In this document: piece after piece, positions 1-50,260 of the stretch | Numbering within the stretch: position 1 is the stretch's first letter | Layout of the letters: the number at the start of each line of letters is the position of its first letter | Sequence record: PQ159479 | Origin: Escherichia phage Henu4_2 | DNA length: 50,260 nt | Direction: 5' to 3' (one strand) | Position numbers and translations under genes: made by a program | Notes under the pieces: generated by a model | What the model saw: the letters and a program-made list of their open reading frames with translations, nothing else | Told to the model about the DNA's origin: nothing | Database searches by the model: none

Positions 1-474
1 ATGGAAAACATGAGCTTTACCGAAAAACTACGCGAGGCAGCAAAGGCGCTTGCCAGTGGCGAGAAAAGCGAAATCGTGATCCCAACTGGCTACCTAGCTA
101 CTGAATTAGCCGGAAAGAAATCATCTGAGAATCCGGCTTCATACGTGCGCACCACTATGTCACGAGTGCCGGAAGTAAAAATGGTTGGCACTATCAAGAT
201 CAAAAAGACAATGTGCGACGATGACGAAAGTAACCTTTTCGGCATGGAAGTATTCAAGATCACACTCACGCATGAGAAGCGGAAAACGGTTTATAGCAAG
301 GCTGACGTTGAACGGCACAAGCGCCAGGCAGTGAACAAGGCAGCAGAGCGCTTTATGACGCTATCGCCAAACCTGGCAAACTATGCGCCGGAAGAATACG
401 CAACCGTAGCAAAAGTAATGCAAGAGCTTCATGCACTTGTGAAAATCAACTTTGTCAACAATGAGGATGAATAA
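1..474 (+). CDS. hypothetical early protein (gene 1; RBS and promoter lie at the 3' end of the window)
   Basis: 157-aa ORF starting at position 1; AGGAGA 7 nt upstream if the sequence is circularised; no recognisable motif. Confidence 0.5.
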   Translation: MENMSFTEKLREAAKALASGEKSEIVIPTGYLATELAGKKSSENPASYVRTTMSRVPEVKMVGTIKIKKTMCDDDESNLFGMEVFKITLTHEKRKTVYSKADVERHKRQAVNKAAERFMTLSPNLANYAPEEYATVAKVMQELHALVKINFVNNEDE

Positions 475-723
475 ATGGAAAACTTTGATTTAGAAGCATT
501 AATGGCAACAATCGACACGACAAGCGCAACGCAGTTTAACGTTGTGCGCCTTATAAACCTGGATGCAGCAGAAATAACGCTTGACCAGTTCAAAGAAATG
601 TTAAGCCAGGCCAAGAGCATTTATGAATCAGAAGAAGATCACGAAATCACCGTTATCTGCGTACAGCCGCGAGAGGATGAAAACACATTCCTTTACGCCT
701 TTGTGAATGAGGGTAATGCATAA
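475..723 (+). CDS. hypothetical protein
   Basis: 82-aa ORF starting 1 nt after the preceding stop; acidic. Confidence 0.45.
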   Translation: MENFDLEALMATIDTTSATQFNVVRLINLDAAEITLDQFKEMLSQAKSIYESEEDHEITVICVQPREDENTFLYAFVNEGNA

Positions 724-956
724 TGCTTTGTAAGATCCGCTTTAATGGTGTAGACCTACTGAAAGAGTCCAGGATGTGTACCACTGCAATTGTTAATCGC
801 CTATATCTAAGAAGTGGCGGCAACATAGTAAAGCTGGAATATCGTTCCGGTCGCATAATCCGCACAGACACCGGAAGATGCATAGAAACTAATGAATTGC
901 TATGGCACAACGCAAAAGGCCGTTTGCTTTTCAAAACTTTTGAGGATATCCGCTGA
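723..956 (+). CDS. hypothetical protein
   Basis: 77-aa ORF, start overlaps preceding stop. Confidence 0.35.
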   Translation: MLCKIRFNGVDLLKESRMCTTAIVNRLYLRSGGNIVKLEYRSGRIIRTDTGRCIETNELLWHNAKGRLLFKTFEDIR

Positions 957-1063
957 TGAAAACATTCGCATTTATCGCTGCAATGTGGTGCGTCTTAATC
1001 GGATCTCCTTTCGTGGCGCTTATTGTGCTTGTCTTGATATTGTTGGGGGCGTTTGATGAATAA
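956..1063 (+). CDS. small hydrophobic peptide (35 aa, single predicted TM)
   Basis: ATG overlapping upstream stop (TGATG), GAGGAT RBS, hydrophobic core IAAMWCVLIGSPFVALIVLVLILL. Confidence 0.3.
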   Translation: MKTFAFIAAMWCVLIGSPFVALIVLVLILLGAFDE

Positions 1064-1169
1064 GAAACTTTTAGATCATGCTGTTGTGTTCTTTATTGCT
1101 GCTGCTGGATTTTCATTGTTGTCAATTGCTTTTTCAATCCTAGCGTTTGCCGTGTCAATGCTGAAATGA
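1056..1169 (+). CDS. small hydrophobic peptide (37 aa, single predicted TM)
   Basis: GGGGG RBS, hydrophobic core VVFFIAAAGFSLLSIAFSILAFAV. Confidence 0.3.
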   Translation: MNKKLLDHAVVFFIAAAGFSLLSIAFSILAFAVSMLK

Positions 1170-1191
1170 TGATTTGCATTCTGATTGGTAA

Positions 1192-1235
1192 ATAGCACTT
1201 TTTGTTAAAACTGAATCGGGGTAGTTTGGCATAAT
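1192..1235 (+). promoter_or_regulatory. conserved early element copy 1 (motif + stem-loop GGGGTA/TACCCC containing CATAAT)
   Basis: ATAGCACTTTTTGTTAAAA then -10-like CATAAT 22 nt after TTGTTA; ATCGAAAC leader; ATG at 1267. Confidence 0.5.
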
Positions 1236-1266
1236 TACCCCATCGAAACACAACGGAGAAAATAAA

Positions 1267-1527
1267 ATGCAATTCGAACTAACCCGCGTAACTGTTGAAA
1301 TTCTGAATGACGGAACCTATGACGGAATGAAACATTTAACATTCCCGATCCGAATTGAGAATTGCCTTGATTATGGCGTTGAAGTCGGGATGGTTGACGT
1401 TCCTCTTGATGCCCTGGTTGCGGCTGGTTATGACAAGGTAAAAGGCCGCATGTGTGAAATTCCTGATTGCATGGATAGTGACACGTTTTTACCGTTCAGC
1501 TATGGCGAATGCCGGATTGTTAAGTAA
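1267..1527 (+). CDS. hypothetical protein
   Basis: 86-aa ORF downstream of early element, RBS GGAGAA. Confidence 0.5.
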   Translation: MQFELTRVTVEILNDGTYDGMKHLTFPIRIENCLDYGVEVGMVDVPLDALVAAGYDKVKGRMCEIPDCMDSDTFLPFSYGECRIVK

Positions 1528-1601
1528 GGAGCAACAAATGAGCAGTTGGCACAATGAGCACGTAATGCAATTCTACCGCCAAAGAATAAAGAAAATGCTC
1601 A

Positions 1602-1645
1602 ATAGCACTAATTGCTAAAACTAAATCGTGGGTATTTGATAAAGT
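1602..1645 (+). promoter_or_regulatory. conserved early element copy 2 (stem GGGTA/TACCC, TAAAGT)
   Basis: ATAGCACTAATTGCTAAAA; TAAAGT 22 nt after TTGCTA, preceded by TG. Confidence 0.5.
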
Positions 1646-1681
1646 ACCCACCGTTGAGTTAAGCAAAATGAGAAACAAACC

Positions 1682-2245
1682 ATGTTAAACATCAATAAAA
1701 TCAACTTCCCGATCACATTCAATGCCGGAATGGCTGGAAAGATAACATTTGCAAACGATCAGGATGGTGGCGTTTGGGAGAACGGAGAGAAAAGTGACTT
1801 CAAACTAAGCTACTTTGTAAAACAGCATAACCACCACAACATTCACAACAAAGTTGGTGCGCGATATCACTACGAAATGGCTGAGCCACGGAGAGAGCAA
1901 GACGACCAGGTTGACGCGCTGCAATATCTTCTTTCACGCGGCTGTGAGCTTTTCATTGGCGATGTGAAAATCAACAACGAGCTTATTGATGATACTGTAA
2001 AAGCTAATCGTGATATGTTCTGCAACATTGAGTGCATGCCAGTTGGCGCTACCATCCTGGCTATCAAGCGCAGTGCAGAAGGTTGGGACGATGTTACATT
2101 CACACCGCGCCGAATTGAGATTCACGATGATATGATCACATTGCTTTCCGGCTATGCTGGCGGCTATAGCAAAGATGGAAACAATTACGCACTTGAAATT
2201 AACATTAAGCGCGGCACGAAAGTAAAATACAGCACGAATTGCTAA
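1682..2245 (+). CDS. hypothetical protein
   Basis: 187-aa ORF; its stop codon lies inside the next motif copy. Confidence 0.55.
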   Translation: MLNINKINFPITFNAGMAGKITFANDQDGGVWENGEKSDFKLSYFVKQHNHHNIHNKVGARYHYEMAEPRREQDDQVDALQYLLSRGCELFIGDVKINNELIDDTVKANRDMFCNIECMPVGATILAIKRSAEGWDDVTFTPRRIEIHDDMITLLSGYAGGYSKDGNNYALEINIKRGTKVKYSTNC

Positions 2246-2272
2246 AATAGAATCTTGGGGTTGCGGTATAGT
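2229..2272 (+). promoter_or_regulatory. conserved early element copy 3 (stem GGGGTT/AACCCC, TATAGT)
   Basis: ACAGCACGAATTGCTAAAA; TATAGT 22 nt after TTGCTA. Confidence 0.5.
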
Positions 2273-2304
2273 AACCCCACGCCAAACGAAAGAAGGAAAT
2301 CAAA

Positions 2305-2589
2305 ATGAAATTAGCACGTAACGCTGTTTATGCAATCACAACTGAATTTAATAACGCAAATAACTTTGTTCACATCAATAAAAACGGGAAAATTAATCCG
2401 TTCTTTCTTGAAAAACACGGCTTTGATGTTCACGGAGAATTGCGCAATCATCCAGAGGGTTTACACGAGCATTGGAACGGAGCAATTAATTCATTCAAGT
2501 GCGTAATGGTTCAGAGTCACGTGACAAAGCCAAGCGAAGTAGATTTTAAGAAGTGCCGCAAGTTTGCTCGAAATTATAACCGCAAGTAA
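2305..2589 (+). CDS. hypothetical protein
   Basis: 94-aa ORF with RBS AGAAGGAAA. Confidence 0.5.
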   Translation: MKLARNAVYAITTEFNNANNFVHINKNGKINPFFLEKHGFDVHGELRNHPEGLHEHWNGAINSFKCVMVQSHVTKPSEVDFKKCRKFARNYNRK

Positions 2590-2632
2590 TAGCACAAAAT
2601 GTTAAGCGGCCATGTGTCCTGATGGGTATAAT
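2588..2632 (+). promoter_or_regulatory. degenerate early element copy 4 (GGTA-TAAT-TACC palindrome around TATAAT)
   Basis: TAATAGCACAAAATGTTAAGC then TATAAT at 2627-2632; ATCAACCAAC leader. Confidence 0.4.
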
Positions 2633-2664
2633 TACCGCATCAACCAACCAAAGGAGAAGTAAAA

Positions 2665-2772
2665 ATGTCTAAAGAGTCTATCAAGCAGTTTCTGAAATAC
2701 GGTTCTATGATTGTGCTCGCTACCGTTGTTCTGGCTGGCATCGCTTATAGCATTATTGAGTTTGCGGGGTAA
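2665..2772 (+). CDS. small membrane peptide (35 aa)
   Basis: strong RBS AAGGAGAAG; hydrophobic core MIVLATVVLAGIAYSII. Confidence 0.4.
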   Translation: MSKESIKQFLKYGSMIVLATVVLAGIAYSIIEFAG

Positions 2773-3336
2773 TTGATGTTTACGGTCAACTTATGGGGAA
2801 GGGATTACGTTAATCCCTATGTTGTGACAAAACAGCGTTTCGTTATTTTCGACCTAGACGGCACATTGTCAAATGGTGAGCACCGCTTGCACCTGTTGCC
2901 AACTGTTGACTTGCACCTTACTGAAAGCTGGAGTGAGTTTAACCGCGCGGCTAAGGATGATTTACCATTCAGCAATAACATTGCCGTGTGCAACGCCATG
3001 TTTGATGCCGGATACCTGGTTATCATCCTAACAGGCCGTAGCGATGAAGTAGAGGCTGAAACACGCGCCTGGCTAGCTGAAAACGGCGTTTCTTTCGATT
3101 GGCTGATTATGCGCCGCGCCAGCGATAACCGGAAAGATACCGTAATCAAAGAGGAAGTTTTACGGACTATAGGACTTGATCGCATTGTCGCATGTTGGGA
3201 TGACTCACCAAACGTTATTGCACACCTGCGCGGCCTGGGATTGACGGTTTACCAGGTCATTGACTACGGAGAGCAGTTACACGATCACTTAAGGTCTCAC
3301 GGAGTGGAGAAGTTGAGCGATGATTCAAACGCATGA
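2773..3336 (+). CDS. HAD-superfamily phosphatase (PNK-3'-phosphatase-like)
   Basis: HAD motif I FVIFDLDGTL near N-terminus; 187 aa. Confidence 0.65.
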   Translation: MMFTVNLWGRDYVNPYVVTKQRFVIFDLDGTLSNGEHRLHLLPTVDLHLTESWSEFNRAAKDDLPFSNNIAVCNAMFDAGYLVIILTGRSDEVEAETRAWLAENGVSFDWLIMRRASDNRKDTVIKEEVLRTIGLDRIVACWDDSPNVIAHLRGLGLTVYQVIDYGEQLHDHLRSHGVEKLSDDSNA

Positions 3337-3420
3337 TCCAATTGCGCTTGCCTGGGGAGTTGGTGCTTTTATCGTGGCGGTTGTGATTTGCTTATGGGAT
3401 ATCAACAGGAGGGATAGATA

Positions 3421-3609
3421 ATGCATTCAAAGAATATTCAGGATCGGCATGGTGACAATATTCTTGTTTACAGTCGCGGTGAATCAGTCTGGATTGATTG
3501 TAAATATGACGACGACACCAAATTGCAGTTTCGCGCCATATTAGACAAGAAAAGCGCAAGAGAATTAGCGGATCATATAAAGCGGCTTGCTGATGAATTG
3601 CCTTATTAA
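3421..3609 (+). CDS. hypothetical protein
   Basis: 62-aa ORF, RBS CAGGAGGGA; stop immediately before motif copy 5. Confidence 0.45.
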   Translation: MHSKNIQDRHGDNILVYSRGESVWIDCKYDDDTKLQFRAILDKKSARELADHIKRLADELPY

Positions 3610-3653
3610 ATAGCACTTTTTGCTAAAACTTGCTAAGGCACATTTGATAAAGT
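3609..3653 (+). promoter_or_regulatory. conserved early element copy 5 (8-bp stem AAGGCACA/TGTGCCTT, TAAAGT)
   Basis: AATAGCACTTTTTGCTAAAA; TGaTAAAGT 22 nt after TTGCTA. Confidence 0.5.
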
Positions 3654-3687
3654 GTGCCTTGTCGAGACAAGCAAAGGAGAATGACAA

Positions 3688-3999
3688 ATGAAAGTATTTA
3701 CAACTGTTGGATTTAGAACTAACCATTATTACATTGTTAACGATGACGGCGTTATTTTTGCCTCACAAAAACCGTTCTTTGATGGTGATAATTTTTTCAA
3801 GAGCGTATTTCAATCGCCTGGTGTTTTGGTAAGTATGTGCAATCGTGGCTCGTTAGCGCCGTACAATAAAGAGGCGAAGGATTTTGTTGATAAAGTTAAC
3901 GGTGTAAAAACAAAGCGCGAAATGAATAAACACGTTATCGCCGTTATCGTTTGTGTGGCAATTGCCGTTGGTTCTATTTTCATGGGGGTTTGGTCATGA
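3688..3999 (+). CDS. hypothetical protein with C-terminal TM segment
   Basis: 103-aa ORF, RBS AAAGGAGAA; C-terminal hydrophobic VIAVIVCVAIAVGSIFMGVW. Confidence 0.45.
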   Translation: MKVFTTVGFRTNHYYIVNDDGVIFASQKPFFDGDNFFKSVFQSPGVLVSMCNRGSLAPYNKEAKDFVDKVNGVKTKREMNKHVIAVIVCVAIAVGSIFMGVWS

Positions 4000-4178
4000 C
4001 ACTTGATAATAAATTAGAAACACAAAAGACGATCAACTATCTGCGAGCGCTTGCTGATGCTCTTGAATCTGGCGAGGCCGCATTAAATGATGTTGGTATT
4101 GAGTCAAGAAATCACGGATGGACTCAGATCGAAGAAACATTAACCGTTCAATATTTTAAGGTGAATAAAGATGGCTAA
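3996..4178 (+). CDS. hypothetical protein
   Basis: 60-aa ORF starting ATGA-overlapped with preceding stop. Confidence 0.4.
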   Translation: MTLDNKLETQKTINYLRALADALESGEAALNDVGIESRNHGWTQIEETLTVQYFKVNKDG

Positions 4179-4746
4179 AATTATCATCCTTAATGCGCCT
4201 CCTGGTGCTGGTAAAGATACGATAGGCAAGATGATTTCTTTCTATTCGCCAGGCGAGCAATGCCGCATTATTAGCTTTAAAGAGCCGATGTTTGACATTG
4301 CATTAGCTATCCTGGGTAAAGAGAACTATCAGCGCTTCATGTTGGCTTATGATGACAGAGAGCAGAAAGAAAGGCCGCAAACATTCCTGATGGGTATGTC
4401 ACCGCGTGAGTTCATGATATGGATTAGCGAGGATGTAATCAAACCTAAATTCGGCAAGGATTATTTCGGCGTAAGGTTTAACCAGAAAGTAAAAGAGTGT
4501 GATGCTCCTGTTGTTTGCACTGATGGAGGTTTCCCAGATGAAATTATCGCGCTAATCAATGCTGGTAATGAAGTGAAGCTATGCCGCTTGCATCGCGACG
4601 GGTTCACGTTTGCAGGTGATAGCCGCAACTACATTCGAATCAATCCATACTACCAGAAAAACGGATATAGTGAACACGATTACTTATTAACCAATGAAAA
4701 GCCGATGATTACAGTTAGCGAAATCATTCGCGATCACCTTAAATAG
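4171..4746 (+). CDS. P-loop nucleotide kinase (dNMP-kinase-like)
   Basis: Walker A NAPPGAGKDT at N-terminus, resembling phage dNMP kinases; 191 aa. Confidence 0.6.
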   Translation: MAKIIILNAPPGAGKDTIGKMISFYSPGEQCRIISFKEPMFDIALAILGKENYQRFMLAYDDREQKERPQTFLMGMSPREFMIWISEDVIKPKFGKDYFGVRFNQKVKECDAPVVCTDGGFPDEIIALINAGNEVKLCRLHRDGFTFAGDSRNYIRINPYYQKNGYSEHDYLLTNEKPMITVSEIIRDHLK

Positions 4747-4786
4747 CACGAATTGCTAAAACTTGCGCAAGGCCATTTGATATAGT
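4743..4786 (+). promoter_or_regulatory. conserved early element copy 6 (stem AAGGCCA/TGGCCTT, TATAGT)
   Basis: ATAGCACGAATTGCTAAAA; TGaTATAGT 22 nt after TTGCTA. Confidence 0.5.
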
Positions 4787-4824
4787 GGCCTTATTCAAGA
4801 GAAGCTACCAATCAGGAGAAAGTC

Positions 4825-5055
4825 ATGAAATACCAGATTTACAGCGCCATCGATGCAATCGACGATGCACAAAGCCTTTTCATGTTCGACGAAAATGACA
4901 ACTACACGGTTGTGTGTGATTGCTACACTGATGCAGATTATCTTGAGCAGTTAGCTCGCAACGGTGAAGGTTGTAATTGGAGCGACAACAAAAATGAAAC
5001 TCCACGTCGCCAAGATATGATCAATCCGGTTCTGGTTAAAGAGTTTGAGGTGTGA
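4825..5055 (+). CDS. hypothetical protein
   Basis: 76-aa ORF, RBS CAGGAGAAAG. Confidence 0.45.
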   Translation: MKYQIYSAIDAIDDAQSLFMFDENDNYTVVCDCYTDADYLEQLARNGEGCNWSDNKNETPRRQDMINPVLVKEFEV

Positions 5056-5057
5056 TA

Positions 5058-5252
5058 ATGAAAATCAAATGCACAATGTCAAATACGGACGCGCTTACAG
5101 TCGGGAAAGTTTACGATGTAACGCCAGCGGAGGAAGGGTTTAGCCCAACCGTTAAGCACGACAGTAAAGGGTTTTATTATCTCAATGGCAAAGATAATCT
5201 TTCTATCCTGGTGGTTAAGGCTGTAATTGCAGAATTTGAGGCGGTGGAATGA
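5058..5252 (+). CDS. hypothetical protein
   Basis: 64-aa ORF (ATG at 5058, RBS GAGGTG). Confidence 0.45.
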   Translation: MKIKCTMSNTDALTVGKVYDVTPAEEGFSPTVKHDSKGFYYLNGKDNLSILVVKAVIAEFEAVE

Positions 5253-5431
5253 TTAGGCACTTAATTATTTTTGCGATGGTGCTTTTAGGTACAATGCTTA
5301 TTGATAACGACACATGGGCTACTGCAATTGGAGGTTGTTTGCTTTTTGTTGCTGGCGGCATGTTTGGTGAGAATGAGGCAAAAAAGGAAAATAAACTTTC
5401 CGATCACTTACGCAAGGAGACTAAACGATGA
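5249..5431 (+). CDS. small membrane protein
   Basis: 60 aa with two hydrophobic stretches; ATGA overlap with upstream gene. Confidence 0.4.
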   Translation: MIRHLIIFAMVLLGTMLIDNDTWATAIGGCLLFVAGGMFGENEAKKENKLSDHLRKETKR

Positions 5432-5673
5432 ACAGAAAAATGCTTGTTCGCGCCTTTGCTAAAATTTCTAAAAGGTGGGGAGACTCTAACAAATCGCCTT
5501 ACACATTTAGCCGTTACGGTTATAAAAACGCTCGCGCCTGGGGTCGCTGCATTGCGGATAACTACAACGCCGAAATGCTGGAAGATTTCGCAAAGTGGAT
5601 TGATACGCCTTTGAAGGATTGGTGTCAATTTGACTATGACTATTTCGCAGAAGAAGAAATTTCTTGTTGGTAA
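5428..5673 (+). CDS. hypothetical protein
   Basis: 81-aa ORF, RBS AAGGAGA. Confidence 0.45.
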   Translation: MNRKMLVRAFAKISKRWGDSNKSPYTFSRYGYKNARAWGRCIADNYNAEMLEDFAKWIDTPLKDWCQFDYDYFAEEEISCW

Positions 5674-5684
5674 GGAGAGTAAAC

Positions 5685-6182
5685 ATGATCGCTAAAAATG
5701 ACCTTTGCAACCTGTTAACGGCTGGTAATGATTATCAGGTTTTGAATAGCACAAAAGACCGTTATTTTATTGAGTGTGACAATGGGGATCGCATGTGGCT
5801 TAAAAAAGGCTTTTTCGAAAGTGAGCATCTATGCAATGCAAAGCGAATCGCAGATGAAGCAAGCGCATTAGCAGAGCGTGAACGAATTCGCGATATAGTA
5901 GCGGAGCAGGTTAGAAATTCATGTTTGCCTGGTGGCGATATCTTCAAATCAATGCGCGGTGAAATGACGGTTGGAATTCAAGATCGCGTAATTGAAAAAT
6001 CAGTTGATCCTGTAATTGAGAATGCGCGATTCAATGCGTTGATTAACTCAGAGACTAACGAATACATTAAAGTGTTAGAGCAACTGCGTGAAGTGCTGCG
6101 AGTGCCGGAAGGTGAAAATATTGTCACTCATGCAAAAGTTGTAAGAGCGTTGGCTGATGCGCTGATTGGTCTGCAAAAATAG
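5685..6182 (+). CDS. hypothetical protein
   Basis: 165-aa ORF from ATG 5685 with RBS AAGGAGAG; stop TAG inside motif copy 7. Confidence 0.5.
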   Translation: MIAKNDLCNLLTAGNDYQVLNSTKDRYFIECDNGDRMWLKKGFFESEHLCNAKRIADEASALAERERIRDIVAEQVRNSCLPGGDIFKSMRGEMTVGIQDRVIEKSVDPVIENARFNALINSETNEYIKVLEQLREVLRVPEGENIVTHAKVVRALADALIGLQK

Positions 6183-6222
6183 CACTTTTTGTTAAAACTT
6201 CCGCGAGGGCATTTGTTAAAGT
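6179..6222 (+). promoter_or_regulatory. conserved early element copy 7 (TGtTAAAGT)
   Basis: ATAGCACTTTTTGTTAAAA; TAAAGT 22 nt after TTGTTA; weak GAGG/CCTC stem. Confidence 0.45.
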
Positions 6223-6256
6223 ATCCTCATTGAAGCGAAACACGGAGATTTAGGAA

Positions 6257-6466
6257 ATGGCTGTATACACTGGCAAAATGTTTGAAAGCGAAAACCCGAT
6301 TTACGGCGGCACTTATGAGCTAATCATTGATGAAGATCGTGTAATCCTAGCTGACGACGATAACCAGGAATATTACGAAGTAGAAGCCGATAAATGGGAT
6401 AACGACGTTATGTTTCTTGTTGATAATAGCCGAATCAAGTTTTATGCAGTGGAGGAAGAAGAATGA
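6257..6466 (+). CDS. hypothetical acidic protein
   Basis: 69-aa ORF, RBS GGAGATTTAGGAA. Confidence 0.45.
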   Translation: MAVYTGKMFESENPIYGGTYELIIDEDRVILADDDNQEYYEVEADKWDNDVMFLVDNSRIKFYAVEEEE

Positions 6467-6714
6467 TCACAATTAACCTATCAGAAGAACAAGCGAAATC
6501 ATTGTTGCGCGGCATGGGCTGGCGAATGGGTAGCGGTAGCGAGGCGGTTGTAAACATCAAAGAGGAAGTAGCAAAAGAGCTTTTTGCACAGCTTGAGCAT
6601 AAACTTATGCCAGCCTCAACAAGCGCGGCGGAGTTGGCAGTGTGGCGGCATGAAAACGGCCTTAATGAAATGGATGTTGAGAAGTGGAAGCGTAAAAACG
6701 AGGTGATGCAATGA
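6463..6714 (+). CDS. hypothetical protein
   Basis: 83-aa ORF, ATGA overlap. Confidence 0.45.
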   Translation: MITINLSEEQAKSLLRGMGWRMGSGSEAVVNIKEEVAKELFAQLEHKLMPASTSAAELAVWRHENGLNEMDVEKWKRKNEVMQ

Positions 6715-7139
6715 TTTATATTCATAGTTACGGCGTTGGTAAGTTTGGCAACAAGCAGATCCGAAATATTTACGACACTCTCGATGAAGCAATGGCACAG
6801 CAACGCGTTTTAGGTGGAGTTGTTCAGGCTTACGCAAAAGAGCCGGAAGTAAGAAAGCAACACGCAGAGTGGAGCGATAAAACATTTGGCGGCATTGATA
6901 AGATCGGGGCAATCGGACCACTTAAACACCTTGCTAAAGAGGCAATGGAGGCAGCAGAAAATCCAGGTGATTTATCAGAATGGGCTGATATGCAGTTTTT
7001 GTTATGGGACGCGCAAAGACGCGCAGGAATAACCGATGAACAGATAATCAATGCGATGATTGAGAAACTTAAAATAAACAAAGAAAGGTCTTGGCCTGAA
7101 CCTAAAGACGGCGAGCCGCGACACCATTTAAAAATTTAA
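6711..7139 (+). CDS. DUF550-like protein (MazG-like nucleotide pyrophosphohydrolase fold candidate)
   Basis: pattern EW..KTFG ... HL.KE..E ... DL.EWAD ... N.ERSWP matches my recollection of the DUF550 family. Confidence 0.45.
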   Translation: MIYIHSYGVGKFGNKQIRNIYDTLDEAMAQQRVLGGVVQAYAKEPEVRKQHAEWSDKTFGGIDKIGAIGPLKHLAKEAMEAAENPGDLSEWADMQFLLWDAQRRAGITDEQIINAMIEKLKINKERSWPEPKDGEPRHHLKI

Positions 7140-7160
7140 CGAATTTGAATCAAATTTAAA

Positions 7161-7199
7161 GCGCCTCAATAGCATTCTAAGGGGCGCTAATTTTGGAAA
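7161..7199 (+). terminator. putative intrinsic terminator (imperfect hairpin + T-rich tail)
   Basis: GCGCCTC...GGGGCGC followed by TAATTTTGG. Confidence 0.3.
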
Positions 7200-7208
7200 G
7201 GTGATTGT

Positions 7209-7337
7209 ATGCCTAACTACATAAAACCGTCGCAGTGGTGCGCACAGAAGCAAGAGGAAGCGTTAGAGCGCGGCGACACTGACACAGCATTGCACTATTT
7301 TGAAATGTACCAACTTTGGAAATCAAGAGGAATGTAA
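7209..7337 (+). CDS. small hypothetical protein (42 aa)
   Basis: short ORF, RBS AAAGGTGA. Confidence 0.3.
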   Translation: MPNYIKPSQWCAQKQEEALERGDTDTALHYFEMYQLWKSRGM

Positions 7338-7338
7338 A

Positions 7339-7566
7339 ATGTTTGGACTTAATGAGGCTGAATACAACATTGTTAAACGTGCTGCAAAAGAGTGCATGAA
7401 GGATCTGAAAGTTGAAGTGACAAGTGGCAACAAATACGATCATATTGCGGCTGGAATTATCACCAAACATCACACGCCAATTTCTACCCTAATCACTCGA
7501 ACAAAGTTTGTATGGCTTGCTGGCTATATTGCTGGTCGATGGGGTAAGCCTGGCGAGTATGAATAA
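7339..7566 (+). CDS. hypothetical protein
   Basis: 75-aa ORF from ATG 7339, RBS AGAGGAA. Confidence 0.4.
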   Translation: MFGLNEAEYNIVKRAAKECMKDLKVEVTSGNKYDHIAAGIITKHHTPISTLITRTKFVWLAGYIAGRWGKPGEYE

Positions 7567-7588
7567 TAAGCACTTGAATCAATGAAGG

Positions 7589-7617
7589 TTGACGGCGTGT
7601 TGTCTGATTGGTAGATT
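7589..7617 (+). promoter_or_regulatory. sigma70-like promoter (TTGACG-17-TAGATT) with -10 inside a 5-bp inverted repeat
   Basis: TTGACG 7589-7594, 17-nt spacer, TAGATT 7612-7617; GGCGT/ACGCC arms flank the -10. Confidence 0.4.
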
Positions 7618-7748
7618 AAACGCCGTGAACATAAGAGGCTCAATAGAGCAAAGCGCGGCGCGTTAGCCGTAAAACTTAATCGGATTGGATCGCAAGGCGA
7701 ATGACAATCGCGGGAGCCGTAACCCGCAACCGTTCAGGAGAATTCACA

Positions 7749-7910
7749 ATGCAAAACAAAGAAATCGCAAAGGTAACAATCATCGTTGAGCGCGAAGGAA
7801 AGAAAACGCGATATAAAAAGCGATTCAAGAAAGGCGAGGCGGTGTTAGGTCGCATTGGTGATTTTATGGTTAAGTTACAAGAGGACAAGCCTGATGAAGT
7901 GGAAAGTTAA
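7749..7910 (+). CDS. hypothetical basic protein
   Basis: 53-aa ORF from ATG 7749, RBS CAGGAGAA. Confidence 0.4.
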   Translation: MQNKEIAKVTIIVEREGKKTRYKKRFKKGEAVLGRIGDFMVKLQEDKPDEVES

Positions 7911-8082
7911 ACTTACTATCAGGCGCATGGGTCGCAATTGCGGATCATGCAAGCAAGATTTTGAATGCGAGGTTGACGCAAGAGGCGCTCTTGAGGCGGC
8001 AGCAAGAGCTAAAGAGCTTTCGGGCGCTAACCCTGATACACACCAATTTTCAATTAATTACGTGAGGGAAATATCATGCTGA
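7894..8082 (+). CDS. hypothetical Cys-containing protein
   Basis: 62-aa ORF (MKWKVKL...CGSCKQDFEC). Confidence 0.4.
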   Translation: MKWKVKLTIRRMGRNCGSCKQDFECEVDARGALEAAARAKELSGANPDTHQFSINYVREISC

Positions 8083-8306
8083 TGTTTATTGCAGGTTTTG
8101 GTTTTTGTGCTTTTCTGGTGTTTATGATTTATCTTTGTATTTCGTGGGGTGTTCGCGAATGCACAAAAGATAATGAGTTAGCTGTTGCAATTTATAAAAA
8201 CAAAGATGACGTTTGGAAGGTTTCACGAAACTTTGAGAAAATCGCAAGCATTATTGAAAACCGCCGCAAGTTTGGCAAGCCTGGAAGCATCAAGTATATT
8301 GACTAA
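8076..8306 (+). CDS. membrane protein
   Basis: N-terminal TM MLMFIAGFGFCAFLVFMIYLCISWG; 76 aa. Confidence 0.4.
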   Translation: MLMFIAGFGFCAFLVFMIYLCISWGVRECTKDNELAVAIYKNKDDVWKVSRNFEKIASIIENRRKFGKPGSIKYID

Positions 8307-8322
8307 TCCAAAGCCGAAACAT

Positions 8323-8347
8323 AACCCGCCTTGCGCGGGTTTTTTTG
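8323..8347 (+). terminator. rho-independent terminator closing the left early region
   Basis: ACCCGC-CTTG-GCGGGT followed by TTTTTTT. Confidence 0.7.
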
Positions 8348-8393
8348 TGCATACAATTTAGCTATAATCACGCATCAACAGGAGGATTTTATT

Positions 8394-8918
8394 ATGGCTA
8401 AAAAAACAGAAGCGCCAGCGGCGGAAAGTCTAAACTTTAAAAAGTTATGGAATAAGCGATATTCCGATCTGGTAGGTAGTGAGATTGATAAACGCGCAAC
8501 GCTAACGCCGGAACAGGTCATGAATCTGATTGTTCAGTATTTTGAATGGGCGGAGCTAAACGCTATTAAAGCAGGTGAAACGGCATCATTTCAGGGGCGA
8601 GTGTATCAGGACACGATTCACAAGCCGCGTATTTTTACATGGGAAGGATTAAAGCTTTTTTGCGGTTTTTCCGGCACAGCACTAGCAAAGTGGAAACTTA
8701 AACCAGGCTATGATGTTGTTATTGAGTTTGCAGAATCGGTGATCAAAGAACAAAAATACCAGTTAGCGGCAAACGGAATGATTAACAGCACCATGATCGC
8801 AAAAGAGCTTGGTATTGATAAAGGCGACACGTTCAATATTAGCGCTAACGCCAAAGAGCAAGACAATACAGAAGAAGCGATGAAAAACGCAGTCGCAAGC
8901 GTCCTAAGTAAGATTTAA
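8394..8918 (+). CDS. terminase small subunit (by position)
   Basis: 174-aa ORF immediately upstream of TerL; TATAAT at 8363-8368 and RBS GGAGGA. Confidence 0.5.
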   Translation: MAKKTEAPAAESLNFKKLWNKRYSDLVGSEIDKRATLTPEQVMNLIVQYFEWAELNAIKAGETASFQGRVYQDTIHKPRIFTWEGLKLFCGFSGTALAKWKLKPGYDVVIEFAESVIKEQKYQLAANGMINSTMIAKELGIDKGDTFNISANAKEQDNTEEAMKNAVASVLSKI

Positions 8919-8929
8919 AGGTGAATGCT

Positions 8930-10501
8930 ATGTTGATTTGGGAAGATTTAACAAAACTTGAAAAGCTGGCTATTAAGGAATTAAGTACACACGATTTTGA
9001 TACTTTCGTTAAAATATGGTTTCCGATCCAGCAGGGCGAAAAATGGATTCCTAACTGGCATCACCTTTATATTGCAAGGGCAATTGATGAAATTATTGAA
9101 GGTGTGCGCAAAGATACCATTTTTAACGTAACGCCAGGTTCAGGTAAAACCGAATTACTTTCGATCCACTTTCCGCCTTATTCATATCTAAAATTGAACA
9201 AGGTGCGAAATCTTAATATTTCGTTTGCTGATACGCTGGTTAAACGTAACAGCAAGCGTGTGCGCGATCTGGTTAACTCGCGAGAATGGCAAGAGCTTTA
9301 CCCCGCAAAAACTGGTACAAGCAAGGATGATGAATTTCAGATCCTTAATGACGCTGGCAAAGTTCGCCTGGAAATGATTAGTAAATCAATGGGCGGTCAG
9401 ATTACTGGTAGCCGTGGCGGTTACATCACGCCTGGTGTTTATTCCGGTTGCGTAACGCTTGACGATCCAGAAAAGCCAGATGATATGTTTTCGAAGGTGA
9501 AGCGTGAGCGCGGTCAAATGATCGCAAAGAACACCATTCGATCACGTCGCGCACATTCAGAAACGCCGATTATCGTTATTCAGCAGCGTCTACACGCGCA
9601 GGATATGACCTGGTTTCTGATGAATGGCGGAATGGGTATTGAATTTGATCAGATATCAATTCCGGCGATGGTTACAGAGGAATACGGGAAATCGCTTCCT
9701 GATTGGTTGCAACCGCACTTTGAAAAGGATGTGCTTTCGTCTGAATACATCGTTATTGACGGCGTGAAGTATTATTCTTTTTGGCCTAGCAAGGAAAGCA
9801 TTCATGACCTGAAAGCGCTACGCGATGCGGATTTGTACACGTTTCTTTCTCAGTATCAGCAAGAGCCAATTGCTCTTGGCGGTAACGCAATTAACGTTGG
9901 ATGGTTCCAGTATTATGGAACAGGAGAAAAATCAACGATGCCAAAACCGGATCGCTTTGATTATACGTTTATTACAGCAGATACCGCTCAGAAAGAAGGT
10001 GAGCTAAACGACTACAGCGTTTTGTGTTATTGGGGCATGTTCAAAGGCCGCATCTATTTTATTGACGGTGTGCGCGGCAAATGGGAAGCGCCAATGTTAG
10101 AAACGCAGTTTAAAGCGTTTGTTAAACAGTGCTGGAACCGTAACAAAGAATGCGGAAACTTGCGTAAAATTTACGTGGAAGATAAAGCGAGCGGCACAGG
10201 TTTGATCCAGAATTGCCGCAAAGCATTTCCGATAGAAATTACGCCAGTGCAACGCGATAAAGACAAAGTAACGCGATGCATGGACGCACAACCAGTGATC
10301 AAGAATGGTTATGTTGTATTGCCTGAATCGCATCACATGCTTGCTGAATTTCTGGCAGAGGCGGCGGCATTCACTTATGATGACAGCCATCCTCATGATG
10401 ATATTATGGATAACCTTTTTGACGCGGTTAATATTGAGCTTAACCTTGCTGATAATGCGGTTGATAGAATGAAGCGTTTAGCTGGATTAGCGAAGCGTTA
10501 A
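8930..10501 (+). CDS. terL: terminase large subunit
   Basis: N-terminal P-loop-like VTPGSGKTE; C-terminal RNaseH-like nuclease acidic motifs (ITADTAQKEGELNDYSV, HPHDDIMDNLFDAV); alternative GTG start at 8921. Confidence 0.85.
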   Translation: MLIWEDLTKLEKLAIKELSTHDFDTFVKIWFPIQQGEKWIPNWHHLYIARAIDEIIEGVRKDTIFNVTPGSGKTELLSIHFPPYSYLKLNKVRNLNISFADTLVKRNSKRVRDLVNSREWQELYPAKTGTSKDDEFQILNDAGKVRLEMISKSMGGQITGSRGGYITPGVYSGCVTLDDPEKPDDMFSKVKRERGQMIAKNTIRSRRAHSETPIIVIQQRLHAQDMTWFLMNGGMGIEFDQISIPAMVTEEYGKSLPDWLQPHFEKDVLSSEYIVIDGVKYYSFWPSKESIHDLKALRDADLYTFLSQYQQEPIALGGNAINVGWFQYYGTGEKSTMPKPDRFDYTFITADTAQKEGELNDYSVLCYWGMFKGRIYFIDGVRGKWEAPMLETQFKAFVKQCWNRNKECGNLRKIYVEDKASGTGLIQNCRKAFPIEITPVQRDKDKVTRCMDAQPVIKNGYVVLPESHHMLAEFLAEAAAFTYDDSHPHDDIMDNLFDAVNIELNLADNAVDRMKRLAGLAKR

Positions 10502-10515
10502 TGTGTAAAATCAAA

Positions 10516-10539
10516 GGCTGGAATATTCCGGCCTTTTTT
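10516..10539 (+). terminator. hairpin + T-run at the TerL/portal junction
   Basis: GGCTGGAATATTCCGGCC + TTTTTT, followed by ATTATGGGGGT. Confidence 0.4.
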
Positions 10540-10554
10540 ATTATGGGGGTATTT

Positions 10555-11850
10555 ATGAGCGACAAGGTAAAGGCCATTACTAAAGAAGATGGTTACAACG
10601 AAATTTTCGGATCTAAAGATGGAACGTTTAGGCCGAATGCTTTTTACATGCAAAGCGCGGCATTTAAAACGTTATCGCAATTTTATGAAGAAGATGGAAT
10701 GGCGCGGCGCATTGTAGATGTTATTCCAGAAGAAATGGTAACGCCTGGTTTTAAAGTTGACGGCGTGAAAAATGAAAAGTCTTTTAAATCGCGTTGGGAT
10801 GAATTGCGATTAAACGCTAAAATTATTGATGCGCTTTCATGGTCGCGTTTATTTGGCGGTTCTGCAATTCTTGCTGTTGTTGCTGATAACAGAATGCTGA
10901 AATCACCTGTAAAGCCTGGCGCACAACTTGAAGATATTCGCGTATATGATCGCTATCAGATCACCATTCAGGAACGTGAAACTAATGCGCGGAGTGTTCG
11001 TTACGGTGAGCCAAAACTTTATAAGATCTCACCTGGCGGAGATATACCGGAATTCTTTGTTCATTACTCGCGTATTTGCATCATTGATGGTGAGCGCGTA
11101 TCGAATGAAAAACGCCGTCAAAATGATGGTTGGGGTGCAAGCATTTTAAACAAGCGTTTGATTGAGGCGATTGTTGATTATAACTATTGCCAGGAATTAG
11201 CAACGCAATTGCTACGCCGAAAACAACAAGCAGTATGGAAAGCGCGTGATCTGGCTTTGATGTGCGACGATGAGGAAGGGCGCTATGCGGCGCGTTTGCG
11301 TTTGGCTCAGGTTGATGACGAAAGCGGAGTTGGTAAGGCAATTGGTATTGATGCCACCGATGAAGAATATGAGGTTCTCAATTCTGACGTTTCCGGCGTT
11401 CCAGAGTTCTTACAGGAAAAGATTGATCGAATTGTTGCGCTAACTGGCATTCATGAAATAATCCTCAAAAATAAGAACACTGGCGGCGTTTCAGCGAGTC
11501 AAAACACGGCGCTAGAGACTTTCTATAAGTTGATTGATCGCAAGCGCGGAGAGGATTACAAGCCAATTCTTGAATTCCTTTTGCCGTTCATGATCGCAGA
11601 AACGGAATGGTCTATTGAATTCGAACCGTTAAGCGTTCCGAGCGATAAGGACAAAGCTGAAATTATGGCTAAGAATGTTGAATCTGTTGTAAAATTGAAA
11701 GCTGAACAGGCGATTGATCTCAAAGAAACAAGAGACACTTTGCGATCCATTTGTCCAGATCTTAAAATCAGGGACAATGACAACATTGAATTGCCAGAGC
11801 CGGAAGATTTAGATCCAGAGCCAGGGCAAGAGGGGGGATTGAATAAATGA
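10555..11850 (+). CDS. portal protein
   Basis: about 430 aa between TerL and the Mu-F-like head protein; start chosen at ATG 10555 after GGGGG RBS (ORF is open from 10501). Confidence 0.7.
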   Translation: MSDKVKAITKEDGYNEIFGSKDGTFRPNAFYMQSAAFKTLSQFYEEDGMARRIVDVIPEEMVTPGFKVDGVKNEKSFKSRWDELRLNAKIIDALSWSRLFGGSAILAVVADNRMLKSPVKPGAQLEDIRVYDRYQITIQERETNARSVRYGEPKLYKISPGGDIPEFFVHYSRICIIDGERVSNEKRRQNDGWGASILNKRLIEAIVDYNYCQELATQLLRRKQQAVWKARDLALMCDDEEGRYAARLRLAQVDDESGVGKAIGIDATDEEYEVLNSDVSGVPEFLQEKIDRIVALTGIHEIILKNKNTGGVSASQNTALETFYKLIDRKRGEDYKPILEFLLPFMIAETEWSIEFEPLSVPSDKDKAEIMAKNVESVVKLKAEQAIDLKETRDTLRSICPDLKIRDNDNIELPEPEDLDPEPGQEGGLNK

Positions 11851-12518
11851 TGTTTCCCGATATGACAGAGAGCGACGTTGAAAAGGCGCTTAATGATCTG
11901 GCGGTTGATATCACTGAAAACAATGCTGATGTAGAGGCGGCAATTGCCGCCTTTATGTTGCTGGTTTACGGGTTCGCCGTTAGTGCATACAAATACCACA
12001 CTCGCCAATTTATCAGAATGGCAAAGCAAACAGGAGGAGCAAATAATAGATCCGTTATCCTTCTGATTGGTGGCGTTTACGGAAATATGAATGAACGTTG
12101 GTTCAATTCAAAATACATAACCTGGCGATCACTTATTGAGGCATCCGTAAGGAAATTTGCGTATAATGTGCTTGATGATTGGGAAGTGCAACAGCGTTTA
12201 AATGAGTTACGCGAGCAAGCAGAAACAAGAGCACAGATCCGAAAGCGTCTAAGAAAATATAAGGCGTGGGCTAAAAATAGGGCGTCTGGTTTTGTTGGTT
12301 CGTGGTATTCCGTGTTAATGTATCAACGCGTAGTTGATGCAGGAGTTACCCATTATATTTGGCGCACTCAGGAAGATAATCGTGTTAGACCTGAACACGC
12401 GAAATTGAACATGAAGCGGATCTCATTGGCAATAAAGCACATATTCCCAGGGCAGGAATATAATTGTCGCTGTTGGGCGCAACCGGATTGGGAAACAGAG
12501 CAAGAGGTATATTTATGA
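11847..12518 (+). CDS. head morphogenesis protein (Mu F / SPP1 gp7-like)
   Basis: motif YIWRTQEDNRVRPEHAKLN typical of the Mu F domain. Confidence 0.75.
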   Translation: MMFPDMTESDVEKALNDLAVDITENNADVEAAIAAFMLLVYGFAVSAYKYHTRQFIRMAKQTGGANNRSVILLIGGVYGNMNERWFNSKYITWRSLIEASVRKFAYNVLDDWEVQQRLNELREQAETRAQIRKRLRKYKAWAKNRASGFVGSWYSVLMYQRVVDAGVTHYIWRTQEDNRVRPEHAKLNMKRISLAIKHIFPGQEYNCRCWAQPDWETEQEVYL

Positions 12519-13624
12519 AGAAGGTGCAACGTTTTGATAGTGTCAGAGTAAAAGCGCATTTTGATGAACACGGTTTTTTAGTGGATCGGCCTATTGTGGC
12601 GCGAATTGGTTTGCAGATTTATCAAACGCCATACGGCGAGCGTAGAGAATTCAGGCCAGCAAGTGAAGTGTTTAAAGCTGATAGCCTGGCGACTTACGCA
12701 GGGAAACCAATCACAGTAGGTCACGTCACCGTAACGCCTGAAAACGCCGAAAAGGTTGTTGTTGGATCGTGTTCCGGTGCTGGCATTCCAAATGGTGTGG
12801 GTGTTGAAGCGCCGTTAAATATTTACGCAAAACGAGCAATCGAAAGCGCAAAGAAAAAGCAAACGGCTGAAATTAGCGTTGGTTATACGTCGATTGATAT
12901 TGATAAGCCTGGTTATGGATCTAATGAAACTGGTGAATACATCTTTGAAGAAGATCTAAAAGAAGATGAACAGCCGCCGGAAGGATGGGTAAAATTTGAT
13001 GCGCTGCAAACAAGCATTAGTGTTAACCATATTGCGTTAGTGTTTAAGGGTCGCGCTGGCATTGCAAAATTGAATCTTGATAGCGAGCAAGAATTCCCGT
13101 ATGATATCGACGTTAAATTAAATAAAGAGGACGAAGTTATGACCGTTAAAATTAAACTTGATGGTGCTGTTGAATTTGACGTACCAAAAGAAGTTGCTAC
13201 TTTTATCGAAACCGTGAAAGCAGACGCTACAGCGGCAAAAACTAAAGCCGATAGCCTGGAAGCAGAGCGCGATGCTCTACAGGCGAAAGTTGACGGCATT
13301 CCGGCGCAGATTGAAGAAGCCGTGAAAAAAGCAAAAGCTGACGCTGATGAACATGCCGCGCTGGTCGCTACCGCTTCCGAAGTTGGCGTAAAATGCGACG
13401 GCCTAACCGCCAAAGAAATTAAGATCGCATATGTAAAAGAGGTTATGGGTAATGACATTAGCGCAAAGGCTGATGCATATATTGATACCGCTTTTGATAT
13501 CGCTAAAGAATCTGATAAAATGGCGGCTCAACGTATCGCATTAAAAGGCGATGCAGCAAAAAACAAACAGGATGCAGCGGAAACAGTTCTTGATCCTTCC
13601 GCACGTCTTAATAAAGCTAAGTAA
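12515..13624 (+). CDS. scaffolding protein (candidate)
   Basis: position before capsid; C-terminal half Ala/Lys/Glu/Asp-rich, coiled-coil-like; ATGA overlap with upstream gene. Confidence 0.5.
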   Translation: MKKVQRFDSVRVKAHFDEHGFLVDRPIVARIGLQIYQTPYGERREFRPASEVFKADSLATYAGKPITVGHVTVTPENAEKVVVGSCSGAGIPNGVGVEAPLNIYAKRAIESAKKKQTAEISVGYTSIDIDKPGYGSNETGEYIFEEDLKEDEQPPEGWVKFDALQTSISVNHIALVFKGRAGIAKLNLDSEQEFPYDIDVKLNKEDEVMTVKIKLDGAVEFDVPKEVATFIETVKADATAAKTKADSLEAERDALQAKVDGIPAQIEEAVKKAKADADEHAALVATASEVGVKCDGLTAKEIKIAYVKEVMGNDISAKADAYIDTAFDIAKESDKMAAQRIALKGDAAKNKQDAAETVLDPSARLNKAK

Positions 13625-13636
13625 GGAGAAAATATT

Positions 13637-14116
13637 ATGGCTCAGATTTCAGCAAGTTATCATGTTGCAATGGCTCGCGCCTTGCCTGGTCAAGTTTCTG
13701 ACACTTCCGCGTATAACATCGACGGCGCTTGTGTTCTTGATGGTGATACCGGAACAACAATTTATGTTGGCGTTGGTGTTCAACATGGCGGAATTAGCGC
13801 AAGCGGTGAGAAATTAATTAAGGCTATGGCGGCGTCTGGTAATGCTTATGGTGTTGCTATTCGATCCAACTTCCAGACCACATCTAAAGATGGTCGAATG
13901 GTTTATGAGGCTGGTAGCGGAATTAACGTAATGACCAAAGGGCGCGTTTGGATGCTATCTGTAGAATCAGAAGCGCCAGCATTCAAAACACCTATCAAAC
14001 TTGACAATTCAGGGCAGGTTGATTTAACGTCTGGATTAATTGAAACTACTTGGATCGCAACTGGAGACTTTACGGAATTCCAAGGTCTAAAACTCGTTGA
14101 GGTTCAACTGGTATAA
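13637..14116 (+). CDS. structural protein, paralog A (head decoration/accessory candidate)
   Basis: shares YNIDG and KGRVWM...PAFKTPIKLDNSG motifs with the following ORF; RBS AAGGAGAA. Confidence 0.45.
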   Translation: MAQISASYHVAMARALPGQVSDTSAYNIDGACVLDGDTGTTIYVGVGVQHGGISASGEKLIKAMAASGNAYGVAIRSNFQTTSKDGRMVYEAGSGINVMTKGRVWMLSVESEAPAFKTPIKLDNSGQVDLTSGLIETTWIATGDFTEFQGLKLVEVQLV

Positions 14117-14122
14117 TAATAA

Positions 14123-14146
14123 GGCCGGATTATTCCGGCCTTTTAT
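14123..14146 (+). terminator. hairpin + T-run
   Basis: GGCCGGATTATTCCGGCC + TTTTAT. Confidence 0.5.
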
Positions 14147-14159
14147 ATATGGTGGTTTT

Positions 14160-14600
14160 ATGTCTGATTACGGTTCTATAATAGGTATAGTTGAAAATGG
14201 GTGCTTGGTAGATTCAAGCCTTTATAATATAGATGGCTCGCCAGTTATGGATGTTTCAGCCGTGATAGGTAAGGCCGTATGTGTTGATCACATATCTTGC
14301 GGTTACAAAATAATCAGCCACAATTTTAATGAAAACTCAAAGCATTACGGAATCGTTACGCGTGATTATATGGATTTTTGCAAAGAATATTACGACGCCG
14401 GAGATCCGGTTAACGTAATAACTCATGGTCGAATTTGGGTAATCACTCAGGACGAACAGGATATTCCATCGTATAAAGATCCTGTTTTTGTTAAAGACAA
14501 TGGCTCTATATCAACAAGTGGATTTCCTACCAGTTGGTTTTTTACTGGCGAATACGTAAGATATTCACACGGATATATTTTACTATCAGTTCAGTTGTAG
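14160..14600 (+). CDS. structural protein, paralog B
   Basis: YNIDGSPVMD and HGRIWVI...PSYKDPVFVKDNGS mirror paralog A. Confidence 0.45.
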   Translation: MSDYGSIIGIVENGCLVDSSLYNIDGSPVMDVSAVIGKAVCVDHISCGYKIISHNFNENSKHYGIVTRDYMDFCKEYYDAGDPVNVITHGRIWVITQDEQDIPSYKDPVFVKDNGSISTSGFPTSWFFTGEYVRYSHGYILLSVQL

Positions 14601-14649
14601 TGTTCTAACACAAAAAACACTTGAACGTTTAACAAAAAATGCTATATTA

Positions 14650-14674
14650 AAGCCGTTATTATGACGGCTTTTCT
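14650..14674 (+). terminator. hairpin + T-run immediately upstream of capsid RBS
   Basis: AAGCCGTTATTATGACGGCTT + TTCT. Confidence 0.45.
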
Positions 14675-14689
14675 ATGAGGGGAAATATT

Positions 14690-15664
14690 ATGTCTAAAGA
14701 AATTAAATATGATGAATTTGAAGCAAACGTGATCGCCAACCATATGCAGTTACGCGGCGCTAAAAACGACGCATCTGATATGGGTATTTGGACGGCTCAA
14801 GAGCTTCATAAAATTAAGGCTCAAGCCTATGAAAAAGAATATCCGGCAGGTTCCGCACTGCGTGTATTCCCTGTAACGTCCGAGCTTTCCGATACAGATA
14901 AAACCTTTGAATATCAGACTTTCGACAAAGTAGGGCACGCAAAAATCATCGCTGATTATACTGATGATCTGCCAACTGTTGACGCGCTGATGACTTCTGA
15001 ATTTGGTAAAGTGTTCCGCCTGGGTAATGCGTTCCTGATTTCCATTGACGAAATCAAAGCAGGTCAACGCACTGGCAAGAGCCTTTCCACTCGCAAGGCC
15101 AACGCCGCACAGAATGCGCATGATCAGCTTGTAAACCACTTGGTTTTCAAAGGCTCTAAACCGCATAAAATTATCAGCGTGTTTGATCATCCAAACCTGA
15201 CAACTATCAACTCCGCAGGTTGGAACAACGCCGCAGGTACTGGTAAAAAGCCGGAAACCGCACAGGATGAATTAGAGCAAGCGATTGAAAAAATCGAAAC
15301 GCTGACCAACGGGCAGCACCGCGCTAATATGATCCTGATTCCGCCGTCAATGCGTAAAGTTCTGATGGTTCGTATGCCGGAAACAACCATGAGCTATCTT
15401 GATTATTTCAAGCAGCAGAATGGCGGTATCACTATCGAATCCATTTCCGAGCTTGAAGATATCGACGGCGCAGGTACTAAAGCGGCGCTGGTTTACGAAA
15501 AAGATCCAATGAACATGAGCATTGAGATTCCAGAAGCGTTTAACATGCTGACCGCGCAACCTAAAGACCTGCATTTCAAAGTGCCTTGCACCTCTAAATG
15601 TACTGGCCTGACGATTTACCGTCCGTTAACGCTGGTTCTGATTAAAGGTCTTGTAGTAGGCTGA
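14690..15664 (+). CDS. major capsid protein
   Basis: 325 aa, position in head module, RBS GAGGGGAAA, followed by a strong terminator. Confidence 0.65.
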   Translation: MSKEIKYDEFEANVIANHMQLRGAKNDASDMGIWTAQELHKIKAQAYEKEYPAGSALRVFPVTSELSDTDKTFEYQTFDKVGHAKIIADYTDDLPTVDALMTSEFGKVFRLGNAFLISIDEIKAGQRTGKSLSTRKANAAQNAHDQLVNHLVFKGSKPHKIISVFDHPNLTTINSAGWNNAAGTGKKPETAQDELEQAIEKIETLTNGQHRANMILIPPSMRKVLMVRMPETTMSYLDYFKQQNGGITIESISELEDIDGAGTKAALVYEKDPMNMSIEIPEAFNMLTAQPKDLHFKVPCTSKCTGLTIYRPLTLVLIKGLVVG

Positions 15665-15680
15665 TAATTCAATTAATATA

Positions 15681-15708
15681 GGGAACCGTTAAAAGGTTCC
15701 CTTTTTTT
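15681..15708 (+). terminator. strong rho-independent terminator after the capsid gene
   Basis: GGGAACC-GTTAAAA-GGTTCCC + TTTTTTT. Confidence 0.75.
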
Positions 15709-15726
15709 ATATCTGGAGAAAAACAA

Positions 15727-15999
15727 ATGGCTAAAGAAAAAGAAATTACACTGGTTAACACTGGCGTTGCACTGATTATTATTGATCGCGTTGACGTTAT
15801 GCCAGGTAAGGAAATTACCGTTGCGGAAAGCGTGTTAGAGCGGCAGGGTACAAAATCACTGGTTGCACAAGGCAAGCTAACCGTAAAAGATAACATCGAG
15901 CTAAACGATAAGATCATTGAAGCGTTCAACGAAAAACGCAAGCCAAACCCAACCGAAGGCAAAAGCAAAGCACAGCTTGAGGACGGCGGCGAGTATTAA
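15727..15999 (+). CDS. hypothetical structural protein
   Basis: 90-aa ORF, RBS TGGAGAAAAA. Confidence 0.4.
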   Translation: MAKEKEITLVNTGVALIIIDRVDVMPGKEITVAESVLERQGTKSLVAQGKLTVKDNIELNDKIIEAFNEKRKPNPTEGKSKAQLEDGGEY

Positions 16000-16007
16000 T
16001 TAGAAAT

Positions 16008-16030
16008 GGCGCTCATGTAGCGCCTTTTTT
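16008..16030 (+). terminator. hairpin + T-run
   Basis: GGCGCT-CATGT-AGCGCC + TTTTTT then ATTATGGGGGT. Confidence 0.6.
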
Positions 16031-16045
16031 ATTATGGGGGTTATT

Positions 16046-16465
16046 ATGGTTGATGAAATTTATGGCGATATTGAGATCCTAGAGCAAATTTATAAAATCG
16101 CTCCAGCATTCAAGAAAGTTGATCCTGAATTGATTCAGGCATGGATTGAACTGGCTAAAGATTTCGTTTGCGAAAAGCATTTCAAAGACAAATATTTCCG
16201 CGCTGTTGCTCTTTACACTTTGCACCTGATGACTCTTGACGGAGCTATGAAACAGGAAAGTGAGAGCGTAGAAAGCTACTCGCATCGTATAGCGTCATTT
16301 TCCCTGACTGGTGAGTTTTCGCAGACGTTCAGCAAGGTTAGCGACGACACAAGCGGTAACACGTTGCGCCAAACGCCGTGGGGTAAAATGTATGAAGTTC
16401 TCAACAAGAAAAAAGGCGGCGGATTTGGCCTTACAACTGCCTTTCATCGGAGGTGCTCACGATGA
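16046..16465 (+). CDS. head-tail connector/adaptor (candidate)
   Basis: 139 aa, position after capsid. Confidence 0.4.
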
Positions 16466-16833
16466 ATTATGAACAAATCAGATCTATGGCATCGGCTGGA
16501 ATTAATTTTTTTAGCGATGGAACTGGTGAATTTGATTGCATTACTCAACCTGGAAGCGTTGAAATTGTTGGCGGTATTGAGGTTGAAAAACCTGAAATAA
16601 AGGTGAAGATTAAAGGTCTTGTGAGAGCACCACGGACGCGAGAAGTTGACGGAGAGACAATTAGAGTTACCGACAAGTTAGGCGTTTTTAATGCTGATGT
16701 AGAGCTTAAAAACGGATATCAGATTGATATCGACGGCGAGCGTTATGTTATGGTTGAAACAAGACCAATCAGACCAACAAGCATTACCGTTGCTTACCGT
16801 CCAATAATGCGGAGGGTTGCGGTTCATGGCTGA
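16462..16833 (+). CDS. head closure / tail completion protein (candidate)
   Basis: 123 aa, RBS GGAGGT, in head-tail joining block. Confidence 0.4.
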
Positions 16834-17266
16834 TTATTCGATCCGAGAATTTCATGGCAATGTTGACAAATGGATCGAGCAAGTAGAAAGCGGATTGAAT
16901 GACGTGATTCAGATTTTTGGTGAAAAGGTTCACGGCGCATTAGTTGATATTGCGCCAGTGGACACAGGACGATTCAAAGCCAATATGCAGATCACAGCAA
17001 ACAAGCCGCCTCTTTACGCGCTCAATCAATATGATCCTGATGGTGATAAAACAAAGGCGGAAGGTCGCAGGACGCTTTATGCTTTATTGCATGGCGGCGG
17101 CGCTATTAAATCAATATACTTCTCCAATATGCTGATTTACGCTAATGCTCTTGAATATGGTCATTCAAAGCAAGCGCCAGCGGGGGTATTTGGTATCGTT
17201 GCGATCCGGTTGCGCTCTTACATGGCGGAAGCGATAAGGGAGGCGAGAAAGAAAAATGCACTATGA
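16826..17266 (+). CDS. tail completion protein (candidate)
   Basis: 146 aa, RBS GGAGGG. Confidence 0.4.
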   Translation: MADYSIREFHGNVDKWIEQVESGLNDVIQIFGEKVHGALVDIAPVDTGRFKANMQITANKPPLYALNQYDPDGDKTKAEGRRTLYALLHGGGAIKSIYFSNMLIYANALEYGHSKQAPAGVFGIVAIRLRSYMAEAIREARKKNAL

Positions 17267-17648
17267 ATTATCTGTTGCGGCAAGAATGGCGCTGGCTCAA
17301 GAATACGAAAGCGAATATATTATCGCTTATGAAAACGTTGAATTTACGCCACCAAAAGGCGGCGGCATTTGGCTTAAATATGACTACAAAGAAGCAGATA
17401 CAATAATTCATGATCTGAAAAGGAAATGCATTAGCTATATTGGAATGGTTCAGATCGGAATTGAATTCCCGCCAGGTTCAGGAATTGATAAGGCTCGCAA
17501 GCTGGCAAAAAATATTGCTGATTTCTTTGAAGATGGTAAAATGCTTTCGAATGGCTATATTTCAGAAGGTGCAAAAGTGCATCAAGTTCAGAAATCAGAA
17601 TCAGGCTGGTTTTATCCAGTACGTTTTTATGTTCGTTATGATGGTTAA
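17256..17648 (+). CDS. tail terminator / tail completion protein (candidate)
   Basis: 130 aa, immediately upstream of putative major tail protein. Confidence 0.4.
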   Translation: MHYELSVAARMALAQEYESEYIIAYENVEFTPPKGGGIWLKYDYKEADTIIHDLKRKCISYIGMVQIGIEFPPGSGIDKARKLAKNIADFFEDGKMLSNGYISEGAKVHQVQKSESGWFYPVRFYVRYDG

Positions 17649-17662
17649 TAAAGGGGGCTATT

Positions 17663-18322
17663 ATGCACTTACCTAACGGATCACAGATTTTTATTGAAAA
17701 CACGCGCGGCTCAGAAATCAAAGCAACAGCAATCAGCAACGCAACAGATCCGGTGTTTACCGCGTCTGATACTGGCGGATTGAAAAAAGGTGATTATGTG
17801 ATTGTCACTGTATCAACGTGGGGTAAACTTCTTGATCGTGTACTGCGAGTTAAAGAGGTTAGCGATAACACAAGTTTCACGCTTGAAGGTATCGACACCA
17901 CTGATGAAAACGTTTTTCCGTCCGGCGCTACTGGTAGCGTTATGAAAATTGAATCATGGACAGAGATCCCATGCGTACAGGACTTGGGGCAGGACGGCGG
18001 CGAGCAGCAGTATTACAATTACCAGTGCTTGAGCGATGACCAAGAGCAGCAGTTACCAACCTATAAAAGCGCGGTGTCACTGACTTACACCTTTGCGCAT
18101 GAGTACGATAATCCGATTTATCCGCTCTTGCGTAAGGCTGACGAATCCGGCGACGTTAAAGCATTGCGCATGTATGTACCAAAAGCAAAAGAAATGCGCC
18201 TTTGGGCTGGTGTGCTTTCTTTCAACGAGATCCCACAAACGGCGGTAAACGAAATGGAAACCGTTTCTTTGTCGGTATCCCTGAAAGGTCGCTTTACTTT
18301 CTTGCCTTCTACTCAGGCTTAA
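17663..18322 (+). CDS. major tail protein (by position)
   Basis: 219 aa, RBS AAAGGGGG, followed by terminator and the G/GT chaperone genes. Confidence 0.55.
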   Translation: MHLPNGSQIFIENTRGSEIKATAISNATDPVFTASDTGGLKKGDYVIVTVSTWGKLLDRVLRVKEVSDNTSFTLEGIDTTDENVFPSGATGSVMKIESWTEIPCVQDLGQDGGEQQYYNYQCLSDDQEQQLPTYKSAVSLTYTFAHEYDNPIYPLLRKADESGDVKALRMYVPKAKEMRLWAGVLSFNEIPQTAVNEMETVSLSVSLKGRFTFLPSTQA

Positions 18323-18326
18323 TTTA

Positions 18327-18351
18327 AAGGGGCGCATTGCGTCCCTTTTTT
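18327..18351 (+). terminator. hairpin + T-run
   Basis: AAAGGGGCGC-ATT-GCGTCCCTTT + TTT. Confidence 0.55.
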
Positions 18352-18393
18352 ATTTGATGTAATATCACCTCAATATTTAACCACTCAGGAGAA

Positions 18394-18714
18394 ATGACAA
18401 TGGCTAAAATTAAATTGACTCTTGCCCCGCTTCCAGATTTCAAACTTCCAGTTAAATTTGTATTGCCGGATGGTAACGAGCAGAAAATTGTGTTTACCGT
18501 TAAGCATAAAAAGGCCAGCGAGATTCAAGAACTTTACCAGAAAGAAGGTATTAAAGATCCTGAATTTATCATGAATGTTGCCGTTGGTTGGGATCTGGAA
18601 GAAGAATTCAACGAAGAAAACGCGCAACTGTTAGTTGATTATTACCCTGGCGCGGCGCTGGCTCTTATGGGATCTTATTTAAGTGCGCTGGCAGGGCAAC
18701 GCGTAAAAAACTAA
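18394..18714 (+). CDS. tail assembly chaperone G
   Basis: 106 aa directly upstream of tape measure; ends in slippery A_AAA_AAC. Confidence 0.6.
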   Translation: MTMAKIKLTLAPLPDFKLPVKFVLPDGNEQKIVFTVKHKKASEIQELYQKEGIKDPEFIMNVAVGWDLEEEFNEENAQLLVDYYPGAALALMGSYLSALAGQRVKN

Positions 18715-19031
18715 AACGGGCGGTTTATCTGTATTATCAGAAACCGCCGACAGATGCAGAATTGCAAGCCGTAGGATTAACACGCGCAGACTATGAAGGA
18801 GAAGATCCGCCAGAGGTCATATTTGATGAAAGTATGATGCAATCATGGGATATATTTTGCGCGATGGGTACACAGTGGCGTAGTGCTGGCGCTGGTGCTT
18901 ACGGTTTTGATTATAATGTTTTGCCTATGTTATTCAGAATCTATAAAATAGACGATGAAGAAATGGCCTTAAATGACTTGCGCATCATGGAACAAAAAGC
19001 ACTGGAAATGATGCAAGCAAATAACAAATAA
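18394..19031 (+). CDS. tail assembly chaperone GT, -1 frameshift product
   Basis: heptamer A-AAA-AAC at 18705-18711; the -1 frame is open from 18708 to 19031. Confidence 0.5.
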
Positions 19032-19053
19032 AGCGCCTACGGGCGCTTTTTTT
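19031..19053 (+). terminator. hairpin + T-run upstream of tape measure RBS
   Basis: AAGCGCC-TAC-GGGCGCTT + TTTTT. Confidence 0.5.
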
Positions 19054-19068
19054 ATGAGGGTAAAATAT

Positions 19069-21978
19069 ATGGCTGAACAATTTGCAGGTTTAACACTTGG
19101 CGTGAACGTCGAGCAGTTAAACAAAGCTGTTAAGTCGTTACAGGACTTTAAAAAAGCCAACGACGAAGCAAAGAAAGGCGTTGAGAGCTTTGTTAACGAG
19201 GAAGAAGTTGCAAAGCAAAAGGCTAAACAGTTAGCTGATGAATTGGCGAAACAGAGCCGTGAATTTAAACGCATTCAGGACACTGTTGATCCGACAGCGG
19301 CGAAAATGCGCAAGCTATCTCAGGCCGCAAGTGATCTTGATAAGCTATGGCAAAAGGGCATTGTTCCCGATGAAACGTTTTTCCAGTTGGGGAGTATGCT
19401 GGAAACTCAGATCAGTAAGCTGGAGCGTAATAAAAAGGCGTTAACGGAAGAAGGCCGCGCAGCACTTGAGGAATCAAAAGCCAAAGAGAAAGCAGCATTA
19501 GCCGGAAAAACTTTCCTTGCGGATCTGGAATCGCAAGCCGCCGCGCTTGGAAAAACAAAAGCCGAATTGCTGGAAATGAAAGCGGCGCAACTTGGCGTAA
19601 GTGCTCAGGCCGCGCCATTCATTGCACAGCTTAAAGCGCAAGAAAAACAGATGAAGTTAACCGGAATTAGCGCGGGGCAATATAACCAGGCCATGCGAAT
19701 GCTTCCGGCTCAGATCACTGACGTTGTAACGTCGCTGGCTTCCGGTATGCCTGTTTGGTTGGTTGCAATCCAGCAGGGTGGACAGATTAAGGATTCTTTC
19801 GGCGGCGTTGGCAATACGTTTAAAGTGCTGTTGTCGTTTCTGAATCCGGTAAACGTTGGCCTTGCCGCATTAGCCGTTTCAATGGGTGCTCTTGTTAAGG
19901 CTGGTTATGATGCGTATAAGTCGCAACGTGACTTGCAAGAGGCGTTGGTGCTGACTGGTGGCTATGCTGGCACAAGCGGAGCACAGTTCGATAAGCTGGC
20001 GCAGGACATTAATAACAGCACTGATGCGACGATAGGAAACATCCGATCCATCGCAACAGAGCTTGCAAAATCAGGCAAATTCACGATTGATCAGATTAAA
20101 TCGATCACAAAGACTACCGCTCAGTGGTCAACGGTAACGGGTGAATCAAGCGACAAGATAACCGATTACTTTAATAAGATTGCTGGCGATCCGGTTAAAG
20201 GTCTTGCAGAGCTAAACGAGCAATTCAATTTTTTAAGCGAAGGGCAGTTAACTTATATTGCAGACCTGGAAAAAACAAAAGGCAAAACGGAAGCAGTAAC
20301 GGCGGCGACAAAGTTATTTGCTGATGTTATGGATCAGAGATTAGCTAAATTGGCAGACTCCGCAACGCCATTAGAAAAGATGTGGACGAACATTAAAAAA
20401 TGGGCGTCAGATGCATGGGGTTGGGTTGGGGATCACACGCTTGCGGCGCTTAACCTGATTATTGACGTTGTAGCCGGAACCGTTGAGCAAGTTCGCTATT
20501 TGCTTAATCAGGGTGATATTCTCATTGGTGAATTTATTGTATCGGCAACCAAAACGATGCAAAAAATCCCAGGGCTTGATAATGTTGGCGATTCTGTTAT
20601 TTCGCAGCAACAGAAGATTATCAATAACGCTAAGGAGAACAACAAGGAGCTATTAAAATCAATTGCAGAACGTAACGAGCGAGTCAAAAAAGGCGAGCAT
20701 GGTTACATTGACATGATGAAAAATCGTGCGGCGGTTGAACAGCAATATGCGACAAAAACAAAAGAGAATATCAGGAAGGAAGCCGAGGAATTAGCCAAAC
20801 GCGATAAAAAGCAAAAGGCTGAAAAAGTTAAGGTATCGGCTGGCGATAAGCTGGAAGAACAATATCAGCGTGATATCCTGGCGTTAGAAACTCAATTAAG
20901 AGTTTTGAAAGAGCACAAGACGATCACAGATACCATAAGCCAGCAACGTAAATCTTTATGGGCTGAACAAGCTAAAATTCAGATTTTGCAAGAAGCCTCA
21001 ACAAAACGGCAACTTACTGATGAAGAAAAAAGCATTTTAGCCAACAAAGATAAGATCCTAGCGATGGCTGAACAAAAAGCTATTTTAGGAGATCAGATTG
21101 TTGCACAAACGCGCCTTAATCAGTTGCAAGATAGCTCAATCAAGTTTATCCAGCAGCAGAAAGCAGCAACAGAAGCACTAGCCAAAACCAGAGGGTTAAG
21201 TGAACGTGAAGCAGCAAGAGCGGCGGAACGTGCAAAGGTTGAGGCTGATTATCTTGCCAAAGGAGGTAAGGAAGGAGATCCGCAACTCACCGCAATGATG
21301 GATGCATTAGACAATCGCTATAAAGAGGAAGATGCTAAACGTGCTGATTGGTTGGCTGGCTCTAAAAATGCCTTTGCGGAGTACGGCGAGGAAGCAATGA
21401 ACATGTATGATAATATCGGCAACATTGCGAGCCAGGCGCTAAACGGCCTATCGCAACAAATGGCTGATTTTTTGACTACTGGACAAGCAAACTTCAAAGA
21501 CTTTGCAAAATCGATCATTAGCCTTATTGTTCAGATGATCACAAAGATGGTTATCTTCAATAGCATTTCCGGCATGATGGGCGGCTCAACCTGGACGCTT
21601 GGAAGCCTTTTAAGCGGTGCTGGTTTTGCTGGCGGCGGTTATACTGGCGACGGTGGCAAATATGATCCGGCTGGCGTTGTTCATAAGGGTGAGTTTGTTT
21701 TCACAAAAGAGGCAACGCAAAGAATCGGAGCTAAAAACCTGTATCGCATGATGCGAGGTTATGCAAACGGCGGTCAAGTAGGAAGCGTGACAACTGGCGG
21801 CGCTGGCATCAATCGCGGTGCATCGCAATTTGCATTTGGTGATATCAACGTTAACATTGACAACGGTCAAGATCCAAAAGGGATGGAAACTGGTATCAAG
21901 ATGATTTTCACTGAAATGATTCAACGGTCATGCTCGCAAGGTGGCGAGGTTTATAATTTTGTTCATGGGAGGGCTTAA
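19069..21978 (+). CDS. tail tape measure protein
   Basis: about 970 aa, long coiled-coil regions, Gly-rich C-terminal region; position before lambda M/L/K/I/J homologs. Confidence 0.85.
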   Translation: MAEQFAGLTLGVNVEQLNKAVKSLQDFKKANDEAKKGVESFVNEEEVAKQKAKQLADELAKQSREFKRIQDTVDPTAAKMRKLSQAASDLDKLWQKGIVPDETFFQLGSMLETQISKLERNKKALTEEGRAALEESKAKEKAALAGKTFLADLESQAAALGKTKAELLEMKAAQLGVSAQAAPFIAQLKAQEKQMKLTGISAGQYNQAMRMLPAQITDVVTSLASGMPVWLVAIQQGGQIKDSFGGVGNTFKVLLSFLNPVNVGLAALAVSMGALVKAGYDAYKSQRDLQEALVLTGGYAGTSGAQFDKLAQDINNSTDATIGNIRSIATELAKSGKFTIDQIKSITKTTAQWSTVTGESSDKITDYFNKIAGDPVKGLAELNEQFNFLSEGQLTYIADLEKTKGKTEAVTAATKLFADVMDQRLAKLADSATPLEKMWTNIKKWASDAWGWVGDHTLAALNLIIDVVAGTVEQVRYLLNQGDILIGEFIVSATKTMQKIPGLDNVGDSVISQQQKIINNAKENNKELLKSIAERNERVKKGEHGYIDMMKNRAAVEQQYATKTKENIRKEAEELAKRDKKQKAEKVKVSAGDKLEEQYQRDILALETQLRVLKEHKTITDTISQQRKSLWAEQAKIQILQEASTKRQLTDEEKSILANKDKILAMAEQKAILGDQIVAQTRLNQLQDSSIKFIQQQKAATEALAKTRGLSEREAARAAERAKVEADYLAKGGKEGDPQLTAMMDALDNRYKEEDAKRADWLAGSKNAFAEYGEEAMNMYDNIGNIASQALNGLSQQMADFLTTGQANFKDFAKSIISLIVQMITKMVIFNSISGMMGGSTWTLGSLLSGAGFAGGGYTGDGGKYDPAGVVHKGEFVFTKEATQRIGAKNLYRMMRGYANGGQVGSVTTGGAGINRGASQFAFGDINVNIDNGQDPKGMETGIKMIFTEMIQRSCSQGGEVYNFVHGRA

Positions 21979-22325
21979 TGTTAGATGAATTTACCTGGTG
22001 TACGCAGATTCAGAGCGGCGGCGGTGTAATGACAACTACCAATAACGACAGGGAAGTTGTTTTTGGTAACGGTTATCGCCAAAAGGCATCTTCTGGATTT
22101 AACACGGAGCGGAGGGAGTTTTCTATTGTTTACGCTGGCACTGATTATAAAAAAGTGAAAGCGTTCATGACGGATCACAGATTAAAGCCTTTCTTGTGGA
22201 GGATGCCTGATGGTGATTTAGGGTTGTTTACGGTTAAAGCCGGAACGGTAGGGCTAACGCCAATAAGCCCAACCGTTCAGGAAGTCAAAGCAACTTTCAC
22301 GGAAGAATTTACATCCATGCGATAA
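21978..22325 (+). CDS. minor tail protein M (lambda gpM-like)
   Basis: F.W...VVFGNGYRQKA...FLWRMP matches the lambda M pattern. Confidence 0.85.
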   Translation: MLDEFTWCTQIQSGGGVMTTTNNDREVVFGNGYRQKASSGFNTERREFSIVYAGTDYKKVKAFMTDHRLKPFLWRMPDGDLGLFTVKAGTVGLTPISPTVQEVKATFTEEFTSMR

Positions 22326-22329
22326 ATCA

Positions 22330-22353
22330 AAGCCGCCATTGTGCGGCTTTTTT
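22330..22353 (+). terminator. hairpin + T-run
   Basis: AAGCCGCC-ATTGT-GCGGCTT + TTTT, followed by TATAAT at 22362. Confidence 0.6.
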
Positions 22354-22392
22354 ATTGTGTCTATAATGGTGCTTTATTGGAGGGCATAGAAT

Positions 22393-23151
22393 ATGGCTGA
22401 AAAACAGATCAAAAAGACTTTTGAAAATTGTCTGCAATCGCTTTTCCCTGGTGAAATAATTACGCTTGTTGAGGTTGACGGCACAAAATTTGGTGCGCAG
22501 GTTTACCGCTTTCATGCTGAAAATATCTCGTACACGCCAGAGGAATTAATGCAAGCGCGTGAAACTGGAATATTGCCGCCGAAAGATATTAAATTCCGTG
22601 GCGAGGTTTACGGGGCGCGGCCTTTTGGGATTACTGGCATTGGCTTTACAAGTAACGGAAAGGCAGAGAAACCACAATTAGCGCTTTCAAATTTAGATAG
22701 CCGCGTATCTGCATTAATCAGATCATATAATGGCATGATGCAAGCCAAAGTAACAATTTGGGTTACATCGGCTGATTTAATTGATGAAGAAGGAAACGTG
22801 GAGGACGGCGCATATAGAAAGCTGGTTTATTATATTGAGCGTCCGAATTTTGTTAATCAGACAGTTGCACGTTTTGAATTAACATCACCTTATGATATGG
22901 ATGGAATTATGATCCCGCCACGACTCACGCAAAGCGTTTGTTATTGGGCGCAAAGGGGATGGTATAGAAGCGGGAAAGGTTGCGGATATAACGGATCGGC
23001 AATGTTCGATAAAGACAATAATCCGGTAACAGATCCTAGCAAGGATTATTGCGCCGGAACGGTTACAGCCTGTAAATTGCGCTTTGGCGCTCAAAATGAA
23101 TTAGATTTCGGCGGTTGCGCGGTTGCATCACTATTGAGGAAAAACCAATGA
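22393..23151 (+). CDS. minor tail protein L (lambda gpL-like)
   Basis: C-terminal Cys cluster CYWAQRGWYRSGKGCGYNG...CAG..TACKLRFG...FGGC like lambda L. Confidence 0.9.
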   Translation: MAEKQIKKTFENCLQSLFPGEIITLVEVDGTKFGAQVYRFHAENISYTPEELMQARETGILPPKDIKFRGEVYGARPFGITGIGFTSNGKAEKPQLALSNLDSRVSALIRSYNGMMQAKVTIWVTSADLIDEEGNVEDGAYRKLVYYIERPNFVNQTVARFELTSPYDMDGIMIPPRLTQSVCYWAQRGWYRSGKGCGYNGSAMFDKDNNPVTDPSKDYCAGTVTACKLRFGAQNELDFGGCAVASLLRKNQ

Positions 23152-23870
23152 TTAACGCAAAAATTAAACTTGAAATTATGCGCCATGCCAATGACGTTTA
23201 TCCTAATGAATGTTGCGGCCTGGTAACTCAAAAATCACGCGTACAGAAATATCACCGGATCGACAACGTAAGCAAGGAGCCGGAAAAACATTTTGAAATG
23301 GACGCGGAACAATATGCAGAAGTTGAGGACGGCGGCGCGGATATCATAGCGATAGTTCACAGCCACACAGGGGAAGGGGCAACCACAATTCCTAGCGCAC
23401 ACGATTTGTGCATGTGTGATGAAACTGGTGTTTCTTGGGTTATCGTTTCTATACCAGAGGGAGACATGAGAATCATAGAGCCACAATCACGGCCTTTGAT
23501 TGGTCGCCCCTGGTCGCTTGGCGCTTATGATTGTTGGGGTCTTATTATGGCCTGGCATAAAGAGCAAGGCGTGATCCTGAATGATTTCCGCAAGCCGTAT
23601 GAATGGTGGAAGCCGGAACATGGTGAAAACCTTTATCAAGATAATTACTTGAAAGAAGGTTTTATAGAAACAGGCGAACCGCCAAAGCCAGGTGACATGA
23701 TCATAATGCAGTTGCAATCGCCAGTATGGAACCACGCCGGAATTTATTTAGGCAACAATCAACTATTGCATCATGCATTCGGCAAGTTGTCGCGGGTTGA
23801 TTTATATTCTGGATGGTATCAGGAACACACAACAATGATTTGCAGACATAAGGATCTGAAAAATGAATAA
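23148..23870 (+). CDS. tail assembly protein K (lambda gpK-like; JAB/MPN + NlpC/P60)
   Basis: JAMM-like HSHTGEGATTIPSAHD; NlpC/P60 Cys in GAYDCWGLI. Confidence 0.9.
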   Translation: MINAKIKLEIMRHANDVYPNECCGLVTQKSRVQKYHRIDNVSKEPEKHFEMDAEQYAEVEDGGADIIAIVHSHTGEGATTIPSAHDLCMCDETGVSWVIVSIPEGDMRIIEPQSRPLIGRPWSLGAYDCWGLIMAWHKEQGVILNDFRKPYEWWKPEHGENLYQDNYLKEGFIETGEPPKPGDMIIMQLQSPVWNHAGIYLGNNQLLHHAFGKLSRVDLYSGWYQEHTTMICRHKDLKNE

Positions 23871-24462
23871 GGTTATCAACGTAAAATTATCAGGCTCATT
23901 AGGTCGCCGCTTTGGTGTTTTCCATAAATACGCCGTTGAGAGTTGGCCTGAATGCGTAAGGGCATTATCAAGCCAAGTTGAAGGATTCAAAGAATTTATG
24001 CAAAGTGAAATCGGATCAAAGATGAAATTTGCAATTTTCGTTGATGGTAAAAATGTTGGCCTGAATAATGATAGCGCATGGCGTTGCGCTCGCGAGGTTA
24101 GAATTGTTCCCGTTCCAACCGGTTCAAAATCTGGAGGTTTATTTCAGGTTGTATTAGGCGCTGTAATTATGGTTGCTGCATTCTATACTGGCGGCGCTTC
24201 ACTTGCTGCAATGGGGGCTTTTTCTTCATCGGCTTTTATGATGGGCGGTGCTATGGTTCTTGGCGGAGTAATGCAGATGATTAGCCCACAACAGGGAGGC
24301 ATGAAAATGGAGAGTCAAAGCGCTGAAAATAAACCATCATATGCGTTTGGTGGTGCTGTTAATACTACGGCGGCAGGTTATCCGGTATGTTTGCCATATG
24401 GTTATAGAACGGTTGGTGGCGCTGTATTCAGTGCTGGCTCATACGCAGAAGATAAACTTTAA
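23863..24462 (+). CDS. tail assembly protein I (lambda gpI-like)
   Basis: GSKSGGLFQVVLGA ... VLGGVMQM pattern shared with lambda I. Confidence 0.85.
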   Translation: MNKVINVKLSGSLGRRFGVFHKYAVESWPECVRALSSQVEGFKEFMQSEIGSKMKFAIFVDGKNVGLNNDSAWRCAREVRIVPVPTGSKSGGLFQVVLGAVIMVAAFYTGGASLAAMGAFSSSAFMMGGAMVLGGVMQMISPQQGGMKMESQSAENKPSYAFGGAVNTTAAGYPVCLPYGYRTVGGAVFSAGSYAEDKL

Positions 24463-24470
24463 TTATATAA

Positions 24471-24495
24471 ACCCGCCGTTGCGCGGGTTTTTTGT
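24471..24495 (+). terminator. hairpin + T-run (near-duplicate of 8323-8347)
   Basis: AACCCGCC-GTTG-CGCGGGTT + TTTT; TACAAT follows at 24502. Confidence 0.6.
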
Positions 24496-24543
24496 TACAT
24501 GTACAATGGCAGCACGTTTAAATAGCACAAAAGGTTAAAAGCT

Positions 24544-27500
24544 ATGATCAAAAATATGATAACTGGCAGTAAGGGCGGTTCTTCAAAGCCTCATACACCT
24601 GTTGAAATGGAAGATAACCTAATTTCAATTAACAGGATCAGAATTCTTTTAGCCGTTTCTGATGGTGAAGTTGATCCAGACTTTTCATTGAAAGATTTAT
24701 ATTTTGATGACGTTCCGGTTATGAATCAGGATGGTTCACTAAACTTTCAGAATGTTAAAGCAGAATTCAGACCAGGGACGCAAACTCAGGATTATATTCA
24801 GGGGTTTACTGATACAGCCAGCGAAATTACAGTTGCTCGAGATCTGACAGCCGCAACACCTTATATTATTTCTGTTACCAACAAAAACCTTTCTGCGATC
24901 CGTATTAAAATTTTAATGCCTCGCGGGGTTACTCAGGAAGATAACGGAGATCTAACAGGTGTTCGCGTTGAATATGCTGTTGATATGGCTGTTGATGGTG
25001 CTGAATATAAAGAGGTTTTGCATGATGTAATTGAAGGTAAAACAATGAGCGGTTACGACAGAAGCCGCCGAATTGATTTACCTGTTTTCAATGATCGTGT
25101 TTTATTGCGCGTACGTCGCCTGACAGATAGCACGTCAGCAAGGGTGACGGATCTGATTAAAATGCAAAGCTATGCGGAAATTGTAGACGCTAAATTTCGT
25201 TACCCCCTGACTGGTTTAGTATATGTTGAGTTTGACAGCGAATTATTCCCTAATGCGTTGCCGAATATCAGCATTAAGAAAAAATGGAAAATCATTAATG
25301 TTCCATCAAATTATGATCCTATTTCACGCACTTACTCAGGGTCATGGGATGGAACCTGGAAAAAGGCATGGAGTAATAACCCTGCTTTTGTTCTGTATGA
25401 TTTGATTACCAATCAGCGTTACGGACTCGATCAAAGAGAGTTAGGCATAGCGCTTGATAAATGGAGCATTTACGAATGTGCGCAGTATTGCGATCAGATG
25501 GTTCCAGACGGTAAAGGCGGAACAGAGCCGCGTTATCTTTGCGATGTTGTGATCCAGAGCCAGGTAGAAGCGTATCAGCTTGTGCGTGATATTTGTTCAA
25601 TATTCCGTGGCATGAGCTTTTGGAATGGTGAGAGCCTTTCAATCGTGATCGATAAGCCTCGCGATGCGTCATACATCTTTACTAATGACAACGTGGTTAA
25701 CGGCGATTTCAGCTACACGTTTGCCAGCGAGAAAAGCATGTACACGCAATGCAACGTGACTTTCGACGACGAACAAAACATGTATCAACAGGATGTTGAG
25801 GGAGTTTTCGAAACGGAGGCGGCGTTACGATTTGGATATAACAGCACGTCAATTACTGCGATTGGATGCACACGACGCAGCGAAGCCAACCGCCGTGGAC
25901 GCTGGATTTTAAAAACTAACGTCAAGAGCACAACGGTAAACTTTGCTACAGGTCTGGAAGGTATGATCCCAACCGTAGGCGATGTGATTGTTGTATCGGA
26001 TAACTTCTGGTCAAGTGCTCTAACGCTGAATCTATCAGGTCGCGTGATGGAGGTTAGCGGGTTGCAGGTGTTCACGCCGTTTAAGGTTGACGCAAGAGCA
26101 GGTGATCGCATTCTGGTAAATAAGCCAGATGGTAAGCCAGTTGGTCGAACCATTGCGCGTGTAAGTGATGACGGTAAAACGCTAACGCTAAACACGACAT
26201 TTGGCTTTGACGTTCAGCCGGATACCATTTTTGCAATTGAGCGAACGGATATTGCACAGCAACGATATGTTGTAACCGGAATCACTAAGGGTGACGGTGA
26301 TGAAGAATTTACCTACAACATAACGGCTGTTGAATACGATCCTAACAAATACGATGAAATTGATTATGGCGTAAACATTGATGACCGTCCGACTTCAATC
26401 GTGCAGCCTGACATTTTGCCAGCACCGCAAAACGTCAAGATCGAATCTTATTCGCGAGTTGTTCAGGGTGCGAGCGTGGAAACAATGCACGTTTCATGGG
26501 ATAAGGTTGAATATGCAAGCCTTTATGAAATGCAGTGGAGAAAAGACAATGGCAACTGGAACAACACGCCGCGCACAGCCAACAAGGAAACGGAAGTTGA
26601 AGGAATTTACGCCGGAAACTATCACGTAAGGGTTAGATCTGTTGCGGCGAATGGTTCAGCGTCTGGATGGTCAGCCATTGTAAGCGCCGGACTAACTGGC
26701 AAGGTTGGCGAACCGGAAAGGCCAATTAACCTTACTGCGTCTGACAATGAAGTTTTCGGAATTCGCGTAAAATGGGGTATGCCAGAAGGAAGCGGAGACA
26801 CTGCATATATTGAGTTGCATCAAGCGCCGAACGGTGCTGATGGTCATCCTATCGTTGATGAAGCAACGCTCTTAACGCTGATACCGTTCCCGCAATATGA
26901 GTATTGGCATTCAATACTGCCAGCGGGTCATGTTGTCTGGTACAAGGCAAGAGCAGTTGACAAAATCGGTAACGTTTCTGATTGGACTGATTTTGTGCGC
27001 GGCATGGCTTCCGACGATACAAGCATTATCACGGATCATATTAAGGTCGATATTGAAAATTCTGATGGCTATAAGTGGTTGCAGGAAAACGCGATAAAGG
27101 CAAATGATAAGATCCACAGCACAGCGGAATCAGTGATTGAAAACGCATTAGCGAATGATAAAGATGTTCGACGTATGCGAGTTGAAAACGGCAAGCGCAA
27201 AGCGGAGTTCTTGCAATCGCTGAAACTCATTGCAGACGAAACAGAAGCAAGGGTAACGCAGGTCACTCAAATGAGTGCGCAATTTGACGAGAAATTAACG
27301 GCTCAAAATAGCGAATTGAGAGAGGTAATTGCTAACAGCACTGAAACCATTAGCCAAAGGATTGATCAGCTTACAGCTACGTTTGAGAGCGAAATTGATG
27401 GTGTTAAGCAGGATATCAAAGCACAGATAACTGATGTTAACCAGGCAATCACCAATGAAGCGGAAGCGCGAGCGTCAGCGGATAGGGCGTTATCAACTCA

Positions 27501-28320
27501 AATTGGTGATACCCAATCAGCGGTTAACCAGAAACTTGATTCATGGGTTAACGGTACAAGCGTTGGTGCGATGTACGGCGTTAAGTTGGGGATCAGGTAT
27601 AACGGGCAGGAATATAGCGCAGGTATGGCGCTTTCTCTTGTCGCTGATGGTGGCGGAGTTAAATCACAATTCCTGTTTGATGCTGGACGATTTGCGATCA
27701 TCAATAATGCTCAAAGCGGAGCCTTTACATTGCCGTTTGTTGTTGAAAATAATCAGGTGTTTATCAATAGCTTACTTGTTAAAAATGGTTCTATTGGCAA
27801 TGCACAGATTGCTAACTTCATCAACTCTAACAACTGGCAGAGCGGGGTTGCAGGATGGGCTATTAACAAAGATGGTTACGCAGAATTTAACCAGGTAACT
27901 GTAAGGGGTGGCGTTTACGCATCATATGGTTCATTCACCGGAAGCGTTTACGCGCAAGATGGTTGGTTTAGGGGTACTGTTTACGCTGAAAAAATTGAGG
28001 GTGACGTTGCAAAGGCTGTTGTTCTTCCGTTTAACGGATCGATTCACATTCCGGCGGTTAACTACAACAGACATCTTGTGATCCCTTATGTTGGTATTCA
28101 TGGGTACACATATTCAGGTGGTACATGGGGCGGCGGCACTGTTTGGGTTGATTCAACATATGGCGGTCGCCTTGCTAACGTTCGGGCAACTGCAATGCAT
28201 GGCGGATCAAGTGGCTATGTTCTGTTGCCAGCAGGTAACGCAACTACGCTTTCATATGGTGGAGATCTAAACCACGCAAACGCAGTACCGATCTTAACAG
28301 TTCTGCTATTCAAAGCATAA
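24544..28320 (+). CDS. tail tip / central fibre host-specificity protein (lambda gpJ-like)
   Basis: 1258 aa following M-L-K-I; conserved J-family architecture. Confidence 0.9.
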   Translation: MIKNMITGSKGGSSKPHTPVEMEDNLISINRIRILLAVSDGEVDPDFSLKDLYFDDVPVMNQDGSLNFQNVKAEFRPGTQTQDYIQGFTDTASEITVARDLTAATPYIISVTNKNLSAIRIKILMPRGVTQEDNGDLTGVRVEYAVDMAVDGAEYKEVLHDVIEGKTMSGYDRSRRIDLPVFNDRVLLRVRRLTDSTSARVTDLIKMQSYAEIVDAKFRYPLTGLVYVEFDSELFPNALPNISIKKKWKIINVPSNYDPISRTYSGSWDGTWKKAWSNNPAFVLYDLITNQRYGLDQRELGIALDKWSIYECAQYCDQMVPDGKGGTEPRYLCDVVIQSQVEAYQLVRDICSIFRGMSFWNGESLSIVIDKPRDASYIFTNDNVVNGDFSYTFASEKSMYTQCNVTFDDEQNMYQQDVEGVFETEAALRFGYNSTSITAIGCTRRSEANRRGRWILKTNVKSTTVNFATGLEGMIPTVGDVIVVSDNFWSSALTLNLSGRVMEVSGLQVFTPFKVDARAGDRILVNKPDGKPVGRTIARVSDDGKTLTLNTTFGFDVQPDTIFAIERTDIAQQRYVVTGITKGDGDEEFTYNITAVEYDPNKYDEIDYGVNIDDRPTSIVQPDILPAPQNVKIESYSRVVQGASVETMHVSWDKVEYASLYEMQWRKDNGNWNNTPRTANKETEVEGIYAGNYHVRVRSVAANGSASGWSAIVSAGLTGKVGEPERPINLTASDNEVFGIRVKWGMPEGSGDTAYIELHQAPNGADGHPIVDEATLLTLIPFPQYEYWHSILPAGHVVWYKARAVDKIGNVSDWTDFVRGMASDDTSIITDHIKVDIENSDGYKWLQENAIKANDKIHSTAESVIENALANDKDVRRMRVENGKRKAEFLQSLKLIADETEARVTQVTQMSAQFDEKLTAQNSELREVIANSTETISQRIDQLTATFESEIDGVKQDIKAQITDVNQAITNEAEARASADRALSTQIGDTQSAVNQKLDSWVNGTSVGAMYGVKLGIRYNGQEYSAGMALSLVADGGGVKSQFLFDAGRFAIINNAQSGAFTLPFVVENNQVFINSLLVKNGSIGNAQIANFINSNNWQSGVAGWAINKDGYAEFNQVTVRGGVYASYGSFTGSVYAQDGWFRGTVYAEKIEGDVAKAVVLPFNGSIHIPAVNYNRHLVIPYVGIHGYTYSGGTWGGGTVWVDSTYGGRLANVRATAMHGGSSGYVLLPAGNATTLSYGGDLNHANAVPILTVLLFKA

Positions 28321-28334
28321 AAGGAGGTAAATCA

Positions 28335-28378
28335 ATGCCCTGGCTTAACGGTCTGGGCATTTTGTTTTCTTTTGTTCC
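28335..28378 (+). terminator. putative terminator closing the late operon
   Basis: ATGCCC...GGGCAT stem followed by TTTTGTTTTCTTTT. Confidence 0.45.
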
Positions 28379-28429
28379 ATGATGTTCACAACTGAATCCG
28401 GCGTAAAATTGAAAACGTCTTGATAACAA

Positions 28430-28620
28430 AAAGAACAAATTAAATATCTATATAATACATACACTTAGAGTTTAATTATTATTATATATATCTATTTGTA
28501 TTCTTCTTGTTTCTATTGTTCTCTATGGTTTGTAGTGGTTGTGTGTTTTGTATTGGTTGATGGTTATATATCACATGGTATGTATTTATATATGGTATGC
28601 GGCGTAAATGTGTGAACAAT
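28430..28620. repeat. AT- and GT-rich low-complexity intergenic region (control region A)
   Basis: TATATAT runs and GGTTGT/GTTTTGT repeats; related to 49920-50080. Confidence 0.5.
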
Positions 28621-28724
28621 GGAACACAAAAACAACAATTAGCAAAATCATAAACTTACGATGTGATTTTGTTGTCAGTGCTAGTTGTAAACGTATGCAA
28701 AACAAAAAGAACACACAAAGGGTA

Positions 28725-28752
28725 TTGACTACATGCAACAAAGACCTATAAT
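28725..28752 (+). promoter_or_regulatory. near-consensus sigma70 promoter (TTGACT-16-TATAAT)
   Basis: TTGACT 28725-28730, TATAAT 28747-28752; RBS GAGGATGA; ATG 28781. Confidence 0.7.
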
Positions 28753-28780
28753 GCAGACATACCAACTAGAGGATGACCAA

Positions 28781-29836
28781 ATGAGCGATTTTAAAGTTTA
28801 CACCTTTGACCAGTTAACCAATGATGAATATCACGATCCTAAAGGTTGGGCGGCTGAATACGTTAGCGGTTCAAGCCTGGCGGAAATCTTTGCAACTTGT
28901 CCGGCTGCATGGAAATACAGACCACGCGAGGAAAGCAAAGCGCTTGTTTTCGGTACGCAGTCACACACCAACTTTCAAAGCAGTGAGTTGTTCGCAAAAG
29001 AGTACCGCCGAGCGCCAGCGCCGGAAGATTACGAAAACTTGATCACAAGCCAAACAGCATTAGCAAGCAAGTTAAAATCTTTTGGCCTGACTGGTACAAG
29101 CGGGAAAACTTATCCAGACCTGATAAAAATGATGGTTGATTGTGGTGAGGATCTTAATGTTCAGTGGCTGATTGAAATGATCGCAGAGAGCCAAGCGCGA
29201 GCGGATAACGTTGAATTGGTTCCGGCTAAAGATTACGACGCTTGCGTTACCATGCGCCGTGTGCTGGAAAGCATACCGGAACACAACGCTTGCATGAATA
29301 GCCCAACAGCACAACGAGAGCTATCAATTTTCGGTATTATCAAAGGCGTGAAAGTCAAAGTAAGGCTTGATCATGTTGATATTTGCAAAGATGTGCTTGC
29401 AACTGTGATTTCCGGTTATGATGGTGAAGGTAATCCGGTATATGAAACAACGCGATTTGAGGAAGCGATTGTGATCACGGATTATAAAACAACGTCAAGC
29501 GCTAACCCGTCAGAGTTTGCAAGGCTGGCATTCAATCACGGATACTACTTGAAAATGGCATTGCAGCACGATCTATTTAAATGCGCATATCCAGATGAAA
29601 AAAGGCCAATTGTAATGCGTTTGCTTGCTCAAGAGAAAAAAGAGCCTTATTTACCAATCGCATATCGCATGACGGATGAACATTTAAAGATCGGCGGCAT
29701 ACAATACATGAGCGTGATAAACCAGTTTGCAGAATGCCAGGCAAATGACGTTTGGCCTTCATATGCAAACGGAGAGCCGGAAATTGACCTTCAAACGCCT
29801 GATTGGGTTCGTCGTCAATACAAAGGTTTTTTATAA
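28781..29836 (+). CDS. PD-(D/E)XK recombination exonuclease
   Basis: motifs RLDHVD and VITDYKT; ATG 28781 chosen because the longer ORF would overlap the promoter. Confidence 0.7.
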   Translation: MSDFKVYTFDQLTNDEYHDPKGWAAEYVSGSSLAEIFATCPAAWKYRPREESKALVFGTQSHTNFQSSELFAKEYRRAPAPEDYENLITSQTALASKLKSFGLTGTSGKTYPDLIKMMVDCGEDLNVQWLIEMIAESQARADNVELVPAKDYDACVTMRRVLESIPEHNACMNSPTAQRELSIFGIIKGVKVKVRLDHVDICKDVLATVISGYDGEGNPVYETTRFEEAIVITDYKTTSSANPSEFARLAFNHGYYLKMALQHDLFKCAYPDEKRPIVMRLLAQEKKEPYLPIAYRMTDEHLKIGGIQYMSVINQFAECQANDVWPSYANGEPEIDLQTPDWVRRQYKGFL

Positions 29837-29879
29837 ATAGCACTTTTTGCTAAAAATGCCATTATATGCGTGGTATACT
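29837..29879 (+). promoter_or_regulatory. conserved early element copy 8 (stem GCGTG/CACGC, TATACT)
   Basis: ATAGCACTTTTTGCTAAAA; TGgTATACT; ATCAACCAAC leader. Confidence 0.5.
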
Positions 29880-29913
29880 ACACGCATCAACCAACGAGAG
29901 AGAGGAAATAAAA

Positions 29914-30204
29914 ATGGAACAGCAATTCAATGAGCAAGACATTCAAGATGTGCGCGATCACGTAGGCGGATTTGTAAACGCATTAGGAATTATGCAACGC
30001 CAGTTCTTGCGCGTAATTGACCCAAGCGAATCACCGGAAACTCTTGGATATGTTCGCAAGGTTGCATATTCGATTGATAACGTTGTGTTAACGGTTCTTC
30101 AAATGGAAAATAACGAAGAACACCGCAAGATGATTAATCAGGCAAGTGAAATCATGATCCAGAATTTGATTGATTATCACCACGAGAACGAAGAACAGCA
30201 TTAA
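29914..30204 (+). CDS. hypothetical protein
   Basis: 96-aa ORF, RBS AGAGGAAATAAAA. Confidence 0.45.
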   Translation: MEQQFNEQDIQDVRDHVGGFVNALGIMQRQFLRVIDPSESPETLGYVRKVAYSIDNVVLTVLQMENNEEHRKMINQASEIMIQNLIDYHHENEEQH

Positions 30205-30250
30205 TTAACACGGCGGCGCAAGCCGCCATTATTAAACCGGAGTCAATGAA

Positions 30251-30913
30251 ATGAAGTTTTCCGAACAAAACGCAAACGTAATTAAGGCATTGTTTGAGGC
30301 GCGTCAATTATTCACCAAAGTAAAAAAGGATAAGCAAAACACGCACCTGAAAAATAAATATGCAACTCTTGACAGCGTTCTTGATGCTATTATGCCTGGC
30401 CTTACTGATAAGGGTTTATTCCTTACTCAAGATCAGAAAGTTGGCGAAGATTTGAAATCAATGACGGTTTTAACTCGCTTTATTCACGTTGAATCAAATG
30501 AATGGGTTGAATATAGTTTCACGTTGCCAATGCAGAAATTAGATCCGCAAGGTGGCGGCTCAACAAACAGCTATGCGAGACGTTATGCGCTTTGCACCGC
30601 TCTTGGCCTGGCAACGGCTGACGATGACGCAAATCTTGCCACCAAAAACGCGCAGGATTGGAAAAAAGATCTTGATGCTTGCGATAACCTTACAGACTTG
30701 CAAGAAACGTTTAAAACGGCTTACAAGCAATCTGATGCGGCTAACCGGAGAATCATTAAAGAGCATTACGACAAGCTAAAAGCTAAAATGGAGATCGGAA
30801 AGGCTCGCGGTTTTAATCCGGCTGAACCAGCGGCAAATGTTGCGAAGAATGAAAAAGTTGAAAACCAACCGCAACAGGAAGTAAAATCACAGTCTATCAC
30901 TGACTTTGAATAA
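30251..30913 (+). CDS. Erf-family single-strand annealing protein (candidate)
   Basis: N-terminal N.HLKNKYATLDSVLDAIMPGL resembles the Erf signature; sits between exonuclease and SSB. Confidence 0.65.
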   Translation: MKFSEQNANVIKALFEARQLFTKVKKDKQNTHLKNKYATLDSVLDAIMPGLTDKGLFLTQDQKVGEDLKSMTVLTRFIHVESNEWVEYSFTLPMQKLDPQGGGSTNSYARRYALCTALGLATADDDANLATKNAQDWKKDLDACDNLTDLQETFKTAYKQSDAANRRIIKEHYDKLKAKMEIGKARGFNPAEPAANVAKNEKVENQPQQEVKSQSITDFE

Positions 30914-30951
30914 TTTATCGCGGGGCGATAACGCCCCGATAAGGAAATAAA

Positions 30952-31398
30952 ATGCACGTTATCACCGGAGAAATTCGCAAAGAGCCTTTTGTTAAGCAGG
31001 GGCAAAACGGCACACTATATATTGTTGAGCTTTCAGAATCATATAAGGATCGAGAAGGGAACCGACAATACACCAATTACAAATTCTTCTTTAATGCAAA
31101 AAGCGAGGGAATGAATAATTGGTATAGTGAGGCATTCCAGCAGGGTAAAATTATTTCTGTATCTTGCGATCAATTGCGCATTGATAGCAGTGAATATAAC
31201 GGGCAGATTTATAACACTCTAACAAGTGCCGGATTTGCTAACCTGCAATTTAGCCAGCGCGGAGGGCAGCAACAAGCGCCTCAACAATCGCAAGGCGGAT
31301 GGGGTCAACCTCAACAGCCACAACAGCATCAGCCACGACAGCAAGCGCCTCAAAATAACGAGCCGCCTATGGATTTTGACGACGACATTCCATTCTAA
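30952..31398 (+). CDS. ssb: single-stranded DNA-binding protein
   Basis: OB-fold N-terminus, Gln/Pro-rich linker, C-terminal DDDIPF tail identical to bacterial SSB tip. Confidence 0.85.
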   Translation: MHVITGEIRKEPFVKQGQNGTLYIVELSESYKDREGNRQYTNYKFFFNAKSEGMNNWYSEAFQQGKIISVSCDQLRIDSSEYNGQIYNTLTSAGFANLQFSQRGGQQQAPQQSQGGWGQPQQPQQHQPRQQAPQNNEPPMDFDDDIPF

Positions 31399-31402
31399 AA
31401 AT

Positions 31403-31425
31403 AAAGGGGCTTACGCCCCTTTTTC
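31403..31425 (+). terminator. rho-independent terminator after ssb
   Basis: AAAGGGGC-TTAC-GCCCCTTT + TT. Confidence 0.7.
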
Positions 31426-31664
31426 ACTTTCTTTGATACCCAAAACAGCAATTACCTTAACTGCGATCCGGCTTGCAAGTTCAAGCTGTTGAGCGTTAAG
31501 CGTTCCGGTATTCATGATAGACAACAGTCCAGGCATAGAGCCAAGAGCTTTAAAATCAGTAAAGGCTGATTTCATAATATCCATTTGTTGATGACCATCA
31601 TTCACAATCGCTTGTGCGATTTATTTTTGTAATAGATATTGGCTAACTGTAAATAATATGTAAA

Positions 31665-31690
31665 TAAAAAAGGGAGGCGTTTCGCCTCCC
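31665..31690 (-). terminator. terminator for the minus-strand tail fibre gene
   Basis: GGGAGGCG-TTT-CGCCTCCC, T-run on the minus strand. Confidence 0.7.
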
Positions 31691-31717
31691 TTTGTATTAT
31701 GGTAGTTCTGGAATTGT

Positions 31718-34009
31718 TTAAGCACTTCCGTTAAGCATTGATTTTACAATGTTTTTCAGTTCGTCTAACTCATTGCGTAATGTGTTAATTTCCTCCTGTT
31801 GCCTTGCAATTGTTTCATTTTGCTTATCAGAATCATCAATCATTTCATTGATTGCGTTAACCAAAAGAGCGGTAACGCCGTTATAGTTAACACCTAAAAT
31901 CTCACTATCATCAGATACTTTATAAACAGATTCCGGTAAAACCGTTTGCACATCTTGAGCTATTACACCAGCTTCCTCAGAGTAGAAAGAATATTCATCC
32001 TCAATTAGATTGTTTCTCTTGAAGTAAGTGTAACCTTTAATTGATTTAACTTTCTCCTTTGCTGTTTTAATTTCTTTTAATTGAGCCTTTAGGCGAATAT
32101 CGGATGTGCTAATCCAACTAGCGGCTGTTGCATTACCATTGGAAGCAAATCCAAACTCACCACCACCAACCAGAATCCTTTGAAAAGGAGATCCATCTTC
32201 ATAAATAACAATGTCAGAAGCGCAAGCATGTTGATCACCCCACCTTGTAACTTTCCATATGTTAGCAGCAGCGCCCCTTGTGTTTAGTTCAACCATTAAA
32301 CCACAGGCTCTATTCCTCCAATCAACATGAGCGCCAGCACCAACTACGCCAGATATAAATGATGAAGCATCACCATTCCTTACTCCTTGAACATAAGCAA
32401 ACCTACCAGATTCCACAACCCAAGAATTTAAAGTTCTATATAACGCAACTTCTGATGGTGTCCATGCAAAAATGTTTTGACCATTAGAAACAGCTTGAAT
32501 TACACCGTCGCTACTCCATCTCAATCCAGTGTCAGGATCACCAATCGTGATCGAGTAATCACCAAACGTTGATACTACATCGGGAGGCAGTAACATCAAT
32601 CGATTATCAGATCTTGCTATCCTGTACCATCCACCCCAAGAGCCAGCATTGCAAATTACTCCCCATTTATTACCGTTCATTGCTGTTGCAACAATATTAC
32701 CGTACTCAACATGACCACTTGCATTTCTACCGTGTACATGTAACTCAAACATCCACCATCCAGAGGCTTCAGGCGGTAAGTATGTTGCAAGATCACCGCA
32801 AGAGTAATAACCGCTTTCTGCGTATGTTGACATAAACCCAAGAACGTTTGAATTATTAGGGATGCCAATTGCTTGACCGCCAACAGGAGTATTCAAGTTC
32901 TTTCTTGCTCCAACATCACTTGTTGCACCAGTTCCGCCCTGTTGAATTCCAAGAGGAATCCAGCCACCTCCAGCATCAGTCCAAACACCCCAGCCATTAT
33001 CATTATTTATAGTGATTCTAAGTGGAGAATTGCCTGGCGCATACATCATAGTTTCAGTTGCTGATTGCCTGAAACGCTCAATCCCAAAGTTTATCTTTGC
33101 ACCTTCTACGTTTTCAGCACCAGTACCGCCAGCACCAATAGAAAGCGCAGATGTGCTGTTATTTTCATTACGCGCAACGCGCCATTCCCCATTGTTAGCG
33201 ATCCGTAATTCATAAGTCCATGCAGGATTACGAAAAGAATTATAAGCGCCAGCATATTGATCTTTTACAGAATTAACAGCCTCAACTTTTAGCGCCTCCC
33301 TTGCAAGGTCTTTGTTTGCAAGATCATTAAGGTTTTGATCCTTATGCAGAAGATTTTCAGGCTGTACCTGTTGCGCCCATTGGCGAGCTTCATCACGCGC
33401 GTCTAACGCTTCATTTTTAATTCCGGTTATCTCAGTAACGGCAGAATCTTTAATCTGTTGCGTTTGGTTTTTTATTGCGTCCGTGTCGGCCTTAATCTGA
33501 TTGGTTTCAGAAACAGCGGCATTTTTAATCTGTTGAGTTTCAGAAACGGCGGAATCCTTAATTGTTTGCGTGTCGCTTTTTAATTGTTCTGTCGCGGCTC
33601 GGTCTGCATCAGTTTTTTGAGCGGAAGCCTCAGCGCGAGCAACAAGATCCTGTAATGTTTTTAAATCAAAGTTTTTGAAAAATTCAAGCGCTTCCTCAAT
33701 AACAGTTTCTTTACTTTGGTAATAGCGCAGAGTTTCCGCAACATCTTGCGCCATTCCATCTACCGTTAAAGAGTCATTCAACAGGATCACATAATTTCCG
33801 TTTTCTACTGGCTCGCCGTCAGTCTGGATCGCTTTCATTTCCGTGTCGCTTACAATATCGCTAATCACAGCCAATTTAAGAGGCGATGTGAGAAATACGA
33901 TTGTTGCGCCAGTGCGGATAAGAGAAAGAGGCTCACGCCATTTTGTGCCAGTACCAGTAATAACGCCTTGCGCGTCCATTGCAGCCGTACCAGTGCGATA
34001 TAAAGCCAT
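31718..34009 (-). CDS. tail fibre with C-terminal intramolecular chaperone (peptidase S74) domain
   Basis: C-terminus TSDIRLK...GYTYF...GVIAQDVQTVLPESV typical of S74 autoproteolytic chaperone; Gly/Trp-rich beta region; coiled-coil repeats. Confidence 0.85.
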   Translation of the reverse strand: MALYRTGTAAMDAQGVITGTGTKWREPLSLIRTGATIVFLTSPLKLAVISDIVSDTEMKAIQTDGEPVENGNYVILLNDSLTVDGMAQDVAETLRYYQSKETVIEEALEFFKNFDLKTLQDLVARAEASAQKTDADRAATEQLKSDTQTIKDSAVSETQQIKNAAVSETNQIKADTDAIKNQTQQIKDSAVTEITGIKNEALDARDEARQWAQQVQPENLLHKDQNLNDLANKDLAREALKVEAVNSVKDQYAGAYNSFRNPAWTYELRIANNGEWRVARNENNSTSALSIGAGGTGAENVEGAKINFGIERFRQSATETMMYAPGNSPLRITINNDNGWGVWTDAGGGWIPLGIQQGGTGATSDVGARKNLNTPVGGQAIGIPNNSNVLGFMSTYAESGYYSCGDLATYLPPEASGWWMFELHVHGRNASGHVEYGNIVATAMNGNKWGVICNAGSWGGWYRIARSDNRLMLLPPDVVSTFGDYSITIGDPDTGLRWSSDGVIQAVSNGQNIFAWTPSEVALYRTLNSWVVESGRFAYVQGVRNGDASSFISGVVGAGAHVDWRNRACGLMVELNTRGAAANIWKVTRWGDQHACASDIVIYEDGSPFQRILVGGGEFGFASNGNATAASWISTSDIRLKAQLKEIKTAKEKVKSIKGYTYFKRNNLIEDEYSFYSEEAGVIAQDVQTVLPESVYKVSDDSEILGVNYNGVTALLVNAINEMIDDSDKQNETIARQQEEINTLRNELDELKNIVKSMLNGSA
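33410..33575 (-). repeat. in-frame ~33-bp tandem repeats inside the tail fibre gene
   Basis: repeated TTTCAGAAACRGCGGMATYYTTAATYKKTTG units encoding SAVSETxQIKN-like 11-aa repeats. Confidence 0.5.
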
Positions 34010-34074
34010 AATTACACCTCATTTTATTCATTGAAACAGTGTAGTGATTATGCGATATTGCTATGTTACATGCA

Positions 34075-34100
34075 ATAAAAAACCCCGCCTTAGCGGGGTT
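34075..34100 (-). terminator. terminator after primase gene (minus strand)
   Basis: AACCCCGC-CTTA-GCGGGGTT with T-run on the minus strand. Confidence 0.7.
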
Positions 34101-34164
34101 CGTCAACGACAACGAGAAATCAATGAAACAGATTCATCGAAAAGTGTTAGTAGCAGGATGAATA

Positions 34165-35091
34165 TTATAATAAGTCACTTGCCTTGTAAAGCCTCCGCTC
34201 TATTCCATTTTTGAATTTACCGTTAACTGGTAACATTACGTCTAATTCTCGATCATCAGCAGCAATCAAAGTATCGCGATCATTAGCATGGCACACAACG
34301 CGCATTTTGCGATCTCCTTTGTATCTGTATGCAACAATTTCAAGATTTGAAGGTGAAAAACACGCCCATACTTCTTGCCCCGTCGCCAGGTGTATATGTT
34401 GCGCATCAATCCAATCAACGCAAAGGTAAATTGTTTTGTCAGTCTTGCCAGTTACCGCAACGCTTCCGCGCGTGTAATCTTTCGCGTAAAAACTGCTTTT
34501 ACCTTCCTCATTGACGAAAAGAATATTGCACATGTCATCATCCAATTCATCACTATGCACCAGGTGGCAAGGAATAGCGTGTATATGCTCGCAATATCCA
34601 TTGTCATGAGTTTTTACGCCAACTTGATACGATTCGCCGTCTAATGGATAAAACGCCTCAAAAACGCTTAGGTTTGTTATTTCCATGCGTTCAGTTTTAT
34701 CCATCACCTCAACACATTTTTCATGAGGTGCTTGCGATCCGAAATTGTAACCGGAATCACGTTTTGCCGCTTTGTTAGCCTTGTTGACAACCTCAACCGG
34801 AACCAGGTTTAACCATTCGCCTAGCGTGTCGATTGCTTCACTGTAATTTTCACCACGTATGCGCATGAACAATCCGATCCCTGAATCATTCCCACATTGG
34901 TTGCAAATGTTGCCGCCGTCGCCTTTCTCGTTGATTTTGTCAGTCCAACGAAAGCGATCTTTACCGCCGCAATAAGGGCATGGTTGGTGTTTGCCGTTAA
35001 AGGTTAATTGAGGAATATCGCAAAGTTTCATTAATGCCGCTTGCCACATGCCGCGCATTTTTGGGATCACTTCTTCTTTTTGATAATGCAT
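34165..35091 (-). CDS. DNA primase (zinc ribbon + TOPRIM-like)
   Basis: Zn-ribbon HQPCPYCGGKDRFRW...CNQCG. Confidence 0.75.
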   Translation of the reverse strand: MHYQKEEVIPKMRGMWQAALMKLCDIPQLTFNGKHQPCPYCGGKDRFRWTDKINEKGDGGNICNQCGNDSGIGLFMRIRGENYSEAIDTLGEWLNLVPVEVVNKANKAAKRDSGYNFGSQAPHEKCVEVMDKTERMEITNLSVFEAFYPLDGESYQVGVKTHDNGYCEHIHAIPCHLVHSDELDDDMCNILFVNEEGKSSFYAKDYTRGSVAVTGKTDKTIYLCVDWIDAQHIHLATGQEVWACFSPSNLEIVAYRYKGDRKMRVVCHANDRDTLIAADDRELDVMLPVNGKFKNGIERRLYKASDLL

Positions 35092-35149
35092 TTCTCAATC
35101 TCCAAATAAAAAACCTGGCACGATGATAAACCATGCCAGGCCGGAATTT

Positions 35150-35758
35150 TTAGCAATCAGTGCTATCGACGGAAATCACAACGCGTTTCTTCTGATTGGC
35201 TTCCTTTGCTTTGCGCCGTTCTTCTTTCTCCTTGTCGCGTTCAGCCTTGCGCCGCGCTTTCTCCTTCTCGCGTTCTTCTGGAGTCATAGACCGTAACGGA
35301 TCGTAAGGCCGGACAAATCCCCTTGCTTCCGCTTCCTCTTTGGTTACAAATCGCATCAGCTTTCTGTTGCTGCAACGATTCTCTAATGGTTTTCCGTTAT
35401 TATCAAACTTGATATCTGGACGGCAATATGAAGCGCGAAAACCGTTAAAACCTTTGCGGCGGTAATCTTTCTGGATCAGTTCAGCGCCTTTAGTTGAAAT
35501 CATGCCGCGCTCTTTCCATCCCCATACTGTTTTAAGGTTAACGCCAATTTCACGCGCCAGGGCAGCGCAACCGCCGTAAGCGTTGACAACTTCATCAAGA
35601 CGCGCTTTTAATCCGGCTCTTACTTCTTCCTTTAATACAAGATAACCGCTAACAGGTGCGCGACGTTTGCGATCTTTACCACGTCTTACGCCGTTGTTAC
35701 CATTGATTGTGCGTTTGTCGATTTCGCCAGTTGAGGCGGCAATTTTGATTTCGCTCAT
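35150..35758 (-). CDS. HTH DNA-binding protein with polybasic C-terminal tail (putative regulator)
   Basis: HTH-like CAALAREIGVNLKTVWGWKERG; C-terminal KR/E-rich; start at ATG 35758 with RBS AGGTGA. Confidence 0.55.
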   Translation of the reverse strand: MSEIKIAASTGEIDKRTINGNNGVRRGKDRKRRAPVSGYLVLKEEVRAGLKARLDEVVNAYGGCAALAREIGVNLKTVWGWKERGMISTKGAELIQKDYRRKGFNGFRASYCRPDIKFDNNGKPLENRCSNRKLMRFVTKEEAEARGFVRPYDPLRSMTPEEREKEKARRKAERDKEKEERRKAKEANQKKRVVISVDSTDC

Positions 35759-35768
35759 ATTTTCACCT

Positions 35769-35811
35769 ATAGCACTTTTTGCTAAAAAACTTGATTGAGT
35801 TTGTGTATGAT
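35769..35811 (+). promoter_or_regulatory. conserved early element copy 9 upstream of helicase operon
   Basis: ATAGCACTTTTTGCTAAAA then TATGAT. Confidence 0.5.
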
Positions 35812-35835
35812 ATGCCGCAAATGGCATTTAGTCAA
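35807..35835 (-). promoter_or_regulatory. sigma70 promoter for HTH gene (TTGACT-17-TATCAT), -10 overlapping the plus-strand -10
   Basis: minus-strand TTGACT (35835-35830), 17-nt spacer, TATCAT (35812-35807). Confidence 0.6.
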
Positions 35836-35846
35836 AAGGATAAAAA

Positions 35847-37820
35847 ATGATTCCTAACATTGAAAAGCAGATTGCAGATCTTGGAGAGGAAAGGATTAAG
35901 GCAATACAGAAGCGTTTCACGGTTGGTGAGATTGTCCCGTATGAATACCAATGCGTTGCTTACGCTGAAATTGCAAAGCGCTTGAGTAAGTATGTTGATC
36001 CGTTTTTCGTAAAAGCGGCGGTATCGGCAGGTAAAACAATCATCTTTGCTATGGTTGCGGCTCAGTGCCGTAAAATGGGGTTGAAAGCGTTATTTCTGGC
36101 GCGTCAATCTGAAATTGTGGATCAGGATTCAAAAGAGATTAGCGCCTTTGGTGTTCCGAATTCCGTTTATTGCGCTGGCCTGAATACCAAAAGCGCTTAT
36201 TTCCCGATTGTTGTCGGATCGGAAGGCACTGTAATTGGTGGATTGAATAAAGCGTTGGGTGATTACGTCCCACAGGTTTTAGGTATAGATGAATGCCATC
36301 AAGTAAACTGGAATGACATTGTGGAAGCCGAGGAAAACGGCGAAAGCATAGAGCAAATGATGACTCCGAAAGGTGAACCAGTTGAAGGGCATCCGTTGCT
36401 GATTGGTTCAGGCCGCGCACAATACACCATTATCATTGCAGAAATGCGCCGCCGTTGCCTTGAGACTTACGGTCATCAGTTGCGCATATTTGGAATGACA
36501 GGATCGGAATATCGCGGAATTGAGCCGATACTTGTCGAAGATAAAAGAATTCCTGGGTTTTGGCGTGAGCAGATCACAAACATTGATACTGATTACTTGG
36601 TTAAATTTGGTTCAGTTGTTCCCACTTATTTTGGCAATGTTGGTGATTTGGGTTATGACTTATCAGAATTTACGCCAGTACATGAATTTGGCGTTGCTGA
36701 TTATGACCAGAAGCAATTAAAGGCAATGAGTGACAAGATTCACAAATCAGGAACCATGACGCAGAAAATAATGCAGATGGTTCATGAGGTGATGAAAAAC
36801 CGCTTGTGCGCTCTTGTTACTTGCGCTGACGAAAGGCACTGCAAAGAGGCGGCGGCGGCGCTTCCTCCTGGCACGAAATATCACATTATCACCGGAAAAA
36901 CTGGAGAGAAACAGCGGCGCTTATGGCTTGAGGATGCCTATGAAGGGCGCGTGAAATACATATTCCAGGTTCAAGCGCTAACAACTGGAGTGAACGTTCC
37001 GCCGTGGGATACTTCTGTTATTTTGCGTAAGATCGGAAGCCTGACGCTATTAACTCAGCTTTTGGGGCGCGGTATGCGTCAATTAAAAACTTACCATAAA
37101 GAAGTATTGGGAATGCACAAAACGGATCACCTTGTTTTGGATTTTTCCGGCACGATGTTTGAAATGGGTAATTTGTATTTCGATCCGATGTTAGAGCAAG
37201 CGCAATTCCAGTTGCGTAAATCACAGGATAAAGATCCGAAATATTGCCCGATTTGCGGCACAGAAAATTCATTCTATGCTCGCCGTTGCATTAATGAAGA
37301 TGAAAACGGAAATCGTTGTGAGCACTTTTGGACTTTTCAAACGTGTGAGGATCAGATTGATGACCGCACAAAGAAAATAACGGTAAAAGGTTGTGGTGCT
37401 AAAAATGACGTTGCGGCGCGTGTATGCCGTTGCTGTAATGTTCAGTTACGCGATCCAAATGATAACTTATCCGGCAAGATGTACCGTAAAAACGATTGGT
37501 GCGACGTGTTAGATTTTAATGTGACGCTGACAAAAAACCAGGCTGGGGTAATATTCTGCTACACGTTGCGTGATAGTGGCGGCGTAGAATTCAGGGCATA
37601 CGAAAAATATTTCCCTGAATCAGAACACAAGATATGTAAAACGCTTTGGACAAAGGCGGTTAGAACACACGTTATAGATCGCCAGGCCGCAAACTTTATG
37701 ATCACTTGCAGAAATGCAATTAAGATCATGAGTTATGCTGGGCAAATATTGCCACCAAAACGTGTTACCCATCGCAAGAACACAAAGAAAGAAGATTTGA
37801 TCGCACAGAAGGAGTTTTAA
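35847..37820 (+). CDS. superfamily II DEAH-type helicase with C-terminal zinc-ribbon region
   Basis: Walker A AAVSAGKT, motif II GIDECHQ; C-terminal CPICGT...C..C cluster. Confidence 0.85.
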   Translation: MIPNIEKQIADLGEERIKAIQKRFTVGEIVPYEYQCVAYAEIAKRLSKYVDPFFVKAAVSAGKTIIFAMVAAQCRKMGLKALFLARQSEIVDQDSKEISAFGVPNSVYCAGLNTKSAYFPIVVGSEGTVIGGLNKALGDYVPQVLGIDECHQVNWNDIVEAEENGESIEQMMTPKGEPVEGHPLLIGSGRAQYTIIIAEMRRRCLETYGHQLRIFGMTGSEYRGIEPILVEDKRIPGFWREQITNIDTDYLVKFGSVVPTYFGNVGDLGYDLSEFTPVHEFGVADYDQKQLKAMSDKIHKSGTMTQKIMQMVHEVMKNRLCALVTCADERHCKEAAAALPPGTKYHIITGKTGEKQRRLWLEDAYEGRVKYIFQVQALTTGVNVPPWDTSVILRKIGSLTLLTQLLGRGMRQLKTYHKEVLGMHKTDHLVLDFSGTMFEMGNLYFDPMLEQAQFQLRKSQDKDPKYCPICGTENSFYARRCINEDENGNRCEHFWTFQTCEDQIDDRTKKITVKGCGAKNDVAARVCRCCNVQLRDPNDNLSGKMYRKNDWCDVLDFNVTLTKNQAGVIFCYTLRDSGGVEFRAYEKYFPESEHKICKTLWTKAVRTHVIDRQAANFMITCRNAIKIMSYAGQILPPKRVTHRKNTKKEDLIAQKEF

Positions 37821-37822
37821 AT

Positions 37823-38230
37823 ATGGTTACTGACAAAGGCGATTATCTGGAGTATTACAACAAATCAGATCCAGACGATAGGAAGGAGGAAGCGCACCAG
37901 GTTGATTCTTATTCATGGCTAACATATGAGTTTACAATGTGGCTTGTTTGGCACACTAAAAACGAGGGGAAGAAAACCATAGGCACAGCCGTAAAGGATC
38001 AGCAAGCGGGTGTGAAAAAGGGAGTTAGCGACATTCTAATTCTGACTGGTTTTATTGGCTGCAAGTATTCATTTATAGCCATTGAGCTTAAACGCGCCAA
38101 CAAGAAAGGCACGAAAGTAAGCCAGGAGCAAAAGGAATTCTTACGACGCGTTAGGGAATGCGGAGGATTTGCCGCCGTATGCTATGGCGTAGAGCAAGTA
38201 AAATTGGCTATCGCAGACGCTACAAAATAG
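37823..38230 (+). CDS. VRR-NUC domain nuclease
   Basis: GVSDILIL...IAIELKRANKKGTKVSQEQKEF matches the VRR-NUC D..E.K and SxEQ pattern. Confidence 0.75.
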   Translation: MVTDKGDYLEYYNKSDPDDRKEEAHQVDSYSWLTYEFTMWLVWHTKNEGKKTIGTAVKDQQAGVKKGVSDILILTGFIGCKYSFIAIELKRANKKGTKVSQEQKEFLRRVRECGGFAAVCYGVEQVKLAIADATK

Positions 38231-38270
38231 CACTTTTTGTTAAAACAGGCGCAACGGAATGCGCCATAAT
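38226..38270 (+). promoter_or_regulatory. conserved early element copy 10 (stem GGCGC/GCGCC, CATAAT)
   Basis: ATAGCACTTTTTGTTAAAA; CATAAT 22 nt after TTGTTA; AACGAAACGGAG leader. Confidence 0.5.
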
Positions 38271-38301
38271 GCACCCATCAGAACGAAACGGAGAATTAAC
38301 C

Positions 38302-38580
38302 ATGAAAAAGATGTTATCAGTAGTTGCTTTATCACTTGCCCTTGTCGGTTGCATGGATAAACCAAAAACATATATTTGCGGAAATGAAGCGTTTGAGGTT
38401 GCAAGCGACTATATGAAAGTTGTAAGCGGTCCGAGCACAGGCGTTGTAATGGATAATATCAGCAAAAATCAATATAAGCTGTTTACGCCAATTGGGACGG
38501 CTTATTACACTGTTAACGATAACACCATTGATATTAAAGTTGGCGTTTATCAGCACACTCTAACTTGCGAGGTAAAATAA
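38302..38580 (+). CDS. outer-membrane lipoprotein (superinfection-exclusion candidate)
   Basis: lipoprotein signal MKKMLSVVALSLALVGC (lipobox LVGC); 92 aa. Confidence 0.6.
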   Translation: MKKMLSVVALSLALVGCMDKPKTYICGNEAFEVASDYMKVVSGPSTGVVMDNISKNQYKLFTPIGTAYYTVNDNTIDIKVGVYQHTLTCEVK

Positions 38581-38581
38581 A

Positions 38582-39319
38582 ATGGCTAAGGATTTTCAGG
38601 ACAAAGCAACCATTGATACTTTTGAGCCGGAAATGGATTTTCATGAATTGCAACACGGAAGATATTCAGATATTGCGCTGCGTTCAGGTGGTCATTATCA
38701 GCCAGTTAGAGAAAACACGTTTTTGAAGGTTAGCGGCAACCGTTATGCAGGAAGTAAAACGCCGGACGTTGTGCGCGATTTGTGGGAAACGCCAGATGAA
38801 ATTGTTGATTATCTTGCTGAACGTTACGGCAAATATGATCTTGATGCAGCCGCAACAGAAGATAATAAAAAATGCGATAAGTTTTACAGCAAAGAAACAA
38901 ACTGTTTAAAGCGTTGGTGGGGTAGCAATAAGCATGTTTGGCTTAATCCGCCATACAGCAATCCAGATCCGTTTGTGTTAAAAGCAATTGAGCAGATGGA
39001 ACACGGAAACCAGATTGATATTTTACTTCCGGCTGACAACTCAACCGCATGGTTTAGCGATGCACAAAAACACGCGGCGGAAATTATCTGGATCACTGGC
39101 GAAACATGGGAAGAAGAAGGAAAACAATATTCCCGCACTGGTCGAGTGTCGTTTATTTCTGGCATGACAGGTGAGCAAGTTAGTGGAAACAATAAAGGAA
39201 GCGTGATTTTTATCATGCGCCAACTGAAAGAAGGTGAGCAACAACAAACTCATTATGTGCCAATTAGTGAAATTTGCCCTTCTGTTAAGAACAAACGCAC
39301 AAAAGCGCGGAGTATTTAA
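38582..39319 (+). CDS. dam: DNA N6-adenine methyltransferase (Dam-like)
   Basis: catalytic NPPY motif in WLNPPYSNP. Confidence 0.8.
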   Translation: MAKDFQDKATIDTFEPEMDFHELQHGRYSDIALRSGGHYQPVRENTFLKVSGNRYAGSKTPDVVRDLWETPDEIVDYLAERYGKYDLDAAATEDNKKCDKFYSKETNCLKRWWGSNKHVWLNPPYSNPDPFVLKAIEQMEHGNQIDILLPADNSTAWFSDAQKHAAEIIWITGETWEEEGKQYSRTGRVSFISGMTGEQVSGNNKGSVIFIMRQLKEGEQQQTHYVPISEICPSVKNKRTKARSI

Positions 39320-39321
39320 AG

Positions 39322-39588
39322 ATGGAAAAGATTGAAACTATTGTTGAAAATGGCGTTGAATATCGACGCGTTGAATTAACTGAACGTGGTTTATGGTTGC
39401 TTTATCGCGCTATGGTGTGCGATGCGATAGAAAAGGCGAATGAAACTGAAACAGTAGGATCTGATTTGTGGATGTTCACAGATGTGCTTGATATGAGTTT
39501 TGATGAAACAAAAGAGCTTGTATTGAGCAAGTGGGAAGAAAAGATAAATCAAGATCTAAAAGAATTTTTAGCAGATCCGAATAAATAG
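39322..39588 (+). CDS. hypothetical protein
   Basis: 88-aa ORF, stop inside motif copy 11. Confidence 0.45.
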   Translation: MEKIETIVENGVEYRRVELTERGLWLLYRAMVCDAIEKANETETVGSDLWMFTDVLDMSFDETKELVLSKWEEKINQDLKEFLADPNK

Positions 39589-39628
39589 CACTTTTTGTTA
39601 AAAATGCCCCGCTTATGTGGGGCATAAT
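39584..39628 (+). promoter_or_regulatory. conserved early element copy 11 (stem ATGCCCC/GGGGCAT, CATAAT)
   Basis: ATAGCACTTTTTGTTAAAA; CATAAT; TTCAACGAAACGAAACGAGGA leader. Confidence 0.5.
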
Positions 39629-39660
39629 CATTTCAACGAAACGAAACGAGGATTTGTAAA

Positions 39661-39825
39661 ATGAAAATTGTTAATGTTGAATATTTCAAAGATGCTCAAT
39701 GGTTAGCAAGAGAATCTTTGTTTATGCTTGAGCGTAAAAACCCAAAAGTTATTGCGCAAATTCTTTGGAATGATGCTATGGAATTACTTAAAAAGGCTTA
39801 CGGTCATGAAAGTAACGAAGGGTAA
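39661..39825 (+). CDS. small hypothetical protein (54 aa)
   Basis: ATG after conserved leader and GAGGA RBS; below the ORF-track length cut-off. Confidence 0.4.
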   Translation: MKIVNVEYFKDAQWLARESLFMLERKNPKVIAQILWNDAMELLKKAYGHESNEG

Positions 39826-40048
39826 AAAGGAAACCTGGGAGTTAGCGAAAAAAGGCGGTCTTGATGAAGGGATCGCCAAAATAGCGCAATATTTCGATAT
39901 TAAAGACGTGTGCGTTATTGTCGGTGATGAAATGGCATATGTGGATGAAAAACCGCGCAAGGTTCATCGTGTTCCGGCAATTCCGACAACAATCGACTAT
40001 AAAGAAGTTATCAACAAAACCAAAGAGCAAAGGAAATATTACAAGTGA
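39806..40048 (+). CDS. hypothetical protein
   Basis: 81-aa ORF from ATG 39806 overlapping previous gene. Confidence 0.35.
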   Translation: MKVTKGKKETWELAKKGGLDEGIAKIAQYFDIKDVCVIVGDEMAYVDEKPRKVHRVPAIPTTIDYKEVINKTKEQRKYYK

Positions 40049-40141
40049 AAACAATTAAATTCATGTTTGCTGTTGTCTTGCCGCCAATGCTGGCATGGTT
40101 TATGATGTACGCCATTGTTATGAAATAAGAGGATTTGTGAA

Positions 40142-41257
40142 ATGAGTGCGGCAAAAATTACGGACGAACAACTTATTGCAGAAAGGGCAGCAGGTTTAAA
40201 ACTGCGTGAGATTGCTGAAAAGTACGGAATGAGCTTGCGACAGGTTGAGCACCGTCACAGCAAATTGGCTAAACGTGGGGAAATATCAACAATCGGATCG
40301 CCTGGCTTTGCTGTAATTGGCGAGTCAAAGTTAGTTGATAAGAATGGTAACACTAAACTAACATGGATTAAGACGCACAAAGACAAAGAGCAATTAGAGG
40401 CAATCATGCAAGCGGCTATGGCTGCATTTTCGGAAGAAGTGCCGCGCATCAAGCCGCAACCGGAAAAAATTACTGATTACTCGCAAACGCTGGCGTTATA
40501 TCCGATCTTTGATATCCATATTGGCGCAATGGCTCATAAGCATGAAAGCGGTGAGAATTACGACACGGCAACAGCGGAAAACGTAATGAATGAGTTTTTC
40601 GATTATGCAGTTGATAAAGCGCCGAATAGCGAAAAGGCCGTATTGCTGATTGGTGGTGATATGATTCACAGCGACGGATTAGAAGCCGTCACACCTGCAA
40701 GCGGTCACGTATTGGATCAGGATTCACGTTATGCAAAACTGGTTTATGTTGCCATTCGTGCCACGCGTAGAGCAGTAAGCCGTATGCTTGAAAAGCATAA
40801 AGAGGTTGAGATCCAGATCATTGAGGGTAATCACGACCAATCAGGAATGATCTGGCTACGTGCTGCAATGGCGGCGGCGTATGAAGATGAACCACGCGTT
40901 AATGTTGATGTTTCTCCGCGTGTAGTGCATCACACGCAATATGGAAAAACGTTCCTTGCTTATCATCATGGCCACACTGTACGCAAGCCAGAAACGCTTT
41001 TAATGATGTGTGCAGCGGATTGGCGGGAAGATTTCGGAAACTCCAATTCAATGTATGCGCATGTGGGGCATTGGCATCATCAGACAGTCACAGAAACGAG
41101 CCTGGGCATTGTTGAGGTTCATAGCACTATGGCGGCTAAAGATGCTTATGCGGCGCGTGGCGGTTGGCGTTCACGCCGTAGAGCGGCGGTAATTATCTAT
41201 GATAAGGAATATGGCGAGATAGGGCGCTTCATGTTCTACCCTGAAATGATTGCATAA
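40142..41257 (+). CDS. HTH + calcineurin-like metallophosphoesterase
   Basis: N-terminal HTH-like LKLREIAEKYGMSLRQVEHR; phosphoesterase motifs DIHIGA, GGDMIHSD, GNHD. Confidence 0.7.
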   Translation: MSAAKITDEQLIAERAAGLKLREIAEKYGMSLRQVEHRHSKLAKRGEISTIGSPGFAVIGESKLVDKNGNTKLTWIKTHKDKEQLEAIMQAAMAAFSEEVPRIKPQPEKITDYSQTLALYPIFDIHIGAMAHKHESGENYDTATAENVMNEFFDYAVDKAPNSEKAVLLIGGDMIHSDGLEAVTPASGHVLDQDSRYAKLVYVAIRATRRAVSRMLEKHKEVEIQIIEGNHDQSGMIWLRAAMAAAYEDEPRVNVDVSPRVVHHTQYGKTFLAYHHGHTVRKPETLLMMCAADWREDFGNSNSMYAHVGHWHHQTVTETSLGIVEVHSTMAAKDAYAARGGWRSRRRAAVIIYDKEYGEIGRFMFYPEMIA

Positions 41258-41369
41258 TTAAATTATCACATAAAAAGGCTGGCTAAATGCTGGCCTTTTT
41301 TTGTTTTTGTCGTTAACATAATCAGACTGTTTTTTGATATTGACTTTTTAATTTTTAAGGGATCTAGTT

Positions 41370-41585
41370 ATGCGTGAATTTATTAACTTTGCAACTTATT
41401 CAAGTGGTGGTGCTTCATTCTCTGGCGCTGCAACTGGTCAATTAATGTTGGCGGTTCTAACATTCATATTCTTTGTTATTTTCGGCGCTGTTGGCTTGTG
41501 GCTAAGGTGGCGTGACAGCAAGGCGATCCGAGAGGCGTTAGAGTGTGGAGATCTTAAAACCGCTCTTAAAATTAACCAAAAATAG
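41370..41585 (+). CDS. holin (class with single TM; pinholin candidate)
   Basis: 71 aa, TM LMLAVLTFIFFVIFGAVGLWL, charged C-terminus; directly upstream of endolysin. Confidence 0.65.
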   Translation: MREFINFATYSSGGASFSGAATGQLMLAVLTFIFFVIFGAVGLWLRWRDSKAIREALECGDLKTALKINQK

Positions 41586-41597
41586 GGAGTGAATTTA

Positions 41598-42092
41598 ATG
41601 GCTATTAAAAAGACAATAGCCGCTACCATAACGGGCGCGGCTTTAATGATGGCATCGCCCTTGATTGAAGAAATTGAGGGCGTGAGGTATAAACCTTACA
41701 AGGATATTGCAGGAATCTGGACGGTATGCCACGGAATCACAGGAAAGGATGTGATATTAGGAAAGGAATATACCAGGCGAGAATGTGACGCGCTACTTGC
41801 AAAGCATATGAAAGTTGCGGCTGACGCTGTTGATAAAGCGGTTAAGGTTGATATTCCTATTTCTATGCGAGCGGCTTTGTACTCATTCACATTCAACGCC
41901 GGAACAGGTGCATTCAGTAAATCAACCATGTTGAAGAAGATCAACAATGGTGATCTGTATGGTGGTTGTGGCGAGCTTTGGAACTGGACATATTACCGGA
42001 ACCCGAAAACGGGAAAAAAGGAAAAATCAAAGGGATTGAAGAATCGCCGCGCTGTTGAATATAAATATTGTGTAATGGATCTGAATAAATGA
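41598..42092 (+). CDS. endolysin, GH24 lysozyme with putative N-terminal SAR domain
   Basis: catalytic E-x8-D-x5-T in [19 protein letters not shown]; weakly hydrophobic Gly/Ala-rich N-terminus. Confidence 0.85.
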
Positions 42093-42478
42093 AAAGAAAA
42101 TTACTGGCTATTATGATGTGCATTGCTCTTTCTGGTTGTTCAGCTTCAAGCGTTTTACCTGGTCTGATTGGTAGCAAGCCTGATATAACGGCACAGGCTG
42201 GAGCGGAGAATGTGAAACAGACTGTTGGTGTGACCGCAAAGCAGGATACATCAAGCAAGCAGGAAACAACATTCAAAGAATCGGCAGTTGGTCAGGTTGA
42301 CACGTCAAATAAAAAGCAGGTGAGCACCTCAAGCATTAAGGCCGATAACATCACGGCGGAAAGAATAGAAATTCGCAACAATGACGGTCTTAACGTTCCG
42401 GCAATCGCAATGGGTATATTAATGTTTATTGCTGGTATGCTGGCAGGTTGGACACTAAAACGTAATAAGGCGGCATAA
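42089..42478 (+). CDS. unimolecular spanin (lipoprotein with C-terminal TM)
   Basis: lipobox LSGC at N-terminus plus C-terminal [17 protein letters not shown]; same architecture as T1 gp11. Confidence 0.7.
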
Positions 42479-42493
42479 GCCGCCTTTTCTTTT
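42467..42493 (+). terminator. rho-independent terminator after lysis cassette
   Basis: GGCGGC-ATAA-GCCGCC + TTTTCTTTT. Confidence 0.7.
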
Positions 42494-42689
42494 ACTCAAA
42501 TTTTCTAACATGAATTAGCAATTCACCATCATGATTTGTCAGTTGATGCTCTTGATCCCCAAACGCTCGCATATCGCTATAAAGCAACAGCATTAACGCA
42601 TAGACAAAATCATCATGCGGAATTTGCATTGCTGAACTTTCTTTCAAAATAAGATCTATCAAATGCTGGCTTGCTGAATAATTCTTCAT
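42492..42689 (-). CDS. hypothetical protein (overlaps next ORF by 77 nt)
   Basis: 65-aa ORF in a different frame from 42613-43005. Confidence 0.3.
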   Translation of the reverse strand: MKNYSASQHLIDLILKESSAMQIPHDDFVYALMLLLYSDMRAFGDQEHQLTNHDGELLIHVRKFE

Positions 42690-43005
42690 CGCTCATTTTC
42701 TCTATATTCATAATTTCCAAAACATAACGATTTTTATCACCTTCCAGGCTATATAGTTCGAAATTAAACGGTCTTTTCATCTTGTTTTTACACCAATATT
42801 CGCAGTGTACGCCGTCCAAATATCCAAAACCCATAAGGCGAGAAATAAACTCTTTACTCACACTTGATGCGAAATAGCGGGGAGTTACCCCCGCATTTTT
42901 TGCAAGCCTTTCACATTCACGGTTGCGGAATATAAATCTTGCTAATTCCTGGCGGTTGAATTTCTCGCGAGACTCACAAAAGCGATACAGATCTAATAAG
43001 AACAT
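42613..43005 (-). CDS. hypothetical protein translationally coupled to the DUF3987-like gene
   Basis: 130-aa ORF; ATG 2 nt after upstream stop (TAATCATG). Confidence 0.4.
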   Translation of the reverse strand: MFLLDLYRFCESREKFNRQELARFIFRNRECERLAKNAGVTPRYFASSVSKEFISRLMGFGYLDGVHCEYWCKNKMKRPFNFELYSLEGDKNRYVLEIMNIEKMSDEELFSKPAFDRSYFERKFSNANSA

Positions 43006-43007
43006 GA

Positions 43008-44588
43008 TTACCCCATTAACGCAGGATTGACATAAACAAATTTACCAACGCTGCAAACATAATTCTTTTCTTCAAGCATTGGCAATAATTGTTCTTCAAT
43101 TCGTTTCATAACGCCTGATTGACCTGTAAACGGCTTAACCTTACGCGCACTTTCATATATCGCTCTTGCATTGGTAACGCCTTTATTTTGACGTGAGATC
43201 TTAATGATGATTTCAATTAGCTTGCTCATTTCGGCATCATCGCCAGCGTGACCTGAAGCATTCGCGGCGTTAATATATGTTTTGCTTAATTCGCTGAACA
43301 TCACCAAAGCCTCTTGCATTGTCTCAACTTCAATTTCTCGCGACTTTTGCGGCGTACCGTTTGGATTAAACCAATTGCGGATCGTGTGCAATACTGACGC
43401 AATGCGGATAACTTGCTTATCCATTTTACCCAAAGCACCACGCAACATTGTATGTGAATATTTCCCGCCGTCTGCTAAATCTGGCTCTAATTGCTGTCGA
43501 GCAATATTAAGGACACGCATTGCAGAACGTGACGGCTTCAATACAACATTTTGTTCAGTCATGATGTTATGAATCAACTGGAAATATTGCGCCTTTAATT
43601 CTTTATCAACTGGCGTGTAATCAAGATCACCATTTTCATCAATAAATACACGCTCGCCTAACATTGTTTTTTCACGCACAAGCAAGAAACGTTCACTAAC
43701 ACCGATACCCCGCGCCCCTGCATCCATGATCCCTTTTATCGTTTCATCCTGGGCAATTACGCTCATGCAGCCCAACGCAACAAAACTCATATTGTTTTCA
43801 GAATTGGCGCGAGCTATTGAAACGTGTCCTGCGTCCCATGCTTTTAGAACCAATTCGCTGTTAGTCTTGCGATCACTATTAGCGTAAGTCAATCCGAGTA
43901 AGCTGTTGATGCTTGTTGCTTCATCGGAAATGACAGCAAAGTTACCCTGGCGATTGTTGATCTTTGCTAACCCTTCCGGCGTGGTGTCTGATACCGGAAA
44001 AACGATATCGCACATTTTTTCTAACTTTTCCTCTAATTCCTCCTTTTCCTCAAACAGCGCCGCTAACTCAGTGCCGGAACGTTCAGCTTTCAATTCCTTT
44101 TCAACGCCTTTTAATTTCGCTGCGATCTTCTTTCGCTCTTTCTTGCGTTGTTCGTTGATGCGCTCAACTTCACAGACCATTGGCGCAATAGCCAGGCTGT
44201 TGATTGCTGATTTACCAGTTGATGGCGGCTGACTGGTTACAACATAAAGCGCAGTTGGTTGTTCAGTGCCGTGGTACTCAACTTGGAAGCGTCCAACCAT
44301 AGCGGCGGAAACGCAACCAATGAAATGCATATAGGCCGATGATTCAGGAAATTGAACAGATTGCGCAATGCTACGTGACAGTTTACCCACAACATCAACA
44401 TCATTACCCAAAGAGATCACAGGATAACGGTCATTAGCGCCGTTGATATCCTTTACAGGTTCCCAAAAGCTGGACGATTGGCGGTAGCCGTTCGACTGAA
44501 TAGCAACGCGAAGCGGCGATGTTCCCTGCGATTCTGCAATGGCTATAACTTGTTGAGGTGTCAATTTGTTGGTGTCAAAGTCAAACAT
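43008..44588 (-). CDS. DUF3987-like P-loop protein (replication-associated, function unknown)
   Basis: Walker-A-like SQPPSTGKSA; DTTPEGL, SDEA, KAWDAGHVSIAR, IAQDE, RFLLV match my recollection of the DUF3987 consensus. Confidence 0.55.
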   Translation of the reverse strand: MFDFDTNKLTPQQVIAIAESQGTSPLRVAIQSNGYRQSSSFWEPVKDINGANDRYPVISLGNDVDVVGKLSRSIAQSVQFPESSAYMHFIGCVSAAMVGRFQVEYHGTEQPTALYVVTSQPPSTGKSAINSLAIAPMVCEVERINEQRKKERKKIAAKLKGVEKELKAERSGTELAALFEEKEELEEKLEKMCDIVFPVSDTTPEGLAKINNRQGNFAVISDEATSINSLLGLTYANSDRKTNSELVLKAWDAGHVSIARANSENNMSFVALGCMSVIAQDETIKGIMDAGARGIGVSERFLLVREKTMLGERVFIDENGDLDYTPVDKELKAQYFQLIHNIMTEQNVVLKPSRSAMRVLNIARQQLEPDLADGGKYSHTMLRGALGKMDKQVIRIASVLHTIRNWFNPNGTPQKSREIEVETMQEALVMFSELSKTYINAANASGHAGDDAEMSKLIEIIIKISRQNKGVTNARAIYESARKVKPFTGQSGVMKRIEEQLLPMLEEKNYVCSVGKFVYVNPALMG

Positions 44589-44603
44589 CTAAAAATCTCC
44601 TTC

Positions 44604-44659
44604 TTGTTGCCGCTAATTATAACGGCAACATTCTACAGCCTTTTAGCAATTCGTGCTAT
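44604..44659 (-). promoter_or_regulatory. conserved early element (minus), stem GTTGCCG/CGGCAAC with TATAAT in loop
   Basis: minus-strand ATAGCACGAATTGCTAAAA then hairpin with TATAAT; RBS AAGGAG. Confidence 0.5.
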
Positions 44660-44904
44660 TTGATCGGCTCAACCCTGGCTAATAACTTTCCGTCTATAAT
44701 GCTATGACATTCAAGAGTTTTAGGATCGAATGCAAGCGAACGATGGAACGTATGACCAATCAGCAAATATGAATGCTTATCCCTGATGCGATAGACCGTT
44801 TCACCTTCCTTTAATGAGGATATCGCACTGAAAACAACCTTGTAACGGTATTTTTGCATGGCCTCAGAACGGTGAGGAATGTAATCTTTTTCCGGTAAAC
44901 TCAT
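44656..44904 (-). CDS. hypothetical protein
   Basis: 82-aa ORF; stop TAG inside the motif. Confidence 0.45.
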   Translation of the reverse strand: MSLPEKDYIPHRSEAMQKYRYKVVFSAISSLKEGETVYRIRDKHSYLLIGHTFHRSLAFDPKTLECHSIIDGKLLARVEPIK

Positions 44905-45263
44905 GAGTATTTGGCCTCAAACAGATAAGCACCGCCAGCGGCTGAAAATCCAACTTCTTCCCGATACAGCGTGAAACGGTCGCCGTTTTCGTCGAAAACG
45001 TATCCAGCAACAGCACCTAACACGCGGCCTTGTTCGATCTGGTAACGCTTATCGGCTTTGAAAGTTTTCTTAATCTGCATGGAGTGGTTTACCCATGTGC
45101 ATTTAATGGTTTTGGTCTTAACATTTCGGAATGTTAATCCGGTTAAGTTGGCGTGAATCCATTTCCCATCTAACTTAACGAAAGTATCATCATTTTCGTC
45201 TACCCGCGCTTTGTATAGGCGGTTATCAGATCCGATAAGTTTGATTGATTTGAATTTAGCCAT
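44901..45263 (-). CDS. hypothetical protein
   Basis: 120-aa ORF, RBS AAAGGAGATAA. Confidence 0.45.
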   Translation of the reverse strand: MAKFKSIKLIGSDNRLYKARVDENDDTFVKLDGKWIHANLTGLTFRNVKTKTIKCTWVNHSMQIKKTFKADKRYQIEQGRVLGAVAGYVFDENGDRFTLYREEVGFSAAGGAYLFEAKYS

Positions 45264-45294
45264 TTGATTTATCTCCTTTTGTTTTCGTTGAAAG

Positions 45295-45339
45295 CATTAT
45301 GCCGGATACGTGATCCGGCGTTTTAACAAAAAGTGCTAT
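45295..45339 (-). promoter_or_regulatory. conserved early element (minus), stem GCCGGAT/ATCCGGC, CATAAT
   Basis: minus-strand AATAGCACTTTTTGTTAAAAC + hairpin + CATAAT + TTCAACGAAAAC leader. Confidence 0.5.
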
Positions 45340-46031
45340 TTCTGATTTGCCAGGCATACAGCAAGCGCAAAGCCGCGCGGAGTGAGTGAGCGGATCAGCT
45401 TTGTTCGCTTAGACTTACCGCCTAGCTTTTGCCAGCCTGGATTGTTGTTCCCTGTTGGCAATACTGCGTTTGTATCCGGCATTACAAAACCGTTACCCGT
45501 CCAAAGGCAAGTTTTTTTGGTGTACGCATCGCGAGCGGGAATGATTTCAGGAAAGTGAGGATGTTTATCATCTTCCGGCAACAGACCGCCAAATGCGCAA
45601 GGATGAAAGATAAAATCAGGTTGCCTCCACATCGACGACAGGACGCTAACAGGATTCTCGATCATGTATGGAACGTTAAACCGATCCGCAATATTGGCAG
45701 CAATCTTTGCCGTTTCAACCGCCTTTTTCTGGAAGTCTGGATCACGTTCACGCTTTGCTGCAAAGTGACGCGATCCGCTAACAGCTAAATCAGTGCATGG
45801 AGGGAATGCAATAATAAAATCTGGAGTGCCAAAGACGCGCATCATTGCGTTATGCTGGAATGATAATCCGATCCACTCATTCAAATAAACGATGTTGGGA
45901 TGAGTCACGCGCACTGATTGGTAATCACCATGATCAGCACCGTCGAAATTAAAGCACAGCACTTTGTGACCACGTTCAGCCCACGGCAACGCAGCATAAC
46001 CAGAACCATCAAATAGTGAGAAAATAAGCAT
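45336..46031 (-). CDS. putative DNA cytosine-5 methyltransferase (short form)
   Basis: motif I-like FSLFDGSGYAA, motif IV-like AFPPCTD, motif VI-like YMIENPV; ATG 46031 with RBS AAAGGA. Confidence 0.55.
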   Translation of the reverse strand: MLIFSLFDGSGYAALPWAERGHKVLCFNFDGADHGDYQSVRVTHPNIVYLNEWIGLSFQHNAMMRVFGTPDFIIAFPPCTDLAVSGSRHFAAKRERDPDFQKKAVETAKIAANIADRFNVPYMIENPVSVLSSMWRQPDFIFHPCAFGGLLPEDDKHPHFPEIIPARDAYTKKTCLWTGNGFVMPDTNAVLPTGNNNPGWQKLGGKSKRTKLIRSLTPRGFALAVCLANQK

Positions 46032-46140
46032 GTTTAAATCCTTTCTGTATGACCTTGTAAGGCGTTTTGTTTGTAGGTGTCGCAACTGTATTGGCTACGG
46101 CCTGAAATCGCGACACGACGCTAAACAGGCCGCTATTTTT

Positions 46141-46218
46141 TTACTTACAGAATGGGCATGTTGTTTTATCCCCGATTCCGCCGTGTTTTGGGCAGCAAAT
46201 TTTTTCGATAGGTGTCAT
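46141..46218 (-). CDS. zinc-ribbon mini-protein (25 aa)
   Basis: MTPIEKICCPKHGGIGDKTTCPFCK with strong RBS AAGGAG 8 nt upstream. Confidence 0.35.
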   Translation of the reverse strand: MTPIEKICCPKHGGIGDKTTCPFCK

Positions 46219-46230
46219 TTTAAATACTCC

Positions 46231-46473
46231 TTAGAATGGGAAACAACGCTTGCAAGATGGATCGAAGTTACAACCGCAATCATTGATTATTGCGTTAGGA
46301 TCAGCAAGCATCACGCTACTTTCTTGATCCATATCCATAGCGCCTAATGCGTCATCAAGCGTTATTTCAAGATAGGCAACTTTAAGCGCCCATTCTTTGT
46401 TAAGTCCAGCCGCCTCCGCTTCATGTAGGCGAGCAAAGAAAGCATCTTGAACCATATCAACCCCACTTCTCAA
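46231..46473 (-). CDS. hypothetical protein with C-terminal Cys cluster
   Basis: 80 aa ending CGCNFDPSCKRC. Confidence 0.45.
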   Translation of the reverse strand: MRSGVDMVQDAFFARLHEAEAAGLNKEWALKVAYLEITLDDALGAMDMDQESSVMLADPNAIINDCGCNFDPSCKRCFPF

Positions 46474-46678
46474 TAAACATGCTCATTTCGTCAATCATCG
46501 CGTAAGCATCACTTTCAGTTATTCGGCGGATTCTACCGCCTGGATGTTCGCCAACAGCGTAACCAGTTTTTACGCGGGTAATCGTTAACTGATGGAATCC
46601 AGAAGCGCGATCCATTTTCAAAACTACTTTCCCGTGAGCTTTGACAATGTTCATGATGGATTCAGTTTTCAGTTTCAT
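46457..46678 (-). CDS. hypothetical protein
   Basis: 73-aa ORF after motif copy; RBS TGGAGAA. Confidence 0.45.
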   Translation of the reverse strand: MKLKTESIMNIVKAHGKVVLKMDRASGFHQLTITRVKTGYAVGEHPGGRIRRITESDAYAMIDEMSMFIEKWG

Positions 46679-46709
46679 TTTTGATTCTCCATTTTGTTTG
46701 TGTGAAAGT

Positions 46710-46757
46710 ATGATACCAATCAGAGCGATATCGTTTTTAGCAATTCGTGCTGTTTAC
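46710..46757 (-). promoter_or_regulatory. conserved early element (minus), TGgTATCAT
   Basis: minus-strand ACAGCACGAATTGCTAAAAA then extended -10 TGGTATCAT. Confidence 0.5.
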
Positions 46758-46904
46758 GGCGATAAACGGATAGCCTGTTAAATCTGCATTTCTATAACGC
46801 GCAGACCTAACCCAACAGCCGCCTTTGCTCATAATTAAAGCGTTTTTATGACGCAGGTTTACGCGGTAAATTCTTCCGGTTTTTATGTTTTTGAAATATG
46901 TCAT
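46737..46904 (-). CDS. small hypothetical protein (55 aa)
   Basis: ATGA-coupled to upstream gene; stop inside motif; below the ORF-track cut-off. Confidence 0.35.
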   Translation of the reverse strand: MTYFKNIKTGRIYRVNLRHKNALIMSKGGCWVRSARYRNADLTGYPFIAVNSTNC

Positions 46905-47098
46905 AGATACGTGATCCTATCTTCTGTTACCCACTCGCAACGCTGGCGCTCAATTGTTTTGCCATATTTTTTATTAATATGATCGCTGTTGTAATCTTCA
47001 AGAGCTTGCAACGCATTTGCTAAATTATTAGCAGTTGCAATAAGTGTTTTATCATTCGCGTCAATTCTGCTAACCAAATAACACGCATAACGGATCAT
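46901..47098 (-). CDS. hypothetical protein
   Basis: 65-aa ORF. Confidence 0.4.
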   Translation of the reverse strand: MIRYACYLVSRIDANDKTLIATANNLANALQALEDYNSDHINKKYGKTIERQRCEWVTEDRITYL

Positions 47099-47328
47099 AA
47101 TTTAACCTCATGATATTCTATAAATTCTTGCACATATGCGCATTCTCGCGGAGACTCCTGGCCTTTTAACACTTCACAGCCACCATTAAACAGATAGCAG
47201 TGCTGGCAAAGGTTGCCGCCTACGTTTTCCTCAGCGATCTGAATTCCGGTACACAAACCGCCACCAAACCTATGAGGAAAATCGTAAGCCTGGCAGCGGC
47301 ACGTTGCTTGATGCCGCTTACGTTTCAT
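47095..47328 (-). CDS. Cys-rich (putative zinc-binding) protein
   Basis: 77 aa with CRC...C..C...C..C...C pattern. Confidence 0.45.
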   Translation of the reverse strand: MKRKRHQATCRCQAYDFPHRFGGGLCTGIQIAEENVGGNLCQHCYLFNGGCEVLKGQESPRECAYVQEFIEYHEVKL

Positions 47329-47609
47329 TAAATGTTCTCACTGATAAACTGGATAACCTGGCGAAGATGTTTTTCATCTTTAATGAATGCTGGCAATTCT
47401 TCCATAACTTCTTTTTTCAGATAAATGTTTGCATTCCATGTGAATGATCCATCACCATTTACGCGGTAAGAACAAAGCCATTCGCAATCATTATCCACTT
47501 CCCAAATGCACAGCGTTTCAAATTCTTCAAACTTGTTGTAACCCGTTTCAATGCTTAACTCAATGCCACGTTTGCCAGCGAAATTAGTAGTTGTTTTTGA
47601 TACCATCAT
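47328..47609 (-). CDS. hypothetical protein
   Basis: 93-aa ORF after motif copy; RBS CCGGAGAA. Confidence 0.45.
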   Translation of the reverse strand: MMVSKTTTNFAGKRGIELSIETGYNKFEEFETLCIWEVDNDCEWLCSYRVNGDGSFTWNANIYLKKEVMEELPAFIKDEKHLRQVIQFISENI

Positions 47610-47640
47610 TTTTAAATTCTCCGGTTCGTTTCGATGAATG

Positions 47641-47686
47641 CATTATGCCAAAACAAACCGGATCGCTTTTAACAAAAAGTGCTATT
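47641..47686 (-). promoter_or_regulatory. conserved early element (minus), CATAAT
   Basis: minus-strand AAATAGCACTTTTTGTTAAAAGC ... GGCATAATG ... TTCATCGAAACGAACC leader. Confidence 0.5.
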
Positions 47687-47867
47687 TAGTGAGTTGATCA
47701 AGCCAATATCTCATTTTTTGCCAGCGTTTAAACCATTGTCTATCTTTTGACAGTTTTTGATCTTTACAATGAAGCATTGCATATAGCAAATACTCTTTTT
47801 CGTTTTCTATTCTCTCAATGAGTCGGCGGCACTTGCCTTTATTAGTAAAGCGGCGCAACAGTTTCAT
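47682..47867 (-). CDS. hypothetical protein
   Basis: 61-aa ORF, stop TAG in motif. Confidence 0.4.
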   Translation of the reverse strand: MKLLRRFTNKGKCRRLIERIENEKEYLLYAMLHCKDQKLSKDRQWFKRWQKMRYWLDQLTK

Positions 47868-48061
47868 TAATCACTCTCCATGACAATTACAGGCTCCAGG
47901 CGCTCAAGCACCACTTTGAAATCGGCGTAAAAAGTAGGGCGGCGTTTTGTTAATTCCTCATATGTATCAGTTGCCAGGCAAGCGCGATCACCTTCATAGC
48001 ACACAACGCGTTTACCATTTGCGCGACTGATTGCAACTACGCGATATGTATTATTGATCAT
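47867..48061 (-). CDS. hypothetical protein
   Basis: 64-aa ORF, RBS GAGGTGA. Confidence 0.4.
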   Translation of the reverse strand: MINNTYRVVAISRANGKRVVCYEGDRACLATDTYEELTKRRPTFYADFKVVLERLEPVIVMESD

Positions 48062-48294
48062 TTTATCACCTCAATTGAATAAATACTTTCAACGCCTGGC
48101 GCGTATAACCGCTTTCCATCTTCAGTTATGCAAAGACAAAGGGCAAGGCCGCGATTGTCTGAAATATGCAAGTCATTTTGTCTATCCATCAAAATTTCAT
48201 ATTCGCGATCTTCATCAAAGCGCCAAACGCTTAACATGCACTTTCCAGATGATTTAACTTTTACTTTCTTTCCGGTGAAATTTAAACGACTCAT
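48058..48294 (-). CDS. hypothetical protein
   Basis: 78-aa ORF, RBS GAGGTGG. Confidence 0.45.
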   Translation of the reverse strand: MSRLNFTGKKVKVKSSGKCMLSVWRFDEDREYEILMDRQNDLHISDNRGLALCLCITEDGKRLYAPGVESIYSIEVIK

Positions 48295-48515
48295 TGCGCC
48301 ACCTCAACAGTTTCAAATACGGTATTGAATGCCAGAAGTTTAAATTTATTGCCTGGTTCAACCACTGCGATATTCCAGGTAATGCCGCCGTGATATGCAA
48401 CCATATCATCAATATCGACGGTGATTTGTGCGCCCTTCTTGAATAAACCTTTCTCATGAGTAGCGTCACGTTCAGTAACTACAGTTTCGAATTGCGTTTG
48501 TTGTTCAAAGTTCAT
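48291..48515 (-). CDS. hypothetical protein
   Basis: 74-aa ORF after motif copy, RBS AAGGAGAA. Confidence 0.45.
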   Translation of the reverse strand: MNFEQQTQFETVVTERDATHEKGLFKKGAQITVDIDDMVAYHGGITWNIAVVEPGNKFKLLAFNTVFETVEVAQ

Positions 48516-48545
48516 CGTTGATTCTCCTTATTGGTTGATGTGTGT

Positions 48546-48590
48546 ATTATGCCGGATTGCTCAGGCGATGTTTTAACAAAAAGTGCTATT
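48546..48590 (-). promoter_or_regulatory. conserved early element (minus), CATAAT
   Basis: minus-strand AATAATAGCACTTTTTGTTAAAAC ... GGCATAATAC ... ATCAACCAATAAGGAG. Confidence 0.5.
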
Positions 48591-48873
48591 ATTCCCCAAC
48601 GATCCCAAAGATAGAAATTATTGAGTTTGTACGGCTGCGGCGATATTTGCGCATAACAACCGTTAAGTTTTCGCCTTGCTGATGACCTAACGTGATCGGC
48701 ATTTCAGATCCATCACCGAATTCATCACCAACCTTTTTTGGCTTTTCCCGCCACGCGCAAATGAAACCAAATTTATCACGCGTGATATATCGGTATATGT
48801 TAGGAAGGGGAATATTAACCCCTTCAAAGTCTACCGTTTGCGTGTAACTGCGAAAATTAAGCGTGGAATTCAT
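48589..48873 (-). CDS. hypothetical protein
   Basis: 94-aa ORF, RBS GGGGAGGTGA. Confidence 0.45.
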   Translation of the reverse strand: MNSTLNFRSYTQTVDFEGVNIPLPNIYRYITRDKFGFICAWREKPKKVGDEFGDGSEMPITLGHQQGENLTVVMRKYRRSRTNSIISIFGIVGE

Positions 48874-49015
48874 AAATCACCTCCCCAAATTCTCCGATTA
48901 CTTGCGCCTTGTAATATCCGCCACGGTTAGCCAACAAATACGCCTGACTAAGTGTTTCAAACACGCGGGTTACTGGCTGGCTGTTTTCGTGTTCCCAGGT
49001 AATCAAAGTAGTCAT
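48857..49015 (-). CDS. small hypothetical protein (52 aa)
   Basis: ATG at 49015 after motif copy and GAGGA RBS; below the ORF-track cut-off. Confidence 0.35.
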   Translation of the reverse strand: MTTLITWEHENSQPVTRVFETLSQAYLLANRGGYYKAQVIGEFGEVIYEFHA

Positions 49016-49040
49016 TGCTAAATCCTCATTTCGTTTCGAT

Positions 49041-49093
49041 GGGATAACTATATCAAGTTACCCCGATCCGGTTTTAACAAAAAATGCTATTTA
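49041..49093 (-). promoter_or_regulatory. conserved early element (minus), stem GGGGTAAC/GTTATCCC with TATAGT in loop
   Basis: minus-strand AAATAGCATTTTTTGTTAAAAC + hairpin + ATCGAAACGAAATGAGGA. Confidence 0.5.
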
Positions 49094-49525
49094 CAGCCAT
49101 TCGCCGGAAACAATGAAATCAGTGAAATCGTCATGATCCAAAATGCTGTGATAGCCAGTGCAATAATCATTTTTAACCATGTGACCACGCAAACGCACAT
49201 AATCAGCCTTTCGATCCGTAATCCAACGAATAAAGCGAGCGTTACGTTGTGGTATCGTTCCGGCGTAAGCCTCTTTGAATCCAATGTGTGCGATGAATGC
49301 CACAAAGCGGATTTGCAAGCCTGGATTGTCTTTCTTTGCCTCGTTAACAAGATCTCGGAAGTTTTCACGCGTTGGCTTGACCGGAACCAATTCGCCTAAC
49401 TCGATCATTCGGTTGAAGTCTGAAATGCTGGAATATGATTGCATAAACAGCCCATCGCTACCAAACATCACAACGCCGTTTTCGATGAAGTAAGTTTGTC
49501 CGTTGTATTTGTTTGTGTATTTCAT
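49091..49525 (-). CDS. hypothetical protein (first gene of right-arm early cluster)
   Basis: 144 aa from ATG 49525 with RBS GAGGAA (ORF is open from 49561). Confidence 0.5.
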   Translation of the reverse strand: MKYTNKYNGQTYFIENGVVMFGSDGLFMQSYSSISDFNRMIELGELVPVKPTRENFRDLVNEAKKDNPGLQIRFVAFIAHIGFKEAYAGTIPQRNARFIRWITDRKADYVRLRGHMVKNDYCTGYHSILDHDDFTDFIVSGEWL

Positions 49526-49556
49526 CGTGAATTCCTCAGTTCGTTTCGATGAAGTA

Positions 49557-49602
49557 ATCATAGCAATTCGTGACTGATTGGTTTTAACAAAAAGTGCTAT
49601 TC
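49557..49602 (-). promoter_or_regulatory. conserved early element (minus) with adjacent half-copy, TATGAT
   Basis: minus-strand GAATAGCACTTTTTGTTAAAACC followed by CACGAATTGCTATGAT and TTCATCGAAACGAAC leader. Confidence 0.5.
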
Positions 49603-49608
49603 ATGCGA

Positions 49609-49638
49609 TAGACCGATTGGTCTAGACCGTTTGGTCTA
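49609..49638. promoter_or_regulatory. two overlapping 16-bp palindromes (operator-like)
   Basis: TAGACCGATTGGTCTA and TAGACCGTTTGGTCTA sharing a central TA. Confidence 0.5.
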
Positions 49639-49670
49639 ATGAACACATCGTTTCTTGTATCGAACGGATT

Positions 49671-49706
49671 CACGATCACGTTATGCGATCACAATATGAT
49701 CACGTT
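49671..49706. repeat. cluster of three GATCAC (Dam-site) repeats at 11-13 bp spacing
   Basis: GATC at 49674, 49687, 49698, each in a CGATCAC context. Confidence 0.5.
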
Positions 49707-49720
49707 GATGATTGATGTGT

Positions 49721-49770
49721 GAGTTGATGTGATGTGATTTGATTAGATTTGATTAGATTTGAGTAGCGAG
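49721..49770. repeat. five tandem 10-bp iteron-like repeats
   Basis: GAGTTGATGT / GATGTGATTT / GATTAGATTT / GATTAGATTT / GAGTAGCGAG. Confidence 0.5.
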
Positions 49771-49919
49771 AGAGTGGAAATAATCACACCTTGCCGATCT
49801 CGTGAAAACTTTTCCGCAAAACATCACACCCTGGCTTGCGCGTTGTCTAAAACGTTCCACGATGTTCACGGGTTTACCTTCCGTAAAAAAGCGAAACAGA
49901 AAACAACAATGAATCACCC

Positions 49920-50080
49920 TATAACATACTAAAAAGTAAGATAATTTTATTTATATATCTATAAAAGTTTCTAGTTGTTTAGCTTGTTCTCTATATATAG
50001 GGATACCCCACGTATATTTTCTAACTTTATATGGTTATGTGTATGCTCCAGGGTATATGTATATATATGGGTATGTTCCG
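49920..50080. repeat. AT-rich low-complexity region (control region B, related to 28430-28620)
   Basis: shares TATATATCTAT, GTTCTCTAT and TATATATGGTATG blocks with region A. Confidence 0.5.
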
Positions 50081-50199
50081 AAATCGGCGTAGTTTTTGAA
50101 AACGCGCCGCAAAACATTGAAATCAAAGGCGATAAACACAAAAAGGCGTCTAAACAGAACAATATTCTGATTGTAGACATAAGAACAACAGAAAAAACT

Positions 50200-50228
50200 T
50201 TGACTATGCGCCAGCACATCAGCATAAT
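50200..50228 (+). promoter_or_regulatory. near-consensus sigma70 promoter (TTGACT-17-CATAAT) for gene 1
   Basis: TTGACT 50200-50205, CATAAT 50223-50228; ATCAAAACCAATCAGGAGAAAACCCT leader runs to the window end; ATG at position 1 on circularisation. Confidence 0.65.
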
Positions 50229-50260
50229 GCACACATCAAAACCAATCAGGAGAAAACCCT

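Follow-up and report, generated by a model that had tools for sequence, protein, structure and literature searches.

A probable packaging-initiation (pac) region in the gap between the divergent arms of the Tlsvirus phage Henu4_2

What role is played by the repeat-rich, non-coding DNA that separates the two arms of Escherichia phage Henu4_2? The window analysed here, the whole stretch of 50,260 nt, is a complete, circularly permuted genome of a Tlsvirus (T1-like siphovirus; Drexlerviridae, Tempevirinae), the last 1.26 kb of which are matched by 74 phage records and are 98.9% identical to Escherichia phage vB_EcoS_011D2. A sequence-only reading had proposed either a replication origin or a pac site between two divergent arms of a phage that encodes its own Dam methylase, primase and helicase.

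A non-coding gap between divergent arms

The placement between divergent arms was borne out by a 699-bp non-coding gap (49562-50260), which is bordered by the start codon of the last minus-strand gene at 49561 and by the ATG of the first plus-strand gene at position 1; on both sides of it lie small, divergently transcribed genes. Pfam matches and annotation of the ORFs likewise confirmed the three enzymes, and the proteins and the promoter that bear on the question are as follows.

8331-8918, plus strand: terminase small subunit, P22 gp3 family (Pfam PF16677; PHROG 606)
8921-10501, plus strand: terminase large subunit (Pfam PF17289, nuclease domain)
34165-35091: primase
35847-37820 and 43008-44588: two helicases or helicase-like proteins
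38582-39319, plus strand: phage Dam methyltransferase (Pfam PF05869, E = 7e-63)
50200..50228, plus strand: rightward sigma-70 promoter TTGACT-17-CATAAT, for the first plus-strand operon

The combination of a gp3-type small subunit (PF16677) with the nuclease domain of the large subunit (PF17289) is that of a headful terminase. Its genes sit 8.3 kb downstream of the candidate pac region, and the two subunits (8331-10501) are the proteins expected to act on that region. The rightward promoter is equivalent to the TLS promoter P01 (523..549; Supplementary Table S1, PMC11447400), and an Rfam scan of 49000-50260 found no known RNA, the sole match being a meaningless miRNA (E = 0.3). The ORF at 45336-46085 (minus strand, 249 aa), called dcm in TLS and U136B, carries the C5-cytosine-methyltransferase-like motif FPPCTDLAVSG and has no Pfam match at E <= 0.001; judged by this motif, it would be a second, divergent methyltransferase beside Dam.

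We consider it likely that 49660-49830 is the pac (packaging initiation) region of this T1-like headful phage, its location being given by the ends mapped in relatives. Of the two functions originally proposed, the pac half gained support from these ends, which lie within the homologous repeat array or slightly to its right, whereas the origin half received no positive support. A pac site in the gap between the arms of T1-like phages is known from the literature, and the reading as a replication origin is not favoured; what is new is the fine anatomy of the gap and the recurrence of the array in five genera. The elements of the gap, from left to right, are the following.

49557..49600, minus strand: leftward promoter module, a DR repeat plus an extended -10, at the left border of the pac island
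49609-49624, no strand assigned: inverted repeat TAGACCGATTGGTCTA (TAGACC-N4-GGTCTA)
49623-49638, no strand assigned: inverted repeat TAGACCGTTTGGTCTA (TAGACC-N4-GGTCTA)
49674..49701, no strand assigned: three GATC (Dam) sites, directly left of the array
49704..49766, plus strand: oriented C-free TGAT(G/T) array, eight copies including about three of GATTTGATTA
49722..49830, plus strand: proposed first-cut zone with the conserved downstream block GAGTAG-GAGAGAG-GAAATAATCACACCTTGCCGATC...
49920..50080, no strand assigned: AT-rich block, conserved in position and composition, mosaic in sequence

Packaging ends of relatives and the TGAT array

We then compared the gap with packaging ends mapped in related phages. 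For TLS, a submolar pac-HindIII fragment of about 6 kb had yielded a restriction-mapped pac end (PMC11447400), and position 1 of the TLS record corresponds to this end, since HindIII and EcoRV sites are found in the record at 5876 and 2733, respectively. This position aligns to about 49722 in Henu4_2, inside the array and directly after the invariant TGATGATTGATGTGTG, with the gel resolution setting an uncertainty of roughly +/-100-200 bp and the fine placement having been made by the hexamer AGATTT alone, which occurs 38 times in the Henu4_2 genome. Position 1 of the T1 record is the left end of an annotated 2,800-bp terminal repeat and lies in an analogous array, where the order is DR, then GATC-N6-GATC, then TGATGAGATGTGATT followed directly by GTTG. 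For the Tlsvirus phages GS71 and GS166, genome starts and ends were PhageTerm-checked as headful pac, the coordinate itself being unprinted (PMC12896672); position 1 of GS166 aligns to 49780. Furthermore, MSK, an Rtp-like phage of another subfamily, gave a PhageTerm forward-strand peak at 36,862 (p = 1.6e-9; PMC8421802), and this peak is situated among TGATT repeats, 148 bp to the right of the DR within the homologous divergent gap. Unique virion ends are thus found at the homologous sites of TLS, T1, GS166 and MSK; sorted by distance from the DR, the four offsets are 85, 119, 148 (MSK) and 179 bp (a spread of about 95 bp), and the SU57 paper also placed the pac of T1-like phages in the untranslated region between the arms.

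Not all record starts are independent, the U136B record having merely been re-opened to match TLS; those of MBBL140 and of KKP 3830 (99.7% identical to YSP2) were discounted as probably non-independent. OR786094.1, deposited as "Streptococcus phage MBBL140" with S. agalactiae as host, contains the Tlsvirus region and has the same record end as TLS, and is probably a mislabelled or contaminant enterobacterial phage.

The array in which, or just right of which, these ends fall had been described as five tandem 10-bp repeats. The tract is present, but five copies are reached only when two degenerate ones are counted: in the output of Tandem Repeats Finder, GATTTGATTA is repeated 3.1 times (49736-49766) and TGATT 8.6 times (49720-49762). 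TGAT[GT] occurs eight times within 70 bp, against four at the next best place in the genome and a shuffle maximum of six (n=200), and no stretch of the genome stays free of C for longer than the 63 nt at 49704-49766, a run that exceeds all shuffles. Among the Tlsvirus genomes Henu4_2, TLS, U136B and ElisaCorrea, this cluster is in each the sole genome-wide maximum (7-8 vs 4 next best), so that the presumed recognition sequence marks a single place in all four; in T1, the TGAT[GT] density merely equals the shuffle maximum, and in MSK the density at the array is not the highest in the genome. Elsewhere in the Henu4_2 genome, the top-scoring tandem repeat (33490-33566, a 33-bp unit in 2.4 copies, score 101) is located within a 763-aa ORF (31718-34009, minus strand) whose homologue is annotated as tail fibre in relatives, and the longest A-free runs of the plus strand, two adjacent ones of 47 and 38 nt (35196-35281), reflect coding composition, since they encode the Lys/Glu/Arg-rich C-terminal tail of a transcriptional-regulator gene (35150-35827, minus strand).

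The oriented motif is shared beyond Tlsvirus. In the 200 bp right of the DR, we counted 4-6 copies of oriented TGATT, versus about 0.6 expected, in Tlsvirus, T1, MSK (Rtp-like), IsaakIselin (Henuseptimavirus) and RareGolfball (Webervirus), with Poisson P values of 3e-3 to 3e-5 and at most one copy in the reverse orientation. The oriented TGATT array therefore recurs across the Drexlerviridae genera tested (n=5). The motifs that accompany it differ by subfamily, with TTGCA/TGCAAT in T1 and MSK, and the small terminases of the T1 and MSK subfamilies are only about 49% identical to those of Tlsvirus, a combination that fits co-evolution of protein and site.

Within the array, the 18-nt block TGATGATTGATGTGTGAG (49706-49723) was invariant in 17/17 of the Tlsvirus relatives aligned, and GATTTGATTAGATTTGAGTAG was nearly invariant among the same 17 genomes. 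Folding of the repeat array gave no secondary-structure signal (z +0.4 and -0.5), which fits a binding site for protein on double-stranded DNA; intrinsic curvature, as judged from AA/TT periodicity at 10-11 bp, was unremarkable (8th-23rd percentile) and thus gave no hint of the built-in bend that some pac sites possess. On the basis of these sequence features, the TGAT(G/T) array at 49704-49766 is probably the recognition array for the small terminase, and its TGAT units may be the terminase contacts.

To what extent is this DNA held constant? In the alignment of the pac region from 17 Tlsvirus genomes, an island from the DR to about 49845 (49562-49845) was present in 17/17, with conservation decaying by about 49845, and the repeats are kept in these relatives, as the initial proposal demanded. 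A whole-genome comparison of three phages, TLS, U136B and ElisaCorrea, revealed that both the left gene (49091-49561) and the DNA to the right (49901-50260 and 1-474) are non-homologous in them, and among Tlsvirus genomes at least four versions of the right half of the gap, unrelated in sequence, can be distinguished. With non-homologous genes on both sides and a variable right half of the gap, the island appears as a fixed point between two hot spots of mosaic exchange. A stronger claim, namely conservation of the island above that of coding DNA, was rejected, since its identity is 80-92% as against a genome mean of 92-94%; as far as these alignments indicate, the signal is one of retention between swapped flanks, not of unusual conservation. 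An assemblage of low-complexity spacer repeats that arose by chance and has no function would agree with this unexceptional identity, and with a GATC triplet that alone is no denser than random placement allows. It is nevertheless highly improbable, given a repeat cluster and a C-free run beyond all shuffles, an 18-nt block without a change in 17/17, an island retained while both of its flanks were exchanged, and the same oriented motif in five genera.

The pac reading is based on the coincidence of the relatives' mapped ends with features that are retained in relatives and unique in the genome, and it suggests a course of events. The small terminase, a ring oligomer of the P22-gp3 family, would bind the oriented C-free TGAT(T/G) array at 49704-49766 on concatemeric DNA; the large terminase would then make the first cut in the array or just right of it, probably somewhere within about 49722-49780; and a short series of headfuls would be packaged rightward, towards position 1 and the plus-strand arm.

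Dam sites, palindromes and the origin reading

Three GATCAC repeats at about one-turn spacing had also been noted beside the array. The sites are indeed present at 49674, 49687 and 49698, that is, 13 and 11 bp apart, but their density is within chance: the triplet is the tightest in the genome, and random placement of the 287 sites gave an equally tight triplet in 91% of trials, so that density was rejected as evidence. The GATC tetranucleotides were kept in 50/51 site-by-phage cells (17 Tlsvirus genomes, three sites) while their flanks exist in two versions, GATCAC versus GATCCT/GATCGT/GATCAG, which may reflect selection on GATC itself. The corresponding place in T1 carries two GATCs, 10 bp apart, and a fourth GATC of Henu4_2, at 49796, lies inside the conserved downstream block, about 75 bp right of the array. 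No such GATC sites are present at the arrays of MSK, IsaakIselin and RareGolfball. A correspondence between possession of a Dam gene and a GATC cluster at pac, which holds for T1, Tlsvirus and the Dam-less MSK, was dropped, as it is broken by the Dam-encoding IsaakIselin and RareGolfball. Genome-wide, GATC is over-represented in the Dam-encoding Henu4_2 (287 observed vs 186 expected from base composition), and the Dam-less MSK has just 66 GATC in 45 kb.

The phage Dam (38582-39319) would methylate the triplet, which, by analogy with P1, may couple recognition to Dam methylation, or may merely belong to the repeat series. A stricter version, in which pac of Tlsvirus and T1 is gated by the phage's own Dam, the triplet having to be fully methylated or to have escaped SeqA before terminase binds or cuts, is an analogy that we regard as rather unlikely. 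If true, Dam gating would delay packaging until replication yields mature concatemers, and would represent an independently evolved P1-like epigenetic switch with an unrelated gp3-type terminase and a site 8 kb from the terminase genes.

The same elements can be arranged as a replication origin, which could coexist with pac, with the TGAT repeats as iterons for a phage initiator, the GATC sites as a timer operated by Dam/SeqA and, as the unwinding element, the AT-rich block (49920-50080). The AT-rich region reported next to the repeats is real, reaching 80% AT around 49940-49990 (per 50 bp) and 82-90% in relatives, but it starts about 150 bp further right than reported. Its position is kept in 14/14 relatives whose locus reaches that far; however, it lies at least 150 bp from the repeats and in mosaic DNA, of which phages sharing replication genes have several unrelated versions. 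The site between the divergent arms does coincide with the cumulative GC-skew minimum, but GC skew tracks transcription direction throughout the genome. Although the phage encodes a primase, helicases and Dam, its replication genes are 5-15 kb away, and the genes flanking the gap are small ORFs of unknown function, with no initiator gene adjacent. Iteron origins such as lambda ori and plasmid oriV contain at least three direct repeats of about 17-22 bp beside an AT-rich element, with DnaA boxes or an initiator gene in cis. The repeat units of Henu4_2 are 5 or 10 bp, and a search for DnaA boxes found 0 perfect ones and 3 one-mismatch matches versus 1.6 expected, without a cluster. The literature on T1-like phages presents no mapped origin (TLS and SU57 papers), and the TLS genome was stated to have no iteron-like repeats (PMC11447400). 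T1 does have CGATTAACA x3 and CGATTA repeats flanking its own AT-rich block, but in the gap studied here the repeats coincide with mapped packaging ends, with no replication datum, and we consider an origin at this site unlikely. The AT-rich block is a candidate unwinding or promoter-context element outside the mapped pac zone. In T1 (100-125 and 395-430), a further DR copy occurs just right of the pac end, and direct repeats (CGATTACGATTACG; CGATTAACA x3) flank the AT-rich block; no element of the Tlsvirus gap would make as good an iteron candidate as these T1 direct repeats.

At its left border, the pac island begins with a promoter of the leftward arm. The DR copy (19-21 nt; ATAGCACTTTTTGTTAAAA, 49600->49582) is followed by the extended -10 TGcTATGAT, with the hexamer at about 49562->49557. 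The DR consensus aaATAGCACnnnTTGnTAAAA was described for TLS, where its role was posed as an open question (PMC11447400). In Henu4_2, the repeat (ATAGCACnnnTTGnTAAAA, 21 nt) has 21 copies, e.g. at 1192(+), 3610(+), 35166(-), 35769(+), 47685(-), 49090(-) and 49600(-). All 21 have a -10-like hexamer (TATAAT, CATAAT, TATAGT, TAAAGT, TATGAT) exactly 22 nt after TTGnTA, often with an extended-10 TGn, then a conserved CATCGAAACGAA-like leader and a ribosome-binding site. TTGnTA stands 5 bp too far upstream to serve as a sigma-70 -35, and the DR, at about -50 to -32, thus has the look of an upstream activator or UP-type element that belongs to extended -10 promoters.

Next to this promoter stand the two overlapping 16-bp palindromes of the earlier description. 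They are present with a 2-nt overlap, but are strictly 6-bp inverted repeats whose 4-nt centre is not symmetric. When up to 3 mismatches are allowed, the pattern has 4 matches versus 0.63 expected, a number reached by 1/100 shuffles, and the rest of the genome has no instance of it. All 44 phage records that carry the palindromes are Tlsvirus, and the palindromes are highly conserved in them; three of the 17 aligned relatives (CF1, ElisaCorrea and U136B) have unrelated DNA in their place, and in LL5 a symmetric double substitution (TATACC...GGTATA) preserves the inverted repeat. Conservation across the records and the symmetry in LL5, together with absence from 3/17, indicate that the palindromes are under selection where present yet dispensable for the function of the island. 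Sequence comparison thus assigns them as a Tlsvirus-specific accessory element beside the leftward promoter, not as the core of pac; their hairpin potential is moderate (z -1.9 to -3.2), and an operator-like site or a hairpin would both fit. Presence/absence profiling of palindrome-plus against palindrome-minus genomes for a binding protein gave no co-varying gene. The only candidate, the ORF at 1682-2245, was rejected, as CF1 has it in spite of lacking the palindromes and 223 phage records contain it, and the "GntR-family" label carried by the U136B homologue of ORF 5664-6182 has no Pfam support.

Could the locus instead be a control region of the divergent early operons, the palindromes being operators through which a dimeric phage or host regulator acts on the leftward DR promoter, and the repeats additional sites for regulators or nucleoid proteins? 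The palindromes border directly on the upstream edge of this promoter, where they occupy about -59 to -88 relative to the inferred leftward start, and the three Tlsvirus phages that are devoid of them keep the same promoter and pac island. Their strong conservation in the 44 Tlsvirus records favours this reading, as does the presence of other inverted repeats (ATTCCA...TGGAAT) at this place in T1 and Webervirus, expected for a co-evolving binding site; however, no gene co-varies with the palindromes, their pattern recurs nowhere else in the genome, and the symmetric change in LL5 fits a hairpin as well as a dimer site. HTH-type regulators are encoded by the phage, whereas from a screen of the Keio collection with LL5, itself a Tlsvirus phage, no requirement for a non-essential host DNA-binding protein emerged. 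Since the location of the mapped DNA ends is also left unexplained, transcriptional control as the function of the whole locus is distinctly unlikely; it may hold for the palindromes alone, which we regard as possible but doubtful, and not for the repeat array.

Comparison with known pac sites

We finally compared the proposed pac region with described systems. The closest are T1 and TLS, in which pac likewise lies in the non-coding gap between divergent arms of small genes, right of the last leftward DR promoter; the TLS sequence is homologous (86-95% identity in this part), the terminase family is the same (small subunit 98% identical to TLS and 49% to T1), and packaging is also rightward. 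The published descriptions of these sites consist of a coordinate only, in TLS supported by a hexamer likeness to P22 pac, and the oriented TGAT array, the invariant 18-mer, the GATC triplet and the tandem palindromes are not described in them. The pac of T1-like phages had thus been placed only roughly, and in TLS by a hexamer found 38 times in the Henu4_2 genome. The present analysis provides a testable anatomy, namely a TGAT array of one orientation that includes an invariant 18-mer, a conserved and presumed cut zone on its right and a conserved triplet of Dam sites. Such an anatomy could help to orient and annotate Drexlerviridae genomes, many of which are now being deposited, to engineer or reboot these phages and construct transducing or packaging vectors, and to predict pseudo-pac sites that bear on generalised transduction by candidates for therapy. 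The general understanding of headful packaging is unchanged.

P22, whose small terminase belongs to the same Pfam family (PF16677), also packages by the headful mechanism, starting at a unique site and with its cuts scattered across about 100 bp. Its pac is a single asymmetric 22-bp site inside gene 3, a terminase gene, whereas the region here is a repeat array in non-coding DNA. The best matches to the P22 22-mer across the Henu4_2 genome have 7/22 mismatches, lie elsewhere and are not better than chance, only AGATTT being common to the two sites. Both the hexamer-based placement in TLS and the resemblance to P22 pac therefore lack statistical meaning.

P1 pac (161-162 bp) contains seven TGATCA/G hexamers; Dam methylation regulates its cleavage, in which IHF/HU assist. 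P1 and Henu4_2 have in common headful packaging, a Dam-encoding genome and clustered Dam sites at roughly helical spacing, and the repeated unit here (TGATG/TGATT/GATCA) resembles the P1 hexamer. In P1, however, the hexamers stand on both sides of the cut, whereas here three GATCs, of which only one reads TGATCA, are left of the array and one GATC is distant; no IHF core motif was found at 49600-49900. P1 also uses the PacA/PacB terminase with a site inside the terminase genes, in contrast to the gp3-type enzyme and the distance of 8.3 kb here. The parallel is further weakened by IsaakIselin and RareGolfball, relatives that encode Dam and have no GATC cluster.

In SPP1, the pac region (pacL/pacC/pacR) consists of short direct repeats, bound by the small terminase, that flank a separate cleavage zone. 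SPP1 shares no sequence or protein homology with Henu4_2, its site overlaps the terminase gene region, and the intrinsic curvature looked for here was not found. The layout is nonetheless matched in Henu4_2, where the repeat array is followed by the conserved downstream block in which the packaging ends of relatives map.
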